Translations under genes and position numbers: made by a program
The notes under the pieces: generated by a model
Database searches by the model: none
The model's input: the letters and a program-made list of their open reading frames with translations, nothing else
Told to the model about the DNA's origin: nothing
Part shown: positions 1-64,000 of the stretch, piece after piece
Position numbering within the stretch: position 1 is the stretch's first letter
How the letters are laid out: each line of letters opens with the position of its first letter
From: a phage
DNA length: 64,000 bases
Assembly: GCA_020381345.1 (NCBI GenBank)
Contig: GCA_020381345.1_3636.1
Direction: 5' to 3' (one strand)

Positions 1-109
1 AAAAAAAAAAATTTCTTCCGTGGTGTTGCAATCCGGTCCGGAATGTGGATAATAACAATCAACGGGGAGCTAATCCCCACCACCACAAAAACCAGAAAGG
101 AGAAACAAA

Positions 110-310
110 ATGAGCAACAATATCCGCGTTATTAACTTCAAAAAAGAAGAAAAAATTGCCGTGCTGATTGACGGTCAAGAAATCTTCAAGGGCGACTATG
201 AAGATCATCAAACGGCGATTAGTATCACTCGCGTGATTGGTTACCATAATTTTTACCCCCAAGGCGCTGAGGCAGCGGTTAAACGAATCAAAGAGATTGT
301 AGGCCTGTAA
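110..310 (+). CDS. hypothetical early protein (66 aa)
   Basis: ORF with RBS AAAGGAGA upstream of ATG; first of a same-strand array of small ORFs. Confidence 0.55.
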   Translation: MSNNIRVINFKKEEKIAVLIDGQEIFKGDYEDHQTAISITRVIGYHNFYPQGAEAAVKRIKEIVGL

Positions 311-403
311 AATTTATTTTTAGATGGCCTTGACTCCAGGGCCATCAATAAAGTAAATTTAAACCCTGTTAAAATACCACGCAGTTAACAAGGAGTGATA
401 GAC

Positions 404-703
404 ATGTTTATCCAGGCTAATAATCTTTATTTCTTTGATGGTCAGATCGTAGATGGTGTGGAAGTGGAGATCACCGGGTGCCCTGGCGGTCAGGCTATGA
501 CTTTTCGGAATAATGCCTTTGATGATTCTCATATCGTTATGAGAATGGAAGTTACGAAGCTGGATGACAAGAAAACACTTATTGACTATTCTGTGAAAGA
601 TCATCCAGACTACCACATGATCCATGGTGATTTGTGCACTGTTGACCGTGACAAGGTGGGCGGCATCGTGATCGCTATTGTGAACGATGTTTTCTCAAAC
701 TAA
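404..703 (+). CDS. hypothetical protein (99 aa)
   Basis: Track ORF 395..703 begins at GTG overlapping the RBS AGGAG (391-395); ATG at 404 is the likelier start. Confidence 0.55.
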   Translation: MFIQANNLYFFDGQIVDGVEVEITGCPGGQAMTFRNNAFDDSHIVMRMEVTKLDDKKTLIDYSVKDHPDYHMIHGDLCTVDRDKVGGIVIAIVNDVFSN

Positions 704-720
704 CTTCAGCAGGTGATTTT

Positions 721-1071
721 ATGAAAGTCAAACTATATTACCTTAATGAGCTTAACCCCCTTGCCCAGGTCCGCGCCCTAGCTAATACCTTGATTTGTGA
801 GAAATCTGTATATTGTGTTGAGCTTAACGCCATGCGTGAACGTCTCAAAGGTGGTTACTTTAACATCCATGCCGCCATCAACGGCCTGAATATGGAATTT
901 ATCCGTTTACGTAACAGCCGCCGGAATCTGGCAAGAATGGAACAAGATCCGGCCCACCTTCGTAAGCTGGTTATTGAAAATCATCTGATGTTTAATGCCG
1001 ATGGTGATTATTACCATTTTCACCGCAGACGCTGGTACCGTGGCGGCAATACAGACAAGAATGCAAAATAA
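721..1071 (+). CDS. hypothetical protein (116 aa)
   Basis: ORF followed by a strong hairpin terminator at 1110-1140. Confidence 0.55.
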   Translation: MKVKLYYLNELNPLAQVRALANTLICEKSVYCVELNAMRERLKGGYFNIHAAINGLNMEFIRLRNSRRNLARMEQDPAHLRKLVIENHLMFNADGDYYHFHRRRWYRGGNTDKNAK

Positions 1072-1109
1072 GGCCCCTAGCAGGGCCTGCAGCAATATAA
1101 TTACATAAA

Positions 1110-1140
1110 GGCCATGCGGTTGCATGGCCTTTATTATTTT
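1110..1140 (+). terminator. rho-independent terminator
   Basis: GGCCATGC-GGTT-GCATGGCC stem-loop followed by TTTATTATTTT. Confidence 0.7.
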
Positions 1141-1188
1141 GGCGTTACAACGGCATACGAGGCGCTTAAAAAATTTTTAAAGAAGTAC

Positions 1189-1216
1189 TTGCATCATTCC
1201 CGACAATATGGATAAT
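1189..1216 (+). promoter_or_regulatory. sigma70-like promoter
   Basis: TTGCAT, 16-nt spacer, GATAAT; upstream of ORF 1274. Confidence 0.45.
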
Positions 1217-1273
1217 AAGAGTTGTCGAGGGGGAGGCCCCCAATCATTGACCAGATAGATAGGAGTTAAAATC

Positions 1274-1558
1274 ATGGCTATTGTTACCGCTGGCGATGTA
1301 GTAGAAATGGAAGCAAAATACTTAAAAGCGGGTATGCATATCCTACGGAATGATCAAGAGTTATTATTAACGATGGTTGACTATAATCCCGGCCAGGATT
1401 ATCCAAGCATCGACTACTTTTTTGAGTATGTTGATGAAGAGTTAAAAGAGGATGAGGCCTATTGCGGTGAGTTCTGCAACTTCTTTTGTCCTGATGAGGT
1501 TGTAAAGGTTATTTATCAACCTGGCGTAGCTTTCCCGCTGCACGCTATCAATAAATAA
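1274..1558 (+). CDS. hypothetical protein (94 aa)
   Basis: ORF with RBS TAGGAG upstream. Confidence 0.55.
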   Translation: MAIVTAGDVVEMEAKYLKAGMHILRNDQELLLTMVDYNPGQDYPSIDYFFEYVDEELKEDEAYCGEFCNFFCPDEVVKVIYQPGVAFPLHAINK

Positions 1559-1613
1559 ACCTGGCGGGGCCGAAAAGGCCCCCAATTATGAAAATAAAGA
1601 GAGGTAAATCATC

Positions 1614-1847
1614 ATGATGGAACAAATTAAACGCGCTGAGGCTATTAATGGCAATGTGATCTATTTTGTCAGTAAAAACGAAAAAGGCGTACCATATGCG
1701 GCGGTAATAGTACAACCTGACGGCGATTATTGGTTTACTGTGTACGGCGCTTATTCTTTTGGGCGTCCAGTGCATGATAAAATTTTGAAAGTAGCGAACC
1801 CTACCGGGAAGAATATCACAGCAGAAAAATTTTTTGAAAATAGTTGA
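1614..1847 (+). CDS. hypothetical protein (77 aa)
   Basis: ORF with RBS AGAGAGGTAAA upstream; preceded by hairpin GGGGCCGAAAAGGCCCC. Confidence 0.55.
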   Translation: MMEQIKRAEAINGNVIYFVSKNEKGVPYAAVIVQPDGDYWFTVYGAYSFGRPVHDKILKVANPTGKNITAEKFFENS

Positions 1848-1871
1848 CATGACCGTATAAAACTGTAATAT
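1844..1871 (+). promoter_or_regulatory. sigma70-like promoter
   Basis: TTGACA, 16-nt spacer, TAATAT. Confidence 0.5.
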
Positions 1872-1922
1872 ATAAATCAAAGGGAGCAACAAGCCCCACC
1901 AACCACAAAGAGGATAAAAATC

Positions 1923-2102
1923 ATGGCTATTATTGCAAAGACCGAGATCGTAGGCTTAGATTCTATTCTCCTCGCATATGAGGAAGCTATAGAAATGTAT
2001 GTGGTTTCCTATGGTGAGTATATCCGTGAATATGAATCTATTGATCTAGCTTTTGAATGTTATATTCGCCAGGTTAATAAAGCGTACGATGATTATCGTT
2101 AA
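1923..2102 (+). CDS. hypothetical small protein (59 aa), not in ORF track
   Basis: Hand-translated ATG..TAA ORF just under the track length cutoff; RBS AAGAGGATAAAAATC-ATG with the same CA-rich leader as its neighbours. Confidence 0.45.
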   Translation: MAIIAKTEIVGLDSILLAYEEAIEMYVVSYGEYIREYESIDLAFECYIRQVNKAYDDYR

Positions 2103-2193
2103 AATAGTTTGACAACAAACAACCATCTAACAAAGCATAATACATAAGGTGGTAGAATGATCCGCCACCCGGAACAAAGAAGAGGTAAACACC

Positions 2194-2439
2194 ATGAAAA
2201 GCAATAAAGGTTATAACGGTTACAAAAACAAAACTCATTGGAATGTAAGCCTTTGGATTAATAACGATGAGTCATTGTACCGGTTGGCCCAAGGATTTAT
2301 TAACGCTAATGCTAATCGTAATGATGCGGCGCGGGATATGATGCTTTTTCTGGAGCTAACCGGACAAGATAAGACCCCGGACGGCTTCAAGTACAGCACT
2401 ACGGCGATCCGTGCCGCGATGGTTGGAATGAAACACTAA
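2194..2439 (+). CDS. hypothetical protein (81 aa)
   Basis: ORF with RBS AAGAGGTAAACACC-ATG. Confidence 0.55.
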   Translation: MKSNKGYNGYKNKTHWNVSLWINNDESLYRLAQGFINANANRNDAARDMMLFLELTGQDKTPDGFKYSTTAIRAAMVGMKH

Positions 2440-2516
2440 AAGCACATAGCCGCCTTACCCTGGGGCTGTGGTATCGGCCCCATGAATAAGGTTACTAACA
2501 GAAGAGAATAAACACT

Positions 2517-2621
2517 ATGAAACAGAAATTAATCGATGCAGTGATCTTGGTTATTGCCCTGGGTATTGGCCTGATTGCAACCATGTCTAATATGATCTTG
2601 TCTTCCAACGGTATCGGGTGA
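2517..2621 (+). CDS. small hydrophobic peptide (34 aa), not in ORF track
   Basis: Hand-translated MKQKLIDAVILVIALGIGLIATMSNMILSSNGIG; RBS AGAAGAGAATAAACACT-ATG; single predicted TM helix. Confidence 0.4.
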   Translation: MKQKLIDAVILVIALGIGLIATMSNMILSSNGIG

Positions 2622-2630
2622 GGTTGGCAA

Positions 2631-2846
2631 ATGATCACTAACAAAACAGGCAAAACAGAATTTTTACGCAACTTACAGATCGGCAAGCCTGAGATCTGGT
2701 ACTGCACTAAAACACCGCGTGACGAAATGAAAGACTTCACCGCCACGCTGCAACGGGTAAAGATATCTATCACGCAGAAAAAGGCCTTACTAGTGGTGGA
2801 AGGGGAGATCCCCCAAACCGTTGTTATAGTTGAGCGTACAGCATAG
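2631..2846 (+). CDS. hypothetical protein (71 aa)
   Basis: ORF with RBS GAGGT upstream. Confidence 0.5.
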   Translation: MITNKTGKTEFLRNLQIGKPEIWYCTKTPRDEMKDFTATLQRVKISITQKKALLVVEGEIPQTVVIVERTA

Positions 2847-2937
2847 TTTAATTTATACCGATACCCGAAAATTAACCAACAAAGCATAAACAGGCGGTTA
2901 CCGCCGCCTTAAACGTAGCAGAAAGAGGATAGACACA

Positions 2938-3228
2938 ATGAAAAAGATGATCGCAGTGGTTGCCCTGGTTGTTGGACTTAGTGCGCCTGCAATGGCTAAT
3001 GAGCTGGCAAAAGAGGTTAATCTAACGGATATTCATGCCGTCAATCGAATCGGGGTTACTTATCGCTTATGCCTTGCCACTAAAACTTTTAATGACGGTA
3101 CAACAGAGTACTACGGATTTGAGGGTATCCGGTGCGGTGAACTTGCTCGCGACCTTAAGGAAGATCCAGACCTGGAAGATTTGCCGATGACGGTAAACGG
3201 TAAAGCTTACGTAAACCGCCAACAATAA
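2938..3228 (+). CDS. hypothetical secreted protein (96 aa)
   Basis: N-terminal signal-peptide-like MKKMIAVVALVVGLSAPAMA; RBS AAAGAGGATAGACACA-ATG. Confidence 0.6.
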   Translation: MKKMIAVVALVVGLSAPAMANELAKEVNLTDIHAVNRIGVTYRLCLATKTFNDGTTEYYGFEGIRCGELARDLKEDPDLEDLPMTVNGKAYVNRQQ

Positions 3229-3244
3229 GTAAGGGAGATGTAAA

Positions 3245-3436
3245 ATGAATACTGAACAAGTTAGAAAGGTATTGGCGGTACTGCGTTATCATAATCATAG
3301 AAAGGTCATAGACGATCCTGATTATGTAGATTCAAGCCTGGAAGAAGACACGCTACAAGCTATCAGCCATATGCAAGAATTGCTTAAGCGCATGACAGAG
3401 AAAAACCGACCGGACTACATAGGGGGTAAAATATGA
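3245..3436 (+). CDS. hypothetical protein (63 aa)
   Basis: ORF with RBS AAGGGAG upstream. Confidence 0.5.
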   Translation: MNTEQVRKVLAVLRYHNHRKVIDDPDYVDSSLEEDTLQAISHMQELLKRMTEKNRPDYIGGKI

Positions 3437-3744
3437 TCGCTATTACGCCAACCGTTTTAGATTGGTATCGGCAACGCATAGCTCCTCCGCTGGCTATCTT
3501 CAAAGATGCGGAAGCAAAACAACGCCGGATCTCAATACATGAGATCATCAACCTTAACGCTGGAGGCACACCATACCGCCCAGGGCCTGGCCGTGAGATG
3601 GACAATACGTTAGCGATCCTGAAGATACGCCGTAAACGGTCCTCCCTTACGCTGGACTCCTTACACACAATGCAGTCTCCGTTCCAGGTGACCGGGAAAC
3701 GGATCGCCAGGTCCTGGACAAAGGCCAATGATCGGACCGTATAA
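3433..3744 (+). CDS. hypothetical protein (103 aa)
   Basis: ATG overlaps upstream stop as ATGA (translational coupling); RBS GGGGGTAAAAT. Confidence 0.5.
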   Translation: MIAITPTVLDWYRQRIAPPLAIFKDAEAKQRRISIHEIINLNAGGTPYRPGPGREMDNTLAILKIRRKRSSLTLDSLHTMQSPFQVTGKRIARSWTKANDRTV

Positions 3745-3775
3745 ATAAAAAGTGTTTTGGTACTGATTTTGGGGG

Positions 3776-3804
3776 TTGACTTGTTCGGCCCCTTTTGCTA
3801 TTCT
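3776..3804 (+). promoter_or_regulatory. sigma70-like promoter
   Basis: TTGACT, 17-nt spacer, TATTCT. Confidence 0.4.
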
Positions 3805-3880
3805 TATTAAACGGGCGGCACTTGGGAACAGGGGGAGACAATCACCGGACCTGCCTGTCATATAGGAACTATAAAAACCG

Positions 3881-3909
3881 TTGACATCTGCCAGGGGGTG
3901 GGGTAACAT
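3881..3909 (+). promoter_or_regulatory. sigma70-like promoter
   Basis: TTGACA, 17-nt spacer, TAACAT; upstream of ORF 3963. Confidence 0.45.
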
Positions 3910-3962
3910 TATCTTGAAGGGGCAAAAGTGCCCACACAACAACCAGAAGAGAGGAAAACATC

Positions 3963-4235
3963 ATGTCAAGCTGGATTAATCAAGAAGTCGAATCACGTTT
4001 TAATGCTATTTGGGATCTCATCGAAAAAGAGGACGGAACATCAAGCCCTTACCTCAATAATCTTGAATTCCATTTTGTGGAAGCGATGAACGCAGAACAT
4101 GATCACGAAGGTGGCGCGGATGAGTTCGCTAAAGGTTATGGCTTTAATAATGCCAACGAAATGATCGAGGCGGTTGTACTCCAGGCTGAGGAAGATTATC
4201 AATTAAAAACGCTTGAATTCTGCCGCCGCAAGTAA
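3963..4235 (+). CDS. hypothetical acidic protein (90 aa)
   Basis: ORF with RBS AGAGAGGAAAACATC-ATG. Confidence 0.55.
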   Translation: MSSWINQEVESRFNAIWDLIEKEDGTSSPYLNNLEFHFVEAMNAEHDHEGGADEFAKGYGFNNANEMIEAVVLQAEEDYQLKTLEFCRRK

Positions 4236-4296
4236 TAAGATAATGACACGGGCCAAAAGGCCCACCAAACCAGAACCACACAAAGAGGTAAACATC

Positions 4297-4560
4297 ATGA
4301 AACGTCTTGATCAGCTTAAACTAGTTCAGTACATGGCCTACAAAGTTCTTGAAGTCCAAAAAGGTAGCAAAAAAGAGGTTTGCGAGAAAGCATATAAGAT
4401 CTTTACCCGTAAAAAAGATGATTGGATGTTACGCCAGACTAAAAAAGCCGATATCTTGGGGTACCTGGAAGAAGAGATCCGACTTGAAGAGCAAGAAGAG
4501 ATCCGTCGCAGTGAGGCAGATTATCAGGCAGCTTGGGAAAACTGGATGAGTAACAAATAA
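4297..4560 (+). CDS. hypothetical protein (87 aa)
   Basis: Track ORF 4213..4560 starts at an upstream alternative codon; ATG at 4297 follows RBS AAAGAGGTAAACATC. Confidence 0.55.
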   Translation: MKRLDQLKLVQYMAYKVLEVQKGSKKEVCEKAYKIFTRKKDDWMLRQTKKADILGYLEEEIRLEEQEEIRRSEADYQAAWENWMSNK

Positions 4561-4627
4561 TACAACAAGTTACATGGTCAGGGGGCAATAAAGCCCCTTG
4601 ATTGCATAAAAATTATGCCATCCTTGG

Positions 4628-4656
4628 TTGACATGGATCGGCAGTTTTGCTATATT
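4628..4656 (+). promoter_or_regulatory. sigma70-like promoter
   Basis: TTGACA, 17-nt spacer, TATATT; upstream of ORF 4706. Confidence 0.5.
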
Positions 4657-4705
4657 CTTTTTTGAAGGGAAGTTGTAAGAAAATTAACTAAGAGGTAAAA
4701 ACACC

Positions 4706-5125
4706 ATGAGCATTAAATCTAATAATCCGGCATATAGCTTTGATAACGCTTTTTGTCACGGTCCGGCGGCGAAAGGATTCGAAATCGATGGTAAACTAAT
4801 TATTGTCAATGTTGACGGGGAAGAGGTTGCAGTATATCCGGTGGCAGACGTAAAAAGCCGTTTACAATGCCGCATTGATGTTACCGCCTATCAGCTTGAT
4901 CCGGTCCGCATAGTTGCCCTGGTCCTGGAAGAAGAAATTAAAGCCATGCACCATAGCAACAGGTTTATTGGTGACGCACAGGATAATATGAAGGTATGCC
5001 GCCATAAAGTTAATGAAGTGCTTAAAGAATATGGCTTTAAAGATCTGATGATCAAACGTGAGGAAAAATTCCGCTACCGTAACGACCTGGCAAATCGAAT
5101 CTATGAAATATACGAATCATTATAA
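4706..5125 (+). CDS. hypothetical protein (139 aa)
   Basis: ORF with RBS AAGAGGTAAAAACACC-ATG; last plus-strand gene before the non-coding region. Confidence 0.55.
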   Translation: MSIKSNNPAYSFDNAFCHGPAAKGFEIDGKLIIVNVDGEEVAVYPVADVKSRLQCRIDVTAYQLDPVRIVALVLEEEIKAMHHSNRFIGDAQDNMKVCRHKVNEVLKEYGFKDLMIKREEKFRYRNDLANRIYEIYESL

Positions 5126-5143
5126 TTTCTTAACTAAACTATC

Positions 5144-5172
5144 AGGGGCTTTAAAAGGTCCCTTTCTTTTTG
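5144..5172 (+). terminator. putative rho-independent terminator
   Basis: Imperfect stem AGGGGC/GTCCCT followed by TTCTTTTTG. Confidence 0.45.
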
Positions 5173-5776
5173 TCTGTATTTCTCCTACCACAAACGGCCC
5201 CACCTGGCAAGTGGAATAATTGACTAGCCATCAATCCCACACACTGTACAAATATACATGTAAAATAGCTATTGCATAATCTTTCATTGTGTGGTAGCAG
5301 GGCCATTTTTACACGTTTTTCCTTCCAAAATTGCACGTAATGCAGCTATTGCACAAAATTTAACCTGATGCATATCTTCAGTGTCTTGTCAACAACTAAA
5401 AATCTTTATAAGTCATACACTTACACAACCACAAAAGCGTGTTCTACGTGAAAAATCGGGTATAACTATAGCCACTAAATTCCAGAATTCACGTAGCGTC
5501 ACCATTCTATAGTCTGCTAAGCATTTATTCCAACCATAGAATAACGGAATAGTCAATACCTGCATAAAATAATTATTCGTTTAAACTGCATAACATAAAT
5601 CAGCCAGGGTGTCAACATTTTTCGTAAACAGTCCGAAATTGTCACGGTAAGTTATCATAAACAGAGAAATCTTTAGTCGTCTAATGTTTACTGTACATTA
5701 CTATACTGACTGGAATCATTAGATGACTAAGAGAAAGATAAGAAACAATTAACAGTCTAATTATATTAACGATAAC

Positions 5777-6051
5777 AATAACAGCGGTTAAAGTCATGGC
5801 GCGACGGAGTCGCGACATAATAACACCGAGTAACCCTCACCCCCGTGAGCGTTGCGAATGTTATTATGCCATGACTAAATCATTTCAACACGTAACTATA
5901 GGCATAACAACATTCCCTCGGTGTTATTATGTCGCTAGTTATTATATAACTGTTAACAATAACGCCTCGGGAATAGTTCTGCCTGCACGATGTTTATAAC
6001 AGCAAGTTATGATCAACATTTCACAGATTATAATAACAGCGGTTAAAGTCA
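5777..6051. repeat. 20-bp direct repeat AATAACAGCGGTTAAAGTCA, two copies
   Basis: Identical 20-mers at 5777-5796 and 6032-6051. Confidence 0.7.
5812..5935. repeat. perfect 19-bp inverted repeat flanking an 86-bp loop
   Basis: GCGACATAATAACACCGAG (5812-5830) is the exact reverse complement of CTCGGTGTTATTATGTCGC (5917-5935). Confidence 0.7.
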
Positions 6052-6709
6052 GGCGTAGAAACAGTGGAAGTGTAAACAGTCAATCATGTAAATGATAAGT
6101 ATGTGAACAGTTATCCATGTAAACTATTAGACATGCAAACAATCAGGTGTGCAAAAGTGTCAAGGGTGTCACCAGTATGTCAGACAAGTTTTCCTCCTCT
6201 TTGTCAAGTGCTGCATGAAAAATTTACAAACTGGTATGGTAGCATTTTTGCGGCCCTGTTTACATTCAGTAATGTATGTATAATCCTTGTTGTGTGGGCG
6301 TTTAGACGTCTAGACGGTTGGAAGTCCACAGGTCAATATCTAATCTATCGGCTGCTAACTATATCCCACACAAATAGTAAGAAATATAATTGTTATGCGT
6401 GTAAACAGTAACTCATGTTATCAATCCCTGTATGGATCGCCAGTGGTGCGCATAATGGGTATTATGTTAAATTGCCAGTAATGATAACTATTCTCACAAT
6501 GATAGGTATTCTCATTCCCCCACACAAGATAGGTTGCAAATGTTGTGCCACTGTGTGAACGGCCTCACCTATTAATTTGCCTCACTGCCTCGATATTTGA
6601 GAATTATTATAAGAATGAGAAGTATTCCCATTTCGTCCGCCTGGCAGCACTCCTGTAGGTCAGGTCAAAATCGGGAGAGAACTGGACCTGTTCAGATATT
6701 TCTGGCTGG

Positions 6710-7894
6710 CTCTTCAGGTCTGTGTGGGAAAAGCCGACCCCTCCGGCGGCGGGGAGGTGGTCAATTAAAAAATTTACGGGGTATATGAAGCGCTCTTCAG
6801 GTAAGGCATGTATTATGGGATGAAACCCTCTTCAGGCAATGATATTTGTGGGTGTGATATTTGCTGGAAAGCCAGATATGACGGGACTCCCGGCGGGGCA
6901 GGGGTAGTACAGACAGGGAAAATATGGGGATGTAGTTGGGTGAATTGATCGGTCAGGTAGGGTATGGAATATGTTACAGGTATGTTAAATATGGAGGGTG
7001 AATATCTGTAGGATTTGTGTGTAAAATCAAAGACTTAAGTGGTGTTGTGGTATTTTCTATAAATAATTCAAGTTTAATAGGTAATATTTGTCCCTATCCA
7101 CTTTGTGTGGTAAACAAATTCAGATGAGATTGGTTTACAAGTGTATACATAATATACAAATTAAAGATACAAGAAACCCCCCTCCCCCTTCGGCTACCAT
7201 TCACCTTTTCCTCTGACTGGTACTTAAACACTTATTCAGACTCTTCAGGTTATCACCCATATATCATATGGCAGTGACTGGTGTCCTCCGGCCCCTCTTT
7301 CGTCACCCGTCCGCTTCGCCATGCTAATGCCATAGCCAAAGGTTCGGTTGTTCACCCTGTTCACTCAGGTGTATCTCCATACCCCTTCAAACCGAAGAGA
7401 ACAGAAAACCCGAATTACTCGGTAAAAGAAAAGAGAAGAACTTAATTTTATCAGGATAGGCAAGAATGTCAAGGCATGACTGCTCACTAAACAAGCAAAC
7501 AGTCATGTGTGGGAGGTAAGTGATTGTGGTTGTAGGAAATTTAGTTGAAAGATGTGTTATAGGTGCTTCCAGCACTTTAGCCGGGCAGCTAATTGTGTGT
7601 CAGTCCAGCGGTTCATCCTCTACTTCACTGAAATCAATGTTCATGGTCTCTTCCCAACCATCGATCTCAGCACAAGAGTGGAGTTCTTTAGGGTTTACTC
7701 CCAAAGCCTCAGCAACAGAGTCTATATTTAACACCTCTGGCAGGTATGATTCATCGAATTCAAGGTAAATCAGGCCACGAGTATTGTCAGCTCCACCAAA
7801 TAGTTCTATCTTCATGAAATCTCCTTCGGAAAATGAGTGTGAACAGGATTATACGTCCCAATGCGCAGGAATTATGCACGTTTGCCTCTTCAGG
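6710..7894 (+). repeat. five same-strand copies of CTCTTCAGG
   Basis: Exact 9-mer at 6710, 6793, 6828, 7241 and 7886; copies at 6710, 6828 and 7886 are followed by TGTGGG and the one at 6793 by TGGG; two are followed by CCGGCGG(C)GGG tracts. Confidence 0.6.
7600..7815 (-). CDS. hypothetical acidic protein (71 aa)
   Basis: ORF track; strongly acidic composition. Confidence 0.45.
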   Translation of the reverse strand: MKIELFGGADNTRGLIYLEFDESYLPEVLNIDSVAEALGVNPKELHSCAEIDGWEETMNIDFSEVEDEPLD

Positions 7895-7933
7895 CCATGC
7901 TTTAGCATGAGGAACCTGTGTGGGCTCGGTGCT

Positions 7934-8146
7934 TCATAGTCTACCACCCCTGAACTCTTCGTGCTCAGGCATAATAGAGAACCAGATATCTACGATGTCT
8001 TCCCACGTTAGGTCATTAGCCTCAGGATCTACCTGGAGCGAAGATGGAGAATCTTCAGAATCGAAGTTTTCCTCTTTCACTGGCTCAGCCAAGGGACATA
8101 TAGTCACTCCTTTTGATGTCTCTTCAGATGCATGTGTGTTGATCAT
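7934..8146 (-). CDS. hypothetical acidic protein (70 aa)
   Basis: C-terminal part of track ORF 7934..8347; ATG at 8144-8146 overlaps the upstream peptide stop as ATGA. Confidence 0.45.
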   Translation of the reverse strand: MINTHASEETSKGVTICPLAEPVKEENFDSEDSPSSLQVDPEANDLTWEDIVDIWFSIMPEHEEFRGGRL

Positions 8147-8244
8147 GTTCCACCCGTGAGTATTCCGGCAACAGCCGCTATGGACGTAATGATCATCAGG
8201 ATCACCACTAAAACTTCGGACAATGTTTTCATTGTGTATTCCAT
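8143..8244 (-). CDS. small hydrophobic peptide (33 aa), not in ORF track
   Basis: Hand-translated MEYTMKTLSEVLVVILMIITSIAAVAGILTGGT; RBS GGAG 4 nt upstream. Confidence 0.4.
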   Translation of the reverse strand: MEYTMKTLSEVLVVILMIITSIAAVAGILTGGT

Positions 8245-8506
8245 ATTCTCCAAATGATGTGTGGATATTATCACTGGAGCGGTAATGTGTCAACAGAAAC
8301 GCCGCGAGGGTTTGGTTAAAATCCGAGCGTATGGTGATTTGGGTCAAAACGGACGTGCGTTCTCGCTACGCTCGAAAGAGAGATTTGTTTGTAGGCCGTC
8401 CTTAAACGCTCTATAATGAGATTATCTGCCCAAGGTATGCAATCGTGCACCAGATAAAGAAAAGGACGCCACAGAGCGTCCTAGGTGTCTTAAATTTGAT
8501 ATTTTG

Positions 8507-8818
8507 CTATACCCACGAGGGCTTATCAAGATTGGAGTAGCTGAAAGGTGTCAAAAGGTGACTGTCAAAATCTCTCAAACTATCCAAATCTTTTTCCTCG
8601 TCCTGACACCATCTGTGCCTACATTTATTGTTGTAGTGCATGGAATGCATAGCGTTCTGCAACTTAACAGGTACAAGTGATTCAGGAGTAGATAGTATTG
8701 TAGGGTATGCCAGAACCACCTCAAACAGTGGAAACACATCGAAACTAAAGTCTACCTCTGCAGAGGTTGATGGCATATAGGAGTATTTAGCCGCCTTTGT
8801 AGACATAATCCACCTCAC
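8507..8818 (-). CDS. hypothetical protein (103 aa)
   Basis: ORF track. Confidence 0.5.
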   Translation of the reverse strand: MRWIMSTKAAKYSYMPSTSAEVDFSFDVFPLFEVVLAYPTILSTPESLVPVKLQNAMHSMHYNNKCRHRWCQDEEKDLDSLRDFDSHLLTPFSYSNLDKPSWV

Positions 8819-9141
8819 ACAGGTTTGATAATACCTTCACCTAATAACTCTTCATATCTAATCTTATCCGGATCCCACTCCTGGATAATTTCGAAGACAA
8901 TATCCAACCCAGGAATAATCACTTCTCCAGTGTCAAGTTTGGCAAGAACAAAACCAGAAGGCTGAATGGTTTCCCAGTTGCGACGATTGGAATAGAAGAC
9001 CTCGAAAATATCACCGACCTTGATCTGTTGATCAAGATGTTCAAGATTCTCTTTCATATAGACGCAGCGGATTTTTCGTGCAGGCCATAGACCACCTGCA
9101 TCACGTTCATTTAGCTCTTTCACAGTGATTGGCATTCTCAT
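8815..9141 (-). CDS. hypothetical protein (about 108 aa)
   Basis: Track ORF 8815..9192 would read through an intergenic hairpin; the internal ATG at 9141 has RBS AAGGA. Confidence 0.45.
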   Translation of the reverse strand: MRMPITVKELNERDAGGLWPARKIRCVYMKENLEHLDQQIKVGDIFEVFYSNRRNWETIQPSGFVLAKLDTGEVIIPGLDIVFEIIQEWDPDKIRYEELLGEGIIKPV

Positions 9142-9193
9142 AGCTGGTTCCTTTTGCAAATAGTGAAAGAGGGGCCGTAGCCCCTCTGCCATA

Positions 9194-9499
9194 TTATTCT
9201 ACAGAGCGTTTGAACAGAATGTCTGCCTCAGACATGTGCTCAACCTCTTCTTCAATCTTAGCGCGACGTTTTTCAGCTTCGTAGCGGATATCAAACTCTG
9301 TAGCCACCAAAGATTTGATGAATTTAGGAGAATACAGATGATCCTGCTTCTCAACAAGAATGATATCCTTGATGGCATCTTTCAAATCTTTAATCTGAAG
9401 CTGGAGTTCCACCAGTTCTTCAATTGTTTTGCGAAGGCGATCACGTTCTGCAGTGTCAGAAGGAAGAGAGGTGAACAGTTCAACTTTAGATTTAGCCAT
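9194..9499 (-). CDS. hypothetical coiled-coil protein (101 aa)
   Basis: ORF track; followed by hairpin GAGGGGCTACGGCCCCTC. Confidence 0.5.
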   Translation of the reverse strand: MAKSKVELFTSLPSDTAERDRLRKTIEELVELQLQIKDLKDAIKDIILVEKQDHLYSPKFIKSLVATEFDIRYEAEKRRAKIEEEVEHMSEADILFKRSVE

Positions 9500-9527
9500 A
9501 GTAAGAGTCTCCTTATGTTGTTTTAAA

Positions 9528-9779
9528 TTAACGTTCTACAAAAATACCGTTCAGTTCAATAACCAGGAATTTCTGGTCTTCACTATCGTCTCGTGCCAGC
9601 ACCTCACAGACGTATCGGTCATCCCCATCATCATCGCAGTCAAATACAAGACTGAGGACTTTATCATGATAAACCTTCGCCACTATCGCCTCGTAAGTAT
9701 TGCCGATTGTGAATCCAAGATAATCTCCAATGCATTTGACAACAACATGATCGCCAGCATTCAAGTCAATCTTCGTCAT
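9528..9779 (-). CDS. hypothetical protein (83 aa)
   Basis: Internal ATG at 9779 with RBS AAGGGG 8 nt upstream. Confidence 0.45.
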   Translation of the reverse strand: MTKIDLNAGDHVVVKCIGDYLGFTIGNTYEAIVAKVYHDKVLSLVFDCDDDGDDRYVCEVLARDDSEDQKFLVIELNGIFVER

Positions 9780-9934
9780 TACTGCGCCCCTTGGGTAATA
9801 ATACTGTATGTAAAACTTTAACCAGAGATGTGAATAACGCCCCAAAACACACCGATAGCGCTAAAACAGACAAGGCCATCATTAAAGCTTCAGTAAAATC
9901 AGTCACCCCTCACCTCTTGTTAGTCACTATACTG

Positions 9935-10198
9935 TCATTTATCCTTGCCGTCAAGAACTTTTTTAAATCTTTCAGGGATATCGCCTGTTCTTAGATAGCT
10001 CATGACCTCACAAGGTTCCCACTTAAATTTCTTACAAAGCAGGGCGGCTGAGATTGTTTCATTGCGAAAAGAAAGGATATTAATATCCCATTCTGAGAAC
10101 CCCAACTTCCGAAGGGTAGCTACAGAAATCCTCACCGCAACCCAGCAGCAAAAACATGCAACAAACGCCACTGCTATAACCCACATCAGGATGTTCAT
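9935..10198 (-). CDS. hypothetical membrane protein (87 aa)
   Basis: N-terminal hydrophobic helix MNILMWVIAVAFVACFCCWVAV. Confidence 0.5.
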   Translation of the reverse strand: MNILMWVIAVAFVACFCCWVAVRISVATLRKLGFSEWDINILSFRNETISAALLCKKFKWEPCEVMSYLRTGDIPERFKKVLDGKDK

Positions 10199-10207
10199 AC
10201 AAGCACC

Positions 10208-10291
10208 TCACTGAAATACAAGACACAGTGCTAAGGTTACAGACCAGCAAATAACTAACAGTGCCGTTGCAACCTTGGCAAGATTTATCAT
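10208..10291 (-). CDS. small hydrophobic peptide (27 aa), not in ORF track
   Basis: Hand-translated MINLAKVATALLVICWSVTLALCLVFQ; ATG overlaps upstream stop as ATGA; GAGG 7 nt upstream. Confidence 0.35.
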   Translation of the reverse strand: MINLAKVATALLVICWSVTLALCLVFQ

Positions 10292-10575
10292 AGTGCCTCT
10301 AAGATTTCATATCCTTCGGGTCGGAATACAAGCCACTCCGTGGCTCCGTTTGGTCGATACGCTTTATACAGAACAACCTGATCTCGGCACATGCACATAG
10401 CTACATAGTTTTCATCCACACCTGCAGCCTGCATTGCAGCTTCTTCTCCGGCAACTGCTTTGCTTACAACCTCCTTAGTAGGCAGGTGTGCGATCAGCTC
10501 GTCACCATCATTAATTCCAAAATGGCTGAGCTCCCCATTGGTATCTTTAATCTTAATTTTAACCAGATCTTTCAT
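10288..10575 (-). CDS. hypothetical protein (95 aa)
   Basis: ORF track; start adjoins upstream stop. Confidence 0.5.
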   Translation of the reverse strand: MKDLVKIKIKDTNGELSHFGINDGDELIAHLPTKEVVSKAVAGEEAAMQAAGVDENYVAMCMCRDQVVLYKAYRPNGATEWLVFRPEGYEILEAL

Positions 10576-10904
10576 TAGTCTTCCTCCAGGTTCAAAGGCC
10601 CTAAGATTTCATATGCCAGATTAGAAGTTACCAGAGGGTCTTCTGCATCTTTAGTATTATACCACCCGTGAATAACCAGAGTCCCACTCTGTTTCATATC
10701 CAACTGGAACTGTTCTGCAGTTTCCTCATCCATCTCTAAGATTTCCATAAGGTATTTGATGTTAGGAAGGTATGCAGCTGTTACAGTTCCCTCCACCAAA
10801 CCTTCGGGCCAACCTACATCTGGATGACAAGTAGGAACCAGGTTGGTCAGCTTAATGGTGTACGCTTTTTCTGCACGAGCCTTCAGTAACTGGTCAATCT
10901 TCAT
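10575..10904 (-). CDS. hypothetical acidic protein (109 aa)
   Basis: ORF track; member of tandem small-gene array. Confidence 0.5.
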   Translation of the reverse strand: MKIDQLLKARAEKAYTIKLTNLVPTCHPDVGWPEGLVEGTVTAAYLPNIKYLMEILEMDEETAEQFQLDMKQSGTLVIHGWYNTKDAEDPLVTSNLAYEILGPLNLEED

Positions 10905-11254
10905 TATTCGTCCTCCTCTTCGGTGCCTGCTTCCAGTAATAAGTTAAGAATATCTTCTGCACAAGGCTCATAGAACTCTTGGCCTTCATTATCGATGATT
11001 TTGTAGTCATCTCCGCGAATAATCAGAGGATCACTCTCAAAATTATCGAGACCTTTAACAACGACAACACGATCGATTGCCATCATTGTAAGAACTTTAT
11101 CGACATCTTCCTCTGCTACACCATACTGCAGCAGAATGTCTTTGGTAGGAGGAACAGCATCCACCACAACGCCGTTACCAAAACCTTCTGGAAGTTTAGC
11201 TAAAATATCTTCCGGAACCACATTCACATCAAAACCGGTAATTTCTACTTTCAT
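10904..11254 (-). CDS. hypothetical acidic protein (116 aa)
   Basis: ORF track; MKVEITG-type N-terminus shared with neighbours. Confidence 0.5.
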   Translation of the reverse strand: MKVEITGFDVNVVPEDILAKLPEGFGNGVVVDAVPPTKDILLQYGVAEEDVDKVLTMMAIDRVVVVKGLDNFESDPLIIRGDDYKIIDNEGQEFYEPCAEDILNLLLEAGTEEEDE

Positions 11255-11515
11255 TTACAGCACCTCTTCGTCAACTACTTCATAAAAATGGCCTGGGATT
11301 GCAATAGCGTTCTCACCTTCACCTACAAACACAGTTCCGTCAAGAATCAACATCATAAGAATGTCTGGAATATCCTCTTCCGGAACGTTGCCAAAACTTT
11401 TAATCAGTTTGTAGGTTGGAAGATTTACCTCTAAGATGTCACCATCTTTAGAACGGAAATCTACACCGTCCTGAATCTCTGCCGTTTCAAGGTTTTTCAA
11501 TTTAATCTTCATCAA
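11255..11515 (-). CDS. hypothetical protein (86 aa)
   Basis: ORF track; MMKIKL N-terminus. Confidence 0.5.
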   Translation of the reverse strand: MMKIKLKNLETAEIQDGVDFRSKDGDILEVNLPTYKLIKSFGNVPEEDIPDILMMLILDGTVFVGEGENAIAIPGHFYEVVDEEVL

Positions 11516-11591
11516 TCAGTCTCCTGTCTTGTTAAGATGAAGGTATTATTTCACACAGGGTTGGTGTTGTCAACACCTGTGTGCAAGAAAA

Positions 11592-11987
11592 TTACTGAAA
11601 CAGTGCGGATAAATTACCTTCTGGTGGGAACTTATCTGCCAAAAACGGTGTTAGCACAGTAGCCTTCTGAAGATCTGGGGTCCACTCGTTGTTCAGAACA
11701 TCCCAGTAGTACGCAATGTTACTGTGTGGGTGCCGCATTACGAACTTTTTCCCTTCGTAGTCATCTGAAACCTCTACAGAAGAAATAACAACAGAATCTT
11801 CAAGGGTTTCTTCATAGAAAGATCCGCCTTCAAATTTCCAACGAGATGCAAGAGCCCCTGCCTTGAACGCTGCAGATAACGGACTGTCGGCAAGAACATA
11901 CATTTCTTGCACTCTGTCGCTGCGATCCTTGCTTCTTACGTTGTACACAGTATCTGAGCTATACTCAACACGGTATAGGCTTACCAT
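11592..11987 (-). CDS. hypothetical protein (131 aa)
   Basis: Paralog of 13794..14192 (shared HP-S--YW---WTP block). Confidence 0.5.
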   Translation of the reverse strand: MVSLYRVEYSSDTVYNVRSKDRSDRVQEMYVLADSPLSAAFKAGALASRWKFEGGSFYEETLEDSVVISSVEVSDDYEGKKFVMRHPHSNIAYYWDVLNNEWTPDLQKATVLTPFLADKFPPEGNLSALFQ

Positions 11988-12346
11988 TACCGCACCTCCT
12001 CAATAACTTCCACATCTGAACCCACCACAAATGCAAAAGGACAGGTTTCATGAAAGACATCCGGATCGCCGCCAAGCTTGCTAACAATTTCTCCACCACT
12101 AATAAACACAAGCTCACCGATATTCATCAGATTGCTGAAATAGTATCCATAATGATTAAAGAATGCAGCAGGGTCAGGTAGACTAGTAGCCTCAAGTTCT
12201 ACATCGGTTGAGATTACTTTCTTATCATAACCTCTCGCCTTCTGAGATGCAAGATCTGCAGAATCTTCAGGCGACCGGAGATGCACAGGAATTGTTTCAC
12301 CAATAAAGCGTACTTTCATATTATCACCCAACAACCATAGCTTCAA
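11987..12346 (-). CDS. hypothetical protein (119 aa or shorter)
   Basis: ORF track; internal MKVRFIGE start possible. Confidence 0.45.
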   Translation of the reverse strand: MKLWLLGDNMKVRFIGETIPVHLRSPEDSADLASQKARGYDKKVISTDVELEATSLPDPAAFFNHYGYYFSNLMNIGELVFISGGEIVSKLGGDPDVFHETCPFAFVVGSDVEVIEEVR

Positions 12347-12587
12347 AAGGGGTCATGAACGAATAAACGGCATCATCATCTGCTTCAGGGAATGCTCCCA
12401 AAGACTTCATGTCTGAGCCTTTGACAAATACAAGGTTTTGATCAAAAGCTTCTTGGGGGTCAATCCGATACATATTTCGTAGAATATCACCTACCTCTTC
12501 ATCAAGAGGTGAGTATGCTGTGCACGTTTTTCCGATCAAGCTTTGAGAATCAGGGTATCCACCTGAAGTTTTAAAATAAACAATCAT
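12324..12587 (-). CDS. hypothetical protein (87 aa)
   Basis: Resembles the 14205/14449/18104 family (GYP and VxVKGxDxxSxGA motifs). Confidence 0.5.
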   Translation of the reverse strand: MIVYFKTSGGYPDSQSLIGKTCTAYSPLDEEVGDILRNMYRIDPQEAFDQNLVFVKGSDMKSLGAFPEADDDAVYSFMTPFEAMVVG

Positions 12588-12678
12588 ATAGTATCACCTC
12601 TGGTAAGAGATTGGGATTCCTTTCCCACAAATAATTACAAACCTTCCTTATAGAGGAAGCATGCTAATCCAAGCAGGA

Positions 12679-12948
12679 TTATTCCTCTACAATCTCATAC
12701 ACATCAGGAGTTACAATCAACTCTTCTCCGTTACCCGGTGCAACAAACACCACCATGCCTTCAGGTGTGTGCTTTTTAGCCATCTCGATAACATCTTCTC
12801 GCAGAGCTGGCTCCATCAGATCAAAACCTTCACCCAGGGCATCACGAACCACCTTCATATAGTCAACTGGTTGTGCTTCGACAATCATGCCTTCAACCAG
12901 TCCACAGTTTTTGTCTGCCAGCTCAGTTTTGAATAATTTAATTTTCAT
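12679..12948 (-). CDS. hypothetical acidic protein (89 aa)
   Basis: ORF track; MKIKLF N-terminus. Confidence 0.5.
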   Translation of the reverse strand: MKIKLFKTELADKNCGLVEGMIVEAQPVDYMKVVRDALGEGFDLMEPALREDVIEMAKKHTPEGMVVFVAPGNGEELIVTPDVYEIVEE

Positions 12949-13085
12949 TTAGAGGTCTCCTCAATTATTTGATATTAATAGCCGTAACCTAACACATTAA
13001 CTACAACTGCGATTGCAAACATAATTTCAAAGCATGCAATCTCTACATTTGGGACTAATTTCTTAATCATACCTATTGTAGCACC

Positions 13086-13403
13086 TCATTCTCCAAAGTC
13101 AATCTTTACTTTGCCTTTCCCCTTACCTTTCTTTCCACCGCATTTAGCCAGCTGACGTGCTGCAACATCTACCATACGGTCAGTTGCCTCGTAAGCATCA
13201 CTACCTTTAGCCTTGGCAATAACTTCTTTTCCAGAATTGTCAAAAATGAGCGCCATAACTTCCTGGTGATCATTTTCAACTTTTACACTTACACGTGCAT
13301 GATTTACAGAAGGATGTAGACGCTCCAGTTTTGACATTTTGTGGGAAATGAAAGACACCATACCTTCGGTGATTTCTACGTTGCCAGTGATCTCAATTTG
13401 CAT
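13086..13403 (-). CDS. ribosome hibernation promoting factor / RaiA-family homolog (105 aa)
   Basis: MQIEITGNVEITE N-terminus, VKVE block and ARQLAK C-terminal motif match the short HPF/YfiA family as recalled from E. coli; Lys/Gly-rich tail. Confidence 0.75.
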   Translation of the reverse strand: MQIEITGNVEITEGMVSFISHKMSKLERLHPSVNHARVSVKVENDHQEVMALIFDNSGKEVIAKAKGSDAYEATDRMVDVAARQLAKCGGKKGKGKGKVKIDFGE

Positions 13404-13485
13404 AACGTGTTCCTTTTAAAGAAGAGGGAATAACTCTCTCTTTGAAAACAATAATACTATAACTGAAGCGTTGTGTCAACAGTTT

Positions 13486-13776
13486 TTACAGCTTGTTGTC
13501 GATAGTTTTTAAAATATCCACAGCGAGATCTGCCATTTTTCGAACATACTCTGCAAACTCAACAGGATCCTTGATCAAAGAATTCACAGGGTCGTACCCT
13601 AGAGCGTTTAAAATGGCTGCAGCATCTACAACCTTCTCATCATTTGCGAAGATCTCTCCGTCAAACTTGTAGGTCCATTTTGAGTCAACCTTAGCAGAGC
13701 AGGGTTTGTCCATGCTTGTTACACCATCGTCTTTAAACTCTCCTGCGTTATCAATATTTAGAATTAAATCCATCAT
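13486..13776 (-). CDS. hypothetical protein (96 aa)
   Basis: ORF track. Confidence 0.5.
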   Translation of the reverse strand: MMDLILNIDNAGEFKDDGVTSMDKPCSAKVDSKWTYKFDGEIFANDEKVVDAAAILNALGYDPVNSLIKDPVEFAEYVRKMADLAVDILKTIDNKL

Positions 13777-13793
13777 GGTGACACCTCACTGTT

Positions 13794-14192
13794 TCAGTTT
13801 AGCTTTTCTTCAACAACCCCATAACTTGGGGCAGAGTCAAGAGCTTTCTGGTTTAAAAGTGGCGTAGCAGAATCTGCAAACGGTGTCCAAGTTTTTGTTC
13901 TGGCATTCCAGTAATGCTTAACTCTGGAATCTGGATGCACTATAACAAAAACTTTTTCACTTGTCAACACATTAATTTCTTCTACACCCTTGCTGATAAT
14001 TTCTCCGTCATAGCCCCCAGTCTGGTATCCTTCGTACCAGGTTCTTGCATAGGCATAGCCAGCCTGCCAGCATGCAGCCTCCTCCGAGGTGGAGACTACG
14101 TAGAAGTCTTTCTCAAATTCTGGAATACGCCCTTGCTTTACGCTCCAAGCCCCGCGAATTTTCATTGTAACTTTAAACAGTTTATTTTTCAC
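13794..14192 (-). CDS. hypothetical protein (132 aa)
   Basis: Paralog of 11592..11987. Confidence 0.5.
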   Translation of the reverse strand: MKNKLFKVTMKIRGAWSVKQGRIPEFEKDFYVVSTSEEAACWQAGYAYARTWYEGYQTGGYDGEIISKGVEEINVLTSEKVFVIVHPDSRVKHYWNARTKTWTPFADSATPLLNQKALDSAPSYGVVEEKLN

Positions 14193-14204
14193 AACGGTTA
14201 CCCA

Positions 14205-14459
14205 TCACAGCTCTACAATATCTGCATCTGACCCTACCCCAAAGGCATAGTAGGACTCTTCCCCGAAATAATATTCAGGTGCACCAGCGGTGATCAGGTC
14301 TGATCCTAAGATAAACACCACGTTGTGGCCTACATAACTGTGATGTTGCCGCACAGGATCATCCCACGGCAACCCTTCAAAGTATACCGCAGGGACGACC
14401 TTTCCTTTCAGGAAGGATTGCCCCAAGTAGACGTTAGAATCAAGAATTTTAACCTTCAT
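14205..14459 (-). CDS. hypothetical protein (84 aa), MKVK-LDS family
   Basis: Paralog of 14449..14676 and 18104..18337 (MKVKxLD, YxGQ, GxDLIxAGA). Confidence 0.5.
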   Translation of the reverse strand: MKVKILDSNVYLGQSFLKGKVVPAVYFEGLPWDDPVRQHHSYVGHNVVFILGSDLITAGAPEYYFGEESYYAFGVGSDADIVEL

Positions 14460-14676
14460 GATCGTCCTCCACTATCTCTACATCCTCACCTAGGGCAAAG
14501 TTGTAGGTCCACTGACTGTCAAAGCATTCCTGAGATGCACCAGCGGCAATAAGATCTGCCCCTTTTATTTTTAAAAGGTCAGGGTAATCTTCGTTAGGGA
14601 CAGCAGTAAACACTTTCCCCACTAAAGGCTCCTGACCAATATAGAAGCTTGAATCTAAAACTTTAACTTTCATCAA
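14449..14676 (-). CDS. hypothetical protein (75 aa), MKVK-LDS family
   Basis: Paralog of 14205..14459. Confidence 0.5.
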   Translation of the reverse strand: MMKVKVLDSSFYIGQEPLVGKVFTAVPNEDYPDLLKIKGADLIAAGASQECFDSQWTYNFALGEDVEIVEDDHEG

Positions 14677-14960
14677 CGGTCTCCATCAGGTGGTTGTGGG
14701 ACGTAAACACTGTTACGAATATCGTCCGCAGTATAGTAATAAGTGTCTCCAACCCTATCTCTGGCTGCAATGTACTCTGCTATACCAATAAGTGCCATTG
14801 ATTTGGTGGCGTATCTTCCCCACTCGTTAGCTCCCCAGTAGAATTTAGACCAATAGGGAATAAGACCGAACAAATATACCTTTTGACGAACTTCCCAGTA
14901 AGTGCCTTTCCCGACAAGTTTAAACTCAACTTCACCACTGTTAATCTTTTTCATTATCAA
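14673..14960 (-). CDS. hypothetical protein (95 aa)
   Basis: ORF track; 4-nt overlaps with neighbours. Confidence 0.5.
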   Translation of the reverse strand: MIMKKINSGEVEFKLVGKGTYWEVRQKVYLFGLIPYWSKFYWGANEWGRYATKSMALIGIAEYIAARDRVGDTYYYTADDIRNSVYVPQPPDGDR

Positions 14961-15253
14961 TCTCCCTCTACCGTGGTCGGATTGTCAGTAAGAAATTGAG
15001 CATTAGCTGGAGGCACACCTGACATTTTCCACACGACCATAAGTTTGTAACCAGGCACTCTATTAAGCGCAGATCGAGTAGAGTTTGTGCACGTATACTT
15101 TCGCTTTCCAAACCCGTTCTCCATCATAATCCAGTACCCAGTATCTTTGTCACCAGGTATTGGTAGACCACCTTCATCAACCCACTGAATGGACCACGGC
15201 ACGATGGCTACAGCTTTATATTTAAACTTTTTAAACCACTCAAAAAGTTTCAT
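14957..15253 (-). CDS. hypothetical protein (98 aa)
   Basis: ORF track. Confidence 0.5.
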   Translation of the reverse strand: MKLFEWFKKFKYKAVAIVPWSIQWVDEGGLPIPGDKDTGYWIMMENGFGKRKYTCTNSTRSALNRVPGYKLMVVWKMSGVPPANAQFLTDNPTTVEGD

Positions 15254-15256
15254 AAT

Positions 15257-15346
15257 TCAGCCTCGCATAGACATAATCACTATAAACAGGCAAACAATGA
15301 ATCCGAATGCCACGCCACCCATAAACGTTAATATTGATGCAATCAT
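15257..15346 (-). CDS. small hydrophobic peptide (29 aa), not in ORF track
   Basis: Hand-translated MIASILTFMGGVAFGFIVCLFIVIMSMRG; lies between two tightly spaced genes. Confidence 0.35.
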   Translation of the reverse strand: MIASILTFMGGVAFGFIVCLFIVIMSMRG

Positions 15347-15348
15347 AG

Positions 15349-15534
15349 TCAATCAGCCTCGCTTGGCAACTCTTCCACCTTAACATGCCGAAAAGTGTTA
15401 CCGTAATGGTTGATCCATGACATCAGCTCACTTTCTTGCTCTTCCTCTGGGATGAACTCTCGAATACTGACAAGTTTTAAGAAAACCCAATCACAATCTG
15501 CACCCATTCTACCAGACAGACAATAGTGCTTCAT
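15349..15534 (-). CDS. hypothetical protein (61 aa)
   Basis: ORF track. Confidence 0.45.
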   Translation of the reverse strand: MKHYCLSGRMGADCDWVFLKLVSIREFIPEEEQESELMSWINHYGNTFRHVKVEELPSEAD

Positions 15535-15553
15535 AAAAACCCTCCATCCTGGT

Positions 15554-15754
15554 TTAGAATACTGCCTCTTTTAATGATCCAAGGAGCAGCAGGTGTGAAA
15601 TCTGATCCACATCCATGGTAGATTCAATCTCCTCTTTTTTGAAAGGTTCTCGGCAAAACAGTACTACATTTGGGTTTTCGCTACGCACTATATAATACAG
15701 ATCGTTCAAATCATTCTCATAGTAGGTATTAAATTTAAGAATTTTGTCACTCAT
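15554..15754 (-). CDS. hypothetical protein (66 aa)
   Basis: ORF track. Confidence 0.45.
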   Translation of the reverse strand: MSDKILKFNTYYENDLNDLYYIVRSENPNVVLFCREPFKKEEIESTMDVDQISHLLLLGSLKEAVF

Positions 15755-16038
15755 TTTCTAATCCTCTTCTTAGATTTTTGTGCAGAAACGCTTTCTGCAA
15801 TACGAGACAGGCGTTCTTCTGAAGCTTTACCTACCCCAGGTTTCTTGAGCGGGTTATCTTTATGACCGCAATCCAATTGGATGCTAGATACCTCCCCAAC
15901 CTTGTAAGTCAATTCTAACAAAAGGTTGTCGTCCTTGTCAAATGTTTTTACGATAAATTTTTTATCGTCCTCCTGAACTTCATACCTAGTACCTGCAGTA
16001 TACAGCATGGTGCCATCAGTGTAGGATATCCAAATCAT
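15751..16038 (-). CDS. hypothetical protein (95 aa)
   Basis: ORF track; basic C-terminus. Confidence 0.5.
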   Translation of the reverse strand: MIWISYTDGTMLYTAGTRYEVQEDDKKFIVKTFDKDDNLLLELTYKVGEVSSIQLDCGHKDNPLKKPGVGKASEERLSRIAESVSAQKSKKRIRK

Positions 16039-16382
16039 TGCACCTCCTTCTGCTGCAACAGCATTAACTCTTTGTTGGAAATCTTTACTGCTGTCTTTAT
16101 TGTTCCATCTTCACGGAACCACGACCAGAATTCTACAGTGTCACCACTATCAAGCAAGGCATGACCATGGTAAAAATCCTTGTCCTTAGACAGTTTCTCA
16201 TCTATATCTGCATCGACACATTCGTGATCCATAGCATTTTGCCTGAATGCATCGGTTATGCCAATGCATGCCTTGCTCTCAAGACTGGTATATCCGATAT
16301 CTTTTAATTCAGTTTCCCAAGTCCAGTATCCTACAAAAGCCACAACAGCTACCCACATTAATATCGATTTAATCTTTGACAT
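16035..16382 (-). CDS. hypothetical membrane/secreted protein (115 aa)
   Basis: N-terminal hydrophobic segment ILMWVAVVAFVGYW. Confidence 0.5.
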   Translation of the reverse strand: MSKIKSILMWVAVVAFVGYWTWETELKDIGYTSLESKACIGITDAFRQNAMDHECVDADIDEKLSKDKDFYHGHALLDSGDTVEFWSWFREDGTIKTAVKISNKELMLLQQKEVQ

Positions 16383-16442
16383 TCTCTCTACCTCTTTCTT
16401 AATTTGTTTAATTATGGCACATCCTTTGTGCCTTGTTGCACA

Positions 16443-16904
16443 CTACTTAAACAACAGTTCAAAATAGTGCAAAATTAACAGAAGTTGAATTACGCCTAGC
16501 ACAACAGCAAGTATGTTAATCTTAGAATCAAAAAACTTCTTAACTTTTACCCTAAAAGGTTCCTTAATGTCCTTTACGATCCTATCTATAGATGACCTCA
16601 TATCCCTGATTACCATCCTGAACATTAAAGACGGATGATCCCTCTCTGTAACGGAATCGAAAACATACTCTCTTTGATCACAAGGGCCGCCAGCTCTGCG
16701 TATTAACCTCTCCACAGAGACCTCGTACGACACACCTGTAACGTAATCATCTATGACAAGGAGTGACGGGTCTTTATCGTCCAAGGGTATCAAAGTTATC
16801 TTTCCAGATTTTGTTAAAATTTCTCCTTTTTCAAGTAAGGTGTACCAATGCTCTCTGCCAAGACTGTTGAGGCACGTTTTTACATATTTAACAAACATCG
16901 TCAC
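16443..16904 (-). CDS. hypothetical protein with C-terminal TM helix (153 aa)
   Basis: ORF track; C-terminal ILAVVLGVIQLLLIL. Confidence 0.5.
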   Translation of the reverse strand: MTMFVKYVKTCLNSLGREHWYTLLEKGEILTKSGKITLIPLDDKDPSLLVIDDYVTGVSYEVSVERLIRRAGGPCDQREYVFDSVTERDHPSLMFRMVIRDMRSSIDRIVKDIKEPFRVKVKKFFDSKINILAVVLGVIQLLLILHYFELLFK

Positions 16905-17104
16905 CCCTCATCGCACGTCTGATATAACCACTCTATAAAATCTTGATACCATTCGCCCTCTGAGCGCTCCGTAGGCCAATAATCTTCACCCTCTCGTGCA
17001 TTAAAATCTGAGTATTCAACTTTCCACTCCTTTACCAGCTCGTGGAGAAGGTTTTCAGCCTGCTCTAAAGATTTATTTTTTGCCATTGCTGTCTCCTTTT
17101 TCAA
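16901..17104 (-). CDS. hypothetical acidic protein (67 aa)
   Basis: ORF track. Confidence 0.45.
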   Translation of the reverse strand: MKKETAMAKNKSLEQAENLLHELVKEWKVEYSDFNAREGEDYWPTERSEGEWYQDFIEWLYQTCDEG

Positions 17105-17305
17105 GATAGTTATACATCAGAACTGCACCACCTAAGATGGCTACCAGTAACAATACCCCAGATAGCATCTCAATAAACATGGCTTGAAACACTGGAAGGT
17201 CTCCCTAAATTAACGCACCATTTTAAATACATGCTCTTTTCCCATAAAGGTGCCTGGCTAAGATCTGCGTAGAACGCAATCTCTTTAAGAACAGTATAAA
17301 CAGTT

Positions 17306-17542
17306 TTAGGTGCGGTCTCCATCCCTACTCTCCTTTTTCTCCTTACGGATATTCTTGTAGTAATCAACTAGGCACATTATTACAATGAAGATAACAATAG
17401 GCCAAAAAGGTGCAGCAGTGATGATGGTGATAAAATCATCAAACTCCACCTTTCGTCTAGCTAAGATGCATACACCTGTCAAGAATACCGCTGTTATAAC
17501 GGCTATTACCAGGTAACCTATTAGCACAGCATTTATACTCAT
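17306..17542 (-). CDS. small two-TM membrane protein (78 aa); holin candidate
   Basis: Two hydrophobic helices and a charged C-terminus (KNIRKEKKESRDGDRT). Confidence 0.45.
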   Translation of the reverse strand: MSINAVLIGYLVIAVITAVFLTGVCILARRKVEFDDFITIITAAPFWPIVIFIVIMCLVDYYKNIRKEKKESRDGDRT

Positions 17543-17573
17543 TAGTCCTCCCTTTTGTAGGTTAAATTATATA

Positions 17574-18107
17574 CTACAGATGGTTGCTTATGGTGTCAAG
17601 AAAATTATCTCGTTCTTTCTCGGAGTTTTCACGGGTGTAGCTGAAAAACATATCTAGAATAACCTTATTGATATATTCCAGCTCCTCTGTGTTCAGGTAC
17701 TTAGCAGGATCTACAATGACATCCCAAATATCATACAGACCACACTCATGATATCCATAACGCCACTCAATTGTCAAGCTGAGCGGCAAATCTTTACCGT
17801 CACAAACAACCTTCCATCTACATATGTTGGTATCTGGGCGTATCTGTGCACGGTATACCTGTACAAAATCCAATTTGAATTTGAGGTATTCGTCATGCAA
17901 TTTAAGCACAAAGTTCTCGATTTGTGGAGACACTTTTGCAGCAAACTGTGCGTATTTGTATTTGCACTGGATGATCTTTCTGCGTTTTGCAGTTAAATTT
18001 TTTGCCGCCAGTTGTTCTTCAGTGTATCTCCACCTACGATCAACAAACGCAACAGGGTCTTTGTCCCCATAGAGGTCTTCCCAGTTAATCAGAAGCATAC
18101 CTGTCAC
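17574..18107 (-). CDS. hypothetical protein (177 aa)
   Basis: ORF track. Confidence 0.55.
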   Translation of the reverse strand: MTGMLLINWEDLYGDKDPVAFVDRRWRYTEEQLAAKNLTAKRRKIIQCKYKYAQFAAKVSPQIENFVLKLHDEYLKFKLDFVQVYRAQIRPDTNICRWKVVCDGKDLPLSLTIEWRYGYHECGLYDIWDVIVDPAKYLNTEELEYINKVILDMFFSYTRENSEKERDNFLDTISNHL

Positions 18108-18337
18108 TCCTCCACAACTTCAAGGCCTTTACCGCCTCGCTCTGGCAGATTACTTAAAGATAGGTAATACATATAATCAGGAGAGATCCTGCCAGACTCT
18201 GCACCTGCAGATAGTAAATCTTTTCCCTTAACCATGACAACATTATCGTTTGCAGATAGTCGTTTTGCTTCCACAATTTTACCAACGCAGTCAACCAAGG
18301 AAGGGTACCCTAAATCTGTAAGAAATTTAACTTTCAT
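18104..18337 (-). CDS. hypothetical protein (77 aa), MKVK-LDS family
   Basis: Paralog of 14205..14459. Confidence 0.5.
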   Translation of the reverse strand: MKVKFLTDLGYPSLVDCVGKIVEAKRLSANDNVVMVKGKDLLSAGAESGRISPDYMYYLSLSNLPERGGKGLEVVEE

Positions 18338-18376
18338 GCTACCTCCTACTTCTACCGTCCCTGGTAAGATAAATTA

Positions 18377-18775
18377 TTACTGAACAAAGCGCGGAGCTGG
18401 GAAGGATAACTCTTCTAAAGAGAAGATTTCATTCCCCACAATCCATGTTGCAGGATCATCTGGGTTGACTGGATAGATAATCATCACCTCGTCAGTGTTA
18501 CATACCCGCTTTTTACCTGTGGAGTCATCAGCAACCAGCATGCGCGGTTCTTCAGAAATGCACAGGTAGCCTCCTCGGCCCACTGTTCCTTCCACAGGGT
18601 CTTGCCCTTTGATCACGATGATTATCTTCTCTCCTGAGGCGATATTACCTTGCACACTCACCGTTTGACCAACCTTGGATGTGCCAATCTTAGTGACTTC
18701 GAACATTACATCCCGAATTACTGTTGCATAATCGCCAGACACTTTCTTACCTTCTTTAGTGATCTCAATCTTCAT
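18377..18775 (-). CDS. hypothetical protein (132 aa)
   Basis: ORF track; MKIEITK N-terminus. Confidence 0.5.
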   Translation of the reverse strand: MKIEITKEGKKVSGDYATVIRDVMFEVTKIGTSKVGQTVSVQGNIASGEKIIIVIKGQDPVEGTVGRGGYLCISEEPRMLVADDSTGKKRVCNTDEVMIIYPVNPDDPATWIVGNEIFSLEELSFPAPRFVQ

Positions 18776-19044
18776 ACACTGGGCTCCTTAAATGAATCTA
18801 TGTAATCAATTAAATCCCAAGCATCCCTATGACCTGTCAGAGGGTATACTTCTCCAAGAGGGATCATAGCAATAAGTCTATCAAAAACCCAATCTGGACG
18901 CAACATTTTATGGTGATACTCCCACTCACCTTCTACAGACTTTTTCTGAGTGATCAGGATCTCTGTGTAGTGTTTCGCCTGTCTTGAGTAGATTGAGAAT
19001 GACTTGTACATAAATGGCCCCCTCTTGTTGAAAACAAAATACAC
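18772..19044 (-). CDS. hypothetical protein (90 aa)
   Basis: ORF track. Confidence 0.45.
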   Translation of the reverse strand: MYFVFNKRGPFMYKSFSIYSRQAKHYTEILITQKKSVEGEWEYHHKMLRPDWVFDRLIAMIPLGEVYPLTGHRDAWDLIDYIDSFKEPSV

Positions 19045-19046
19045 TA

Positions 19047-19361
19047 CTACCAGGTCACTGTCAAGTAGGCAACTGTGTTATTTTTCTCCGGAGAGATGCC
19101 AACAACATCCACCTGCAGACCTCCTGCCCTCAAATCCCCAACAATGTGTGGGAAGTAGTCTGAGAGATGCGAGGGTAGATTTATCGAAAATCCGCATCCC
19201 AGAAAGCCTGCTAACGCTTTATTTTGTATCTCCCCTACAATCGCATCATAAATGGAGTTAAGCTCGTCAGGGAGCGTTACAGGACGTTTTAGCGCTAACT
19301 GGTGTAATTTGTCCTTAGCACTCATTTTCATTTCAGGTCTACCTCTGGTGGTGCCAACCAC
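19047..19361 (-). CDS. hypothetical protein (104 aa)
   Basis: ORF track. Confidence 0.5.
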   Translation of the reverse strand: MVGTTRGRPEMKMSAKDKLHQLALKRPVTLPDELNSIYDAIVGEIQNKALAGFLGCGFSINLPSHLSDYFPHIVGDLRAGGLQVDVVGISPEKNNTVAYLTVTW

Positions 19362-19861
19362 ATAAATGGCGGCAAGCCTAAACGGTTTTTCTTATCCCAC
19401 ACAAAATATGCATATGCTTGCCCGTCAGTTCTGCCATTTGATTGAAATGACGGACGCTTAGATATTGTGATCACAGTGGTAGGTGCATTATCAAGCCACC
19501 ATTCAAATCTGGCTTTGCTTTCCAGAAAATTAAGACGTAAAAGCATAATAACTACGTCAGCATCTTTCAACGCCTTGTCTACAAACTCACGAGCTAAGCT
19601 GTATGGTGGGTTGGTGATAATACAGTCAACATGGTTGTATTCTGTATTCAGATAGTCAACACCTTCTTGGATTTCTCCCCATGCAGATCCTAACGGCATA
19701 CGGGAGTAGAACACACCTGAGGCACTATTCCTGCAAGGCTCTAAGTAGGTCCAGTCTTCTGGGAACGGAATAAGGTCATACAGCCCTTCTGCACACCACT
19801 CCGGTGTCACATACTCATCGTAGGCGTTACGTTGTTCATCAGGTTTTCTAGCACAAGTCAT
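19328..19861 (-). CDS. DNA methyltransferase (N6-adenine or N4-cytosine type, 177 aa)
   Basis: Catalytic motif IV CIITNPPYS in translation; no adjacent restriction gene. Confidence 0.65.
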   Translation of the reverse strand: MTCARKPDEQRNAYDEYVTPEWCAEGLYDLIPFPEDWTYLEPCRNSASGVFYSRMPLGSAWGEIQEGVDYLNTEYNHVDCIITNPPYSLAREFVDKALKDADVVIMLLRLNFLESKARFEWWLDNAPTTVITISKRPSFQSNGRTDGQAYAYFVWDKKNRLGLPPFMWLAPPEVDLK

Positions 19862-19912
19862 GCAAATCTCCAGATCATAAAAGCCCTCCGAAGAGGGCTT
19901 TAGAATTAATGT

Positions 19913-20962
19913 TTAAACTTCTTCGACAATTCCTGCACCCAGGATTTTTTCATTGAGCTCTTTTGCTGTTTTAATAATATTATCTACCAGACGCTTGCGA
20001 GTCTTATCTTTCACCTTAACCTCTTCACCGCCGTTCAGAGTAGTCTTCAATTGAGACAGAATATCCTGAAGTTCAACGACAGAGAATCTCTGCAGATCTT
20101 CTGAAGTAATCTCACCCAGGGCAATTCGGACGGTCTCGCCACTTTCCATCTGCAGATTCAGGAACACAGTGTGAACATCACCTTTCGAACCACCCGCTTT
20201 TGCAGATTCAACAGCATGAACTAACTCATCTAAAGATGTGCACTGGTGAATCTCCGGAAGACCTGCTTCACCTAACACGCCTTCTTCATCACCTTTTGCC
20301 AGAAGCTTTTTCGGTTTTTGTCCGTTCTGGATGCGTTGTATGTTGCCTTCATCCAGAATAATAGCTCCAGTGCGTGCTGCCAGCTCTTCTCCGTCCAACC
20401 ACACTTCGCCGCCAGCTGTGATGGATGCGATCTCATCTTCTGTCAGCACCCCACCGTAGTATTTTTCGATTAAGCGTTCGAAACGTTTTTTCCAGTAGCT
20501 GACCTGAGTATTCATGTTCACACCGTTACCATAAGTGCCACCTTGGTAGTAGTGGAACATAAACTCTGTGTCCGGAGCCACAGTGCGTTCTTTGCAACCC
20601 AGCCATAAGATTGTTCCCGCAGAGCAGCACATCCCTTCAGCATGTGCAACAACGCTTGCCTGAGACTCGCGGAATGCCTGCAGATAAGCCATTGCAATGT
20701 GCACGCAACCCCCAGGACTATTGATGATCACCCGAATGCTTTCTTCCGGCTGAGCCATACGGATCGTCTGCAGACGAGACATATGATCTTGTAAGTCTTC
20801 CAAATCGTCGATATAAAGAACGTGGTCAACAACTGGTGTTGGGTAGCTGTATGTTTCCATAATACCACCCGGCATACCGAACATTTTATTACTCATAGGT
20901 TCGAAACCGTTCTGTTTTTCTTTCATGCCGTGTACCATGGTGCTACGAGGTGTTAAATTCAT
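19913..20962 (-). CDS. ClpP-family serine peptidase with C-terminal extension (349 aa)
   Basis: INSPGG motif and MCCSAG serine region typical of ClpP/S14-S49 peptidases; followed by hairpin AAAGCCCTC-TTCG-GAGGGCTTT. Confidence 0.65.
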   Translation of the reverse strand: MNLTPRSTMVHGMKEKQNGFEPMSNKMFGMPGGIMETYSYPTPVVDHVLYIDDLEDLQDHMSRLQTIRMAQPEESIRVIINSPGGCVHIAMAYLQAFRESQASVVAHAEGMCCSAGTILWLGCKERTVAPDTEFMFHYYQGGTYGNGVNMNTQVSYWKKRFERLIEKYYGGVLTEDEIASITAGGEVWLDGEELAARTGAIILDEGNIQRIQNGQKPKKLLAKGDEEGVLGEAGLPEIHQCTSLDELVHAVESAKAGGSKGDVHTVFLNLQMESGETVRIALGEITSEDLQRFSVVELQDILSQLKTTLNGGEEVKVKDKTRKRLVDNIIKTAKELNEKILGAGIVEEV

Positions 20963-21022
20963 GAGAAATCCTTAATATTGGAAGTTGAAAGCTATTTATT
21001 TAAACCTGATTCACATTTACCT

Positions 21023-21334
21023 TTATTTAGCAATCACTATAGAGTACTTACGATTGTCAGAAGCATCGCAGCTCAATGATTGCCAGTCTACCACATACCA
21101 CGTATCATTGTCAACAATCACTTTATCGCCTGTTCTGTAGCAGGTGCTGCTTTCAATAATCCGAGACTCGATAAAGAATCTGTGTCGGCGCTCACGTAGC
21201 AACGCTAAGTTGATTATATTGCCACCACTGTCCTTGATCCATACATTCTTGGATCCTTTATATGCCAGAATTGTCTCGCCGTTATAGACAAACAGGCAGT
21301 ATATTTTATTTAGTTTCTCTTGTATTGTGGCCAT
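21023..21334 (-). CDS. hypothetical protein (103 aa)
   Basis: ORF track. Confidence 0.5.
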   Translation of the reverse strand: MATIQEKLNKIYCLFVYNGETILAYKGSKNVWIKDSGGNIINLALLRERRHRFFIESRIIESSTCYRTGDKVIVDNDTWYVVDWQSLSCDASDNRKYSIVIAK

Positions 21335-21437
21335 ACTATCTCCTTCTCCTTGTCTTGTCCGATAATAATATCTAAAGCTTACCTGTTTGTCAACAACTGT
21401 TTTAGATATTTAAGGGTGGAATAACCACCCTTCTGTA

Positions 21438-22226
21438 TTACTCGGAAACAGGGGTCCAAATATGATTTGCACGATCCTCTATAAGATTGAGAGCAATCTG
21501 ACGACCCAACCCGGAACGAACGACATCGTCTGGACTATCAAAGCTGATCATTCCAACCTCGGGATCTGGATGACGAGTAAAGAAATCCGTCACCCATGCA
21601 AGGCCAGATTTACCAGGGATGTCACGTTGACTATTATCGCCCATAATTACAAGGGTGGCCTGATCAGAGATCCTTGTAATAATTGACAACATTTCTTCAG
21701 GGTTAGTTTGCTGTGCCTCGTCAATCAGGACAAAGCATCGCTCATCGAAACTACGACCACGAATGCTTTCAACTTCACAAATCTCGATACGGCTGTTCTG
21801 ACCATCTCCCAGCATTGCGGCAAAAGCACCTTTGCCAACACGACGACAAATAGTGTCCATCATGCTTCGAAGATAGGGCCACAGTTTTTGCATTGCATTC
21901 CCTGGTTTAAATCCTGAAGTCTTTCCTGTCTGAACGTAAGGACGTGCAACAATGATCTTATCAATCTCGTTCTTACGCAGAAGATCACCTGCATATGCAG
22001 ATGCCATGAATGTCTTACCGGATCCAAACACACCGTTTACAATAATAATCTTACGTGACCCTAGATAATCAAGATACTTTTGCTGCTTCTTATTCATTGG
22101 TCGGAGAGCTGGAGCAGTGTGCTCTCTTTCGTCAGCAAATTTCTCAGCAGCCTTACGCAGGCGATCAGATTTGCGAGCCTCTCTAGCTTCATCACGCATG
22201 CGTTTTGTTTCTTTAGCTCGACCCAT
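21438..22226 (-). CDS. phoH: PhoH-like ATPase (262 aa)
   Basis: Walker A GVFGSGKTF plus LIDEAQ Walker-B-like box. Confidence 0.8.
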   Translation of the reverse strand: MGRAKETKRMRDEAREARKSDRLRKAAEKFADEREHTAPALRPMNKKQQKYLDYLGSRKIIIVNGVFGSGKTFMASAYAGDLLRKNEIDKIIVARPYVQTGKTSGFKPGNAMQKLWPYLRSMMDTICRRVGKGAFAAMLGDGQNSRIEICEVESIRGRSFDERCFVLIDEAQQTNPEEMLSIITRISDQATLVIMGDNSQRDIPGKSGLAWVTDFFTRHPDPEVGMISFDSPDDVVRSGLGRQIALNLIEDRANHIWTPVSE

Positions 22227-22264
22227 GTTGGGACTCCTTTCAGATTGAGATGTGCCAAGTACTT

Positions 22265-22615
22265 TTACTGCAACAGTTTTTCAATAGCCGCTTCCATGCT
22301 GCTTGCAACAGCCTGAACTCGGATATTCATCTCTTCTTGGTGGATCAGCTCCTTAAGCTCTTTAACGGTAAATTCTTTAGAGAAACCTTCCACCATGATC
22401 TTGTGCAAGGCTTCTTGCGTGTCCACTTGCAAGAACTTTTCCAGTTTGTTGGCAGAGGCTTCTAAATCAGCCCGAATACGAGGGTCATCTGTGCGATTCA
22501 GCATTAGACGTAAGCCATCAAGATTAGTAGAAATAGCATCTGCATGTTGAGTAACTAACCGTGGCAAAATGAGATCTACAAACTTATTAGCCAAATCGAT
22601 ACGTTCTTGTGTCAC
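22265..22615 (-). CDS. hypothetical protein (116 aa)
   Basis: ORF track; GTG start overlapping upstream small ORF stop. Confidence 0.5.
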   Translation of the reverse strand: MTQERIDLANKFVDLILPRLVTQHADAISTNLDGLRLMLNRTDDPRIRADLEASANKLEKFLQVDTQEALHKIMVEGFSKEFTVKELKELIHQEEMNIRVQAVASSMEAAIEKLLQ

Positions 22616-22725
22616 TGTTGCACCCCCTCTTCATCCTCATGATATTTCTTTTCACGCTTGTGTTTTTTCTTAAGCTCAAGCGCAATCTCTTTTTTGTACG
22701 CCTTCTTCAAGGCTTTTTTAGCCAT
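22612..22725 (-). CDS. small lysine-rich protein (37 aa), not in ORF track
   Basis: Hand-translated MAKKALKKAYKKEIALELKKKHKREKKYHEDEEGVQQ; RBS GGAGG 6 nt upstream. Confidence 0.45.
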   Translation of the reverse strand: MAKKALKKAYKKEIALELKKKHKREKKYHEDEEGVQQ

Positions 22726-22787
22726 TTGGCACCTCCTCTGCTTTCATTACGACAATTATAACCAACTTAACAAAGCTTTGTCAACGA

Positions 22788-23261
22788 TTAGTCAACCTGA
22801 ACCCAACCGCCTGCTACTTTTTTAAACATTCTTTGGTTATCGCTACCTCGGAACGGTTTCTTGGTTGGTAAATCTTTTACATACTTACCGTCAATGATGA
22901 TATCAGCCAGTTTAAGAACATCACTAGAGATATGGTCAAATGTGAACCCAGTATATACAAGAATAGTTTTCTTGTCACCAAATTTTTCCTTAATTTTCTC
23001 CATCAGGCTAATAATATCTGGCTCATTATAGTATGCTAAGGGTTCTCCACCCAGCAGAGAGATACCACCCACAGACGGGTTATCTAAATCTGACAAGATT
23101 TTTTGCAAGTCTTCTTCAGTGAACTCTCTTCCCTTATCTTTTGACCAAAATGCCTGATTAAAGCAACCAGGGCAAGCGTGTGGGCACCCAGATACCCACA
23201 AGGCAGTTCTAATACCTGGCCCTTCGGTGTAAGATATTTCTGTGTATCCGGCAATGTTCAT
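22788..23261 (-). CDS. nrdG: anaerobic ribonucleotide reductase activating protein NrdG (157 aa)
   Basis: Radical-SAM cysteine cluster CPHACPGC; lies next to nrdD. Confidence 0.8.
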   Translation of the reverse strand: MNIAGYTEISYTEGPGIRTALWVSGCPHACPGCFNQAFWSKDKGREFTEEDLQKILSDLDNPSVGGISLLGGEPLAYYNEPDIISLMEKIKEKFGDKKTILVYTGFTFDHISSDVLKLADIIIDGKYVKDLPTKKPFRGSDNQRMFKKVAGGWVQVD

Positions 23262-23426
23262 AGATACTCCGCATCACATTTAGGGCAATGCCAAATAAAA
23301 TCGTCCAGTGCCTTGCACCAACGAAGATTGCAACGACAACCACACTTGCAAATTTTATAAATACCTTTAGACATATTGTACCTCCTTAGTTTATAGCATG
23401 TTTAAGATATGTGTATCTTTCTACGA

Positions 23427-24446
23427 TCATTTACCACAGATCTCTTTGTATGCTGCTTCCACTATGCTAAACACTTCAGGTCTGTAGTGAAAGAATTCAG
23501 TGCTTCCACTAAATGCTTTAGAGAAGTTTATTTTATACTTATTGAAGGCTTCATGCACAGATTTTTCTACACTCAGTATGTTTTCAGTCGATCCGCCCCA
23601 TGTTTTTACTATGTGGAGATCATAAATACCTGCACCAGCCTTCTTGGATGCTCTTAATATCCTTCCCTTCCTCGCTTCTACATTGACGCTCACACCGATC
23701 TTCATAAGTGTTGGCGCTTCTAAGTTATCAACCATGAGGTAAAGCTTCCCATAGTTGTGAGATAAGAAACCGTTTTTGGCACATTTAGGGCATCCACGAC
23801 CAGACAGGTGGCAAGAAGGTGTCTGGGTGAAGTGATTTCCACAAGTGTTGCAGATTATCTCTACCTTATCTTCGCAAGTCATATAATCTATAAAAGAGTA
23901 GTCATATTTATCGCCATGGATTTCTTTGGCTCTTTCTATGAATTCAGGGCCTTTATTCCTTTTTGCTGCGCTAATGAGTTTACTACACTCAGGGCACCCT
24001 TGGCCTTTCAAATGGTTAGATGGGGATTGCAAGAACACTCCGTGCTCAGGGCATACAATTTTTACAGGAGTTTTATAGTTAACATATCCAACCTTAGAAT
24101 AATCATAGGTGTCACCGTGGATTTTTACAAATTTTTTGATAATATCACTAGAATCGTTTCTAAGCTTATTGCCTACTGGCACTCTACCACACTTAGGACA
24201 CCCACTACCGTCAAGGGTATGATGTCCAGCGATCTGCGTAAACTCACCATGAACAGGGCATACAATTACAACCTTACTTTTAGCAGTTTTATATACGGTT
24301 TTTGAATAGTCATATTTATCGCCATGTACTTCTCTAGCTCTTTTTGTAAATTCTTCAGTCGTAAGTTGTTTTCCTCTAGGCATCTTTGATCCCTCTTGGT
24401 TCTCATAGATTAGCCAAGTATGCCACATCCTTGTGGCTTCTGTCAA
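23427..24446 (-). CDS. free-standing endonuclease-like protein with three zinc-ribbon repeats and GIY-YIG-like C-terminal domain
   Basis: Three ~50-aa repeats HGDKYDYS..CPxHGxF..GxGCPKC; C-terminal GKLYLMVDN..MKIGVSVNVEARKGR; inserted between nrdD and nrdG; likely start at internal MPRGK. Confidence 0.55.
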   Translation of the reverse strand: MTEATRMWHTWLIYENQEGSKMPRGKQLTTEEFTKRAREVHGDKYDYSKTVYKTAKSKVVIVCPVHGEFTQIAGHHTLDGSGCPKCGRVPVGNKLRNDSSDIIKKFVKIHGDTYDYSKVGYVNYKTPVKIVCPEHGVFLQSPSNHLKGQGCPECSKLISAAKRNKGPEFIERAKEIHGDKYDYSFIDYMTCEDKVEIICNTCGNHFTQTPSCHLSGRGCPKCAKNGFLSHNYGKLYLMVDNLEAPTLMKIGVSVNVEARKGRILRASKKAGAGIYDLHIVKTWGGSTENILSVEKSVHEAFNKYKINFSKAFSGSTEFFHYRPEVFSIVEAAYKEICGK

Positions 24447-24449
24447 GTA

Positions 24450-25412
24450 TCAGCAACTACAACTTCCATAGTGCTTAACCCGTTCTATAACTTCCGCTTG
24501 CTTACCTTTATTGTAAGGACGGGAGTTAGGACTGGAAAGGTATCCAGACACACGTCGAATTACACTGATCGTTCCCTCTTCATGGTTTCCACACTCTGGA
24601 CATACAAAGCCTCTAGCTGTTGCACTGAACTCACCAGAGAAACCACACTTGAGACATTTATCCACAGGCTGGTTGATACCAAAATACATAATGTGTTTAT
24701 ATCCGAAATCAACAAGAGCTTCCAAAGCATCTAAGTTGTTTTTCAGATTTGGTGTCTCTACGTATCCGATGTTGCCACCAGAGGAGATCATAGCAAAACC
24801 TTCCTCATACTCCCACTTATCAAAAGGAGAGCTATTGATCCATACTGGCTGATGGAAACTGTTGGTGAGATATTCATGCTCGTGCTTCAACACTTCAGGA
24901 TATTCACGATCCAGACAGGTTGCAGCTTTATAGCATAGACTCTCAGAAGGGGTGCCGTACAAGCTAAACGCTAGTCTACTTTCCTTCTTGTATCTCTCAC
25001 AAGCATCTCTCATGTGCTGAAGTATTCCAAGAGCTAAAGCCTTGTCACCCTCCCTGCCCAAAATCTGACAGGTTTCATACACACCAATATACCCAATACT
25101 GATGGAAGCGTACCCGTCATAGAAGAGTTTATCAATACTCTCTTCAGGGTCCAGGCGAGCAAGAGCGCCTTCACACCACATGATAGGGTTCTGCCCTGCC
25201 TTTGTCCCTTTTAGACGATTAACCCTTACAAGGTGAGCCTCGTATGCAAGATCCAGGTATTCGTCAAGAACTGCAAAGAAATCAACACCTTCCGTCTTAG
25301 CTTTTGCCGCAATCATTGGCAAGTTAAGGCTAACAACACCCAAGTTGAATCTGCCAAGGTATTTCTCCTCGCCTGTTACAGGGTCGCTATATTTCGATAA
25401 GAAACTTCTACA
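24450..25412 (-). CDS. nrdD: anaerobic ribonucleoside-triphosphate reductase NrdD, exon 3 of 3
   Basis: Starts CRSFLSKY and ends with glycyl-radical motif RRVSGYL; the track prefix MDLRTTLNIM is intron read-through. Confidence 0.8.
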   Translation of the reverse strand, partial: CRSFLSKYSDPVTGEEKYLGRFNLGVVSLNLPMIAAKAKTEGVDFFAVLDEYLDLAYEAHLVRVNRLKGTKAGQNPIMWCEGALARLDPEESIDKLFYDGYASISIGYIGVYETCQILGREGDKALALGILQHMRDACERYKKESRLAFSLYGTPSESLCYKAATCLDREYPEVLKHEHEYLTNSFHQPVWINSSPFDKWEYEEGFAMISSGGNIGYVETPNLKNNLDALEALVDFGYKHIMYFGINQPVDKCLKCGFSGEFSATARGFVCPECGNHEEGTISVIRRVSGYLSSPNSRPYNKGKQAEVIERVKHYGSCSC

Positions 25413-26174
25413 CATTATGTTCAGGGTGGTTCGCAAGTCCACCCCCGCACCTTTACGTGCTGCTGCATGTTCCCATGCAGATCAGACTATATCTTCACAC
25501 TTAGTGTGTCTACCATTTCGAGTGTCATCGGCTTACACCCTACACCGCTACATTCATCACGGTTAGTCGTTAGGCATTTCGTAACAGAACTCGTAATCAT
25601 AGTTATTAGGCGCACCACGTTTCAGGATAGCAGATATTCTTTTTCTATCCACTCCTAAAACATCAGCACAACATCTCAGACTTTTAAAGTGGAAAACCTC
25701 ACCAGTTAATTTGTTGGTGGCTTTCACACCGTGGCATCTTGTGTAAAAAGCATAACAGTTGTTGTTGTATCCTTCTTGCGTATTGTCTGGGCAAGCTCCC
25801 CACTCAAGGTTGTATACACTGTTATCTTTCCTGTTGTCCCCTTTGTGCTTAACATAGGGTAAATTGTCTGGATTTGGTAAGAACGCTTCAGCAACAAGTC
25901 TGTGAACCCTTAGGCAAACAGTCTTTTTGTTCTTGCGTATCCTAACAAGACGGTAACCTGTGTTTATCTCTTCCCACGAATGAATAATTCTTTCATTTTC
26001 GTAGCGGGTGCAATAAACATTGCCCATCTCGTCAATTTCATAACCTTCAAAATCACGAATTTGTTTTCTCATTTCAGGACTCCTCTTGGTCAGGAGTTCT
26101 GTTACGTTTAGCACGGGATTGTCCGTTCTGGAGTTTCCCCGTTTAGATAGATTTTACATGAGCAGTTATAGTTT
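25413..26174 (-). mobile_element. group I intron (nrdD intron 2) carrying an HNH homing endonuclease ORF
   Basis: 762-bp insertion between in-frame exons; exon ends in U and intron ends in G; contains CTAAACGGGG and ACAATCCCGTGCTAAA elements and a 3' block GATATAGTCTGATCTGCATGGGAACATGCAGC. Confidence 0.7.
25563..26072 (-). CDS. HNH homing endonuclease (intron-encoded, about 169 aa)
   Basis: HNH region RVHRLVAEAF..KHKGDNRKDNSVYNLEWG; RBS AGGAG before internal ATG; frame differs from nrdD. Confidence 0.7.
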   Translation of the reverse strand: MRKQIRDFEGYEIDEMGNVYCTRYENERIIHSWEEINTGYRLVRIRKNKKTVCLRVHRLVAEAFLPNPDNLPYVKHKGDNRKDNSVYNLEWGACPDNTQEGYNNNCYAFYTRCHGVKATNKLTGEVFHFKSLRCCADVLGVDRKRISAILKRGAPNNYDYEFCYEMPND

Positions 26175-26474
26175 ACCCATGCTCGTTACTTTACCATCTG
26201 TCGAGCCTGTCACTTTACGATTTAGTGGAACAGAGACAAAGTCAGGATAAATCCGCTCTGCAGAGCATTCCAGAGCTAATAGTTTCAAATCATAGTTAGG
26301 ATCTCCAGGGTTCATGTTGACACCCTCTTCTAGGAAGAACAGCACTTTAGGGAACACAGGTGTGATACGTTCTTCACCAAGACCCATTTTGTGGACTTTC
26401 AAGTAGTTTTTGGTAATCATTCTACCAAATACTGAGGTGTCCAGACCTAAACTTAATGTGATAAAAGGGGTTTG
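26175..26474 (-). CDS. nrdD: anaerobic ribonucleoside-triphosphate reductase NrdD, exon 2 of 3
   Basis: In-frame translation QTPFITLSLGLDTS..VFPKV..GDPNYDLKLLALECS..KVTGS..SMG matches the middle of E. coli NrdD. Confidence 0.75.
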
Positions 26475-26731
26475 CGGTCCCCACCCTTATGTTTCCACAA
26501 GGCCAGACTATCTCTTGCCTGAAATCACACCGTGTGATTCTTAATCAGACCTCTGCGTTTCGGAATCTTCCATAATCCCTACACCAAAAGGTTAGTCGTT
26601 ACAACCGCCTCACTCCTTGTGAAGCTAGTCACGGGATTGGCATAGCTTTCGCCTTAGCGTTCCCCGTTAGCCAGCGATCAGCTGACCCCTCATACTGAGG
26701 TTAGCAGAGTTTTAAAACGGCCAGTTTGTTA
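26475..26731 (-). ncRNA. group I intron (nrdD intron 1), ORF-less, about 257 nt
   Basis: Separates exon 1 (..NTLTSVNG) from exon 2 (QTPF..); the apparent exon 1 stop TAA is the intron start; GCCGTT near the intron 5' end can pair with exon end AACGGU; 3' end AGATAGTCTGG resembles the other introns. Confidence 0.6.
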
Positions 26732-27592
26732 ACCGTTGACAGAAGTTAACGTATTGATTTGATAGAGCAAAGTCTGCATGCTGTCAAACACGTCTTTATC
26801 TGTCATTTGCATTGCAACAGTCTCAGCATCTGGCAACCAATGTTCCTGGCAAAATTTAAGGTTCTTCTCATAGGTTGCTTCAGCATACTGTGCCAGATAA
26901 TGATCAATATGGCTCATAGTCTGACCACCATATTGAGCACTAGCTACCGCACTAGAGATTTGACTAAGGATTGTTGTTGCAACCCCTATTGACTTCGGCT
27001 TACTGACATGGGCGTTACCAATGTTGAATCCGTTTTCCAACATATCTGGATAATTTACCAAACAACAGTTTGTTAACGGACTGATCAAGTAGTCAAGATC
27101 ATGCACATGGATGAAGCCTCTATTGTGCTCTTCTGAGACACGGTCTGGCAGGATCTGTGTTGATGCAAGGTGTTTGCTAAGGATGCCTGCAAGCAGGTCA
27201 CGATGAGTGTGTACATGATTGGTAGGCTTATTTGCGTTTTCTTTTGTAAATTCATCACAAGTGCGATCCAAGAAGCCACTAATATCTGCAAGCAGTTTTC
27301 CACCTGCCTCTCTGTTATTATCTCTTGTCTGCCTATACTGGATGTATTCTCTGGCTGCACATTTTAAACCCATATCCATAAGAGCGTCTTCAACAAGGAT
27401 ATGGATATTTTTTACAGAGATCGTGCACTGGTCGGTTGGTAGATTGTTAGCAACAACTTCATTAACCGCGCAGGCGATCCGGTAAGCTTCTTCTTCAGTA
27501 TGTCCAGACTCAAGTAAGGCGGACTCTGCCGCCTTGATCACCTTAATTCCGTTATAGAACTCTTCTCTACCGTCCCGTTTTACAACTTTCAC
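26732..27592 (-). CDS. nrdD: anaerobic ribonucleoside-triphosphate reductase NrdD, exon 1 of 3
   Basis: N-terminal ATP-cone-like region MKVVKRDGREE and HRDLLAGI..HDLDY match class III RNR. Confidence 0.8.
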
Positions 27593-27867
27593 TTTTTCTC
27601 TCCAAAACCATTCTTAACAAAAGAGATGAAATCATCGGCACCGCCTATATGGGCACTTTCAAGATTACTTTCTAAGAAGATCTGCGGCAACGTTCTGGGT
27701 ACGATTGGACTGCACTTCTCAATAAGCTCTTCTTTTGTGTAACCCTCGCCAAGTGTCTTATATACAAAAGGCAGACCTTTACTGACTGCAAATTCTTTTG
27801 CTCTTACACAATGTGGGCAGTTATCTTTACCGTAAATAATAAAGAAAAAAGATTTTTCACAGCTCAT
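27589..27867 (-). CDS. glutaredoxin-like protein (92 aa)
   Basis: CPHC active-site motif after a beta-strand (IIYGKDNCPHC). Confidence 0.65.
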   Translation of the reverse strand: MSCEKSFFFIIYGKDNCPHCVRAKEFAVSKGLPFVYKTLGEGYTKEELIEKCSPIVPRTLPQIFLESNLESAHIGGADDFISFVKNGFGEKK

Positions 27868-27870
27868 GTA

Positions 27871-28959
27871 TTAAAACTCCCAAATTTCTTCTTCAGCGTC
27901 ATTAACAGTTGTGTTGACGCGGTAGTCAGTGTTCGACATTTCTTGGTTCGCCGTCTGTTGCAATGAAGGTTTCATCCACACCTGCATAAACGGTAGAGGG
28001 TCCTTTGTTGGCGGCACAAAGTCTTTGTCGATGCCGTAGTAATCATAAATCGGTGAGCAGTTATAGTCAACCCATTCTTTAAGCAACGGTGAGTTAAGAC
28101 CTATAATCGCTCTTCCTTCGCTGAAAATATAGTCACTCCAACCGTACTCTTTGGTTCGTACTTCATCAAGAATCTCTTTTAACTCCCCTTTTATCTCAAG
28201 GAAGCTTTTCTCCCATGCTGGATCATTAAGCAGGATATCAATGATGGCAAAATCACCTTTCGAGTGTAGCATTTCGTCAAGCATGATTTTTTGAACAAGC
28301 TGCGCCACCTGAACAAAAATACCCTGTTCAGCTACTGCGAAAGTGCATGCAAAACTTGCAATAAACTCAATACTTTCCAGAGCTAAAAGTGCAAAAAGCG
28401 CTCTAAGAATGCATTTCCGCACAATATCTTCTTCAACACTAGAAGGATCCAGTCGGTATTTTGCACCAATAACCTCAAGCTCTTGCATGTACTTGACAAT
28501 AACGCCAGATCTGCTCAGAACGTTTTGGTTTTCCTGAATCTCTTCTATAATCTCACGGGCATTGGGGAGGCATTGTCTAACAATCTCTGAGTAAGTTAGT
28601 GCGTGAAGAACTTCAATCTCTGACTGTTTCATCAATAGAGTGAAAAGCTCACTATTAGTGATGAATGGTGAAAAGAGGCAGATGATCGATCTTGCCGCAA
28701 CGCTATCAGCCTCCCATTGCCACATCAAGGTCTGCACCATTACATCATAAGTTGACTTGGAGCATGTTACAAAATCTGAAATAGATTGCGACAAATCCAC
28801 TTCATCCTCTGCCCAGTCTTGTTCTTTTTGTTTTTTGTACAGTTCGAACAGTTGTGGATATTTTTTGTTGATAGAGTCGTACATACCCATTTGCTGTCCC
28901 AGAAACAGCGGATAGTCACCAGTTTTATGAGCGGTGTTCTCAGCATTAAATACAGCCAT
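27871..28959 (-). CDS. nrdB: ribonucleotide reductase small subunit NrdB (about 362 aa)
   Basis: Position after nrdA and size; start placed at ATG 28959 (RBS GAGGTAG) rather than the track start, which overlaps nrdA. Confidence 0.75.
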   Translation of the reverse strand: MAVFNAENTAHKTGDYPLFLGQQMGMYDSINKKYPQLFELYKKQKEQDWAEDEVDLSQSISDFVTCSKSTYDVMVQTLMWQWEADSVAARSIICLFSPFITNSELFTLLMKQSEIEVLHALTYSEIVRQCLPNAREIIEEIQENQNVLSRSGVIVKYMQELEVIGAKYRLDPSSVEEDIVRKCILRALFALLALESIEFIASFACTFAVAEQGIFVQVAQLVQKIMLDEMLHSKGDFAIIDILLNDPAWEKSFLEIKGELKEILDEVRTKEYGWSDYIFSEGRAIIGLNSPLLKEWVDYNCSPIYDYYGIDKDFVPPTKDPLPFMQVWMKPSLQQTANQEMSNTDYRVNTTVNDAEEEIWEF

Positions 28960-28997
28960 TATTCTACCTCTAAAATGGGGCCGAAGCCCCTTTAAAA

Positions 28998-31313
28998 TTA
29001 TAGTGCACAGCTTTCGCAATACGGATCTTCAACTGAACTATCTGCAATCAAAGGATAGTTCTTTCTGGTTTCATCTTCAGCCTGTTTCTTGGCATGAAGT
29101 TCCTCTGCCAAGGAGTCACCCGCACCAACCCTGGAGTTTAAATAATACCATGTCTTCATTCCGAATTTAGTGGCACGGATAAGGTACCCTAGCTGCTCCT
29201 TCATTGAAATTTTACCATCTTTCAACTTGGTGTAGTCTATGTATAAATCCGCGCTGATTGCCTGACCTGTAAATTTTTGAATCACAGCATACATATCGAT
29301 CATGTCGTTAGTATCAACGTCCCAAGCCGAGGTGTAATACTCTTTCAACTCATCATAGTCAGGAACGATAAACAGCACCTGCCCTTGTGGCGACTTTTTA
29401 AAGATAATGTGCTCACGGACAGGATAAACCCCGTTAGTGGTGTTTGTTGCCAGCGAAGAGCTTTCATTAGGCATATATGCTTCAAGAACGCTATTACGTA
29501 GCCCACCATTTTCAATGATTTCTTTACGTAACCCTTCCCAATCCTGTTTAAGAGAAGGATCTTTCACCACGCTATCGACCTCTTTGTTATAGGTGTCGAT
29601 TGGTAACCAACCCTCCGGGTATTTTGTTTTATGCATCCACTCACAGACACCACGCTCTTTTGCCAATCGTAAACTTGCCTTATGCAAACTGTAGCTGTGA
29701 AGTTCTGCAAGATCGTGAACAAGCTGTTTACTTTCAGGAGATCCGTAAGTAACCTTGTGGCTGGCAATAAAATGTGCAACATTGGTAAGGCCAACTCCGA
29801 TGGATCTGCGTTTTTTAACAGTGCTCTCCATATTTTCATACGGATATGTCATGATTTCCATAACATTGTCAATCATAAGCACCGTGTAATATGCAACATC
29901 CTCATACTCCTCTGGGGTAACCCTTCCAGCTACAAGGGATGACAGGAAGCACAATGCAACTTCGCCATCATCAACATCGTGCTTGAAGATATTACGCATA
30001 TCTGAATAGCCTTTTGTCGGGAGGGCTATTTCTGCACACAGGTTACTTGAATAGATCACATCTTTAAAAGGTGTATGTCTATTCATCTCGTCTGTCCAGT
30101 ATACGAACAGCCTTCCAACCTCAGTACGCTGCGTGAGCAGTTCAACAGCAAGATCTCTAGCTCGGATCCATGTTTTAGGAATACTGTCATCTTTAGCGAT
30201 ACGATCAACCTCTGCATCAAACTCCTCCATAGACATGGTGAAGATACCCTCATGCAGTTGAGGCGCGTGCTTATAAGAAACAAGCATCCAATCTAAATTC
30301 TTAGCCACACGGTTGATAAACGACCTGTTAATACCTATAGAGTAGTCCATGGTGTTGATTCTTTTTGAAGCAACAGTCATAGGGTTTCTCAAACGGATTA
30401 GTTCATCAATCTGCGGATCCAGTGCAAGGAATGATACTGTTGCAGAACCGCCACGTGATTGTTGTCTGTTCTCCTTAACCCCAGCATCAATACCTCGATA
30501 ATATGGAATCTTACCCATATGTTTAATAGTGTTACCACGAACACCATCGCCTGCAGATCTTGAGGATAAGTAGTAGCCGATACCTGCCTGGTTAACCGTC
30601 ATTGTGTACGCAACTTCACGTGCCACACCAATAGATTTTGCTGTATCGTCAGCTTTTATTACACAACAAGATGCATACCCTGTCTTACCTGTGCGCAGCC
30701 CGTTTAAGTACGGTGTCGGGGCATTGATCTTTAAGTCGGACAGATAAGTGTATAATTTTACAACATCGTTGATACGACGTTCTTTCGGCATATTCTTCAT
30801 GACAGCCATTGCTATCCCCATAAACATCATCTGGGGAGATTCAAACAGGGTGTCTTTAAGAGTATCTTTGATCCCGTATTTGTCGCGAAACTGTTTAAGG
30901 ACTGCATAGCCGTAACCGAGATCTTTACTGTGGTCAATAACAGCGCCTAAAGTGTTTAGCTCGGTAAAGCTATAACCCATATCCTCCCAATACCCTTTCT
31001 CAACCATGTCGTTGTAAAATGATGGTAAGGAAGGGATCTTTGTAAACCCTCCAAAAGCCTCTTTATAAATCTGACCAATAAGAACACGACCAGCCATACG
31101 GGAATGTGCTTCGTCTTTACGGCTAACACAGGAGTCTATGATAGCTTGGTTAACTTCTTTGGTCGTACATCCATCATACAGTCGTTTGTATGCATCCAGT
31201 GCAATATGTGACCAATTTCCGTTACCGTCGTCACCGAAAATAGCTGCCTTATTTAAACGTTCTGGATCGAATGCCACTTCACATCCGTTGCTTTTAATTA
31301 CCTTGGTGATCAA
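28998..31313 (-). CDS. nrdA: ribonucleotide reductase large subunit NrdA (771 aa)
   Basis: Size, C-terminal CESCAL-type tail and adjacency to nrdB. Confidence 0.85.
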   Translation of the reverse strand: MITKVIKSNGCEVAFDPERLNKAAIFGDDGNGNWSHIALDAYKRLYDGCTTKEVNQAIIDSCVSRKDEAHSRMAGRVLIGQIYKEAFGGFTKIPSLPSFYNDMVEKGYWEDMGYSFTELNTLGAVIDHSKDLGYGYAVLKQFRDKYGIKDTLKDTLFESPQMMFMGIAMAVMKNMPKERRINDVVKLYTYLSDLKINAPTPYLNGLRTGKTGYASCCVIKADDTAKSIGVAREVAYTMTVNQAGIGYYLSSRSAGDGVRGNTIKHMGKIPYYRGIDAGVKENRQQSRGGSATVSFLALDPQIDELIRLRNPMTVASKRINTMDYSIGINRSFINRVAKNLDWMLVSYKHAPQLHEGIFTMSMEEFDAEVDRIAKDDSIPKTWIRARDLAVELLTQRTEVGRLFVYWTDEMNRHTPFKDVIYSSNLCAEIALPTKGYSDMRNIFKHDVDDGEVALCFLSSLVAGRVTPEEYEDVAYYTVLMIDNVMEIMTYPYENMESTVKKRRSIGVGLTNVAHFIASHKVTYGSPESKQLVHDLAELHSYSLHKASLRLAKERGVCEWMHKTKYPEGWLPIDTYNKEVDSVVKDPSLKQDWEGLRKEIIENGGLRNSVLEAYMPNESSSLATNTTNGVYPVREHIIFKKSPQGQVLFIVPDYDELKEYYTSAWDVDTNDMIDMYAVIQKFTGQAISADLYIDYTKLKDGKISMKEQLGYLIRATKFGMKTWYYLNSRVGAGDSLAEELHAKKQAEDETRKNYPLIADSSVEDPYCESCAL

Positions 31314-31618
31314 TTTGCTTCCTCCACTTCATTAACGTATTTATCAAGGCAGGTATCAGTATCTTGCTGGATAAAGGTATCCTCTTCTACAGAGATATTT
31401 ATAATTTTACCTGTATACTCGTCATAATAAACATCATCATACATTTTAATATCGTTTGTCAGGCCGTTGAACCAAAGCCAACCAACATATTCTGCCCGAC
31501 TTGCAAAACCAAGATCCTTCCACTTGGAGTTATGGCTCATCTTCACCACCTTAGCTTTCAATACCGAATAATTTTTCCAGGCGATGCAGATCTTCAAAAT
31601 TGAAAGGTTCATCAACAA
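31310..31618 (-). CDS. hypothetical protein (102 aa)
   Basis: ORF track; start overlaps next gene. Confidence 0.45.
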   Translation of the reverse strand: MLMNLSILKICIAWKNYSVLKAKVVKMSHNSKWKDLGFASRAEYVGWLWFNGLTNDIKMYDDVYYDEYTGKIINISVEEDTFIQQDTDTCLDKYVNEVEEAN

Positions 31619-32051
31619 TATGAATATCTTCAGCCTTTTCAGATTGTTTTGTATACTTTCTTACATTAACACGATCCTCTACTGGGATATCATACGGGAG
31701 ATCTTGAACAAGCATTGCCTCACCAGGTGCTTTATCCACATCTAAAATATCTACACCGTTATACATTTGCGGGTATCTAAAGTCTGCACGCATGACACCA
31801 GCAAATACATCTGCCTTTCGATAATGTGTTGGCTTATTTTTGCATCGAACGTTTTTTCCACGAAGAACATCAATACTTTTTAAATCAAACCCTACGGCAA
31901 AGAGTGCAGCTCGGAGACCGTTTCGTGTGCGAACGTTAAACCCGGGAACGGTAGATAGGAAATCCAAAGTAACTGAAATAAATGTCTTTTTAGGAATCAT
32001 AACATTACTCATATCTGTCTCCATTTCTGGCTCACTAACAAAGTGAGCCAT
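31551..32051 (-). CDS. hypothetical protein (166 aa or shorter)
   Basis: ORF track. Confidence 0.45.
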   Translation of the reverse strand: MAHFVSEPEMETDMSNVMIPKKTFISVTLDFLSTVPGFNVRTRNGLRAALFAVGFDLKSIDVLRGKNVRCKNKPTHYRKADVFAGVMRADFRYPQMYNGVDILDVDKAPGEAMLVQDLPYDIPVEDRVNVRKYTKQSEKAEDIHIVDEPFNFEDLHRLEKLFGIES

Positions 32052-32110
32052 TATTATAGATTATCTGATACTATTAGTCAACACAAAAGTTACCTATCGC
32101 TGTGATAGGA

Positions 32111-33094
32111 TTAACCTTTCACGAAGTGGTTATTAAGCAGTTGTCTGTGCTGAACCCACCCACAAAAGTTGGCAGACCAGAATTTACCATCACGGTCTTG
32201 ATGGGTTACACCTTCCTGCCAAGTACTGATGTCTTGTGTGATTTCACATGAAGACAGGTAGTAGTTTAAACGTTCCATTGCGTTATCGTGATCCATAGGT
32301 GTTGCCTGGTGCTCGTAAGGGCTTGCATGAATACGATCCCCACCAATCAATTTTTTAGCCACACTGTCTGCCTTTTCAAACGTGCTGTCAATATTTCGAT
32401 AAGATACTTGTGCACAGCAACTAGCACTGATAGACAGAGCTTCTTTAGTATCGAGAATGCAGAGCTTTCCTTCTGTGTCACGCACAGCGTAGTTAAACTC
32501 TCCGTCCAAATAAACGTGCTCTACATATGGGGTGTGCCATTGACCCGGTTTAAGGATTTCAGGAGTGCTATTCCCAAGAGCCTCCCACATACAATTAGCC
32601 AACATCTGAATCGTAGGATCCGCATCGTGCCAGCAACGGAGGTGGAAAAAATTATTCCATTCGGTGCTTGTTACAACTGTTTTCATTCGCTGAAAAGGCT
32701 CCACTAGGCGGTTACATACTTGCTTATGATAACCAGCAAGGGCGAACTTCTCTGCATGCCAAGCGGCGTTTTTTGCAGCTTCTTTCCAAAACTCTTCAGG
32801 AGTTAGCTCTATGTCAGTGTACTCTACACGGATCTTTTGATCGTGTTCCCCACCATCTTCCATTCCTCGCTTATTTACACCGAAGCGAACTGGCATTGCC
32901 GGATTCTCCAAAATCTGCTGCAGCATCTTGCCGAAAGGAACTGCACGGGAAGACATGGCGTTTCGGCTGAACACTCGGTGCGTCATAAGCTCTGAGTGAA
33001 TAATTCGAGGATACTCTAGCTCAAAAGTGGTGATACGCTTACCTTTCTCGGAAATGCTGTCAGCAATGATCTTTGCAGTGCACAGTTTTAGCAT
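32111..33094 (-). CDS. thyX: FAD-dependent thymidylate synthase ThyX-like (327 aa)
   Basis: ThyX-type motif HRVFSRNAMSSR; sits in the nucleotide metabolism cluster. Confidence 0.7.
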   Translation of the reverse strand: MLKLCTAKIIADSISEKGKRITTFELEYPRIIHSELMTHRVFSRNAMSSRAVPFGKMLQQILENPAMPVRFGVNKRGMEDGGEHDQKIRVEYTDIELTPEEFWKEAAKNAAWHAEKFALAGYHKQVCNRLVEPFQRMKTVVTSTEWNNFFHLRCWHDADPTIQMLANCMWEALGNSTPEILKPGQWHTPYVEHVYLDGEFNYAVRDTEGKLCILDTKEALSISASCCAQVSYRNIDSTFEKADSVAKKLIGGDRIHASPYEHQATPMDHDNAMERLNYYLSSCEITQDISTWQEGVTHQDRDGKFWSANFCGWVQHRQLLNNHFVKG

Positions 33095-33294
33095 TATTTA
33101 GCTCTCCTTGTTTTAATTTTGGAAATTTCGTCTGGGTTTATATTGGCCTTAAATGCAAGGTATCTGTTAAACATATCAGAGCACATATCTTGGGTGATCC
33201 TGGAGGCATACACTAGCTTACCCCCCAGATCATATACCTCCAGCCAGTCACCGTATCTGACTACAGGATCGCCACCTTTAGAACATCTGCCCAT
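33094..33294 (-). CDS. hypothetical protein (66 aa)
   Basis: ORF track. Confidence 0.45.
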   Translation of the reverse strand: MGRCSKGGDPVVRYGDWLEVYDLGGKLVYASRITQDMCSDMFNRYLAFKANINPDEISKIKTRRAK

Positions 33295-33295
33295 T

Positions 33296-33889
33296 TCAAA
33301 TACCTTCTAAAAACTTTCCTATTTTATACCAACTATTAGCGGTATAGTCAACACTGACCTTTAACTCCTCGAATTGCTCATAAGGCGTATCTTTTAGGAT
33401 TTTAATAACTTCAGGTCGTGAAGCGAATTGGTTAAGGTATTCATGCCTGTCGTCAATTATAACATCTACAGCCACATTTCCTTTGAAATGTGTGGCGTAG
33501 AAGCCGTGACCCTGGGTGTGATCGTCCAGATCCATAAAATCACTGGTCCAACGCTTTAAGAACCTTGATTTAGATGCAAGGTGACCTTTCTTGCATACCG
33601 AGATAAATGCAAGCTTGTGACCACGAGCCACCAAATCTTTCATAACCTCAATAGCCCCCTCTTCAGGCTTAAGAAAGTCGTAGAGGAATGGGTCACTCCA
33701 GAAATCAAAAGGCCCTATGATGTTTTCTTTGGGGCGATCAGGCCAATACTTTGACAGATCGTAATACATCAGTCCATTAGAAGGTTTAGCGACTGTCTTA
33801 CTGGCTGGACCATACAAACGCTCCAACCACTCCCACCATGCTGTTCCTGAATCTACCAGTGTCAAATCTACATCAATTCCGATTAACAT
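33296..33889 (-). CDS. HAD-superfamily phosphatase, possible 5'(3')-deoxyribonucleotidase (197 aa)
   Basis: HAD motif I GIDVDLTLVDS. Confidence 0.55.
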   Translation of the reverse strand: MLIGIDVDLTLVDSGTAWWEWLERLYGPASKTVAKPSNGLMYYDLSKYWPDRPKENIIGPFDFWSDPFLYDFLKPEEGAIEVMKDLVARGHKLAFISVCKKGHLASKSRFLKRWTSDFMDLDDHTQGHGFYATHFKGNVAVDVIIDDRHEYLNQFASRPEVIKILKDTPYEQFEELKVSVDYTANSWYKIGKFLEGI

Positions 33890-34500
33890 TCTTCTTGGGC
33901 CTCTTTAGCATCAATATACTTGCACACAATCTCCGATGCACACTCCCAAGGTGCACCTTCAGGGTTTACAACATCGAACTCAATCCCTTTTATTCCGTTC
34001 TTTTCCAGACTTAGATAGGTTCTGGAATCATTTCCCCAGTCATATCCGACACGGTGAATACGGAACAACAACAGATCTCCACCTGTGCTGTATGCGTACT
34101 CGCTAAGGCATGCCAGCTCCTCTTTGAAGCCACCATCGGAGTAAACAACAACCCCTTTACCTTTAGGGAAATCTTTCTTCAAAGATTCGACTGCGGATTT
34201 ACCGAAAGCATCTTCACCAAAAATAGGTTTAATCAGATTTTCACTACAATGGATCATCCATTCTCGCGGAGAAACATGCTTGCCGTCTATCATTAAGAAA
34301 GGGCAAGGCTCTTCTTTGTAGTGGCGGTCATAAAGTGCATTCCAGAGCTGAGGAGTTACACCAGCTGCCTTAATTACCACACTGAATAGCAGCTCCTTAA
34401 CCTCACGGTGGTGTGAGTTAGGAATAGCTTCCAACAAGAGATCTGCAATGTGATCCTTACCACTACTAGGTGGGGCGTTAAGAACAATAATATCCATCAA
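33883..34500 (-). CDS. P-loop nucleotide kinase-like protein, possible dNMP kinase (205 aa)
   Basis: Walker A-like NAPPSSGKD near the N-terminus. Confidence 0.4.
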   Translation of the reverse strand: MMDIIVLNAPPSSGKDHIADLLLEAIPNSHHREVKELLFSVVIKAAGVTPQLWNALYDRHYKEEPCPFLMIDGKHVSPREWMIHCSENLIKPIFGEDAFGKSAVESLKKDFPKGKGVVVYSDGGFKEELACLSEYAYSTGGDLLLFRIHRVGYDWGNDSRTYLSLEKNGIKGIEFDVVNPEGAPWECASEIVCKYIDAKEAQEEC

Positions 34501-34700
34501 AAACCTCCGTGGTATTCTTCAACTGCATCAATAATACTTTTACACTTATCTACCAGCTCGTTAGCCACTACAGCATCGTCTTCCCAAACAGCTTCCTCAA
34601 TCTGATCAAGCAATGATCGCATCTTGCCCATCATTTCTGGGATAAAGTTTTCTGAAAAGCTGTCTGGAATTGTTAACTTTAGTGTCATTGCGGTCTCCAA
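34497..34700 (-). CDS. hypothetical acidic protein (67 aa)
   Basis: ORF track. Confidence 0.45.
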   Translation of the reverse strand: METAMTLKLTIPDSFSENFIPEMMGKMRSLLDQIEEAVWEDDAVVANELVDKCKSIIDAVEEYHGGF

Positions 34701-34715
34701 CCATTCTATGCGTTA

Positions 34716-35174
34716 TTAGAAGTTTGTTTTTACACGTCCCTTTTCATCAACCTCGTTGTTAGCTAAAAGCGTTACAAAGTCTGTGAAACGGACATGAAGA
34801 ACTCTTTTCTTATCAAGGTATCCTAAAGCCACCCCTGAGAAATTTAGCATCAAAGGGGCTAAAGAAGCTCTGGCACTGAAATGCTGTTGTTCTACCCTTC
34901 CAACACCCTTAGTGTAGGATGGGTTAAGATTGTAAGTTCTGAATCCTAGTTTTGTTGGAGCTTTAGAATTAAAAACAACTTTATAGCGTTTCTTACTCAA
35001 CTTATGCTCCAAGATAAGCATTCCCTTATCACCCTTGATAAGTTGAAAATCTGTAAAGTGCTCTTTTAAGACGAAAGGTAGTGCCAGCCCCATCGCCTGC
35101 CCCCTTTGTACCGCTGTCTCACCAAAAGCTTTTGCATCAGTAAGTTCTTTGGTCAAGTCTATGCTTTTGATCAT
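34716..35174 (-). CDS. hypothetical protein (152 aa)
   Basis: ORF track. Confidence 0.5.
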   Translation of the reverse strand: MIKSIDLTKELTDAKAFGETAVQRGQAMGLALPFVLKEHFTDFQLIKGDKGMLILEHKLSKKRYKVVFNSKAPTKLGFRTYNLNPSYTKGVGRVEQQHFSARASLAPLMLNFSGVALGYLDKKRVLHVRFTDFVTLLANNEVDEKGRVKTNF

Positions 35175-35955
35175 ATCTGGTCTCCAAAATGTATTGTAGT
35201 TCTTTCTTGCCTATACTCTTCATTCCAGCAGTCTTACCTGCTTCTTCTTGAAAAGAAGAATAGCATTCAGCAAACACTCTGTCAACACCGTCAACTAAAG
35301 ATTTTATGAAATATGTAGATTCTTCAGATTTTGGATCATCATCGCCCAATACTTTTCCAGCGTTATACCCAACACGTCTTACACAGAAGTCGTAGTCATC
35401 CGGTGTGCTAAAAGAAAATAACTTATTCTCTCCAATCTCTACAGGATCCCTATTGCACGCCTTTTTCTCCCAAATTTGGAAAACACATGGCACGTCATAA
35501 GGTTTGCCATTAAGTAAAAACGAGTTCTTAGGGCACCTTTCGCTGTAGACAAGGTGCATAGACATGTCCAGTTTGTTTGCAAAAAATATTTTTTCAAATG
35601 TCCGTGGCAAGATGAAGGCTATAGCCCCGCCAAGCTCTAGCAATGATGCACAATGGTTAAAGAATTTGCAAGCTAAAGATGAATTCTTGCCAAATGGTGG
35701 GTTACCTATGAAGACATCTGCCTTGGGATGCACCTCCAAGAAGTTTGCCTGAATGCACTGTGTTGGCCCTTCAAATTCAGGATCTGGTACTAAATCGTAC
35801 GACAGTATCTCTGAAAATAGTTTTGAAAAAGAACCCCTTCCAGCAGAAGGCTCAACGTATGCACAATTCCCATACTTATCTTTTACTCTACCAACAAGAT
35901 ATTCTGCATACTCAGGGTTTGTGTAGTATTTGTCGTTAGACTCTTTCTTGCTCAA
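35137..35955 (-). CDS. N6-adenine DNA methyltransferase
   Basis: Motifs EPSAGRGSF and VFIGNPPFG; the track N-terminus reads through a terminator hairpin, so a TTG start at 35955 with RBS GGAGG is proposed. Confidence 0.65.
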   Translation of the reverse strand: MSKKESNDKYYTNPEYAEYLVGRVKDKYGNCAYVEPSAGRGSFSKLFSEILSYDLVPDPEFEGPTQCIQANFLEVHPKADVFIGNPPFGKNSSLACKFFNHCASLLELGGAIAFILPRTFEKIFFANKLDMSMHLVYSERCPKNSFLLNGKPYDVPCVFQIWEKKACNRDPVEIGENKLFSFSTPDDYDFCVRRVGYNAGKVLGDDDPKSEESTYFIKSLVDGVDRVFAECYSSFQEEAGKTAGMKSIGKKELQYILETRYDQKHRLDQRTY

Positions 35956-35961
35956 AGTGCC

Positions 35962-35992
35962 TCCAAAAGGAAAAGGGAGGCGCAAGCCTCCC
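35962..35992 (-). terminator. rho-independent terminator
   Basis: Minus-strand stem GGGAGGC/GCCTCCC followed by TTTTCCTTTT, just after the exonuclease gene. Confidence 0.6.
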
Positions 35993-36000
35993 TCTACTTG

Positions 36001-36984
36001 TTAGATTATCTGAATCAGGGTGTTTTTCATCTCTTCTCGGGTACGGATGTTGTTACGATCACGAACAACAGATCCACAACCTTCACAGCGGTATGTTTTA
36101 AATGCACTCAGCTGAGTATATGCCAAAGCTTCTTCCTCGTGAAGGTGTTCTCCACCACAGCGTGGGCAACGAACCTTTGGCTCCTCGTCCTGGTAGTACA
36201 ATGACATGTTTGGGTGCTGCTTAGCAAACGGGCGAGCCAGCAAATACAAGCCTTCCAGAGACAGGATATCACCAACATTATACTCCCGCATCTGTTTAAA
36301 TGCCTCAAGATCGCCATGGACACACTTGATCCACATTTCAAATGTGTGGTCAATCAGTTTCTGTCGGGCCAGTTGGAAGTATTTGCATGCATACTCTAAA
36401 GTGTTTGCATTCAAACGGAATGCCTTCTTGATCATTTTAAGGGTGTCAACCTCTTTGTAGGAGCTTGTTGGAGGCAACCCGTGAAATGCAAATCGTTGGT
36501 TGGCCCACCCACAGTCAAAACCTGAATTGTGGGCTACTGCGACATCGCATTTATCAAGATAATACCACAAGTCCTGAATCAATTCAAGATCATTGTGAAT
36601 ATCTTCGCCCCACATTTTATAATCAGGAAGAGCGCAGTCAACCACACTAGGACTGTCTAACCACTTACCTGCGAAAGTTAGCATATATGGCATAATTTCA
36701 ATACCGCAGGTTTGAATGTTGGTCTTATAGTGCCCAAAGAACCAGCCGTTTGTTGGAGATGTCTCTGTATCATACACCCAAACTTTAGCACCTTTGTGCT
36801 CTTCAAGGAAGCGCTCCGTTGCTTCTCCTACAATCTCTGACATATTCTCTTGTGCACGTTTAAGCTGCAGTCGGATCCAGCTCTCACGTGACTCACGGCC
36901 TAAAAATTCACGAGCAATTTGTCTATTAGTGTATCCCTGTTGCTTTAGTGTTAAAATTTGCTCAAGAGTTAACTTTGTCATCAT
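36001..36984 (-). CDS. DnaQ-like 3'-5' exonuclease with N-terminal HTH (327 aa)
   Basis: Exo motifs VWVYDTETS and AHNSGFD; N-terminal GYTNRQIAREF; C-terminal CPRCG..CEGCG zinc ribbon. Confidence 0.6.
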   Translation of the reverse strand: MMTKLTLEQILTLKQQGYTNRQIAREFLGRESRESWIRLQLKRAQENMSEIVGEATERFLEEHKGAKVWVYDTETSPTNGWFFGHYKTNIQTCGIEIMPYMLTFAGKWLDSPSVVDCALPDYKMWGEDIHNDLELIQDLWYYLDKCDVAVAHNSGFDCGWANQRFAFHGLPPTSSYKEVDTLKMIKKAFRLNANTLEYACKYFQLARQKLIDHTFEMWIKCVHGDLEAFKQMREYNVGDILSLEGLYLLARPFAKQHPNMSLYYQDEEPKVRCPRCGGEHLHEEEALAYTQLSAFKTYRCEGCGSVVRDRNNIRTREEMKNTLIQII

Positions 36985-36996
36985 CGTTAAGATTCC

Positions 36997-37218
36997 TTAG
37001 TAAAACTGAAGAATGTCTTTTAAAGCGAAGTCACGATATTCGCCCTTGTCTACATCGAAGGCACGCATCAACCACTGCTCTTCTTTATGATACTCTGTAG
37101 AGCCAAACCATAAATTAGGCTCAGTAACGCAGCGATCTGCAACAACACCTTTCCAGTTACGGTATTTCATCCTGATCAGGACTGAGTCGCAAGGATTGAA
37201 TACCTTTTTCATCCCCAT
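36997..37218 (-). CDS. hypothetical protein (73 aa)
   Basis: ORF track. Confidence 0.45.
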   Translation of the reverse strand: MGMKKVFNPCDSVLIRMKYRNWKGVVADRCVTEPNLWFGSTEYHKEEQWLMRAFDVDKGEYRDFALKDILQFY

Positions 37219-37762
37219 AGAAATCTCTCTCCTCAGTTTTCTTTATAAACTCTTGCATGTAGAACTCAATAGCCTCATGCTTGGTGCACTCCGGATCAAT
37301 GACAAGATTGAGATCTGATTCTGCTCGTGCAATAATCGTAGCTTTAGAGCATCTCCTCAAGAACTTTGTCATATCATCTCTGTAGTTTTTGTGGAGCGGG
37401 AAGTCGCTGTAGTCTTTCTCCAAATAGTCAGCCATCCGGCGCAACGCCTCTGATAAACTGCAATCTGTATACTCGTTACAGTATTTCATCCAGTATTTAA
37501 GCACATACCCCTCAAAGGTATTAGTGCATTGAGACAAAACACCCCTGCAACGACCAGTCAGATGATCATGATCTAAACAAGGCTTACGAAGTGGCTCGCA
37601 CAAGATCGGATCAAGACCATCCTGCTCCTCTGACAATTCTTTTCGAAAGTTGGCTATGTCCTTAGAATCTTTTAACCACCCGTTATGAACTGGGGCTTTG
37701 ACAGCTTTCTTTCTTATTTTACGCTTTGCGATAATCCCTCCAGATGAGCCCTGCCTATCCAA
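37157..37762 (-). CDS. endonuclease VII-like resolvase (HNH-type)
   Basis: Motif CEPLRKPCLDHDHLTGRCRGVLSQCTN resembles the T4 endonuclease VII signature; true start probably internal. Confidence 0.55.
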   Translation of the reverse strand: MDRQGSSGGIIAKRKIRKKAVKAPVHNGWLKDSKDIANFRKELSEEQDGLDPILCEPLRKPCLDHDHLTGRCRGVLSQCTNTFEGYVLKYWMKYCNEYTDCSLSEALRRMADYLEKDYSDFPLHKNYRDDMTKFLRRCSKATIIARAESDLNLVIDPECTKHEAIEFYMQEFIKKTEERDFYGDEKGIQSLRLSPDQDEIP

Positions 37763-38343
37763 TAAGCATCTGCGAGATCGGCCTTACCTTGTACCAAATT
37801 GATCCCGTCTAGGAACCCAGGTTCAGATACTTCGCAGGCCTTAACCATCAACTTTTTATCCATTGTAACAGGTTTCTTCACAGTATGCTCTTTACCTGTC
37901 TTTTTGTCAAGCTTTTTCTTCTCCTCAAAAGCAAGTTCTTCAGGAAGATGACTACGAGCAAACTTTTTGGCAGTTGTTGGTGTCACTGTGTGGACCTTAA
38001 ACAGGCCGTCATTTTCACAATCAGCTAAGGCATCCCAAAGCATAATTTCAAGACCGTAAAACAACCCAGCCAGTTCACGTGTGGCATCCCCGCGTGATCC
38101 AAAGGAAAGCCCTTCCATAACCACGGTGTCAACGTGATGCGTGTGGATATAATATCTGACCTGTTTGCAGATCCAGTCAATACGCTCAGCAGCTGTTGCA
38201 AAAGAAACCGTCCCTGGTTTCTTCTCTTTTGCAGATGAGCTTTGAGTTCGTAACACAACCTTATGAACAGGCTTTCCATCGTCCCATACAACGCAAGCTG
38301 TGTGTGTCAACGACTGGTCTATGGATAATAGACGCTCTCTCAT
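37714..38343 (-). CDS. RuvC-like Holliday junction resolvase (209 aa)
   Basis: N-terminal LSIDQSLTHTACVVWDDG and VVMEGLSFGSRG resemble RuvC-fold motifs. Confidence 0.55.
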   Translation of the reverse strand: MRERLLSIDQSLTHTACVVWDDGKPVHKVVLRTQSSSAKEKKPGTVSFATAAERIDWICKQVRYYIHTHHVDTVVMEGLSFGSRGDATRELAGLFYGLEIMLWDALADCENDGLFKVHTVTPTTAKKFARSHLPEELAFEEKKKLDKKTGKEHTVKKPVTMDKKLMVKACEVSEPGFLDGINLVQGKADLADAYWIGRAHLEGLSQSVK

Positions 38344-38675
38344 GCTTCCTCATCCTCCTCTCCTTCATCAGGAGCATAAGCCTTATCTTTGAACAAGACG
38401 AGAGAGCAAAGCTTAACATCTGTTTCCACACTGGTGAACATGCATAACCGCTCGCCCTCAATCAACTCACAATCCTCTTTTAAAACAGCAGACCATACAC
38501 GGTCATCTGCGTAATCATCTGTGTACAGGATGTATGAAATAGTGTCATCTTCATACAACCGCCACATACCTGTGGCAACAATAAATGTATTTTTTGTTTT
38601 AATGGTCCCTGTTGTATGATCATCCTCAAAAACAGCTTCCATAATTGCATTATCTACAGAATTTTTAGTCATCAA
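38340..38675 (-). CDS. hypothetical protein (111 aa)
   Basis: ORF track. Confidence 0.5.
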   Translation of the reverse strand: MMTKNSVDNAIMEAVFEDDHTTGTIKTKNTFIVATGMWRLYEDDTISYILYTDDYADDRVWSAVLKEDCELIEGERLCMFTSVETDVKLCSLVLFKDKAYAPDEGEEDEEA

Positions 38676-39811
38676 ATTGCTCCAACATTTCTAAGAACGT
38701 TAACAAGTTTTGTTTGATCATTGAATGTTCGCTTCATATACAAACAGTCAAAAATTATACTCATCCACTGACCTACGGAAATTCTACGATCAATACCATT
38801 GAAGTCAGTATACTTAACAACACCTTTCGGGAACCACTTCTTGTACTGATCAATAATAGCCGCCCACATCTCCTTTGGAGTGCTGCACTGAGACAGTAGG
38901 TAGAATGCTGAGGCATCCCCGAACTTACCTTTACCGATAAGTCCTTGATACGGCTTAATGTTGTCAGCAGAGTCACCACACAGCATTTGGTATCCGAAGA
39001 ACAGCATTCCGTAACCACCAACCTCTCCATTAGGCTTCATGAAGATGTTACCCATACCGTTATCGATCAGCATAGGGGTTTCCCTTACAAAATCTCCCTT
39101 ATCATTTCGCATGGGATCGAACACAAGCCCCGGTAGTGTTCTTTGGTCCTTATCAATAGAGATAATAAACTTGTTGAACTTACCTGTTTTTTGGTAGTGG
39201 TTCCAACCTTCAAATTGCTGGATAGCTAACCAGTCGTCAGCCTCGATACCGTTGATCACTTGAGCATTATACTGCTTTTGGAGATACTGTCTTGCATCTC
39301 CAAGCAGCAGTGGTCGAAGAGTATTGTTACGGTTGGCTTTATATCTTTCCGGCATTGGGAGATCTAGTCTGAAGTTACCTGTGCCTCCCAGCACCCCAAC
39401 GCACCGATCTTCCGGAATACCGAGATAATTAAGGACTGCATTAGCTTTACACTTAATTGTGTGCAAGCAGTTCTCTACAGGATCTGGGGTTTGGATATCC
39501 AAGACATCGAAATCTTCTCGTGTCCACGGAATAAACTCCTTGCCAGCCTTTTTACATGCAGCTTCACGGTTGGTATTCTCAGCTTTTAACCAACCACCAA
39601 CGGTGTTCTTCTGCCGCCCCCAGAACTCTGTTCGTGTTTTAAACATCTTCTTACGTCCGGAGGCTTTGTGTGTTACCTCAATTGTCCTTTTTTCACAACT
39701 TGCTGCAGCTTGATATGCAACCTGATCGAAGTCATAATAAACTATAGCGTCAGGTTCAAGAAGATCAGCCAGACAATCTATGGACTCAATAAGTGGATAT
39801 TCTCTACTCAA
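38672..39811 (-). CDS. 5'-3' exonuclease / flap endonuclease (379 aa)
   Basis: Motifs INGIEADDWLA and GDSADNI resemble FEN-family metal-binding and H3TH signatures. Confidence 0.6.
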   Translation of the reverse strand: MSREYPLIESIDCLADLLEPDAIVYYDFDQVAYQAAASCEKRTIEVTHKASGRKKMFKTRTEFWGRQKNTVGGWLKAENTNREAACKKAGKEFIPWTREDFDVLDIQTPDPVENCLHTIKCKANAVLNYLGIPEDRCVGVLGGTGNFRLDLPMPERYKANRNNTLRPLLLGDARQYLQKQYNAQVINGIEADDWLAIQQFEGWNHYQKTGKFNKFIISIDKDQRTLPGLVFDPMRNDKGDFVRETPMLIDNGMGNIFMKPNGEVGGYGMLFFGYQMLCGDSADNIKPYQGLIGKGKFGDASAFYLLSQCSTPKEMWAAIIDQYKKWFPKGVVKYTDFNGIDRRISVGQWMSIIFDCLYMKRTFNDQTKLVNVLRNVGAI

Positions 39812-40112
39812 AGACCCTCCTGTTAGTTATTCTGCAAGATGGTTGGATGCTGTAATGGAATGCATCATCACTCTCTGCAATAAGTGACTCAACATCCCAA
39901 TACTTTTCAAAAAGGAACGGATTAGACCCCCAGTGGTGGGTTATTTTCATCAAGGAGTCTGGTATCATATAACCACAGATCTTAATTACATCGCCAGGTT
40001 GAATTGTGTTTTCATGAAGGTTGCTTGCCTTCTTCAGAATCATACCTTTATGATTCTCGTTTGCATACAACTGGACAATATCTTTATCTTCAACAATAAA
40101 AATTTTAAGCAT
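39804..40112 (-). CDS. hypothetical protein (102 aa)
   Basis: ORF track. Confidence 0.5.
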   Translation of the reverse strand: MLKIFIVEDKDIVQLYANENHKGMILKKASNLHENTIQPGDVIKICGYMIPDSLMKITHHWGSNPFLFEKYWDVESLIAESDDAFHYSIQPSCRITNRRVFE

Positions 40113-40171
40113 GTCTAGTTCTCCTAGTTTATAAATATCTGACTGATAATATCAGATTAATAGCACTTTTG

Positions 40172-40465
40172 TCAAGACTTTTTAGTCTTTCTTGGAGAGC
40201 TTTTTGTTGATCTTTTCCTTTTGTGGTAGATTCCAAGTGCAGCGTTTTCTTGGGCGCACGTTTTAACAGTTCTCAGACAAGAACTTTCAGCTTTAGGCAG
40301 GTTTAACTCCCACCAACCAAGCCAGTAAAGTTCTGATTCAGACAACTGCTCAGATTCAGCCTTCCGATACAAGGCTTGCATACCTCTGATGATATCGTCC
40401 AGAGGTGTATCGAATACAAAAGCTGTCTTATCGAATTTCTCTTTTACAGGTCTCTTAGCCATCAA
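40172..40465 (-). CDS. hypothetical protein (97 aa)
   Basis: ORF track; basic C-terminus. Confidence 0.5.
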   Translation of the reverse strand: MMAKRPVKEKFDKTAFVFDTPLDDIIRGMQALYRKAESEQLSESELYWLGWWELNLPKAESSCLRTVKTCAQENAALGIYHKRKRSTKSSPRKTKKS

Positions 40466-40970
40466 GGTAACCCTCTATCCACGAAAAGTCAGTCTTCCAT
40501 TCTGGAACTTTACTAAGCTCACGCCACTCTGCAAAGCAGTCTCGGTAATACGCCTCTGCCATACCTTTGGTGATCTTATTCACCTTAGCCAACTGATTAA
40601 CTGCCTGAGCATACTTTCCACGGATATTTGCTAACCCAGGATGCACCGATGTGTGACAATCTGGGCACAACGCTATCAGTCCGACAAGCCGGATCACTCC
40701 CTCTTCGAAAGTGTAAAGTTCATGACACTCCACTGGGTGTTTGCTGCCTTTACCGCCGCACACCTCACAGGTGTAGTTGGCTTCTCTATAGCACTTCTTG
40801 CGGATCTTATCCCACTCACTCTTCTTCACAGCGTTTCGGAGGTTATTATACCAAGCTGTTTCTGGGATCAGTTGCACAATAAGCCTTCGTTCAGACTTCA
40901 TTAAACGTCCGTCTTCCACGTGTTCTCCCTCATTCAAAGAAATGGGTGCGAGGGCAGGAACCTGCCTCAC
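40455..40970 (-). CDS. zinc-binding HNH-like nuclease domain protein
   Basis: Cys/His arrangement CEVCGG..HPVECHELY..CPDCH; start may be the internal MKSERRL. Confidence 0.4.
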   Translation of the reverse strand: MRQVPALAPISLNEGEHVEDGRLMKSERRLIVQLIPETAWYNNLRNAVKKSEWDKIRKKCYREANYTCEVCGGKGSKHPVECHELYTFEEGVIRLVGLIALCPDCHTSVHPGLANIRGKYAQAVNQLAKVNKITKGMAEAYYRDCFAEWRELSKVPEWKTDFSWIEGYLDG

Positions 40971-41136
40971 CTTGTCTCACAAGCTCGTAGAGCTCACCTT
41001 GGCTTGTCTCATAAAGGCAAATACGTTTACCATTGTCCCGATATACATCGACAAGATACGCTGTTTCACCTGCAAACACGACACCACAGGCCAGACATGC
41101 CGCCATGAACAAAATTGCCAACAGAAAATCTTTCAT
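40930..41136 (-). CDS. putative secreted protein or lipoprotein (about 68 aa)
   Basis: Signal-peptide-like MKDFLLAILFMAACLACG; RBS GAGGGGGG; directly downstream of endolysin. Confidence 0.45.
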   Translation of the reverse strand: MKDFLLAILFMAACLACGVVFAGETAYLVDVYRDNGKRICLYETSQGELYELVRQGEAGSCPRTHFFE

Positions 41137-41201
41137 GGTTAAACCCCCCCTCAAACATTTTATGAGGTGACAATACCACTTCCGTGTGGTTATGTCAATG
41201 A

Positions 41202-41672
41202 TTAATCCAGGACAACACCGCCTGCCTTTTTAAACACCTCGATCAACTTCTCGATCTTCTGTTCATGCTGACCATATCCAGCACCAGGTAACGAAGCCCA
41301 GCGGGAACGGCATTTGCGGATAGCCTCGTGGATACGCCCTTCGTCAATGTCGGCGAGAGCCTTGCACTCACGGATCAGTTGCAACGCAATCTTGTCCTGA
41401 CTGGCAGGGCCAAAATCTGGTAATCCTAACTGTTTCATATAGTGTTTAGCGAACTTCTCCAAAACCTGGTAACGCCCAGCAGCGGAGGAGGTAAGTTTAG
41501 CATTTAGCTTAACGTAAACACCGGGATGCTTGCTGTAATCGCTGAACAGCTTGCCACCGACTATGACATCGTATCCCCGATCCTTGGTAGGTTGTCTACC
41601 GTTATCTGTGCCTTCCGAATATGCGATCATATCCAAGAAAGCTTTTCGTTGAATATTTTTATCAAGTTTCAT
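41202..41672 (-). CDS. endolysin, lambda R-like lytic transglycosylase (156 aa)
   Basis: Near colinear match to recalled lambda R (QRKAFLDM..SEGTDNGRQ..GYDVIVGG..GRYQ..WASLPGAGYGQ). Confidence 0.85.
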   Translation of the reverse strand: MKLDKNIQRKAFLDMIAYSEGTDNGRQPTKDRGYDVIVGGKLFSDYSKHPGVYVKLNAKLTSSAAGRYQVLEKFAKHYMKQLGLPDFGPASQDKIALQLIRECKALADIDEGRIHEAIRKCRSRWASLPGAGYGQHEQKIEKLIEVFKKAGGVVLD

Positions 41673-41800
41673 TTTTCATACTCTCCAGTTTACTCATAAC
41701 TAACCCGATCAACAACACTGCATAGTGTGGTTATGTAGGTGCCAATTGAAAAAAAAACCCTCATTCAATTGGCTACCGTTACCTACTAAACCTTCCTACA

Positions 41801-43084
41801 TCATTCCAGAACCTCCCAAGTGTATGGGTTAACATTTCGGACGCAGATACCGACAGGGAATTGGTAGTTGTTGTCTTCTGTCCTTGCTTGATATTTGAAG
41901 GTGACAAACTTGCCGATCATTTCCTGCATCCTGTCATAGCTACGCTCCTCGTGCGTGCCTTTCATCTTCATTTTAACAACAACACCTTCCTTGTCAACAC
42001 AGATAAGAACACCTTCATCATTCTTATCTTTCTCAACGTCAATAACTTTCACCTCTGCGTCGTTGAACTTTTTCCATTTCAATGCTTCAGATGTTCGCTG
42101 ACCATACTCATATTTACCACAGAAGTTACGCATAATGGTACCTTCATATCCCTCAGACATAAATATACCAACAGACTCTTCGCACCGATCAACTGTGTAT
42201 GCAAGCTCTGCATCAACAACCTTAATATGATCAAGCATCAAAGAAGCAATAGCACCATTTGCCTCCATAAGATCCTTACAGCGTCCAGACTCTGTTTCAG
42301 GATCCCACCACACCTTGTCGCTAGGAATATCAAAAATGTGATACTCCAGATCGTAGCTACAGTACCCACCGTAACGCAAATCATCACGAACAGGCTCAAC
42401 ATCGACAGGAATATCTACCTTGTTGAAGTTTTTGTATGTTGATAAGCCTGCCTTAATTGCGGCATGACGGCGTTTTTTATCTGCCTCATAGTCTTTATCG
42501 ATCTCGGCCTGAATCTCTTCCTGTGTGCGCCACCGTTTAGCAAGAGACACTATTTTCTGCAAAGGAAGACCATGAATGTAGAGTTCCCCATCAAGTTGTT
42601 TAATCCCAGTGGTAGAATGGAAAGAACGAAGTTGCTCTAAAAGATTTCCTTGAATAGGGTAGGACTTATTACCACGGGAAATAAATTTAGGCTCACCATT
42701 TTGGAAAACAACAAGCAGACGAAGGCCATCTAACTTACGCAAGATCCAGCAAGGTAGTTTAAGTGCCTTGCCACGCTTCAGGTAGTCATGCACCAGCATG
42801 GGTAAAAGGTCAACACCCTGCTCGCAATCTTCCATGTTTTCAACATACCCCAGACGGACTTGTTTTTCCCACTTGCTGATAGCCTCAAGCTCGGCCTGTT
42901 GCTCAGCTGTAGTCTCGTTGGCACGACCTACGTTCTTAGGTGTGCATACCGTCTCTTTGTACTGCAATTTACCGTCAAGCTTGCCAAACTCTACGATAAC
43001 CTTTTCGCCATCTGTAAATACTTTCCATTGCTGGTAACTTCCATCCTTATTCAGTGCATAAAGTGTTGTTTTGATTTGATGCAT
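41801..43084 (-). CDS. ATP-dependent DNA ligase (427 aa)
   Basis: Adenylation motif I KLDGLR. Confidence 0.7.
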   Translation of the reverse strand: MHQIKTTLYALNKDGSYQQWKVFTDGEKVIVEFGKLDGKLQYKETVCTPKNVGRANETTAEQQAELEAISKWEKQVRLGYVENMEDCEQGVDLLPMLVHDYLKRGKALKLPCWILRKLDGLRLLVVFQNGEPKFISRGNKSYPIQGNLLEQLRSFHSTTGIKQLDGELYIHGLPLQKIVSLAKRWRTQEEIQAEIDKDYEADKKRRHAAIKAGLSTYKNFNKVDIPVDVEPVRDDLRYGGYCSYDLEYHIFDIPSDKVWWDPETESGRCKDLMEANGAIASLMLDHIKVVDAELAYTVDRCEESVGIFMSEGYEGTIMRNFCGKYEYGQRTSEALKWKKFNDAEVKVIDVEKDKNDEGVLICVDKEGVVVKMKMKGTHEERSYDRMQEMIGKFVTFKYQARTEDNNYQFPVGICVRNVNPYTWEVLE

Positions 43085-43353
43085 TACTCTGCCTCTTCCT
43101 TAAAAATTTTAAACATCTCTTCTTTACTCATTACCAACCAGTCTCCCATAAAGTCAACTAACCAATCCCCCTGGTATAAGACCAGGTTACCAAACGGCTC
43201 AACAAGCTCACACATGCGACGAATATCTCTGGTCCGAACAGGTGACCATGTAAACACGCCTGTATCAATCCACCGTTGCAGATCAGATACTGATGAAGAG
43301 CTTCCGTCAAACTGGTGGGCTTCTACAGGTTTAGCAAGATTAAATAACGGCAT
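43084..43353 (-). CDS. hypothetical protein (89 aa)
   Basis: ORF track. Confidence 0.5.
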   Translation of the reverse strand: MPLFNLAKPVEAHQFDGSSSSVSDLQRWIDTGVFTWSPVRTRDIRRMCELVEPFGNLVLYQGDWLVDFMGDWLVMSKEEMFKIFKEEAE

Positions 43354-43678
43354 TGCAGTCCTCCTTCTGTAGTAGGTCTTTTATAGGATAAACAAGTAAG
43401 TGTGGATCGGAATAACGTATAGTCCTATTCTGCCACACTATGAACTTTATTACAACCAAATTTACAATATCTTTATCACCATGTAGCCCAACACACACAT
43501 TTGTCCATATTTTGTGGTTGAAGATCTTGCTATCGATGTAGATTTTAGTGTCAAACTTATCTTCCATTCTACCTATAAGTTTGATCAGCTCCTTCATCTG
43601 ATCCCCAAACACAGCATCGTTTTCAAGATCTCTAGAGTGCTTGTACATAACTATCTGCCTCACTTGCATACTTTCCAC
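43340..43678 (-). CDS. hypothetical protein (112 aa)
   Basis: ORF track. Confidence 0.5.
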   Translation of the reverse strand: MESMQVRQIVMYKHSRDLENDAVFGDQMKELIKLIGRMEDKFDTKIYIDSKIFNHKIWTNVCVGLHGDKDIVNLVVIKFIVWQNRTIRYSDPHLLVYPIKDLLQKEDCNAVI

Positions 43679-43711
43679 AACAAGTAAAGCCGGGTGATCC
43701 CGGCTATGTTG

Positions 43712-44425
43712 TTAAATATACTCTGTTACATCCTTGAAGCTTGAAGGCTTCATGATCTTACCTTTACTGTCAAGGAATATGATAACTTTATTACCGTTGT
43801 AGAATTCTTCCTTGGCAACAAAACCTTCATATCGACCATCAAAGCGTCGTTCAAGATCTTTAATCTCCAACTCGATTAGTTGTTCAGCAGGCATATCTGC
43901 ACTGGCACCGTGTGAATACCGTAGATGGTTGACCCGTGCAAACTTGCTGTCATTCGATTTGAGAACCTTACGCATCATCCCGCACACATCGCCGCGAAGC
44001 TGGAACAGCAAAGCTGTTGACAACTCTGCTAAGCGGTAAGCAGACGCTCTTTGCTTAGAGGTGTTTTTCGCAGCGATCAGTGTATCATAGAACTCGCCGA
44101 TCTTGAACTTAAGACCTCGCGGATTATCAAACAGGTTTGACCACTTTTCGTGATTGTCATTAACAAGATAAGCGGCATAACTTGTGACAACATGAAGATC
44201 GCAGGCCTCTTTTAGCAGGTGATCTCCACCATCACCTTTCTCCAGCTCTTCCAAAACCTCATTGAACTCTTCCTCAATGAAGCTAAGCTGTAATTCGAAT
44301 GGTGTGTATGATTTTTTCACTTTAGCTGCCACACGGTTCCAGTTTTCCACCCAATTGGCAGACCAAAGGTAGTTTTCAGGCTGAGACAGTTTTTCCAGGT
44401 TGTCGATCAGTTTAGTATTCAGCAT
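43712..44425 (-). CDS. hypothetical protein, possible MazG-like NTP pyrophosphohydrolase (237 aa)
   Basis: Acidic stretch FIEEEFNEVLEELEKGD..EACDLH resembles the MazG EExxE..D pattern; weak. Confidence 0.35.
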   Translation of the reverse strand: MLNTKLIDNLEKLSQPENYLWSANWVENWNRVAAKVKKSYTPFELQLSFIEEEFNEVLEELEKGDGGDHLLKEACDLHVVTSYAAYLVNDNHEKWSNLFDNPRGLKFKIGEFYDTLIAAKNTSKQRASAYRLAELSTALLFQLRGDVCGMMRKVLKSNDSKFARVNHLRYSHGASADMPAEQLIELEIKDLERRFDGRYEGFVAKEEFYNGNKVIIFLDSKGKIMKPSSFKDVTEYI

Positions 44426-44438
44426 TAAAGGTCTCCTT

Positions 44439-45200
44439 TTAAAGTTCCATAAAGTTTTCTACAGTTTCAATAAATGCTTTATCAGAGAAAGCGTCAACAG
44501 CACCGTTAAACCATACAGGGATCCCGCGATCCTCATATTGATAAAGGTCGCTACGTGAAATGCCACTTCCATCTGCACTCTGCGAATCATACTTGTTTAC
44601 AATCAGCAGTTTTGTTCCTTTACAAGTAGCAGGAAACAATTCCCAGTTAAAATTAATAACTGTGTTAGAACAACCCACTAGGATCACCATATCATTGCTG
44701 GTGAGAGATGTCAACAGGTCATACATGTCTGTATACTTAGGAGCAACCTCGCCGAAGAACACTACATTGGGCTTAACCCAGGTATACTTGCCTGTATCTA
44801 CCTCCGTGTATCCGATATTTTTAATTACATCATTACCTTCAGCATCTTCGTAGGTGATTTCAGGCAAATACCCGTGGACATGTAAAATATCTTCATGTTT
44901 TACACCAGCACGCTCCAGCAAATCATCTACATTGGTGGTAAGGTTGATCACACGACCAGACCAGCGGGAATACCACTCAGCGATCCGAAGATGTGCAAGG
45001 TTAGGATCAACACTGCCCAGAGCTACACGACGTGCATTGTAAAAGTCATGCACCTTATAGTAGTTCTTGGCAAAGGTGTGGATGTTGCACACCTCATCGA
45101 TGCTGAAATTCTCCCACATTGCAGTGCTACCAGATCGGAAGGTGGGAATACCAGATTCTGCGCTCAAACCAGCACCAGAAATAACAATAAGTCGTCGCAT
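44439..45200 (-). CDS. Sir2-family NAD-dependent deacylase / ADP-ribosyltransferase (253 aa)
   Basis: Sirtuin NAD-binding motif GAGLSAESGIPTFR at the N-terminus. Confidence 0.75.
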   Translation of the reverse strand: MRRLIVISGAGLSAESGIPTFRSGSTAMWENFSIDEVCNIHTFAKNYYKVHDFYNARRVALGSVDPNLAHLRIAEWYSRWSGRVINLTTNVDDLLERAGVKHEDILHVHGYLPEITYEDAEGNDVIKNIGYTEVDTGKYTWVKPNVVFFGEVAPKYTDMYDLLTSLTSNDMVILVGCSNTVINFNWELFPATCKGTKLLIVNKYDSQSADGSGISRSDLYQYEDRGIPVWFNGAVDAFSDKAFIETVENFMEL

Positions 45201-45208
45201 AAATGTCC

Positions 45209-45559
45209 TTAGTAGATGTTTTGTTTGATCTCTATTCCAAACTTCTTGAATGAGTCAGCAGCAAGCATAAATTTACGAGCTGCCGATGGATTAGAAGTAT
45301 GCACGAAAATAATCACGTTGTCAATAAGTGGTGGCTTTCCGAATACAAGTTTCTCCTCTAGCGCAGAGAAGCAGTCGTACCCTTCAAGAACTTCACCTAG
45401 ATCATTGTCAAAATACCATTCAGATACGCGTCTGTAGAGCTTTCTCTTATCATTAAGAAAATCCATAAATTCAGAAGAATTCTTTAGCCACAGAGCGTCT
45501 GGGAGTCCATAATCTGACGGATCTCTAAAATCATCAAGCCACACAATCCACTTCTTCAT
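45209..45559 (-). CDS. hypothetical protein (116 aa)
   Basis: Internal ATG overlaps the RNA ligase stop as ATGA. Confidence 0.45.
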   Translation of the reverse strand: MKKWIVWLDDFRDPSDYGLPDALWLKNSSEFMDFLNDKRKLYRRVSEWYFDNDLGEVLEGYDCFSALEEKLVFGKPPLIDNVIIFVHTSNPSAARKFMLAADSFKKFGIEIKQNIY

Positions 45560-46473
45560 TGCATATAGTCCTCGTTGTGGAAATAGCAGTCCAGTATCTC
45601 GCGACGCTCCTGCTCTAATAAGCAATTCCACACATCTTCTGTATAGTTGCTACGAATAAATTTTACCATACCGTAAAACTCCTCGTCAACACGTTTAAAA
45701 ATATCGTCATCCCAAATCTTCCATGCTTTACCTCTCATTACGGCCTTCCGTGCCAAATAGTATGGAGACTTGATCTTCAGCTGCAGGTCATAAGGGTAGT
45801 AAGGCTTACGGATCATATACCCTTCGCCCCTTGTTTCTGCAGCTAATTCTTTTGCATAGCTGAACGGGATTTCACGCACAGTGTGAGGACGTTTTGCACC
45901 AAGGTATTTGGCAATCCCATCTAAAGCTGCTTCTGGTAGCATTATTCCAGAATCATTATATCTGCAACCTATCAAATATGCGCCATGGTCTTCTTGAACA
46001 ATATGCGGATCTGAAGGGTGACAAATTTCAAACATGAATGTCATGTTTTCATTGCCCATAACCTTCTTGATAAGATCTAAATTACCACATTGCTCTTGGA
46101 TGGTTTCCTTTGCAAGGTTACAATATGGAGAATCAAGAGACCCGGTTGTTGAGAACAATAGTTCACCTTTATGAGATGATACCACACCGAGGAATCCGTT
46201 CTTTTTCTCTACCGCAGTAACAAGTTTACTGTCCGGTAGGTTGGTGGAGTTTTCTCCTAAGTTGAATACTTTTGTGAAAGGCCATGCCACAACATTCCCC
46301 TCATTGCCAACAACAATACCTCGGCACTCCAGTAAACGCGGAGACAAATGCCACAGATTGTTGTAGAATACTTTTCTGGCATATTTATAGATCTTTAATC
46401 CAAGATCTGGATAATACCGACTGGTTACAAGACCTTTGTCTACTAGGTCATCTGCATTAAAATACTTCATCAT
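45556..46473 (-). CDS. Rnl1-like RNA ligase
   Basis: Matches recalled T4 Rnl1 in LECRGI, KVFNLGEN and the nucleotidyl-transfer lysine region EKKNGFL; start placed at ATG with RBS GAGGA. Confidence 0.75.
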   Translation of the reverse strand: MMKYFNADDLVDKGLVTSRYYPDLGLKIYKYARKVFYNNLWHLSPRLLECRGIVVGNEGNVVAWPFTKVFNLGENSTNLPDSKLVTAVEKKNGFLGVVSSHKGELLFSTTGSLDSPYCNLAKETIQEQCGNLDLIKKVMGNENMTFMFEICHPSDPHIVQEDHGAYLIGCRYNDSGIMLPEAALDGIAKYLGAKRPHTVREIPFSYAKELAAETRGEGYMIRKPYYPYDLQLKIKSPYYLARKAVMRGKAWKIWDDDIFKRVDEEFYGMVKFIRSNYTEDVWNCLLEQERREILDCYFHNEDYMQ

Positions 46474-46534
46474 ACGTTCCTCATTTGTCATTTTGTCAGT
46501 CTATCCTGCCACACAAATAACCTAGTGTCAACAC

Positions 46535-46563
46535 TTGAAATTAACAAAACAGTTAGGTATACT
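46535..46563 (+). promoter_or_regulatory. sigma70-like promoter
   Basis: TTGAAA, 17-nt spacer, TATACT in the divergent region between RNA ligase and kinase. Confidence 0.5.
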
Positions 46564-46591
46564 ATCATTAAAATTAAAACGGAGGATTGCT

Positions 46592-47002
46592 ATGTCTAAA
46601 ATGCTATATATCGTGCGTGGTCTGCCAGGGTCTGGCAAATCAACACTGGCAAATGCGCTATCTTTAGAAGGTCTGTATCCACATTTTGAGAACGACATGT
46701 TCTGGTATGACGATGACGGCAATTACAACTGGGATGCAAGTAAAGTAACACTCGCAGCAAAATGGTGCAAAGATAACGTAGAAGATATGATGCGTATGGG
46801 ATACGACCGTATCGTGGTAAGTAATACGTTTACAAAAGAAAAACATGTGCAGGAATATGTTGACATGGCAATCAGTCATGGGTATAGTTATACCGTGATC
46901 GTGGTTGAAAACCGCCACGGTAATAAAAGCATTCATGATGTTCCAGACAAGGTTGTGGATCGTATGGAACGCCAGCTTAAAAACTGCATTAAACTTAAAT
47001 GA
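46592..47002 (+). CDS. P-loop kinase, polynucleotide 5'-kinase-like (136 aa)
   Basis: Walker A GLPGSGKST; RBS GGAGG 6 nt before ATG 46592. Confidence 0.6.
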   Translation: MSKMLYIVRGLPGSGKSTLANALSLEGLYPHFENDMFWYDDDGNYNWDASKVTLAAKWCKDNVEDMMRMGYDRIVVSNTFTKEKHVQEYVDMAISHGYSYTVIVVENRHGNKSIHDVPDKVVDRMERQLKNCIKLK

Positions 47003-47009
47003 GGAATGT

Positions 47010-47564
47010 ATGAAATACTTTGTAACAAGCGACACACACTTTCTCCACCAGCGGGTCATGGAGTTTGATTCATGTCAAAAACACAGATCTCAGTATGATC
47101 ACAATCTTGACAGTATGAATGCGGGAATCATCGCCGAGTGGAACTCTGTTGTGTCACCTGCAGACACTGTGTTCCACTTGGGAGATATTGCGTGCACTAA
47201 TGATAAGAATATCAACAAATTACTTCCAGATATTCTAAATATGTTGAACGGACATATTATTCTTGTTCGTGGCAACCATGACACAAGGACGACTGTCAGA
47301 ATTATGAAAGAGTTCGGTCATGAGGTTGTAGATTATTACGAGCTTCGCCACAACAAGAATTTGATCTGTATGAGCCATTACCAGTTTGCAAAGTGGAACA
47401 GAAAGCCTCACGGATCAGTCCAACTGTTCGGTCATGCTCACGGAACCACACAACAGTTGTTTGGCAGGCAGCTTGATGTCGGTTGGGATGTGTGGGGGAG
47501 ACTCTTACCATTAGAAGAGGCATACCGTACTGCAATGAGTTTTGATATTGACAGCAGGGAGTAA
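47010..47564 (+). CDS. calcineurin-like metallophosphoesterase (184 aa)
   Basis: Motifs SDTHF, GDIA and GNHD; track ORF 46905..47564 is an upstream-extended version of the same frame. Confidence 0.6.
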   Translation: MKYFVTSDTHFLHQRVMEFDSCQKHRSQYDHNLDSMNAGIIAEWNSVVSPADTVFHLGDIACTNDKNINKLLPDILNMLNGHIILVRGNHDTRTTVRIMKEFGHEVVDYYELRHNKNLICMSHYQFAKWNRKPHGSVQLFGHAHGTTQQLFGRQLDVGWDVWGRLLPLEEAYRTAMSFDIDSRE

Positions 47565-47611
47565 TCCCTGCTATTTTAAAGAAAATTGCCACACAAGGAG
47601 AATCAGGAGAT

Positions 47612-47962
47612 ATGAAAGATGGGGATAAGCTGCTATATCTTAAAGTCCCCCTTGAAATACTATCTATGTCAAAAGTTTTGAATGACACAACTGGGGAGGT
47701 TGTTGTTCTTGACTTGTATGACAAGATCGTATACTGCTACCTGCACAACTGGTATAAGCTTGGAGGAAATTCACGCTTCACACCAAGCACAAGGAAAATT
47801 GCAGCAGATGTTGGGATAAAGAAAACAAAAGCAGCAGCGTGCGTTAAAACTTTAGAATGTGCAGGAGTGGTTGAAACATCCACACAAGGGAGAGGTAAAA
47901 GATGCACATTTTCCAAAGTTTTGCCACCAGAAAAAGTTATTCGAATGTCAACAACTGGTTAG
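47612..47962 (+). CDS. putative DNA-binding protein (116 aa)
   Basis: HTH-like segment TRKIAADVGIKKTKAAACVKTLECAGVV; sits just upstream of the iteron array. Confidence 0.5.
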   Translation: MKDGDKLLYLKVPLEILSMSKVLNDTTGEVVVLDLYDKIVYCYLHNWYKLGGNSRFTPSTRKIAADVGIKKTKAAACVKTLECAGVVETSTQGRGKRCTFSKVLPPEKVIRMSTTG

Positions 47963-48035
47963 ACCAGTAAAAACTTAAATATCTGTACTATAAGGATTCG
48001 TATGTTTTATGTTCGCTCTGGAACAGAGGTTAGTA

Positions 48036-48121
48036 ACTGTCCGTGATACGGACACTACTGTCCGTCACGCGGACACATCTGCCCGTAATACGGACACTAA
48101 CTGTCCGTGATACGGACACAT
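48036..48121. repeat. four tandem ~21-22-bp iterons, each a GTCCGT-N4-ACGGAC palindrome
   Basis: Units start at 48036, 48057, 48079 and 48101; the third is degenerate (GCCCGT). Confidence 0.75.
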
Positions 48122-48250
48122 AAAGAATATAACTAAAATAACTAAATAATAAAAAATAAAAGATCTAGTACTTATGGTACTAAAGTACATATACTTAACT
48201 TATGTAGAATATACTAGATCCTAAGTACCATGTTTTAAATTTATTACTTA
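48122..48250. other. AT-rich tract with GTAC-containing palindromes (possible DNA unwinding element)
   Basis: About 130 bp of strongly AT-rich sequence right after the iterons, including AGTACTTATGGTACT. Confidence 0.4.
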
Positions 48251-48623
48251 CTATAGGTAGTGTCGGCCCTTCATTGGCACTCGCCTACGAGGGGCGAGAT
48301 GCCGGGCCTCCGTAGTGCACACAATAACAGAAGTGCATACATGCAGGTATGTTAACATGTGTGGTAGCGAAGCGATAGCGCAGGCCAAAGGCCGAGCACT
48401 AATGTGGGCCACCGACGAAAGCTTGCCAGCGCCGTAAGGAGTCGGTTAAGAGTCTCCCGCGCGAGTTTGGATAAAGTTTATGTGTGGAAACGGACAAGGA
48501 GGCCCCTAAATAGCCCCACAGCTATATAAACTATACCAGGTAAGGCAATCGCACCAGTTTGATAGAAAAGCTCGTTACAAAGCGATACAGTGAGTTTTTC
48601 TATAACTTGAAGAGGAGGCAGCT

Positions 48624-49202
48624 ATGAGTCAACGCAAAGATGACCGTGAAAAGATTGCAAAACGTTATCAGAATGAAGAACAGATGGAGAAAACTTTCAA
48701 GTGGAAGCCAGGTTTCCAGCGTAATCATTCTAACGCTCGTGATCGTAAGCATCCGGATAAGTGGTTAACACCGCCAAATGATGGCATTCAGGTTGGTGAT
48801 GAGAAGGAGCTGTCACCTGGAAAAGATGGCAACTACATTCGCACTAAGGAAGCAGGTCCAAAGGATGACAGCTATCTTGTAGATAAGGTTCTTGACGGTG
48901 TTGAGGTAGGTGTTGACACTGCACGAAACCTTTTTCTTGGTTGGTATCGCACAGGGTTTTTCGACATCAAGGCTATTCGTCGTGTTTGTGATATTAAAAA
49001 GTCTGCCTATGATGATGACTCCCTACATCGCACTCTGAGACAATACTCAGAGAGATACGGTCATCCAGTTATCACTCTTGACGATATTAACGAAGTGATG
49101 TATCATGCAGAGGTTGTTGCAGGTAGGTTCGGTGATGCATATCTCGGTATCCTTTCTGCAAAGGATGAGGTAATGTTAAATAAGATTTACTATGAACGCT
49201 GA
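48624..49202 (+). CDS. hypothetical protein (192 aa)
   Basis: ORF with RBS GAAGAGGAGG upstream. Confidence 0.55.
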   Translation: MSQRKDDREKIAKRYQNEEQMEKTFKWKPGFQRNHSNARDRKHPDKWLTPPNDGIQVGDEKELSPGKDGNYIRTKEAGPKDDSYLVDKVLDGVEVGVDTARNLFLGWYRTGFFDIKAIRRVCDIKKSAYDDDSLHRTLRQYSERYGHPVITLDDINEVMYHAEVVAGRFGDAYLGILSAKDEVMLNKIYYER

Positions 49203-49212
49203 GGGGCGATTA

Positions 49213-49401
49213 ATGAACAATCCGGTAGCAAAGAACTGTAATAAGTTCAACAAGTCTGCGATTCACACTGACAGGAAAAAGGGTTGGTTTCCTGACATTG
49301 ACGAGGAGCTTGAGAGTTACTTTGAAGATTTAGTCACCAATGCAGATGAGGTTGCGATTAAAGAATATGCAGACAGGAGGGATAAGGCCGGAATCTGTTG
49401 A
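49213..49401 (+). CDS. hypothetical protein (about 62 aa)
   Basis: Internal ATG at 49213 with RBS GAGGGG. Confidence 0.45.
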   Translation: MNNPVAKNCNKFNKSAIHTDRKKGWFPDIDEELESYFEDLVTNADEVAIKEYADRRDKAGIC

Positions 49402-49426
49402 CAAAAATAATGTTACCTGATAAGAT
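49398..49426 (+). promoter_or_regulatory. sigma70-like promoter
   Basis: TTGACA, 17-nt spacer, TAAGAT. Confidence 0.45.
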
Positions 49427-49477
49427 CTGCAATATGATGTGATACAATTTTAACTTACGAGGTCTACAGGTAATGCT

Positions 49478-49720
49478 ATGTTTAAGGTTAAGCTCGTTTT
49501 TCGTTCCATGAATGAGGATTATTTAGAAGATGAAGGTGAATTTCGTGCACTGGATGATGCAATAGATTTTGCCAACGACTTAGCTTGTATGAATACGGGT
49601 TATGGGTTATGTTGTTGGGATGGTGGTGTTCAGATCGGTGATAGCAAGATCTTCTACTTCTACCCTGAGCCCGATAACAAACAAATTAAGTATGTTTTAT
49701 TTATTTGTGCTTTACAATGA
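49478..49720 (+). CDS. hypothetical protein (80 aa)
   Basis: ORF track. Confidence 0.5.
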   Translation: MFKVKLVFRSMNEDYLEDEGEFRALDDAIDFANDLACMNTGYGLCCWDGGVQIGDSKIFYFYPEPDNKQIKYVLFICALQ

Positions 49721-50007
49721 GGTTGTTTTCGTGTATCATGATGAATATCCAATTTAAAGATGAATTTGATGGCTTTATCTCCGGATGCTTTGAAACAGGG
49801 TTCGGAGAAGACTGAGTTCCCCTTAGAGGGCTTGATAGTGCACCACACTTAAAATGGTAGGGGCAGCCAGCACATGACGATGTGACCCCAGCCAACCTGT
49901 AATAAGGTCGAGCCAAAGCGCGGTAATAGGCTCTGGTAACCCACTTGTTGGGTCTTGTTGGTCCAGGACGCTGGACAAGTCGCAGGGAATACCACCCTGC
50001 GGCGAGC

Positions 50008-50036
50008 TTGACAATCAGTGTTTGCTATGATAAAAT
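50008..50036 (+). promoter_or_regulatory. sigma70 promoter
   Basis: TTGACA, 17-nt spacer, TAAAAT; preceded by hairpin CGCAGGG..CCCTGCG. Confidence 0.55.
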
Positions 50037-50064
50037 CCACTTATCACGTGATAATGGAGGAAAC

Positions 50065-50403
50065 ATGGCGGATACAACTAAAAAGCGTCGCCGTAGAGGC
50101 AGACCTCTGAAAGAGGAGTCCAACGCCATTCAGCTAGAGAAGAACATCCTTGATATGAAGGAATCTTTTATAGCGATGGTTCCAGAAGCTCACAAAGTTT
50201 TAAGAGAGCTGATGTTGGACCCGAAAACCAAACAAAATATTCGTCAAAGCATTGCAGAGTATGTTCTTGACAAGGCAGACCGAATGCAGGAAGAATATGA
50301 TGAGATGTTTGGTGAAGAGGAAGAGGTGGTAGTAGAAGAGGCTGAAAAACCAGCACCTTTTATGCCGTTTACCACAGAAATACAGCCTGTTAGCAATAGC
50401 TAA
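50065..50403 (+). CDS. hypothetical protein with Arg-rich N-terminus and acidic C-terminus (112 aa)
   Basis: ATG 50065 with RBS GGAGG; N-terminal KKRRRRGRP. Confidence 0.55.
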   Translation: MADTTKKRRRRGRPLKEESNAIQLEKNILDMKESFIAMVPEAHKVLRELMLDPKTKQNIRQSIAEYVLDKADRMQEEYDEMFGEEEEVVVEEAEKPAPFMPFTTEIQPVSNS

Positions 50404-50412
50404 AATATTTTC

Positions 50413-50441
50413 TTGACAAACTTTGCTTAACAGTGTAATAT
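50413..50441 (+). promoter_or_regulatory. sigma70 promoter upstream of the tRNA cluster
   Basis: TTGACA, 17-nt spacer, TAATAT, about 60 nt before the first tRNA. Confidence 0.55.
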
Positions 50442-50499
50442 TGTAAACATGGTCTCCCACCTTTTCTGGCGGCTAAGGTGTAAAAGAAAGCCACCCAGT

Positions 50500-50574
50500 G
50501 CCCTGTTAGCTTAGTGGATAAAGCAGCGGCCTTCTAAGCCGTTGACACTGGTTCGAGTCCAGTACGGGGTGCCA
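50500..50574 (+). tRNA. tRNA-Arg (anticodon TCT)
   Basis: Hand-folded cloverleaf: acceptor GCCCTGT/ACGGGGT, anticodon loop CTTCTAA, T-loop TTCGAGT, encoded CCA. Confidence 0.7.
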
Positions 50575-50704
50575 AGTTCTTTTTAATGTAGCTTACTTTA
50601 GCAGAGTAAATCTTCGGCAAGTGGCGGTAACCACTTTACCGATACCTCATAGTTAGTGGTGAGAACACTAGCTATTTTAAAAAGAATTTAAATATTAGTA
50701 TTTA

Positions 50705-50792
50705 GGTGAGTTAATTCCGTAGGGGTAGCGGGGCAGACTGTAAATCTGTTATCATTGCGATTCGGGTGGTTCGACTCCATCACTCACCACCA
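50705..50792 (+). tRNA. tRNA-Tyr (anticodon GTA), long variable arm
   Basis: Acceptor GGTGAGT/ACTCACC, anticodon loop CTGTAAA, T-loop TTCGACT, CCA; 88 nt. Confidence 0.6.
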
Positions 50793-50906
50793 AATTTATA
50801 TTTTTAAATGCATAAATCATACAGATAATGGCATTGATATTTATCGTCGTTTATACTAGTCACTAACTGCTCGAAAATCAGTGTCATTATCAGTATTGTT
50901 TATAAA

Positions 50907-50997
50907 AGAGGGTAGGGAGCAATGGTGCTCAAGCGGTCTTGAAAACCGTCCCGTTGAGGATTACTCGATGATGGTTCGATTCCATTATCCTCTGCCA
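50907..50997 (+). tRNA. tRNA-Ser (anticodon TGA), type II
   Basis: Acceptor AGAGGGT/ATCCTCT, anticodon loop CTTGAAA, T-loop TTCGATT, CCA; 91 nt. Confidence 0.6.
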
Positions 50998-51095
50998 TAT
51001 TGTTGACCTTGTAATTAAGCGAAAGCCGGAAGCAGAACCGGATTATCAAATGTTACAGTCGTCATCGCCGACTAGCAACATGGTCAACATACTGA

Positions 51096-51192
51096 GCTAG
51101 GTAAGCCCTTTGGCAAGGGCGAGGATTTTTAATCCTGAAAATAGACGAGGTAGTCGTTGAATACATAGGTGGTTCGATTCCATCACCTAGCA
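51096..51192 (+). tRNA. atypical tRNA-like element (97 nt), anticodon uncertain
   Basis: Acceptor GCTAGGT/ACCTAGC, D-arm GCCC/GGGC, T-arm GGTGG-TTCGATT-CCATC, but non-canonical anticodon arm, 29-nt extra arm, A at position 8, no CCA. Confidence 0.35.
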
Positions 51193-51199
51193 CCTTTTT

Positions 51200-51275
51200 G
51201 CTGATGTAGCACAATTGGTAGTGCAATTGATTTGTAATCAATAGGTTGCAGGTTCAAGTCCTGCCATCAGCACCA
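51200..51275 (+). tRNA. tRNA-Thr (anticodon TGT)
   Basis: Acceptor GCTGATG/CATCAGC, anticodon loop TTTGTAA, T-loop TTCAAGT, CCA. Confidence 0.7.
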
Positions 51276-51276
51276 T

Positions 51277-51351
51277 GGCCCTGTAGCTGGAAGGTTCAAG
51301 CAAGCGACTCATAATCGCCAGACGGTGGTTCAATTCCACCCAGGGCCACCA
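51277..51351 (+). tRNA. tRNA-Met or Ile2 (anticodon CAT)
   Basis: Acceptor GGCCCTG/CAGGGCC, anticodon loop CTCATAA, T-arm GGTGG-TTCAATT-CCACC, CCA; D-stem weak. Confidence 0.55.
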
Positions 51352-51362
51352 AATAATGAATA

Positions 51363-51439
51363 CTCCGCGTAGCTCAGCTTGGTAGAGCGCCTGATTTGGG
51401 ATCAGGAGGTCGAGTGTTCGAATCACTCCGTGGAGACCA
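51363..51439 (+). tRNA. tRNA-Pro (anticodon TGG)
   Basis: Acceptor CTCCGCG/CGTGGAG, D-arm GCTC-AGCTTGGTA-GAGC, anticodon loop TTTGGGA, T-loop TTCGAAT, CCA. Confidence 0.7.
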
Positions 51440-51485
51440 CTTTCAGTTATACTTTAAACATATACAAACAAAAGGAACCTTTAAA

Positions 51486-51755
51486 ATGTATACACTTAAA
51501 ATTGTAGAGCGTGTAAATCCAACCCATACCGTAGATTTTCGTGACGATTTCAATCCTCTGGCTGTAAATCTTCGAGAGTCATATCATGAACTCAGCTGCG
51601 ATGCAGTGGTGGTCTTTTTTGAAGACAACTCTGAAGGGGCGGTAGCTTGTGTTGTTGATAGTGAGCAGAAGTTTTATATTTACAGAGATGTAGATGCATA
51701 CTTGATGAATGAAAATGCAGTTACTGTTAGAATCATCCACCGAGTGCCTCGATAA
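51486..51755 (+). CDS. hypothetical protein (89 aa)
   Basis: Track ORF 51396..51755 overlaps tRNA-Pro; internal ATG 51486 used. Confidence 0.45.
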   Translation: MYTLKIVERVNPTHTVDFRDDFNPLAVNLRESYHELSCDAVVVFFEDNSEGAVACVVDSEQKFYIYRDVDAYLMNENAVTVRIIHRVPR

Positions 51756-51810
51756 GTATTAGTCTCCTTTTAGTTAGTTTCGATCTATTTAGGTTACTCA
51801 ATTTTAACCC

Positions 51811-51846
51811 GCCCCGTTAGCTGTATAGCTGCGGGGTTTTTTCGTT
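51811..51846 (+). terminator. rho-independent terminator
   Basis: GC stem CCCCG..CGGGG followed by TTTTTTCGTTTC. Confidence 0.6.
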
Positions 51847-51860
51847 TCTGGAGCCTTAAA

Positions 51861-52259
51861 ATGATTTCAGTTTTAACATGGCTGAGCAGGTATAGAGGGA
51901 TCATAAAAGGTTTAGTTTTTGCAGCTGCGATAGGTACAGCTTATCTTGGGGCCGTGTATTGGTTTAACTCTAAGCTTAATGATGCCTACCAAGAAGGTGT
52001 GTCAGCAACAGAGTTAAAGTGGGAACGGATCCTTGATCAGCAACAAAAGCAGGCCGACAAAATTAAAATGGGCCACGCAGAGGAGGTTAAAAACCTTGAA
52101 AAATCCCTTTCTGATCTACAGGATAAATTAAATATGGCTGAGAAGGCAGGTAAAGAAAAGCAGATTATTTACCTCCAGTCACCTGAGGGTAAGAAGTCAA
52201 CACTCCCTGATCAGCTTATAGATATTTATAATGAGAGTATTAATCAGGAGGGTAGATGA
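51861..52259 (+). CDS. i-spanin (Rz-like, 132 aa)
   Basis: N-terminal TM helix then coiled-coil periplasmic domain; overlaps the next lipoprotein gene by 4 nt. Confidence 0.6.
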   Translation: MISVLTWLSRYRGIIKGLVFAAAIGTAYLGAVYWFNSKLNDAYQEGVSATELKWERILDQQQKQADKIKMGHAEEVKNLEKSLSDLQDKLNMAEKAGKEKQIIYLQSPEGKKSTLPDQLIDIYNESINQEGR

Positions 52260-52543
52260 GAGTTGCTACACTGTTTATTGTGTGCTTGTTATTATGTGGG
52301 TGTGCAACCAGCGTTGAGAGAGAATACAAGATTGACCCTCCGGATGTAGGAAGGTTGATTGTTAAACCCCCAGAAGGTGCCATGAAACCACCTGCTAAAG
52401 CTATGCCTTTGAAGAAAGGTGCGCCAGATGCAGTGAATTCTGGCATTATGAGGGATAATAATCTGTCTTGTAGCAATGATAGAGCTAAATTGATCATTTT
52501 GCAAGACTATATTAGAACACTGTTTCCAAAGGAGAGAGGTTAA
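52256..52543 (+). CDS. o-spanin (Rz1-like outer-membrane lipoprotein, 95 aa)
   Basis: Signal peptide with lipobox LLLCGC and proline-rich mature region. Confidence 0.6.
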   Translation: MRVATLFIVCLLLCGCATSVEREYKIDPPDVGRLIVKPPEGAMKPPAKAMPLKKGAPDAVNSGIMRDNNLSCSNDRAKLIILQDYIRTLFPKERG

Positions 52544-53285
52544 TGTCTAAGATTTACGGACCGTGTTCTGAAAAGCAGAAGATGATCCTAGAAAACGATG
52601 CAGATATTTTGGTAATCGGCGGTGCCGCAGGGTCTGGCAAGTCGTTCCTCTTGCAGTTGATGCCACTTAAAATTATTGATGACCCCCACAGCTCTGTGGT
52701 TATGTTCCGAAGAACAACCCCGCAGTTGGAAGGTGAGGGTGGACTATGGCCTAAAGCAGTAGCTATTTATAGTGATCTGCCTGAAAACATTAAGCCAAAG
52801 TTCAGAGAGAAGGATCATAAGTTCATTTTTCCACGGTTTGATCCGAACACTGGTAAGTGGGATAGAAGCAAAAAGGGAGCTGTTGTAAAATACTGCCACA
52901 TGGAGTATGTACAAGATAAGCTTAACCATCAGGGGCTTGAGTACACCATGGTTTGCTTCGATGAGGGCACGCAGTTCGAATGGGAGCAGATAGACTATCT
53001 GATGTCTCGTCTGCGATCTCAGTCAAAGTATCCATCAAGAATGGTTATCAGCTGTAACCCCGATTCAGAACACATGCTTGCCAAACTGGTTAGATGGTGG
53101 TTGGACGATGAAGGGTATCCAGATCCGGAGAAATGCGGTAAGAAAAGATATTTTATCCGACGCGACGGTGAATTTATATGGGGAGACTCTAAAGAAGAGT
53201 TGATAGAGAAATACACCACGGTTAACGGACTGGGTGTGGAGATCAAGCCAAGACCGTTGTCATTCTCGTTTATAGGCGCAACCAT
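52543..53285 (+). CDS. terL: terminase large subunit, exon 1 (ATPase domain); 3' boundary approximate
   Basis: Walker A ILVIGGAAGSGKSF and Walker-B-like MVCFDEGTQ; apparent stop at 53290 lies inside the intron. Confidence 0.7.
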
Positions 53286-54264
53286 TAAATGATAGTGGCT
53301 TCGTGCAGAAATGCACGTCGAATAACTTCGTTAATTGCTGGAAAATCCGATTGCTAAACGGACAATCAGCAGCTATAATTACCCTTCCGAACCTGTAGTA
53401 GGGAGATGTTTGAAATGAAAAATTTAGGCTTTTTAGGCTACAATCATTATTGTGCTACATACGATGGCAGAATTTACAGTCTGTATTCTAATAAATTCCT
53501 CCATCCTAATGTGCAGAAAAAGACTGGCTATGCTATGGTAACTTTGTGCGAGGACGGTAAAAAGTTCCAAGTGCTCGTTCACAGAGTGATTGCTATGACT
53601 TTTGTTGATAATGATAATCCCAGCGTGAAAACTCAAGTAAATCACCTTGATGGCAATAAGTTGAATAACGCCGCATGGAACCTTGAGTGGACAACACCTG
53701 AGGAAAACACACATCATGCTCATGAAATGGGACTTAAAAAGGACTATGTCAATAAATACAGGTCCCTAGATGATGCCACTGCTCTTGAAATATGTAGACT
53801 GTTAGAGCAAGGTGCAAGGGTAAAAGACATTTGTGAAATGTTTGGTGTCAATCAACCACTTGTAAGTGGTATAAAGAATGGCTCAGTATACCCAGATATT
53901 TCTAAAGAGTTTAACTTTAGAAAAGTGCCAACCTCTAATAGGATAAGTGAGCACAAGATAATAGGTATCTGCGAGGATCTTAGTGATAGGGTTTTGTGTG
54001 TAAATAAAATAGCTAAGAAGTGGGGCGTAAGTTTTAGTGTTGTTAAAGGAATAAAAGACCGTAAGACTTACACCTATATTTCAAACAATTACGATTGGTA
54101 ATGTAGTTCAACGACTATCCCGAGAGGGAGTAGGGCGCAAGCTTATGGCGCTCGAAAAGCGAAGCACCCTGAGATGGGTGGTGATATAGTCTACTCTGCA
54201 TGGTAACATGCAGCGGCACGTAATGGTGCGGAGGGTGGTGTTGCGACCACCTTTGAATATAAGG
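53286..54264 (+). mobile_element. group I intron in terL carrying an HNH homing endonuclease ORF; boundaries approximate
   Basis: About 980 bp between the ATPase and nuclease halves; contains CTAAACGGACAATC and a 3' block nearly identical to nrdD intron 2. Confidence 0.65.
53406..54101 (+). CDS. HNH homing endonuclease (intron-encoded, 231 aa)
   Basis: HNH motif VLVHRVIAMTF..VNHLDGNKLNNAAWNLEW; own RBS GGGAG. Confidence 0.7.
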   Translation: MFEMKNLGFLGYNHYCATYDGRIYSLYSNKFLHPNVQKKTGYAMVTLCEDGKKFQVLVHRVIAMTFVDNDNPSVKTQVNHLDGNKLNNAAWNLEWTTPEENTHHAHEMGLKKDYVNKYRSLDDATALEICRLLEQGARVKDICEMFGVNQPLVSGIKNGSVYPDISKEFNFRKVPTSNRISEHKIIGICEDLSDRVLCVNKIAKKWGVSFSVVKGIKDRKTYTYISNNYDW

Positions 54265-55069
54265 ATTCGATAATCCTGTCTGCTTGAGAGACAACCCAGA
54301 ATACCTTGCTTTTCTTGAAGGTCTGCCCGAGCTTGAAAAAGCCCAGCTTCTTCATGGCAACTGGTTTGCAAAGCCTGAGGGTGCAAACTATTTTCAAAGA
54401 TCTTTCCTTCGTGATGCCGATAGAGTACCCCTTGGATCAGTATCTTGCAGGGCATGGGATAAGGCAGGAACCGAGAGAACTTCCGGTAATAAATTTCCTG
54501 ACTTTACCGCCAGTGTTAAGGTAAGTAAAGATAGCGACGGCTTTTATTACCTGTCCGGTGATTATTGTCCTGAGAACGTGGATGACGGGAGGTATTCCAC
54601 AGGTCTGGAAGGCAAGTTCTGTAAAAAGGCTGGTGAACGAGATGTGATCATCAGGAAACAGGCGCAGTTTGATGGTGATGATTGTATAATCGTATTCTCT
54701 GTGGACCCCGGTCAGGCAGGTAAGAGTGAGTTCTTAACATCCTCCAGATCCTTGCTCGCCGAAGGGTTTAGGGTTGAAGAAGACCCAATGCCTTCCAACA
54801 AATCTAAACTGACAAGGTTCTCACCTTTTGCCAATCTTGCCCAACAAGGAATGGTTAGGATTGTAAAATCCAGTTTCCATCCTGATACTCTGGAAGCATT
54901 TCTGACTGAACTTGAAAAATTCAACGGGGAAAGATCAACATTTAACAGGAAAGACGACTGGGCCGACTGTGTAGCTTCTGCGATTAATTTCCTGGAGAAA
55001 GAGGAGGTAGCACTTCCTTGTGTGATTCCATCAATCTCATCACCTTCTATGTTCAAGCGTTTTATCTAA
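54265..55069 (+). CDS. terL: terminase large subunit, exon 2 (nuclease domain); 5' boundary approximate
   Basis: Open frame continuous from 54263 with no ATG; acidic residues consistent with a terminase nuclease domain (IIVFSVDPGQAG, DDWADC); track start is TTG. Confidence 0.65.
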
Positions 55070-55118
55070 GTGTTGCCAATCTTAATTAGATGTGGTAGAA
55101 TAGAGTAATCGGAGATAC

Positions 55119-55148
55119 TAGCCCTCTAACACGAGGGCTATTTTGTTA
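55119..55148 (+). terminator. rho-independent terminator
   Basis: TAGCCCTC-TAACAC-GAGGGCTA followed by TTTTGTT. Confidence 0.6.
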
Positions 55149-55171
55149 TACTGTTTTGAGGGGTAAAGCTT

Positions 55172-56728
55172 GTGTCCAAAAAGAACCGCAGGAAACACAA
55201 CGCCACAGCCAAAACTGTGAATAAATCTGGGAACGCAGGCGCACCAACTCATAATGTTCGTATGAGTGAGATCGGTTCTGGCGCACTTTCCCAAATTATG
55301 GCAGAGTCGCAATCTATGATGGTTGAGGAATTGCGTTGGCCTCAGCTGATTGCTACAGTGGAGACTATGAAATGTGATTCCACAGTTGCTACTGCCTTAG
55401 ATACAAAATATGTTTTCATCACGAAAGCATTTAATGATTTTAAGATCCTTTATAATGTTAAAAGTGAAGACTCTAAGAAAGCTGCCGAGCTTATAGAGTA
55501 TTCTTTGCGTAATTTGGCAAACCAACAAACTCTTCGAGATATTGCAAGAAGCGCAGCTACCTTTAACGAGTATGGTTTTTCACTGTTTGAGAAAGTATAC
55601 CGCAGAGAGAGAGAAGGTAAATATGCCGGGATGCTTCTTATTGATAAAATTGCATTCCGACCTCAGGCCAGCCTGTCCAGATCAGAGCCGTTTGTTTTTG
55701 ATAAGAATAGCAGAACACTGACAGGTATTTATCAGTCACCTAATGCATTTCTAAACACTCAGAATGCACGCTGGGCTGGACCTCTTGCTGCAATGCCTTC
55801 AAAAGGCTTTAATGAGCCTGAAATTTTCATCCCTGCTAAAAAGCTTATGCTCATGACCCTGTCAGGAACAGAATCTAACCCTGCAGGTGTGTCACCTATG
55901 ATAGGTTGCTACAGATCTTTCCGTGAGAAAGTTCTGATTGAAAACCTTGAGGTTGTTGGCTGTTCCAAAGACCTTGGTGGCGTGCTTGAGCTGAAAATTC
56001 CTTCCAATATTTTGAACAAGGCCAGCATTGACCCGAATTCAATGGAAGGGAGAATGGTTGCAGACCTTATGCTTGACGCAGCAAACGCCCATAGTGGTGA
56101 GCAAAGTTTCTTTATACTTCCGTCTGATAGAGATAAGTCTGGTAAAGAGCTTTACTCCATGACCCTGAAGGGGGTTGACGGTATGGGTAAGCAGTATTCC
56201 ACTAAAGATTTGATTGATGCCCGTAAGAAGGCGATTCTTGACCGTTTCGGTGCTGGCTTTATTAACCTCGGTAACGATAACGTTGGATCCTTCTCTCTGT
56301 CTGAGTCAAAACAGTCTATCCATGGTCATTTTGTTCAGCGTGATATAGATATTATCACTGAGGCCTTCAATAAAGATCTTATTCCACAGCTTCTGGCATT
56401 GAATGGTATCATCCTTGAAGATGATGATATGCCTAAACTGAAACCTGGTCTGATTGAAGAAGTGGACATGGAGAGCTTCTCCAAGTTTGTCCAGAGGATC
56501 GGTGCTGTAGGTTACTTGCCAAAAACTCCTGCAGTAATTAATAAGATTCTTGAAGTAGGCGGGTTTGATGAAAGATTTGACGAGGACATGGATCAGGAAG
56601 AGCTGATGAAGCTCTTGGGCCAGGACATCAGTAGAGCTGGTGATGGAATGGCTGCAGGATCCACTGGTAACGGCACTTCTAAGATGTCATCAACCAGAGA
56701 TAATTCCATATCCAACATGGAAAATTAA
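55172..56728 (+). CDS. putative portal protein (518 aa)
   Basis: Large ORF directly after terL, GTG start with RBS GAGGGG; call by position and size only. Confidence 0.55.
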   Translation: MSKKNRRKHNATAKTVNKSGNAGAPTHNVRMSEIGSGALSQIMAESQSMMVEELRWPQLIATVETMKCDSTVATALDTKYVFITKAFNDFKILYNVKSEDSKKAAELIEYSLRNLANQQTLRDIARSAATFNEYGFSLFEKVYRREREGKYAGMLLIDKIAFRPQASLSRSEPFVFDKNSRTLTGIYQSPNAFLNTQNARWAGPLAAMPSKGFNEPEIFIPAKKLMLMTLSGTESNPAGVSPMIGCYRSFREKVLIENLEVVGCSKDLGGVLELKIPSNILNKASIDPNSMEGRMVADLMLDAANAHSGEQSFFILPSDRDKSGKELYSMTLKGVDGMGKQYSTKDLIDARKKAILDRFGAGFINLGNDNVGSFSLSESKQSIHGHFVQRDIDIITEAFNKDLIPQLLALNGIILEDDDMPKLKPGLIEEVDMESFSKFVQRIGAVGYLPKTPAVINKILEVGGFDERFDEDMDQEELMKLLGQDISRAGDGMAAGSTGNGTSKMSSTRDNSISNMEN

Positions 56729-56783
56729 AAATTATCAACACAGGGGGTTGCAAAACCTCCTTTGGCGTGATAAAATAATCCAC

Positions 56784-57215
56784 ATGGGGAATAAGATGCC
56801 ACAGGAAGAAATGATTTCCTACGAAATCATCTACGAACCTGACACTAAAGATGCTCACGGTGAGTGGATGAGTAAAGACACCATCAAAAAGGCTAAAGAT
56901 AACTGGGACGCAGCATACGCCGCAGGCCTAGTTTCTGAGAACCTTTTCCACTTGACCTCTACAGATGCTTTCACCATTGAAAAGACGTGGATTCAAGAAG
57001 AGTTTGATGTTGTAGTGATTGGCACTGAGCAGGTCATCAAGGCTGGCTCTTGGGTTGCTAAAGTTAAATACAATAATCCTGAATTATGGGAAGCTAAGAA
57101 GGCTGGCATTGTTGGTGGCCTAAGCATTCAGGCAACAGGTAATGTTGATGAAGAAACTGGTGAAATTACCAACGTAAACTTCGGGATCAGTGTTGTAGAA
57201 GAGGGCAATGAATAA
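56784..57215 (+). CDS. hypothetical head morphogenesis protein (about 143 aa)
   Basis: Between portal and scaffold-like gene; track start overlaps portal, so internal ATG used. Confidence 0.4.
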   Translation: MGNKMPQEEMISYEIIYEPDTKDAHGEWMSKDTIKKAKDNWDAAYAAGLVSENLFHLTSTDAFTIEKTWIQEEFDVVVIGTEQVIKAGSWVAKVKYNNPELWEAKKAGIVGGLSIQATGNVDEETGEITNVNFGISVVEEGNE

Positions 57216-58192
57216 TGTCTGAAAAAACGATTACTATTAAAGAGAAGGGGATTGCCCTGTGCCATAAGGCGCAAGGCTATAGCGCTAACAACAGACCTGT
57301 ATCTCTTTTGATGAAGAGTGATCTTAAGCCTGAGCAGTTAACAGACGATATTGTTAAGGCACTTCGCCAAGTTACTGTGGAGCTTAGTTTTGAAGAATAC
57401 CTGCGTCGTTTCTTCGATATGTGGTATGATGATGCTAAAGCACTTGCACACATGCTTGGTTTTGAGATTGAAGAAGAGGCTTGGGCTAAAGAGCACCCCG
57501 ATTGGGAATGGGCGCAAGCTGACGCAGAGTCTTGTATTGCATGGCTGGAAGAGCGTTGTGATAACGTGACCATTCATAAGGCTGCAAAAGAAGGCAAGCA
57601 GCTTAGTGTGGTAGATCAGTACAGCCTGTTAAAAACACAACAGATTTTTGAACAAGTAACCGCTGATCTCTTCGATAAAGAAGGGAACCTGATCAAGGCG
57701 GTACAGGAACCTGCTGAGGTGGATAAAACTACCGAGGTGGATGATGTTGCAAAATCCGCAAATACCGAGGAGAATCCGGTGGACGTAACCAAAACTAAAG
57801 AGTATCTGGATCTGCTGAAGCAAGTAGAAGAGCTGAAAGCAACCCAGAGTAAAGCTGAAGAAATCATCAAGGCCCAGGTTGAAGTTGAAAAAGCTAAAAT
57901 GCTGACTAAGGCTCAAGCTTTAAGCTTTGTTGGTGAAGAAGATCACGCAACCCTGGTTGACTTCATGCTGGAAAAAGCTAACGAACCTATCGTAGCTATG
58001 CTGGAGAAAGCTCAAGCAAAAATTGAAGAGCTGGAAGCAGAGGTGCATAAAACTAAAGAAGAGTTTGCCACCACTGAACATGGTAATGATGGCGAACCTG
58101 TTGTGGATGATATTGCAAAATCCGCAGAAGAAATTCTTGCTGAAAACGTTGCAAAAGCACTTGCTCGTGCACGTGCAGAATCTAACAAATAA
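57215..58192 (+). CDS. putative scaffolding protein (325 aa)
   Basis: Acidic, coiled-coil-rich C-terminal half; sits before decoration and capsid genes. Confidence 0.5.
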   Translation: MSEKTITIKEKGIALCHKAQGYSANNRPVSLLMKSDLKPEQLTDDIVKALRQVTVELSFEEYLRRFFDMWYDDAKALAHMLGFEIEEEAWAKEHPDWEWAQADAESCIAWLEERCDNVTIHKAAKEGKQLSVVDQYSLLKTQQIFEQVTADLFDKEGNLIKAVQEPAEVDKTTEVDDVAKSANTEENPVDVTKTKEYLDLLKQVEELKATQSKAEEIIKAQVEVEKAKMLTKAQALSFVGEEDHATLVDFMLEKANEPIVAMLEKAQAKIEELEAEVHKTKEEFATTEHGNDGEPVVDDIAKSAEEILAENVAKALARARAESNK

Positions 58193-58212
58193 TACATTAA
58201 CGGGGGAAATAA

Positions 58213-58602
58213 ATGATTACCGCTCAATATTCTGATATCGTGCTCGGCAAAGTTGATTCTAGCGATGCTGGCTACAATTTTAAAGAGATGGAAATTACAC
58301 TGACAGAGCACCACCATGCTGGTACTGTTGTAACAAAAACTGGCACTATCGCTAACGATGATGGCTCAGACGTTTATGGTGTTCTTGTAGACCGAGCTTT
58401 GGTAAAAGATGCAGGAAAAGTTCATCTTGCTGAGCCTCTGCAAACAGGTCAGAAATATAAACTGGTTGTTGCAGTTCACGGTGTTACCTTTGCAAAAGAT
58501 AAGCTGCTGGGGTCTAACGGTGAAGCAGCTAAGCAGGCTGTTCTTGAAAAGCTGGAAGCTCTGGGTAACAAAGTTCACGTCCAGACTCTTGGTGAAGAGT
58601 AA
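58213..58602 (+). CDS. putative head decoration protein (129 aa)
   Basis: Small ORF directly before the capsid gene; call by position. Confidence 0.45.
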   Translation: MITAQYSDIVLGKVDSSDAGYNFKEMEITLTEHHHAGTVVTKTGTIANDDGSDVYGVLVDRALVKDAGKVHLAEPLQTGQKYKLVVAVHGVTFAKDKLLGSNGEAAKQAVLEKLEALGNKVHVQTLGEE

Positions 58603-58650
58603 GTCCTAAATTGTTCGGGAAAATATTTAAGTTTTACTTTGGAGAAATAA

Positions 58651-59661
58651 ATGATTACTCGTAAAGATGAATTTGGCATTGTTGATTTAGGTGCTACTCT
58701 GGACCTTGTTCCACGTCAATTCCGCCTGATTACTGGTATGGATCTGTTCGAAACCCGTCTCGGCACCTCAACAATTGCTCAGATTGAGCGTGTTGATGAA
58801 GTTGTAACCGACATTCCGGCACGCCGTCGTGGTGGTGAGCGTAACTACGTTGGTAGTGAACGTGCTCAGGTTAAAAACCTGAACATCCCGTTCTTCCCTC
58901 TGGACAAAGGCATCACCGCAGCAGATGTTCAGAACTTCCGTCGTTACTTCACCCCTGATGCTCCGAAAACTGTTCAGGACGTAGTAACCCGCGTTGTTCG
59001 CCGTATCCGTGTTTCTCATGAAGCACTGCGTGAGAAAGCGCTGTTCCAGGCTATTCTGGGCAAATCCTATGCACCTGGTGACACCACCTGTCAGTATGAC
59101 TACTACACTCTGTGGGGTGTGTCTCAGAAATCTGTTGAAATTGACCCTGCAAAAGCAGATCAGGATCCTATGGAGGTTCTGGAAGAAGCTCGTCTGCACA
59201 TCGCGCTGCAAGCTGGCGATAACGCAGCTGGCTACCGTATCGTGGCTCTGTGCTCTCCTGAGTTCTTCAGTGCAATCACTCACCACCCGCTGGTAGAACT
59301 GGCATACACCTACTACGGCTCTGCTCAGGAACCTCTGCGTCGCCGTCTGGGTGCTGGCGGTCAAGACAGCGTATACCGTGTGTTTGAGCATAAAGGTATC
59401 ACCTTTATCGAAGATATCTCTGGCAATATTCCTAAGAAAGAAGCTCGCATTCTGCCGATGGGTATTGATCAGATGTTCCAGCTGCACTTTGCTCCGGCAG
59501 ACGATGTTAACGAAGCAAACACTCCAGCACAGGAACTGTATATGTGGTATAAACACTCTGCATACCTGCGTGAAGAGAAGATTGAATCTGAAACTTCCAT
59601 GCTGGCAGTTAACACCCGTCCAGAGCTGGTTGTTAAAGCAACTCTGAAAGGTGGTGAATAA
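58651..59661 (+). CDS. putative major capsid protein (336 aa)
   Basis: Position in head module, RBS GGAG, and a very strong terminator immediately downstream. Confidence 0.6.
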   Translation: MITRKDEFGIVDLGATLDLVPRQFRLITGMDLFETRLGTSTIAQIERVDEVVTDIPARRRGGERNYVGSERAQVKNLNIPFFPLDKGITAADVQNFRRYFTPDAPKTVQDVVTRVVRRIRVSHEALREKALFQAILGKSYAPGDTTCQYDYYTLWGVSQKSVEIDPAKADQDPMEVLEEARLHIALQAGDNAAGYRIVALCSPEFFSAITHHPLVELAYTYYGSAQEPLRRRLGAGGQDSVYRVFEHKGITFIEDISGNIPKKEARILPMGIDQMFQLHFAPADDVNEANTPAQELYMWYKHSAYLREEKIESETSMLAVNTRPELVVKATLKGGE

Positions 59662-59685
59662 TCACTGAGGTGATTCATCCCATAT

Positions 59686-59720
59686 GGGGAGGGGGTTCTC
59701 CCCCTCCCCTTTTTATTTAT
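59686..59720 (+). terminator. strong rho-independent terminator
   Basis: GGGGAGGGGG-TTCT-CCCCCTCCCC followed by TTTTTATTTAT. Confidence 0.8.
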
Positions 59721-59742
59721 TAGGGTTTAACAGGAGTGTCCC

Positions 59743-60570
59743 GTGAAGCGAACCGTCTACCCAGTCGAGTATGATCCTCTATTAAGAGTTTTCAACAATC
59801 AGTTAAGTTTTTATCAATTTTTAGCACAATATAACCCAGAAATCAATGTTGGTTTATCAGCCCTGCTGCCACCAACAGAATTCGTTATTGGCAGTGTTCA
59901 CTATCCGTGCAGAACGATTGTAGACTTCTTCGAGAAGATTGCAAAACATACAGGCCTGCCAATTGATACTGGTATTTCAACTATCCGTATGGGTGTTATT
60001 CTTCTGTTCTTCACAGAGAACCTTGATGAAAGTACTTTAACACTGCAAAGCGGGGATGTCAATATCACACTCACTCCGTCAGTGTTTAAAGAGGTAGATG
60101 CTGCTTTCCAAGTTTCCGTGGCAGAGGGCCATTTATGGGACCCTGTAGGGATGCCTAAAAAAGTGACCATAAACGATGAGCAATGCAACATTGTTTATGA
60201 AGAAGATACCCAAACTTTCACCATTGAGTGGCCTAAGAAACGTTCTCAGGTTGTAAATCTTGGACTGGTCTCTACGATAGCTCCACCGCCTGAACCAGAG
60301 CCGGAGCCGCCTGTAGGTCCTACTGAACCTGGTGGTGACGGTGAAGTTACTGTAGCAGATCCGCAAGATGTGACTGTATCCTCTTCCTCATTTGTAGCCA
60401 TTGAGAATAAGGATGAAATCCTTAAACAGGCCGCAGCTCTTAACAACGAAGATGACAAAAGTGGTTCAAAAGATGCACTCCAAACCTTCGCTAAAGAGTA
60501 CGGTGTTACCTTAAGTAAGGCAAAAACTTTCCAAAATATGATGAAAGATTTTGAGGCTGCACTGGCATAA
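59743..60570 (+). CDS. hypothetical structural protein with Pro/Glu-rich linker (275 aa)
   Basis: GTG start with RBS AGGAG; internal PPPEPEPEPP linker. Confidence 0.5.
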   Translation: MKRTVYPVEYDPLLRVFNNQLSFYQFLAQYNPEINVGLSALLPPTEFVIGSVHYPCRTIVDFFEKIAKHTGLPIDTGISTIRMGVILLFFTENLDESTLTLQSGDVNITLTPSVFKEVDAAFQVSVAEGHLWDPVGMPKKVTINDEQCNIVYEEDTQTFTIEWPKKRSQVVNLGLVSTIAPPPEPEPEPPVGPTEPGGDGEVTVADPQDVTVSSSSFVAIENKDEILKQAAALNNEDDKSGSKDALQTFAKEYGVTLSKAKTFQNMMKDFEAALA

Positions 60571-60580
60571 TTTTGTTAAG

Positions 60581-60616
60581 GCCCCTTCCAAATCAGGAAT
60601 GGGGCTTTATTTTTAC
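60581..60616 (+). terminator. rho-independent terminator
   Basis: GCCCCTTCC..GGAATGGGGC stem followed by TTTATTTTT. Confidence 0.55.
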
Positions 60617-60629
60617 GAGGTATTTTCAA

Positions 60630-61250
60630 ATGGCATGGTATGAAGATGAAGAGATTATCCCGTCACCACCTAACCATGATGGTGTAGTCGATACCCCAGA
60701 AGAACCACCAAAAGAAGATCCTGTTCCTCCGGAACCTGATCCAGACCAACCTCTTATTGATATTATGAGGTTATTGCTTGGCAATGTTGATGAGGAAACA
60801 CTCCCTGATGAGGTAATTAAAACATTCCTTGACATGGAGAAGCTGAAACTAAATTATCCGGCAGATCCTGATAAGCTGCCCCTGCTTAAGTACAATGTGC
60901 TTGTGCAGCTTGTGCGGTGGCTGATGATGCAGGAAGTGTCCAGTGGTAATGCAAGTATAACTTCCCGTCTGGAAAAAATAGGTGATGAGACCATAGAGAT
61001 TCGTGGTGGATCTGCCTACGCCCAATGGAAGGATTTCCTTGATTGGCTGCTGGCACACCCAGACTATGTAGATTCTGAGCTAGATGCTTACAGCAGAATG
61101 ATTATCATTGGTGGTGTTCGTGTAGACGAAGGAATTCGGGTTAAATTTAATGAAAACAGCAACGGACCGTTCGATGTCCAGGGGATTACACCTATCAGTG
61201 GTCTAAATAACCAACCTCCTCGACACCCAAGACGCAAACGCAGTTTTTAA
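60630..61250 (+). CDS. hypothetical structural protein (206 aa)
   Basis: ATG 60630 chosen over the upstream alternative start, which overlaps the terminator. Confidence 0.45.
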   Translation: MAWYEDEEIIPSPPNHDGVVDTPEEPPKEDPVPPEPDPDQPLIDIMRLLLGNVDEETLPDEVIKTFLDMEKLKLNYPADPDKLPLLKYNVLVQLVRWLMMQEVSSGNASITSRLEKIGDETIEIRGGSAYAQWKDFLDWLLAHPDYVDSELDAYSRMIIIGGVRVDEGIRVKFNENSNGPFDVQGITPISGLNNQPPRHPRRKRSF

Positions 61251-61303
61251 AAATTGTTGCTTTTGATGTATCTTTGTGGTAAAATACATTAGTGAGGGAT
61301 ATA

Positions 61304-61762
61304 ATGCTAAAGGTTAAATGTCAAACAAGGTTCAACCTAAAGCGTTTAGATCGCTTCTACAAAGAACTTGTGAGACTTGAAAGTAAAACAATAACCTACG
61401 GCTTTTATGACGAACCTCACCCGTCAGGCTTAAATATGGCAACATTGGCAGCCATTCACAACTTCGGTTGGAACGGGCTGCCTGTTCGCAATTTCATGGA
61501 GACAGCCTTTGCATTTCATAGTACTCAACTACAGACCTTGACAGAAAAATTGTTGAGAGCTATGGCTAGAGGATCAAGTGCAGAGGCTATTCTTAAGCAG
61601 ATGGGGGACACAGGGGCCAAAGCTATCCAGTTTGTTATTGAGGCTGGGCAGTTTAGTAATCCTACTGTTAGTGAGCAGTGGGCACAAGAAAAAGGCTTCA
61701 ACGAGGCTATGCGGCATTACGATGTGCTGCTTGAATCTGCAACCTTTAAAATCGGACAGTAA
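61304..61762 (+). CDS. hypothetical structural protein (152 aa)
   Basis: ATG 61304 with RBS GAGGG; upstream TGTGGTAAAAT extended -10-like element. Confidence 0.45.
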   Translation: MLKVKCQTRFNLKRLDRFYKELVRLESKTITYGFYDEPHPSGLNMATLAAIHNFGWNGLPVRNFMETAFAFHSTQLQTLTEKLLRAMARGSSAEAILKQMGDTGAKAIQFVIEAGQFSNPTVSEQWAQEKGFNEAMRHYDVLLESATFKIGQ

Positions 61763-61776
61763 AATAAGGGGGTTGA

Positions 61777-62202
61777 GTGGCAGCAGGTTATAAGCTGATA
61801 GGAAAGAACAGACTAATACCTCGTAAAACATTCAAAGGTCGCCACAGAGTGTATAACAAAACAGTTGGTGGCCCTTTTGCCAACGAGGGGTTAGAACTTG
61901 AGTATGAAGAGTTTGATGTCTTAGAGTGTGTTGTGCAGCCGTTGACAGGAAGAGCAGCCAAAGATTACTCCTCTCAAATAAACCCTGAAGGTGACAGACA
62001 GTACGAGGCTTTTACAGTTTACTCCTCAACCAAGTTGTATAGTCCGGATGAAGGAACATATGCAATGGCTGATCAAATTCAACTTCCTGACATCCGTGGT
62101 GACTTGAAATGGTTTACCGTTTTAAAATGCGATGCATATGTTACCTCTGGTGGTGGGAGATATAGATTTTTTGTGGTAGAAGAGCCTGAAGGAGAAAACT
62201 GA
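61777..62202 (+). CDS. hypothetical structural protein (141 aa)
   Basis: ORF track. Confidence 0.45.
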   Translation: MAAGYKLIGKNRLIPRKTFKGRHRVYNKTVGGPFANEGLELEYEEFDVLECVVQPLTGRAAKDYSSQINPEGDRQYEAFTVYSSTKLYSPDEGTYAMADQIQLPDIRGDLKWFTVLKCDAYVTSGGGRYRFFVVEEPEGEN

Positions 62203-62753
62203 TGGAAGCTTTCGAAAAAGTTTTTTCTGATCTTGAAACAACCATTGCTAAGCTTGTCAAGGTTGCCACAGGAAGAACTGTAGTTCTGGCAGAAAGCTCT
62301 ACCATACCGAAGCCGGAAGGTGAGTTTGTACTCTTACAAACCTTGGCGATCAATCCCACCACTTGGGAAGATAATGAGTTTCAAGATGCGGAGGGTAATG
62401 CTTACGTCACCCACAGCTACACTGTTACCTATCTGCTAACAGCTTATCGTGGCAGAGCATATGCTGCACTTAGCAGAGTATTGCAAGCAATAAACCTTCC
62501 AATGTTTTATGACAAGTATTTCCCTCTGGGATCGTGCTTTGCCTACTCTAACAATTCAACAATCTCACCTCAAAGAGTGCCGTTGAATAAGCAGACGTAT
62601 GAAAATAGAGCCACTGTGATGCTGACATTTAACGTAAGGTTTGTTGAAACAGACATTGGGGCTTTTGAGGATCTTGAGGGAATTAAGGCTGAAATAACCA
62701 CACACTTCCCTTCGCCCAATTCTGGTAAAGCGGTTACAGACAGTGGTCAGTAA
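62202..62753 (+). CDS. hypothetical structural protein (183 aa)
   Basis: ATG overlaps upstream stop as ATGA. Confidence 0.45.
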   Translation: MEAFEKVFSDLETTIAKLVKVATGRTVVLAESSTIPKPEGEFVLLQTLAINPTTWEDNEFQDAEGNAYVTHSYTVTYLLTAYRGRAYAALSRVLQAINLPMFYDKYFPLGSCFAYSNNSTISPQRVPLNKQTYENRATVMLTFNVRFVETDIGAFEDLEGIKAEITTHFPSPNSGKAVTDSGQ

Positions 62754-62825
62754 TCGTTATAATTGTGTAGTGTAATGATTACACTGCGTGTTTGATATCC
62801 GTGCACAGATATTAAGAGGAAACAA

Positions 62826-64000
62826 ATGCCATATTTAGATAAAGTGGTAGATGTCACAGTTAACCTCGGAACCCAGCCTATTGACACTGTAGGTTTCGAA
62901 ACTCCCCTGTTCATCGCTATCCACAACAACTTTACTGAGCGAGCTCGCGTATATGCAGAGCTGGATCAGATGGTGGAAGATGGTTTCGCACAAGGCTCTG
63001 CAGCGTATGAGTTTGCAGCAAAAGCTTTTGGTGGTGTATTCCCTCCACAATACGTTATGATCGGCAGACAGGCCAAAGAAAATACAACTGTAGATTTTAA
63101 AGGTATTGCTGCCGCAGCTGATACCGATGTCGTAATGACTATTGCAAAAGGTAGCTACAATACTTCTTTGATAGTGCCTATCTCTGGTGGAACAGGTGCA
63201 ACTCAGATTGCAGAGTCAATGAAGACTAAAATTGAAGCAGATGATAGCTTGAACGATATCACTGTAGAGGCTTCTGAAGGTGTTCTCACCATCACTGGTG
63301 ACTGTACTGTTGGTTACCATACTGGTAACTATACAATCAAAAATATCGCCAATGCTGAAAAACCTTCTACAGTAGTTGATAAGATCAATGCTGAGCGTGA
63401 CAATTGGTACTTCCTGTGCCATGAAGACCACACCGACATTGAAGCATGTGCTAAGTGGGCTCAGGCTAACTACAAGCTGCATGTCTACTCTACTGCAGAA
63501 GATGTGACGGGTAAAGATAATAACATCGCCACCAAACTGAAAGCTGCACAATATGACAGTGTCGGCATGTACGATCCTCGTGCAGATAAGGACTTCCCGG
63601 AGGGTGGTATCATAGGTGCTATGGCATCCAACGATCCGTCTTACGGCGACAGCTTGCACTTAAAACAGATGCCAGGTGTGATTGCACCGTCTCTGACTTT
63701 AACTCAGCGTATGGCTATTTGGGAAAACCACGTTAACTTCTACAGAATGATTAACGGTGTTGGCGCTTTCTGGGAAGGTAAGTGTGCTTCAGGTCAGTAT
63801 GCAGACGCTATTCGTTTTGCACACTGGATCAAGTTCAGATCTGAAGAATCTATGTTTGGGTACATGCATCGTCGCTCCAACATGGGTTTAAGCATGAAGA
63901 TGTCTGATGATGATCTTCCGGTTATCAAGTCTGTCCTGATGAACAACCCAATCAACACTGGCATTAAGAATGGTGCGATCCTGACAGGTTTTGACGAAGA
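62826..64000 (+). CDS. putative tail sheath or major tail protein, 5' partial (runs past window end)
   Basis: Hand-translated frame from ATG 62826 (RBS AAGAGGA) is open for more than 390 codons to the window edge; absent from track because incomplete. Confidence 0.4.
   Translation, partial: MPYLDKVVDVTVNLGTQPIDTVGFETPLFIAIHNNFTERARVYAELDQMVEDGFAQGSAAYEFAAKAFGGVFPPQYVMIGRQAKENTTVDFKGIAAAADTDVVMTIAKGSYNTSLIVPISGGTGATQIAESMKTKIEADDSLNDITVEASEGVLTITGDCTVGYHTGNYTIKNIANAEKPSTVVDKINAERDNWYFLCHEDHTDIEACAKWAQANYKLHVYSTAEDVTGKDNNIATKLKAAQYDSVGMYDPRADKDFPEGGIIGAMASNDPSYGDSLHLKQMPGVIAPSLTLTQRMAIWENHVNFYRMINGVGAFWEGKCASGQYADAIRFAHWIKFRSEESMFGYMHRRSNMGLSMKMSDDDLPVIKSVLMNNPINTGIKNGAILTGFDE

Follow-up and report, generated by a model that had tools for sequence, protein, structure and literature searches.

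A ClpP-fold peptidase of phage rV5, encoded apart from the head genes and altered at the unfoldase docking pocket, is probably an accessory enzyme

Cellular ClpP, such as that of Escherichia coli (MEROPS S14), has a hydrophobic pocket for the IGF/IGL loops, where ClpX and ClpA dock, and the pocket residues have been listed (bioRxiv 10.1101/820209). The C-terminal strand of ClpP forms part of this pocket, so the C-terminus lies on the docking face (bioRxiv 10.1101/820209). In Listeria monocytogenes ClpP1, the third residue of the catalytic triad is Asn172 and AAA+ docking sites are missing. Alone, this protein is an inactive heptamer; it is activated on a ClpP2 ring, in a hetero-tetradecamer (PMC9257651). 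Phages encode unfoldase-independent ClpP-fold enzymes of their own, the ClpP-related head-maturation proteases (NF045542; phrog_1684, phrog_94, phrog_2976, and phrog_133). In addition, many large lytic phages appear to carry accessory members of the fold, in a long form (PHROG 5410) and a short form (PHROG 1827). Short forms, of about 190-250 aa, include the core of ICP1 gp211 and proteins of Pakpunavirus, Flaumdravirus KIL1, KVP40-type, and marine T4-like phages. In ICP1, gp211 is classed as 'Middle-late', as are PhoH and NrdB, and the capsid genes gp122-126, including the protease gp125, are late (PMC7567579).

Here, we describe a long form encoded in a window of 64,000 nucleotides, this being the whole stretch of phage DNA analysed (GenBank assembly GCA_020381345.1, contig GCA_020381345.1_3636.1). 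The gene and its immediate surroundings comprise the following features.

19877..19900, minus strand: GC-rich hairpin AAGCCCTC-TTCG-GAGGGCTT then TTTTAT, read from the sequence, right after the stop codon of the ClpP-like gene
19913..20962, minus strand: ClpP-like serine peptidase CDS (rV5 gp117 / ORF122), 349 aa
21023..21334, minus strand: ORF121, 103 aa, predicted co-transcribed gene upstream of the ClpP-like gene
21365..21393, minus strand: sigma70-type promoter-like site TTGACA-17-TATTAT, upstream of ORF121 and the ClpP-like gene (consensus scan, 11/12)
21438..22226, minus strand: PhoH-like P-loop ATPase (Pfam PhoH, E 3.6e-47)

The ClpP-like ORF starts with ATG, preceded by an AAGGA ribosome-binding site, and its product has 100% amino acid identity to the rV5 'ClpP ATP-dependent protease subunit' (gp117/ORF122). 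The gene is already known, having been annotated as ClpP since deposition of the rV5 genome. Note that GenBank, RefSeq, and PHROG all use the label 'ATP-dependent Clp protease subunit'. In the rV5 paper, the gene appears only in the annotation table (PMC3606486), and we found no functional study of the protein, or a close relative, in published work on rV5, ICP1, Vequintavirinae, and phage ClpP homologues. A CRISPRi-ART study of the rV5-like phage EdH4 targeted capsid and rII genes only. The rV5 group is not among the phages covered by a phage Tn-seq preprint.

An earlier note, made from the letters alone, took the INSPGG and serine motifs to indicate a ClpP-like protease. This is borne out by profile searches. 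The INSPGG motif spans residues 80-85 and is followed by CCS114AG; Pfam CLP_protease (PF00574) matches residues 59-168 with 47.7 bits, above the cutoff of 20.2 (E 2.1e-12). The match to phrog_5410 ('ATP-dependent protease') is full-length, with residues 24-345 aligned to positions 4-322 of the 323 in the profile (E 4.9e-155). When an AF2 monomer model was compared with the PDB, using Foldseek, the best 50 matches were all ClpP (E about 1e-10, target-normalised TM 0.65-0.77, or ~0.7, and 17-23% identity). The note had also asked whether profiles would favour S14 or S49. Peptidase_S49 gave no match at E<=1 in the Pfam profile search, SppA_dom scored 14.4 bits against a cutoff of 155, and the general-base position is an invariant His, not the S49 Ser-Lys dyad. 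We conclude that the ORF encodes an S14/ClpP fold, rather than S49 (the SppA and phage lambda C type).

Every NCBIfam ClpP model scores well under its cutoff. The TIGR00493 clpP equivalog reaches 33.2 bits (cutoff 308.6) and the best PRK ClpP model 39.2 bits (cutoff 228). Scores are higher with head-maturation models, the best curated models beyond the protein's own PHROG, than with models for cellular ClpP (about 39 bits). Of these, phrog_1684 gives 79 bits and NF045542 gives 60.4 bits, the latter below its cutoff of 120. Given these scores, head proteases may be ancestral to the accessory family. Beyond the long forms themselves, the nearest relatives are the short forms (phrog_1827), at about 140-155 bits. 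Among these, ICP1 gp211 is distant, with 36% identity over the core and a different extension. None of the PADLOC defence-system models match the ClpP-like protein.

The protein can be divided as follows.

20831..20962, minus strand: N-terminal 44 residues, predicted disordered (pLDDT about 45 for residues 1-40)
20327..20830, minus strand: ClpP-fold catalytic core, residues 45-212 (pLDDT >90)
20621-20623, minus strand: Ser114 codon, aligning with E. coli ClpP S97
20552-20554, minus strand: His137 codon, aligning with E. coli ClpP H122
20405-20407, minus strand: Glu186 codon, at the position of E. coli ClpP Asp171 (D171)
20234..20326, minus strand: linker, residues 213-243, predicted disordered (low pLDDT at 226-237; variable, gapped alignment columns)
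19928..20233, minus strand: C-terminal alpha/beta domain, residues 244-345 (helix, beta-hairpin, three helices)

The core has much in common with cellular ClpP: the fold, the INSPGG motif, the Ser and His positions, and the distance between INSPGG and Ser, which align without gaps. The model also keeps the handle region, made up of a Gly-rich loop and a long helix (147-169). In an alignment of relatives, Ser114 and His137 are invariant (68/68 sequences), as are the INSPGG oxyanion-hole glycine and many residues surrounding the active site, at identities down to 26%. The third triad position is different. Unlike cellular ClpP, the rV5 protein has Glu186 in place of Asp171 and Gly185 in place of Arg170 (R170), so the canonical triad Asp is absent. 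Across the 68 sequences, position 186 is E in 4, Q in 34, and D in 30. Besides rV5, three close relatives have Glu; Gln occurs in 33-34 long-form sequences (33/37 in one count), and Asp only in short forms, which keep the canonical K/R-Asp pair. Glu186 may replace Asp functionally and, in principle, complete the triad. The earlier note would have been refuted by a triad that is absent on alignment; this is not the outcome, as Ser and His are invariant and the third residue is Glu. In pairing a non-Asp third residue with lost docking sites (see below), the long-form family resembles Listeria ClpP1. The latter differs in that it has no C-terminal domain and works with a ClpP2 partner ring, and the rV5 protein has Glu. 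Note that the Gln of most long-form relatives is comparable to the Asn172 that accompanies inactivity of Listeria ClpP1 in isolation (PMC9257651).

The docking pocket also departs from cellular ClpP. In an alignment of sequences that is gap-free and robust from INSPGG to the catalytic His, and weaker for L23, L189, and R192, six of the eight confidently mapped pocket residues of E. coli ClpP are charged, polar, or small in the phage protein (Y60>R77, F82>E99, I90>H107, M92>E109, F112>T127, and L114>A129). Only Y62>I and L189>L remain hydrophobic, and two further pocket residues, L48 and F49, fall within a four-residue deletion. The substitutions hold across the family, including short forms. 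Because six of the eight residues are replaced, the 'ATP-dependent' label is unsupported. The N-terminus is also unrelated; its 44 residues bear the family motifs N25-x-F-G and YSYP, and have no similarity to, or reliable alignment with, the axial loops of E. coli ClpP, though some other gate may be present. Since the once hydrophobic IGF/IGL pocket is now charged or polar, and the axial loops are unrelated, docking of host ClpX or ClpA would not be expected.

The long C-terminal extension described in the earlier note is real. In the AF2 monomer model, the ClpP core stops near residue 212, leaving about 137 residues that have no counterpart in cellular ClpP. Structure prediction, as the note had advised, divides these into a disordered linker and a ~100-aa alpha/beta domain. 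The linker differs in sequence and length among relatives; the domain is acidic (pI about 5) and conserved within the family. We detected no relatives of the domain beyond the long-form family. A fold search of BFVD gave one significant match, apparently a family member. When the domain was used by itself as a profile query against 5.8 billion proteins, there were zero matches, but this was uninformative, as family members were missed too. Short forms are without this domain or, like ICP1 gp211, have unrelated extensions. When the extension and N-terminus were compared with a seven-sequence database (including the scaffold, XkdF protease, capsid, portal, PhoH, and ORF121), there was only noise (best E 0.28). 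Given where the C-terminus of ClpP lies, the 137-aa extension would probably occupy the docking face.

We turned to the context of the gene. The promoter-like site matches P121, annotated in NC_011041, though only as a match to the consensus. The hairpin, which was missed by a simple scan, is likely an intrinsic terminator ending a two-gene unit of ORF121 and the ClpP-like gene. ORF121 has a homologue at six of the seven long-form loci, and matches nothing in Pfam or PADLOC. Neighbours of the unit are PhoH, ribonucleotide-reductase (NrdG), methyltransferase, and replication genes. Because the unit lies among such genes, we infer cytoplasmic expression before or alongside DNA synthesis, not with the head proteins. 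The setting recurs elsewhere. At 80 viral loci, the neighbours of ClpP-like genes include Rad50/Mre11-like proteins, peptide deformylase, an AAA_5 ATPase, and ribonucleotide reductase, with 0 structural genes. Short forms share this non-structural context of replication and nucleotide metabolism, often with PhoH just upstream. PhoH recurs upstream of ClpP-like genes in unrelated phages. Single-linkage clustering at 50% identity, used to count independent lineages for this linkage, merged everything into two clusters and was uninformative. Two other recurrent neighbours are possible partners but probably bystanders or unassigned. One of them (cluster 22), located between PhoH and short ClpP forms, encodes a PD-(D/E)XK nuclease; the other (cluster 120) matches nothing in Pfam.

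The head genes are found elsewhere in the window, in a module at 55172..59661.

55172-56728, plus strand: portal
56640..57215, plus strand: XkdF-type (Peptidase_S78_2) prohead protease candidate (Pfam E 1.1e-17, 64.6 bits against a cutoff of 24)
57215-58192, plus strand: probable scaffold
58213-58602, plus strand: decoration
58651-59661, plus strand: major capsid protein, detected by virion mass spectrometry (PMC3606486)

The earlier note placed the ClpP-like gene about 35 kb from the capsid module, and this agrees with the distances to the portal gene at 55172 (34 kb) and to that of the major capsid protein at 58651 (38 kb), both on the opposite strand. The same note saw no obvious protease among the head genes. 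Here it was mistaken, since a gene with a Peptidase_S78_2 match lies between those for portal and scaffold. In its product, conservation begins near residue 52, and H73, H104, and S162 are invariant among relatives. Annotations in related phages (BASEL phages, ICP1) name the gene 'prohead protease' or 'capsid protease', and it is present on six of the seven contigs with the long ClpP form. RefSeq and PHROG 1530 mislabel it as 'DNA methyltransferase'. With this candidate occupying the head cluster, the ClpP-like protein is probably not a missing capsid protease. Prohead proteases usually leave the capsid and absence from virions is weak evidence. With that in mind, ORF122 is not among the 19 proteins found by mass spectrometry of rV5 virions (PMC3606486). 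The earlier note had also suggested looking for processed capsid N-termini; in the same published data, capsid peptides start at residue 5 and the N-terminus is intact (PMC3606486).

We favour, with a probability of roughly 0.6, the following reading. The ClpP-like protein is an accessory, non-structural, cytoplasmic peptidase of S14 fold that probably acts without an unfoldase, and a separate enzyme serves head maturation. Host RNA polymerase would transcribe ORF121 and the ClpP-like gene as a two-gene unit, from its own sigma70-type promoter. The product, presumably a ring, would cut peptides or proteins by means of Ser114 and His137, with Glu186 replacing Asp. The flexible linker and C-terminal domain would most likely form a built-in module for binding substrates or partners, or for gating. 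Head maturation would be left to the XkdF-type protease of the portal-protease-scaffold-capsid operon. A protease aimed at host proteins, one of two roles proposed in the earlier note, is compatible with all of our observations.

The other proposed role, a displaced or second prohead protease, fares less well. Here, the C-terminal domain would bring gp117 into procapsids, where it would digest scaffold or internal proteins. In its favour, head-maturation models outscore those for cellular ClpP, and unfoldase docking sites are missing from head proteases as they are from gp117. Prohead proteases such as that of HK97 also reportedly have C-terminal targeting regions. However, the protease slot of the head operon is taken by an XkdF-type enzyme with conserved His, His, and Ser, NF045542 stays at 60 bits, and the gene belongs to a sigma70-driven unit, on the opposite strand, among DNA-metabolism genes. 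Likewise, the homologue in ICP1 belongs to the middle-late rather than the late class, the extension is unlike scaffold, capsid, or portal proteins, and the capsid N-terminus is unprocessed. Furthermore, short-form relatives occur in T4-like contexts, and T4-like phages have gp21 as a core gene. We consider this role unlikely. It is similarly doubtful that gp117 is a true ATP-dependent Clp subunit, supplied by the phage as a proteolytic core for host ClpX or ClpA so that ATP-dependent proteolysis in the host is redirected. The fold, the catalytic Ser and His, and the database labels speak for this, as does modest induction of host clpA and clpS during ICP1 infection (Table S1, PMC7567579). Against it stand the altered and partly deleted pocket, the unrelated and disordered N-terminal loop region, NCBIfam ClpP scores far under their cutoffs, and an extension that would probably cover the docking face.

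By analogy with Listeria ClpP1, gp117 heptamers might instead stack on host ClpP, or bind Clp components, changing specificity or activity or acting as a decoy. The combination of Gln (Glu in rV5), R170>G185, and lost docking sites in long forms fits such a partner, loss of the triad Asp and docking sites having also been described for ClpP1 (PMC9257651), and the handle region is kept. Even so, the protein shares just 17-23% identity with structures of cellular ClpP, and the K/R-D pair of short forms would confine the idea to the long subfamily; we rate it as improbable. Least credible is a ClpP-fold protein with little or no catalytic activity that serves a purpose other than proteolysis, such as chaperoning, assisting in assembly, or acting as a scaffold on which the C-terminal domain is held. 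Long forms do not conserve the triad Asp and the conserved C-terminal domain could bear the function, but invariance of Ser114, His137, the INSPGG glycine, and the active-site surroundings is hard to explain without catalysis. Returning to an accessory peptidase, a bolder version has little probability in our view. In this, the long form would be a phage-specific proteolytic machine, freed from host ClpX and ClpA, in which a ClpP-fold ring uses its C-terminal domain as a built-in receptor for substrates and works with the recurrently linked PhoH-type ATPase, or stacked on host ClpP like ClpP1, to remodel the host proteome in mid-infection. If true, such a machine would, for example, remove host factors or defence proteins, or recycle amino acids.

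For the rV5 group, our analysis argues against two misleading ideas, namely that the ClpP-like protein is the capsid protease and that it is an obvious partner for host ClpX or ClpA. The annotation of the head-protease candidate, labelled as a methyltransferase, is also corrected. More broadly, few 'auxiliary' genes are as widespread in large lytic phages as those for ClpP-like and PhoH proteins. Testable features of this family are the exchange of the triad Asp for Glu or Gln, the loss of the docking pocket, the C-terminal domain, and the linkage to PhoH.

The ClpP-like gene at 19913-20962 (minus strand) starts with ATG, has AAGGA ahead of it, and encodes 349 residues. At 100% identity, the protein matches rV5 gp117/ORF122, which carries the annotation "ClpP ATP-dependent protease subunit". 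The annotation table of the rV5 genome paper uses the same ClpP label, without discussion in the text (PMC3606486). By sequence comparison, positions 19000-22300 share 99.8% identity with Escherichia phage V5/rV5 (DQ832317 / NC_011041), the plus strand of the window being the minus strand of that record. Since identity across the whole window is about 97-98%, with several indels, we take its source to be a very close Vequintavirus relative, distinct from the deposited rV5 sequence. One insertion relative to the rV5 reference, of about 1 kb (23391-24415), lies between nrdG and nrdD and resembles a mobile, homing-endonuclease-type element. Its ORF (23427-24446, minus strand) encodes a 339-residue protein in which a module of about 55 residues (HGDKYDYS...CPxHG...GxGCPxC) occurs three times in tandem. 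A second insertion is at about 41863-43056. Note that 19000-22300 also matches some 19 GenBank records that lack annotation and bear the name 'Campylobacter phage' (MG0656xx series, host given as Campylobacter jejuni; database matches H6, H7, H17, H18, H27-H29). These are 97-99% identical to rV5-like coliphages, which suggests mislabelled or contaminating coliphage genomes.

The ClpP-like ORF has exactly the coordinates given in the earlier note, and the motifs reported there are present: INSPGG at residues 80-85 and the nucleophile, S114, within CCSAG. The Pfam CLP_protease match scores 47.7 bits, above the gathering score of 20.2. The family is S14 rather than S49; no S49 model matched (SppA_dom, 14 bits against a cutoff of 155). 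Relatives with solved structures, ranked by sequence, are all ClpP at the top. AlphaFold2 modelling from 68 homologues (mean pLDDT 83.6) gave a confident ClpP fold for residues 46-212, and all 50 top Foldseek matches to this core were ClpP (target-normalised TM 0.65-0.77; identity 17-23%). The N-terminus (1-44) is disordered. The long C-terminal extension is also borne out by the model, in which a disordered linker (about 213-243) leads to an α/β domain that folds separately (244-345).

Among 68 aligned sequences (26-69% identity), the catalytic residues S114 and H137 are invariant. On ClpP of E. coli MG1655 they map to S97 and H122, and the spacing from INSPGG to the serine is gap-free. At the Asp171 position, rV5 has Glu186, as do three close relatives; another 33-34 long forms (those with the C-terminal domain, PHROG 5410) have Gln, and short relatives (about 200 residues, PHROG 1827) have Asp. 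The adjacent Arg170 position is occupied by Gly throughout the long forms and by Lys or Arg in the short ones. Hence, the refuting condition named in the earlier note, an absent triad, does not apply to this protein, since Ser and His are invariant, yet Glu186 at the Asp171 position makes the triad non-canonical.

In ClpAP cryo-EM structures, the ClpA IGL loop occupies a pocket formed by L48, F49, A52 and F82 of one ClpP subunit and L23, Y60, Y62, I90, M92, F112, L114 and L189 of the next (bioRxiv 10.1101/820209). The equivalent positions are listed here.

E. coli ClpP docking pocket residues and their gp117 counterparts
L48, F49: lost in a four-residue deletion in gp117
Y60: R77; Arg in every long form, Lys/Arg in the short ones
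Y62: I79; still hydrophobic in long forms
F82: E99; Glu in every long form and in most of the short ones
I90: H107; His in every long form, Ser in the short ones
M92: E109; Glu in 68 of 68 sequences
F112: T127; long forms have Thr, short forms Glu
L114: A129; long forms have Ser/Ala, short forms Thr/Ser
L189: L203; still hydrophobic in long forms

Alignment to E. coli ClpP and the model gave no gp117 counterpart of the ClpP N-terminal loop region. Every NCBIfam ClpP model scored far below its cutoff. Because most mapped pocket residues are replaced, no counterpart of the loops was found and these cutoffs are missed, we conclude that the common label "ATP-dependent protease subunit" has fold-level homology as its sole basis.

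Among long forms, the linker varies in length and sequence and the terminal domain is conserved, with F293, E297, L298, R322 and L325 near-invariant. A dedicated model of the extension (pLDDT 78.9) contains a helix, a β-hairpin and three helices. A Pfam search with the extension found no significant family, and a BFVD structure search returned one significant match, a 303-residue protein that is apparently a family member. About a dozen relatives of intermediate length also have the hairpin-plus-helix half. ICP1 gp211 (326 residues; locus L003, 3432-4412), with the canonical Asp kept in its core (KDFWM), has a strongly acidic 140-residue C-terminal extension of no detectable relationship to that of rV5. 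Extensions are thus a variable feature of the family, and seem to have been gained more than once.

The earlier note raised the possibility of a displaced prohead protease. The head genes are indeed distant, with the portal 34 kb and the capsid 38 kb from the ClpP-like gene.

Head module
55172-56728, plus strand, portal (Portal_Mu / phrog_113)
56640-57215, plus strand, candidate XkdF-type protease ORF, 191 residues (Pfam Peptidase_S78_2)
57215-58192, plus strand, probable scaffold gp62, 325 residues, acidic
58213-58602, plus strand, decoration protein
58651-59661, plus strand, major capsid protein, 336 residues

The module was thought to have no obvious protease. This is incorrect; the ORF between portal and scaffold matches Peptidase_S78_2, the XkdF-type phage serine protease family (E 1.1e-17; 64.6 bits, cutoff 24). 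It is called "DNA methyltransferase" in RefSeq NC_011041 (rv5_gp063) and PHROG 1530, a label also carried into other genomes, e.g. CR8 and Nernie. Counterparts are "prohead protease" in BASEL rV5-like phages and "capsid protease" in ICP1. His73, His104 and Ser162, invariant among 26 usable relatives, are the putative catalytic residues, and His/His/Ser are the residue types of HK97/herpesvirus-fold proteases. Relatives do not share its first 50 or so annotated residues, whose codons overlap the portal gene, and translation therefore probably begins around Met49 or Met53. The XkdF-type gene occurs on six of seven viral contigs with a long-form gene. Mass spectrometry of rV5 virions detected 19 proteins, including ORF62 at low coverage, but neither ORF122 nor ORF63, the XkdF-type product (PMC3606486). 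Abundant capsid protein peptides start at residue 5, after "MITR" (PMC3606486). Hence, the capsid N-terminus is unprocessed, with no cleaved propeptide and no delta domain. Any head proteolysis would act on the scaffold, with acidic gp62, the probable scaffold, as the likely substrate. The gp117 extension resembles no head-module protein. We consider a prohead protease role for gp117 unlikely. Its family does score higher against ClpP-related head-protease models than against cellular ClpP, which may reflect ancestry.

The genetic context is one of DNA metabolism. A near-consensus σ70 promoter-like site (TTGACA-17-TATTAT; 21393-21365, minus strand), coinciding with a promoter annotated in the rV5 record, precedes ORF121 (103 residues, no known family) and the ClpP-like gene. 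Directly after the stop codon comes a GC-rich hairpin with a T-run. Same-strand neighbours encode PhoH, NrdG, NrdD, ribonucleotide reductase subunits, thymidylate synthase and a methyltransferase. Related contigs, down to 39% ClpP identity, preserve the gene order PhoH, ORF121-like, long ClpP-like, methyltransferase. The linkage to PhoH recurs in unrelated phages. Counted by locus, 14 of the 67 with sufficient flanking sequence have a same-strand PhoH gene no more than 3 kb upstream, whereas 0 of 69 have one downstream. This linkage (window 21438-22226 and 19913-20962, both minus strand; loci L003, L005, L007-L012, L015, L017, L023, L026, L028, L030, L058, L069) may reflect either functional partnership or common membership of a mid-infection module. 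PhoH is likewise upstream in ICP1, Pseudomonas phage KIL1 and Alteromonas phage V22. By RNA-seq, ICP1 gp211 is "Middle-late", as are gp208 (PhoH) and gp204 (NrdB); the late class holds the capsid operon, gp122-126, in which gp125 is the predicted protease (PMC7567579). Across 80 viral contigs, recurrent neighbours of relatives encode Rad50/SbcC-like and Mre11/SbcD-like proteins, peptide deformylase, AAA_5 ATPase and ribonucleotide reductase, and no structural genes were nearby. Separately, a deformylase gene sits about two genes upstream of a short form at 23 of 80 loci (L014-L086), accompanied by genes for Rad50/Mre11-like proteins and an AAA_5 ATPase. Marine T4-like phages may thus have a module for protein processing and turnover.

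The best-supported reading is that gp117 is an accessory cytoplasmic ClpP-fold peptidase, produced alongside DNA-metabolism genes. Host unfoldases are probably not needed for its action, and the C-terminal domain is probably a binding or gating module. A further possibility, by analogy only, is that long forms pair with another ring. Listeria ClpP1 carries Asn at the triad position, lacks chaperone docking and is inactive unless stacked on ClpP2 (PMC9257651).

At 90% identity the long forms fall into about 80 clusters, and at 50% into about seven, on contigs of about 90-150 kb where size is informative. Scores fall sharply from long to short forms, and the wider ClpP-like set has 7,819 representatives (E<=0.001). 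We found no experimental study of any member in the literature. The initial observation is real yet was already annotated, and its key premise, that a head protease is missing, is wrong. We conclude that the gene is an unremarkable member of a widespread family of accessory phage genes whose function is uncharacterised, and that the divergent features of gp117 are modestly interesting leads, not a discovery.

Follow-up and report, generated by a model that had tools for sequence, protein, structure and literature searches.

The nuclease families T5orf172 and MUG113 belong to the GIY-YIG clan, and the catalytic Arg and Glu of I-TevI are R27 and E75. Among putative homing endonucleases with a T5orf172 domain, 200 of 229 carry CapR, DUF723 or DUF4379 zinc fingers, which are often repeated like 'beads on a string' (PMC10448857, where DUF4379 is mostly printed as DUF4397). 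Such genes swap domains with one another, vary in presence among isolates of phage ICP1 and lie at boundaries of genetic exchange (PMC10448857). Homing has not been verified experimentally for the T5orf172 putative homing endonucleases, according to the same authors (PMC10448857). A biochemically characterised T5orf172 nuclease is Odn (ICP1 gp88); its E180A variant no longer cleaves, either in vitro or in vivo (PMC8263062). The cysteines of the CapR zinc finger are needed for DNA binding (PMC8096241).

Here, we describe a gene of this kind in a 64-kb stretch of phage DNA, referred to as the window. The window belongs to a Vequintavirus (rV5-like coliphage), and a 5-kb region of it matches 304 phage records. 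From sequence comparison and structure modeling we infer, with a probability of roughly 0.7, that the gene belongs to the T5orf172 class of free-standing homing endonuclease genes, including the cleavage and homing that this name implies. As one more, unexceptional addition to a class already described, it gains a correct annotation as a selfish gene; its closest database relative, in phage phiWec189, is labelled 'hypothetical protein'.

The nearest described counterparts are T5orf172 putative homing endonucleases of ICP1 and other phages (gp53, gp121, gp130, gp165 and gp174), which have the same zinc-finger array followed by a C-terminal T5orf172 domain and likewise show variable presence, conserved genes as neighbours, positions at recombination-tract boundaries and module shuffling (PMC10448857; PMC8096241). 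Matches to DUF4379, DUF723 and CapR at one terminus and to T5orf172 at the other give the protein the arrangement described for these genes (PMC10448857). ICP1 is a Vibrio phage, whereas the present gene resides in an E. coli Vequintavirus at the nrdD / orf38-nrdG locus, and its nuclease domain is only ~21% identical to ICP1 gp88 and gp121. With Odn it shares the C-terminal position of T5orf172 and a conserved Tyr, Lys-x-Gly, Arg, catalytic Glu and distal Glu. However, Odn binds DNA through a RepA_N domain and destroys a satellite replication origin (PMC8263062), whereas three zinc-finger modules precede the nuclease domain in the 318-aa protein, whose gene behaves like a site-specific cassette.

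Canonical GIY-YIG homing endonucleases of T4-like phages (I-TevI, I-TevII, SegA-G) carry the nuclease, with its GIY-(10-11 aa)-YIG motif, at the N-terminus, whereas it is C-terminal here. An earlier note on this DNA had regarded this domain order as unusual; N-terminal zinc fingers with a C-terminal T5orf172 domain are in fact the published standard architecture (PMC10448857; PMC8096241), and the order is unusual only in comparison with I-TevI and the Seg enzymes. The second motif also departs from the canonical one, reading K-I-G instead of Y-I-G (LY-x12-KIG, with Lys for the second Tyr), and the Pfam GIY-YIG model (PF01541) gives no match at E<=0.1. Pfam finds no C-terminal NUMOD or HTH DNA-binding domain either, and the N-terminal zinc fingers are taken to be the DNA-binding part.

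Gene and domain architecture

The open reading frame at 23427..24446 on the minus strand encodes 339 aa from a TTG codon, and both segments to which the earlier note had drawn attention, GKLYLMVDN and MKIGVSVNVEARKGR, are present in the translation. The TTG at 24446 opens a promoter-like TTGACA hexamer immediately after the nrdD stop codon (24450..24452). An ATG at 24383, in turn, is preceded by AAGAGGGA with a 6-nt spacer, and homologues in other phages align from this ATG onward. Because of this ribosome-binding site and the point at which the alignment begins, ATG 24383 is the likely start, which gives a protein of 318 aa (Table 1).

Table 1. Features of the nrdD-nrdG region, in window coordinates, with the evidence for each.
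Feature	Position	Strand	Evidence
T5orf172 homing-endonuclease-like CDS, 318 aa + stop	23427..24383	-	ORF list, ribosome-binding site, homologue alignment, Pfam, PHROG
Shine-Dalgarno-like AAGAGGGA, 6 nt 5' of ATG	24390..24397	-	read from sequence
Zinc-finger module 1, aa 1-65, ligands C42/H45/C62/C65	24189..24383	-	repeat alignment, Pfam DUF723/CapR, module table
Zinc-finger module 2, aa 66-133, ligands C111/H114/C130/C133	23985..24188	-	repeat alignment, module table, AF2 model
Zinc-finger module 3, aa 134-201, all-Cys C178/C181/C198/C201	23781..23984	-	best Pfam DUF4379 stretch
T5orf172/MUG113 nuclease domain (GIY-YIG superfamily), aa 202-318	23430..23780	-	Pfam
Inserted cassette, 1032 bp	23387..24418	-	BLAST and MAFFT against the empty-site phages RudolfGeigy, Murica, Gotham, FFH2, rV5 and DrSchubert
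Promoter-like element (predicted only): TTGACA, 18-nt spacer, CATACT, TG before -10	24417..24446	-	consensus scan, 10/12
orf38, conserved 38-aa Cys-rich ORF (MSKGIYKICKCGCRCNLRWCKALDDFIWHCPKCDAEYL); downstream neighbour, overlaps nrdG start	23258..23374	-	sequence
nrdG, anaerobic ribonucleotide reductase activase	22788..23261	-	Pfam Fer4_12 (7.3e-43), Radical_SAM
nrdD last exon (glycyl-radical domain, C-terminal zinc ribbon); upstream neighbour	24450..25404	-	Pfam NRDD (1.4e-84), Gly_radical; boundaries from relatives
phiWec189-like tract (endonuclease gene and last ~200 bp of nrdD)	23439..24651	-	informative sites (~420), identity profile

The N-terminal two thirds of the protein are built from three repeats, whose HGD anchors lie at residues 20, 89 and 156, each repeat with one CxxH or CxxC knuckle and one GCPxC knuckle, and with pairwise nucleotide identities of 53-59%. 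The earlier note had counted three tandem zinc ribbons of ~50 aa. The number stands, whereas the repeat unit is ~67 aa (the core from HGD to CxxC spans ~46 aa) and Pfam points to a treble-clef finger rather than a zinc ribbon. In the whole protein, DUF4379 ('probable treble clef zinc finger', 1.4e-9) and DUF723 (5.5e-9) exceed their gathering scores, and the CapR match (1.5e-3) stays under its own (19.1 vs 24.2 bits). In the AlphaFold (AF2) model each repeat forms a helix, a beta-hairpin and a short helix, and in repeats 2 and 3 a helix begins at the final CxxC. The whole-protein model, built from a 16-sequence alignment, has a mean pLDDT of 85 and a pTM of 0.42; the latter is expected to be low because the modules are independent and connected by linkers.

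For the C-terminus, in which the earlier note had seen GIY-YIG-like features, the domain search that it called for returns two nuclease families of the GIY-YIG clan above their cut-offs: T5orf172 (PF10544; 26.5 bits vs a cut-off of 20, 9.3e-6) and MUG113 (PF13455; 28.2 bits vs 22.3, 2.9e-6), both scored on the whole protein. The isolated domain scores 29.2 bits for T5orf172 and 28.5 bits for MUG113, and 14 of 15 aligned homologues match as well. PHROG 681 ('endonuclease') covers residues 27-334 of the 339-aa ORF (3.5e-67). Modeled alone, the C-terminal domain adopts a GIY-YIG alpha/beta fold with a three-stranded sheet and flanking helices (pLDDT 94.2, pTM 0.85). Residues Y215, K228, G230, R238, E273, H277, F291, G293, E296 and F298 are invariant in 16 homologues; they include the conserved catalytic Arg and Glu (R238 and E273), and E273 shares its alignment column with E180 of Odn. 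Because of the modeled fold, the conserved residues and the correspondence of E273 with Odn E180, the protein has the fold and catalytic residues of an active T5orf172/GIY-YIG nuclease and is predicted to act as one.

The nuclease domain is, judged by its homologues, a narrow sub-branch: an exhaustive phmmer search with the single sequence retrieves only 25 cluster representatives among 1.8 billion, and a word-indexed homologue search with the C-terminal domain alone gives no matches. Compared with the navn allele its pN/pS is 0.38, a sign of long-term purifying selection. Neither NCBIfam nor PADLOC has a family for the 318-aa protein, and sequence searches of the PDB with profiles of the whole protein or the nuclease domain yield no meaningful nuclease match. 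The sole PDB match, a DUF4379 mitoribosome assembly factor, is to the zinc finger. No further T5orf172 copy was found in the 64-kb window; a weak match at 16904..17116 (E 0.003) comes without a supporting Pfam match.

Insertion site, relatives and the recombinant tract

In comparison with empty-site relatives, the cassette replaces the ~22-nt sequence TATTATTGACACACAGTGAGCT, which is absent from the 64-kb window; its left boundary is ambiguous within a shared CATA. The junction lies directly after TTGACA and its 18-nt spacer, which are followed by CATATT in empty genomes and by CATACT in the window. Hence, the -35 element and the spacer of the predicted promoter are resident phage sequence and the -10 element straddles the junction. 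The spacer carries an inverted repeat, GCCACA-AGGA-TGTGGC (24422..24437), and the phage Gotham record has a predicted promoter annotated at the same place. The gene adjoins nrdD, as the earlier note had it, but it is not directly adjacent to nrdG: orf38, which has no Pfam match and is annotated at the same position in RudolfGeigy, navn, JEP1, FFH2 and DrSchubert, lies between the two. No RNA element was found in the region by Rfam at the gathering threshold. Sub-threshold group I intron matches lie inside nrdD only, away from the endonuclease gene.

A 421-bp empty-site query matched 120 records. In 68 of these a single match covers at least 80% of the query, further records bridge the site with a shorter match, and ~26 of the 120 are split and hence occupied. 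The gene is missing from most close relatives and its insertion boundaries are clean, which together with the domain assignment supports the earlier view of a free-standing homing endonuclease. Its presence next to the conserved genes nrdD and nrdG is variable, the site being empty in most of the 120 records. By tblastn, the exact allele occurs in one database record, phiWec189 (BDU13544.1; 97.9% aa identity), and genes of the T5orf172 class are plentiful, with matches in 1002 phage records. The copies of phiWec189, navn (navn_83), JEP1 (JEP1_174) and Mangalyan (Mangalyan_119) are annotated as 'hypothetical protein', that of WalterGehring (bas51_0186) as 'putative homing endonuclease' and that of SophiaRose (SophiaRose_117) as 'putative GIY-YIG nuclease family protein'.

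A three-way alignment of the window, navn and phiWec189, scored at sites where navn and phiWec189 differ and complemented by an identity profile in 100-bp bins, places the gene inside a patch of different ancestry. The window follows navn at 24669..27700, including an HNH element in nrdD that is 100% identical, and again at 23351..23408 (9/9 sites). The parental affinity switches at 23408/23439 and 24651/24669 and these switches bracket the endonuclease gene; the crossovers map to nrdD on one side and to the gene's conserved 3' terminus on the other. The stretch 23439..24651 is a putative gene-conversion tract. Such a location, at a boundary of genetic exchange and with flanking co-conversion, recalls the ICP1 genes. 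The ~1.2-kb patch is what would be left by homing with co-conversion or by the displacement of an allele already in place; ordinary homologous recombination without an enzyme-made break could also give it. The endonuclease gene explains local mosaicism of a kind that complicates phylogenies of therapeutic-candidate Vequintavirus phages.

Within nrdD, a zinc-ribbon patch with ~20 substitutions (24551..24611, VCPECGNHEEGT vs CCPACGCHDEQY) was considered as a target or immunity mark and rejected. The window's haplotype is the commonest and occurs in many empty-site genomes (rV5, FFH2, DrSchubert), and the other one occurs with the endonuclease gene in navn, JEP1 and SophiaRose and without it in Murica and RudolfGeigy. 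Because both haplotypes are found with and without the gene, the patch gives no evidence on the target.

Proposed homing and its alternatives

If the gene is a homing endonuclease, it would be transcribed with the orf38-nrdG unit or from the promoter of that unit. The zinc-finger array would then bind an extended stretch of DNA in the genome of a related phage without the same allele, most likely in or near the 3' end of nrdD or in the nrdD-nrdG intergenic region, and the tethered T5orf172 domain would cut nearby. In a mixed infection, recombinational repair from the carrier genome would copy the cassette and some of its flank into the cut genome. Carrier DNA would escape cutting, since its ~22-bp empty-site sequence has been removed or split by the insertion. 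These steps should be accessible to experiment: carriers such as WalterGehring and empty-site phages (RudolfGeigy, and Murica with a wholly uninterrupted nrdD) grow on E. coli K-12 and their flanks are >95% identical, which puts homing, the position of the target and the effect of shuffled modules on specificity within reach of simple crosses and cleavage assays.

The gene might instead have homed here once, cleave no longer and persist as a decaying or already inactive endonuclease until it is deleted. Such genes frequently degenerate in ICP1 (PMC10448857) and the present allele is rare (1 of ~120 related records). Moreover, six of the seven differences between the window and phiWec189 genes are nonsynonymous and one is synonymous, counts that are compatible with relaxed constraint but too few to estimate selection. 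Yet both genomes have the complete ORF, the six substitutions (T56I, G99E, I165V, I269M, A290V and A311V) spare all zinc ligands and invariant nuclease residues, and the gene lies within a discrete and apparently recent conversion tract. We consider decay distinctly unlikely. An insertion exactly at a predicted promoter raises a further alternative, very improbable in our judgment, namely that the protein is mainly a sequence-specific DNA-binding regulator of orf38/nrdG or of itself, comparable to CapR or to I-TevI as an autorepressor. Its modules are homologous to those of CapR, which arose from the same gene family and has been proven to repress transcription (PMC8096241), and I-TevI sets a precedent for nuclease and repressor in one protein (PMC10448857). 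CapR-type domesticated repressors, however, are without a nuclease domain, whereas the T5orf172 domain of the 318-aa protein is complete and retains all invariant residues. Most relatives do without the gene, and regulation would leave the presence/absence pattern and the allele turnover at one site unexplained.

Odn is a T5orf172 nuclease directed against a satellite (PMC8263062), and related T5orf172 proteins are numerous and fast-diversifying. By analogy, the zinc-finger array could be aimed at foreign DNA and the protein could serve as a phage weapon against a satellite or competing element. This we find barely credible: the specificity of Odn comes from a RepA_N domain taken over from its target, whereas the 318-aa protein has the generic zinc-finger array of homing endonucleases and no PADLOC defence family match, and its behaviour as a site-specific cassette within a putative conversion tract fits homing. 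We know of no satellite target for rV5-like phages.

The allele series

The insertion point and orientation of the gene are common to navn, JEP1, WalterGehring, Mangalyan, SophiaRose and O157 typing phage 14, and at least five alleles with shuffled zinc-finger modules occupy this one point. The alleles share a domain plan, and the 3' end of the gene and the downstream junction are common to most. Apart from the phiWec189 type, the other occupants are 47-52% identical to the window protein. They carry three or four modules of two types, HGDKYDYS...CPxHG and NPxVEILEEI...CRCKxC, that vary in number, type and order. Mangalyan, for example, combines modules 1-2 of WalterGehring (96% identity) with modules 2-3 of JEP1 (87-95%). 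The all-Cys 'CNTCGNHF' module stands third in the window and in SophiaRose, second in WalterGehring and first in JEP1, and it is present in all alleles examined except that of navn; the window copy shares 72% identity with the WalterGehring copy (module 2) and 59% with the JEP1 copy (module 1). The navn allele comes with a terminator-like hairpin and a promoter-like element (TTGACT-N17-TATAGT) of its own and alters the last nrdD codons.

Tentatively, and in our estimate rather unlikely to hold in full, the allele series may amount to a test, run by nature, of modular DNA recognition. Each ~65-aa module would read a short sub-site, alleles would displace their rivals by cutting genomes with rival alleles and not only empty sites, the window looking like a navn-type genome in which the resident allele gave way to the phiWec189 type, and the 'CNTCGNHF' module would anchor its carriers to a common nrdD-nrdG sub-site. 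If so, the locus would offer a tractable setting in E. coli in which T5orf172 homing could be demonstrated experimentally for the first time, and a route to the recognition code of a compact zinc-finger array joined to a GIY-YIG nuclease. Zinc-finger arrays of the same kind are elsewhere joined to other C-terminal domains, e.g., a DUF559/Vsr-like domain (PF04480).

Insertions and haplotypes in nrdD

Besides the adjoining T5orf172 homing-endonuclease-like gene, which separates nrdD from orf38 and nrdG, nrdD of the window carries a 257-nt insertion without an ORF and a second insertion that encodes an HNH/I-HmuI-like endonuclease. Therefore, three selfish insertions are located in or next to this gene. 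The Rfam group I intron model spans the whole 257-nt insertion with 29.2 bits, below the gathering score of 50, and a group I intron 3' part is found just downstream of the HNH ORF (25463-25568; 35.3 bits, sub-threshold). The 257-nt insertion is also present in RudolfGeigy, a relative with an empty nrdD-orf38 site, and in navn and SophiaRose, which carry an endonuclease allele at this site. It is missing in phiWec189 (endonuclease allele) and Murica (empty site), where nrdD is an uninterrupted gene of 2124 bp. The nrdD gene of RudolfGeigy was joined from two pieces by the BASEL annotators. The ~770-nt HNH element is 100% identical in navn and is missing in phiWec189, RudolfGeigy and Murica.

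The C-terminal zinc-ribbon codons of nrdD contain a patch with two haplotypes, GFVCPECGNHEEGT and GFCCPACGCHDEQY, which differ by ~20 substitutions in 60 nt; 7-8 of these change an amino acid. Both haplotypes segregate among Vequintavirus nrdD genes that are elsewhere 95-100% identical, and the haplotype is independent of the presence of the neighbouring endonuclease gene.

Coordinates of features in the window
Feature	Position	Strand	Remark
phoH region	21400-22050		
orf38, 38-aa Cys-rich ORF	23258-23374	minus	conserved
Two-haplotype patch, nrdD C-terminal zinc-ribbon codons	24551-24611		
Second nrdD insertion, ~770 nt	25405-26174	minus	
HNH/I-HmuI-like endonuclease ORF inside the ~770-nt insertion	25563-26114	minus	PHROG 59, 1.9e-33
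257-nt insertion interrupting nrdD, no ORF	26476-26732	minus	
Six-gene tRNA cluster	50500-51436	plus	above Rfam gathering score

The orf38-nrdG junction and the phoH region

The ORF preceding nrdG, orf38, is kept in all relatives examined. It has a strong AGGAGG ribosome binding site, overlaps the nrdG start by 4 nt and encodes cysteines in the pattern CxC, CxC, C, CxxC; no Pfam family was found for it. Its product may bind zinc and act as a small partner protein of NrdG/NrdD. A terminator-like hairpin lies within orf38 (23305-23321), and the Murica record has a terminator annotated at the same place.

Two additional small ORFs of 35 and 78 aa are located between orf38 and nrdG in WalterGehring and Mangalyan, which have an endonuclease allele upstream of orf38, and in rV5 and DrSchubert, which have an empty site (loci L005, L007, L010 and L012). 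The window has neither ORF at the equivalent position (about 23258-23262), and their presence or absence is a further indel polymorphism in this short region. The 78-aa ORF is annotated as 'putative minor capsid protein' in these relatives.

At phoH, navn and SophiaRose (L003, L006) share an allele with a DNA identity of only ~50-65% to the window and most relatives. Both have an additional gene just past phoH (~930 bp in navn), which is missing from the window. In SophiaRose, this gene is annotated as a second 'GIY-YIG nuclease family protein'.

Zinc-finger arrays and host labels in the databases

The metagenomic proteins P0030, P0047 and P0106 have zinc-finger arrays of the same DUF723 type, at most six or seven repeats long, but these are joined to another nuclease-like domain at the C-terminus. 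In P0030 and P0047, this domain is annotated as DUF559/very-short-patch-repair endonuclease. This suggests that the DUF723-type array is a portable DNA-targeting module common to several nuclease families.

More than 20 MG0656xx records labelled as Campylobacter jejuni phages ('Campylobacter phage A142, A141, C2, D1 ...') match this region of the E. coli Vequintavirus with 93-96% identity, and the navn-type endonuclease allele is present in several of them. Their host label looks doubtful, with mislabelling or contamination as possible explanations.

Follow-up and report, generated by a model that had tools for sequence, protein, structure and literature searches.

The nrdD gene of phage T4 carries one of the three group I introns of that phage, and this intron is described as mobile (PMC1865063). 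The T4 introns self-splice, as was reported by Gott et al. (1986), a study referenced in PMC3653736. According to PMC3653736, which cites Landthaler et al. (2002), several group I introns are found in a single RNR large-subunit gene, the nrdE gene of Gram-positive phages. For the rV5-like phages, the introns discussed in the rV5 paper are the terminase introns only, and our search of the literature found no paper on nrdD introns of rV5-like phages. Here, we analyzed a window of 64,000 nucleotides from an rV5-like coliphage (Vequintavirus) in which the nrdD gene is split by two insertions. On the evidence of the nucleotide sequence, we consider it very probable that these are two independent mobile group I introns, and that their removal from the pre-mRNA would yield one 707-aa class III reductase.

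The sequence-only reading had proposed that three minus-strand frames in this window together encode NrdD, and all three are present in the ORF list (Table 1). The exon lengths of 861, 300 and 963 nt are each divisible by 3, and the joined exons encode 707 aa followed by a stop codon. That reading had also predicted colinearity with NrdD over about 707 aa and had placed the junctions at NG/QTPF and SMG/CRSF (a slash marks the junction), and both predictions were borne out. The joined protein was colinear with T4 NrdD (1H78, E=8.3e-167) and with the 734-aa NrdD 9D3X (E=1.8e-163), without a gap over either junction, and the junctions read ...TSVNG/QTPF... and ...TSMG/CRSF.... Pfam searches with the joined protein recovered NRDD (PF13597, E=2.8e-160), Gly_radical (PF01228, E=2e-23) and ATP-cone (PF03477, E=1.3e-12). 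All of the features of a class III NrdD are present, namely the NRDD domain with the radical cysteine, the glycyl-radical domain, the Cys4 zinc site, with the motif CLKC...CPEC, and the ATP-cone. Counted in the T4 NrdD alignment, the cysteine of MGCRSF is T4 C290, the catalytic cysteine, and the intron 2 site lies directly before the codon aligned to it. Exon 1 starts with a GTG that overlaps the grx stop codon; this start is supported by the ATP-cone at residues 2-91 and by the 9D3X alignment, which begins at residue 1.

Table 1. Features of the split nrdD locus (positions in the 64,000-nt window)
Feature	Position	Strand	Description
nrdD exon 1	26732..27592	-	861 nt, codons 1-287; includes ATP-cone; from the ORF list
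Intron 1	26475..26731	-	257 nt, phase 0, after codon 287 (NG/QTPF); ORF-less, predicted group I
Intron 1 guide sequence GCCGUU	26716..26721	-	Pairs with exon AACGGU, whose terminal U forms the U.G pair at the splice site; also seen in the MFE fold
Intron 1, two extra hairpins	26669..26700	-	Between the P3 5' strand (26704-26709) and P4 (26662-26667)
nrdD exon 2	26175..26474	-	300 nt, codons 288-387
Intron 2	25413..26174	-	762 nt, phase 0, after codon 387; predicted T4 nrdD-type group I
Intron 2 guide sequence GCUCAUG	26157..26163	-	Pairs with exon CAUGGGU; P10 5' strand CUAUA at 26167-26171
Hairpin ACUCCU-GACCAAG-AGGAGU	26079..26097	-	Predicted to sequester the Shine-Dalgarno sequence of the HNH ORF; read from sequence
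HNH ORF	25563..26072	-	169 aa, in the P6 loop; ATG at 26072, stop at 25563-25565
Intron 2, 3' ribozyme half	25413..25587	-	P6-3', P7, P7.1, P7.2, P3-3', P8, J8/7-P7', P9, P9.1, P9.2, terminal G
nrdD exon 3	24450..25412	-	963 nt, codons 388-707; catalytic Cys, zinc-finger cysteines, glycyl-radical domain
Exon 3 tract segregating with intron 2	25353..25412	-	Co-conversion-like footprint; holds the P10 partner UGUAG

The boundaries of both introns are precise because natural empty alleles define them. In related Vequintavirus genomes without one or the other insertion, the exons are joined exactly at the predicted points: they abut precisely at the NG/QTPF point in phiWec191, which lacks insertion 1, and precisely at the other predicted point in RudolfGeigy, SophiaRose and MaxBurger, which lack insertion 2. 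With the boundaries set in this way, an exon-terminal U before each insertion and a G at its end, as had been claimed from the letters of this DNA, can both be read in the sequence. At the intron 1 site, the exon ends in GGG in the empty allele versus GGU here. Inteins are known in phage RNR genes (PMC3653736), and the insertions could on this precedent be inteins or recoding elements that act at the protein or translational level. However, the intein reading is refuted by in-frame stop codons, with a UAA directly after the 5' splice site of intron 1 and a stop two codons after the junction of intron 2. Covariation at the RNA level also argues against it, and a Pfam search found no Hint or intein domain in the insertions. 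We regard the probability of such a recoding explanation as negligible.

The structural evidence supports the assignment of both insertions to predicted group I introns of the self-splicing type. The full fold proposed for intron 2 comprises P1, P3-P9, P7.1/P7.2, P9.1/P9.2 and P10, with 74 pairs, and intron 2 is homologous to introns of phi92, VEcB, T4, F2, phiS and F89. Across seven homologues, 93.9% of the cells were paired in this fold, versus 33-44% in slid controls; 36 of the 74 pairs were changed on both sides, and none of 500 shuffles reached the observed values. The U.G pair of P1 was unchanged in 7/7 homologues, and P7 was invariant and hence uninformative for covariation. In P7.1 and P7.2, 97% and 95% of the cells were paired, with 3 and 4 pairs, respectively, changed on both sides. 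The interval from P7 to the P3 3' strand holds P7.1 and P7.2, extra helices that are a feature of subgroup IA2 in the Michel-Westhof classification. Judged by its predicted fold, intron 2 is a T4-nrdD-type ribozyme and IA2-like.

Intron 1 is a member of a phage intron family in which two hairpins separate P3 from P4, an arrangement for which a literature search found no description or name. These extra hairpins appeared in the MFE folds of 7/8 family members and in the RNAalifold consensus, with compensatory changes, and the same overall architecture was recovered in 7/8 independent MFE folds. In the RNAalifold analysis of the 8 members, 27 of 40 pairs were compensatory and all six P3 pairs were intact in 8/8. 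The P3 helix CUCUGC/GCAGAG is replaced by CUCUCC/GGAGAG in MaxBurger and by other pairs in metagenomic relatives. The Rfam alignment offered CGCUGGC as the 5' strand of P3; this candidate was rejected because the sequence of the MaxBurger variant does not allow it, while CUCUGC/GCAGAG covaries in 8/8. A suspected mis-registration of P3 by MAFFT was also dismissed, since RNAalifold pairs all of the sequences in the given columns. The P7 helix is GACUA/UAGUC in intron 1 and intron 2 alike, and P7.1 and P7.2 hairpins were seen in the intron 1 MFE folds. The J8/7-P7 segment, where group I introns form the guanosine-binding site, is AAGAGAUAGUCUGG in intron 1, in which J8/7 has the variant AAGAGAUAGUC in place of AAGAUAUAGUC, and its P10 has at most 2-3 bp.

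The group I reading of the two insertions, first made from the sequence alone, is upheld by a P1 with its U.G pair, a terminal G, a J8/7-P7 core and covariation in both of them. The covariance-model check that had been recommended with it gave significant full-length RF00028 matches for both when the region was searched alone, at 35.3 bits (E=6e-7) for intron 2 and 29.2 bits (E=4e-5) for intron 1, both below the gathering score of 50 bits, which is the cut-off of one generic model and not a structural criterion. An Rfam scan at the gathering threshold returned tRNAs only, and both introns surface in E-value mode only. The claim that insertion 1 is ORF-less was also confirmed, the gene strand having no ORF across the 257 nt.

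The failure of either intron to reach the RF00028 gathering score might suggest that one or both are splicing-defective relics, and the absence of an endonuclease gene from intron 1, its very short P10 and its J8/7 variant point in the same direction; nrdD would then be a pseudogene, which could be tolerated since the phage encodes an aerobic NrdAB. However, the exons are intact, and the NrdD protein that they encode is 97-100% identical to that of uninterrupted alleles. Fourteen records share the 257-nt intron 1 at >99% identity, with every helix intact; its J8/7 variant is common to the ORF-bearing form of this intron, and nrdG and grx are intact beside nrdD. Decay of this kind is therefore very unlikely in our view.

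It could also be supposed that the insertions remain unspliced and that nrdD specifies two or three polypeptides assembling into an active enzyme. This is the case for Aeh1 NrdA, which is split by the mobE HNH gene and works without splicing, and one HNH-associated insertion in phage CB7 stays in the RNA (PMC7344957). The fragments of the present gene do have callable starts, for example an AUG just ahead of exon 3 that consists of the final three bases of the intron. However, the inserted DNA of Aeh1 is without a ribozyme, whereas the ribozyme cores of both insertions here are complete and kept by compensatory substitutions, which would be pointless if they were unspliced. Moreover, neither exon 2 nor exon 3 has an upstream Shine-Dalgarno sequence, and the breaks between the polypeptides would fall immediately ahead of the catalytic cysteine and within the conserved segment NGQTPF. 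An enzyme assembled from fragments is highly improbable on these grounds. Under the preferred reading of two spliced introns, both would leave the pre-mRNA by two-step guanosine-initiated transesterification.

Intron 2 was said to carry an HNH endonuclease gene in its own frame with its own ribosome-binding site, and we indeed found the 169-aa ORF with AGGAG 7 nt upstream. In VEcB, the counterpart of the hairpin stem that would hold this Shine-Dalgarno sequence is CUCCC/GGGGG, a covarying change. The ORF was placed in P6 from an alignment with the ORF-less introns of phi92 and L027, and its final codons overlap P6-3', J6/7 and P7. The encoded protein matched PHROG 59 HNH endonuclease (E=2.8e-32) and, over residues 3-166 of its 169, I-HmuI (1U3E, E=1.8e-7), with the motif VKHKGDNRKDNSVYNLEW; in Pfam, it gave only weak, sub-threshold matches, to HNH_3 (19.7 bits, cut-off 24.8) and to an I-HmuI NUMOD-like domain. 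I-HmuI, which nicks one strand, comes from the DNA polymerase intron of SPO1 and is, like the protein here, intron-encoded with the His/Asn motif of HNH kept; however, identity between the two is low, and the host gene and target are different.

The distribution of the introns is patchy. Among ~118 related phage records, ~65 have neither intron, 35 have intron 1 only, 11 have intron 2 only and 7 have both; nrdD is uninterrupted in rV5 itself, and both nrdD sites are occupied in the distant phage L030. The description of two introns in one gene as uncommon holds in general, but such genes are well documented among phage RNR genes, and the 7 records with both introns are close relatives. Alleles with intron 2 showed 0 differences from the window in the 60-nt tract of exon 3, whereas alleles without intron 2 differed at 11-12 of the first 30 nt and at 5-6 of the next 30 nt; the first 17 nt of exon 3 are nearly identical in phi92. 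The empty allele of RudolfGeigy reads TGCCGGAGTTTTC..., and the exon sequence associated with the intron reads TGTAGAAGTTTC.... The HNH endonuclease may cut or nick intron-less nrdD alleles in mixed infection, and repair would then copy in intron 2 plus ~50 nt of the downstream exon; the presence/absence polymorphism and the segregating exon tract lend indirect support to such homing. The peptides at the two sites, NG/QTPF and MG/CRSF, are highly conserved, which fits targets of homing endonucleases. Intron 1 has probably been kept by vertical descent or mobilized in trans; in the latter case, the endonuclease would be that of the ORF-bearing form of intron 1 found at this site in other rV5-like phages.

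Introns of one lineage, with the guide GCUCAU, occupy two sites in nrdD: the equivalent of codon 277 (5' exon AUGAGU, T4-like) and the position before the catalytic cysteine codon (5' exon AUGGGU), the latter in rV5-like, phi92-like, Krischvirus and Vibrio phages. These two sites have little in common besides the hexamer that pairs in P1, and the endonuclease genes of the lineage are unrelated and lie in different loops, a GIY-YIG gene in the 3' region of the T4 intron and the HNH gene in P6 here. A shared guide, dissimilar sites and unrelated endonucleases are the pattern expected of an RNA-guided change of site. We tentatively propose, as a possibility somewhat short of an even chance, that the lineage changed nrdD sites under RNA guidance, either through reverse splicing or through ectopic insertion followed by selection for a compatible P1, and that the intron 1 family is widespread in phages. 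Such an RNA-guided route has so far been backed mainly by rDNA introns (PMC3984707).

Mobile elements of the kind that split nrdD here are nothing unusual in phage reductase genes; the case leaves the understanding of group I introns unchanged and adds a well-resolved example. Its consequences for annotation are direct. Most GenBank records of these phages show nrdD as two or three 'genes' together with hypothetical proteins, and many begin nrdD at an internal ATG, dropping the ATP-cone; the correct annotation is a single 707-aa enzyme from a three-part join. In addition, with four intron combinations, both introns occurring in ORF-bearing and ORF-less forms, and a stretch of exon travelling with intron 2, these phages provide a compact natural homing system, and they may offer a protein-coding case of guide-sequence-directed site switching.

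Compared with known systems, the nrdE introns of Gram-positive phages resemble the present ones in lying near conserved or functional residues and in one of them having an HNH endonuclease. However, nrdE belongs to class Ib, and the intron lineages differ from those of the nrdD introns here. The Twort introns were shown to self-splice, whereas self-splicing of the introns here is predicted. The BASEL Vequintavirus records (RudolfGeigy, MaxBurger and others) are of the same genus and have the intron 1 site occupied, and they annotate nrdD as a join of two parts, but these genomes have one intron only. Intron 1 of RudolfGeigy is >99% identical to that of the window, whereas in that of MaxBurger the P8 loop holds an HNH ORF and the 5' half is ~13% different.

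The introns of phi92 and VEcB (Justusliebigvirus) occupy the site of intron 2 (TSMG/CRSF), with a core 89% identical to it. The HNH ORF is also found in VEcB, at ~84% identity, whereas the phi92 copy has lost the ORF, and the phi92 record annotates the join across this ORF-less intron as gp192A, a 'spliced variant'. These two phages belong to another subfamily, their NrdD is ~64-68% identical, and each has a single intron, the NG/QTPF site being empty. The T4 nrdD (sunY) intron lies in the same host gene and has a guide hexamer, GCUCAU, identical to that of intron 2; it also shares P7.1/P7.2, P9, P9.1, P9.2 and the J8/7-P7 segment GAAGAUAUAGUCUGA. In BLAST-aligned segments, the nrdD introns of T4 and F2 match the core of intron 2 at ~80% identity, and over the whole aligned core the identity is 66-73%. 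However, the T4 intron interrupts the equivalent of codon 277 itself, in phase 1, 32 nt upstream of the intron 1 site and 110 codons upstream of the intron 2 site; its exons join into a clean 605-aa product with Y-E-V at the junction. It carries the GIY-YIG endonuclease I-TevII, read in the P9.1 loop, whereas intron 2 carries an HNH gene in P6.

We confirmed in the ORF list the three minus-strand frames of the sequence-only reading, whose lengths (861, 300 and 963 nt) place both interruptions between codons, and joining them gave a protein of 707 aa, as estimated. The claimed colinearity with NrdD was borne out by an alignment to T4 NrdD (1H78, E=8.3e-167) showing no gap at either junction. 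In the joined protein, Pfam identified an NRDD catalytic domain (E=2.8e-160) together with a glycyl-radical domain, and an ATP-cone at the N terminus. The scenario that the introns are dead and nrdD is a pseudogene is argued against by these intact exons. The window comes from an rV5-like coliphage (Vequintavirus), its nrdD region being 94-98% identical to many genomes of that kind, and the gene order, all on the minus strand, is nrdB, grx, nrdD, a free-standing endonuclease gene, a 38-aa ORF and nrdG. The predicted nrdD start is a GTG at window 27592, which is preceded by GGAGAG 5 nt upstream and overlaps the grx stop; it is supported by the ATP-cone match and by the 734-aa NrdD 9D3X, which aligns with the joined protein starting at its residue 1 (E=1.8e-163). 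In several GenBank relatives (L001, L002, L003, L005), nrdD is annotated from an ATG inside the gene, at locus position 821 and about 71 codons further on, and so without the ATP-cone domain.

Features of the nrdD locus and of the tRNA and terminase regions (window positions)
Feature	Position	Strand	Remarks
nrdD exon 1	26732-27592	-	
Intron 1	26475-26731	-	257 nt
nrdD exon 2	26175-26474	-	
Intron 2	25413-26174	-	762 nt
HNH ORF in intron 2	ATG 26072, stop 25563-25565	-	169 aa
nrdD exon 3	24450-25412	-	
Free-standing endonuclease-like gene	23427-24446	-	339 aa, between nrdD and nrdG
Six tRNA genes, cluster	50500-51436	+	above Rfam gathering score
tRNA-Sec-like match	50907-50993		sub-threshold
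Large terminase gene, interrupted	52543-55069	+	exon 1 52543-~53290; HNH ORF 53406-54101; downstream exon to 55069
RF00028 match, terminase region	53276-53637		24.4 bits, sub-threshold
RF00028 match, terminase region	53975-54213		34.8 bits, sub-threshold

For the splice boundaries we used natural empty sites, that is, relatives differing in which nrdD insertions they carry. At junction 1 (NG|QTPF), exon 1 of phiWec191 runs directly into exon 2 at exactly the predicted point, and the same was found at junction 2 (MG|CRSF, before the catalytic-cysteine codon) in RudolfGeigy, SophiaRose and MaxBurger. The limits of both introns are unambiguous because intron ends and exon ends have no base in common. 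Where intron 1 is absent, exon 1 ends in the codon GGG instead of GGU, so that the splice-site U is missing. That the insertions are inteins is argued against by the exon frame, which meets UAA at once past junction 1 and two codons past junction 2; thus, they are not inteins. In addition, 30 nt of exon 1 before intron 1 (window 26762-26791) show 0-1 differences from empty and ORF-bearing intron 1 alleles and differ at 7/30 positions from the ORF-less intron 1 carriers 241Ecol014PP, RudolfGeigy and SophiaRose, a pattern by which the window looks recombinant around junction 1.

Both insertions had been read as group I introns. In a covariance-model search, intron 2 matched RF00028 with 35.3 bits (E=6e-7 when the region was searched alone, 2.5e-5 with the full window), under the 50-bit gathering score. 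Homology to the nrdD introns of T4 and F2, as well as to numerous further phage group I introns, was seen in its 5' part and in its 3' part. The phi92-like phage VEcB has the entire intron, including its ORF, in its nrdD, and phi92 nrdD carries a 279-nt ORF-less form, its record annotating a 'spliced variant'. On the window intron we assigned P1, P10, P3, P4, P5, P6, P7, P7.1, P7.2, P8, P9, P9.1 and P9.2, and covariation was tested on seven ORF-trimmed homologues (window, VEcB, phi92, Vibrio phage F89, phiS, T4 and F2). In this alignment 93.9% of helix cells were paired, versus 33-44% with partners slid 1-3 columns; both partners had changed in 36 of 74 pairs, and no observed pairing measure was reached in any of 500 shuffles. 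As had been noticed, the intron follows an exon-terminal U and ends in G: in P1, GCUCAUG pairs with the 5' exon CAUGGGU, with U.G at the splice site, and in P10 the first five exon 3 bases pair with CUAUA. This maintained ribozyme structure argues against a split enzyme that functions without splicing, as in Aeh1 NrdA.

Intron 1 gave an end-to-end RF00028 match (29.2 bits, E=4e-5), likewise below the gathering score of 50 bits. Its P1 pairs GCCGUU with exon AACGGU, with U.G at the splice site, and P4-P6, P7 (GACUA/UAGUC), P7.1, P7.2, P8 and P9 are all present; P3 is CUCUGC/GCAGAG, and CUCUCC/GGAGAG in the ORF-bearing variant. A motif search of IMG/VR placed 24 loci in this family. In eight members, RNAalifold predicted a P3 paired in all sequences at each of its six positions (five with both-side changes), two hairpins between P3 and P4, for which our literature search found no published name, and P4, P5, P6 and P9, with 27 of 40 consensus pairs compensatory. 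The same architecture was obtained in 7/8 independent MFE folds. The extra helices P7.1 and P7.2 suggest a tentative placement of the introns in the IA2-like (T4 nrdD-type) subgroup.

The HNH endonuclease reported in intron 2 was recovered in its own frame, with its own RBS (AGGAG 7 nt before the ATG). The ORF sits in the P6 loop, its final eight codons and stop overlapping P6-3', J6/7 and P7. The whole of its product is similar to I-HmuI (1U3E, E=1.8e-7), and it also matches PHROG 59 'HNH endonuclease' (E=2.8e-32); Pfam matches were weak. The AGGAG is enclosed in a 6-bp hairpin, which shows covariation in VEcB. In T4, translation of I-TevI is delayed, which keeps ribosomes from disrupting the ribozyme, and this hairpin may resemble that arrangement. 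In the Vequintavirus-like contig L027, intron 2 has no ORF and measures 251 nt; it is nearly identical to that of the window apart from P6, which is a small T4-like hairpin, suggesting that the endonuclease cassette entered an existing intron.

Among about 118 full-length Vequintavirus nrdD records, intron 1 was present in 42 (14 ORF-less with >99% identity, 28 with an HNH ORF in P8), intron 2 in 18 and both in seven, versus about 6.4 expected under independent assortment; about 65, including rV5/V5 itself, had neither. Compared with the window, exon 3 of alleles without intron 2 shows 11-12 differences over nt 1-30 and 5-6 over nt 31-60, versus none in alleles with it; the same comparison revealed no comparable tract in the 5' flank. 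The first 17 nt are almost the same in phi92, though the rest of nrdD is only about 65% identical. This tract fits homing with presumed co-conversion of one flank only, to which selection for P10 would have added. One of the two introns is probably mobile by homing, now or in the recent past; the other lacks an ORF.

We also observed 95-100% identity between this E. coli rV5-like region and about 18-25 'Campylobacter phage' records (MG0656xx) whose stated host is Campylobacter jejuni, that of C2 having an intron 2 100% identical to the window's; these host labels look doubtful. The 339-aa product of the free-standing gene between nrdD and nrdG possesses repeated zinc-finger motifs and a T5orf172/MUG113 domain (PHROG 681 'endonuclease', E=3.5e-67). 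Its position is empty in 241Ecol014PP and RudolfGeigy and holds a 'GIY-YIG nuclease family protein' in SophiaRose; the gene could be a further homing element acting on the nrdD locus. The two terminase RF00028 matches appear to represent a single intron, one being its 5' half and the other its 3' half, whose P9/P9.1/P9.2 region closely resembles that of nrdD intron 2; a three-segment terminase gene was reported in the rV5 paper.

The T4 nrdD intron interrupts the codon equivalent to 277, 32 nt upstream of the intron 1 site and far from that of intron 2, yet it has the core and the guide hexamer GCUCAU in common with intron 2. The 5' exon is AUGAGU in T4 and AUGGGU at intron 2, and little else is common to both sites. 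Regarding an intron site switch, an idea based on seven sequences, the two T4-site introns show 69% core identity to each other and each 73-75% to a site-2 (cysteine-site) intron. An intron is likewise found at the cysteine site in phi92, VEcB, phiS and Vibrio phage F89, and the metagenomic phage L030 (IMGVR_UViG_3300033120_000502), with NrdD only 38-55% identical, has the same two intron families at the same two sites. At its site 2 the 5' exon ends in GGA, giving A before the intron instead of the usual U (guide region UCCCCAUU), either a non-canonical splice-site pair or a defective copy. The nrdD intron of L019 (IMGVR_UViG_3300035501_000986) combines the guide GCUCAUG of intron 2 with the two P3-P4 hairpins of intron 1, suggesting modular exchange between the families, and in nrdD of L018 a member of the intron 1 family occupies a third site, close to codons 542-567 (window numbering). 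In Vibrio phage F89 g2 (L011), nrdD has at least two interruptions (equivalents of codons 222|223 and 387|388), with an HNH gene in each, and an apparent further break at locus 3288/3289; multiply interrupted nrdD genes thus recur in unrelated phages.

That phage nrdD can hold group I introns is textbook knowledge from T4, and single introns at these two sites are already annotated in phi92 and BASEL records. A three-part nrdD join appeared in none of the both-intron records whose annotation was examined, and our literature search found no paper on nrdD introns in rV5-like phages. The two-intron finding is correct and useful for annotation, and its kind is already known, several introns in one phage RNR gene being documented for Twort and A9.
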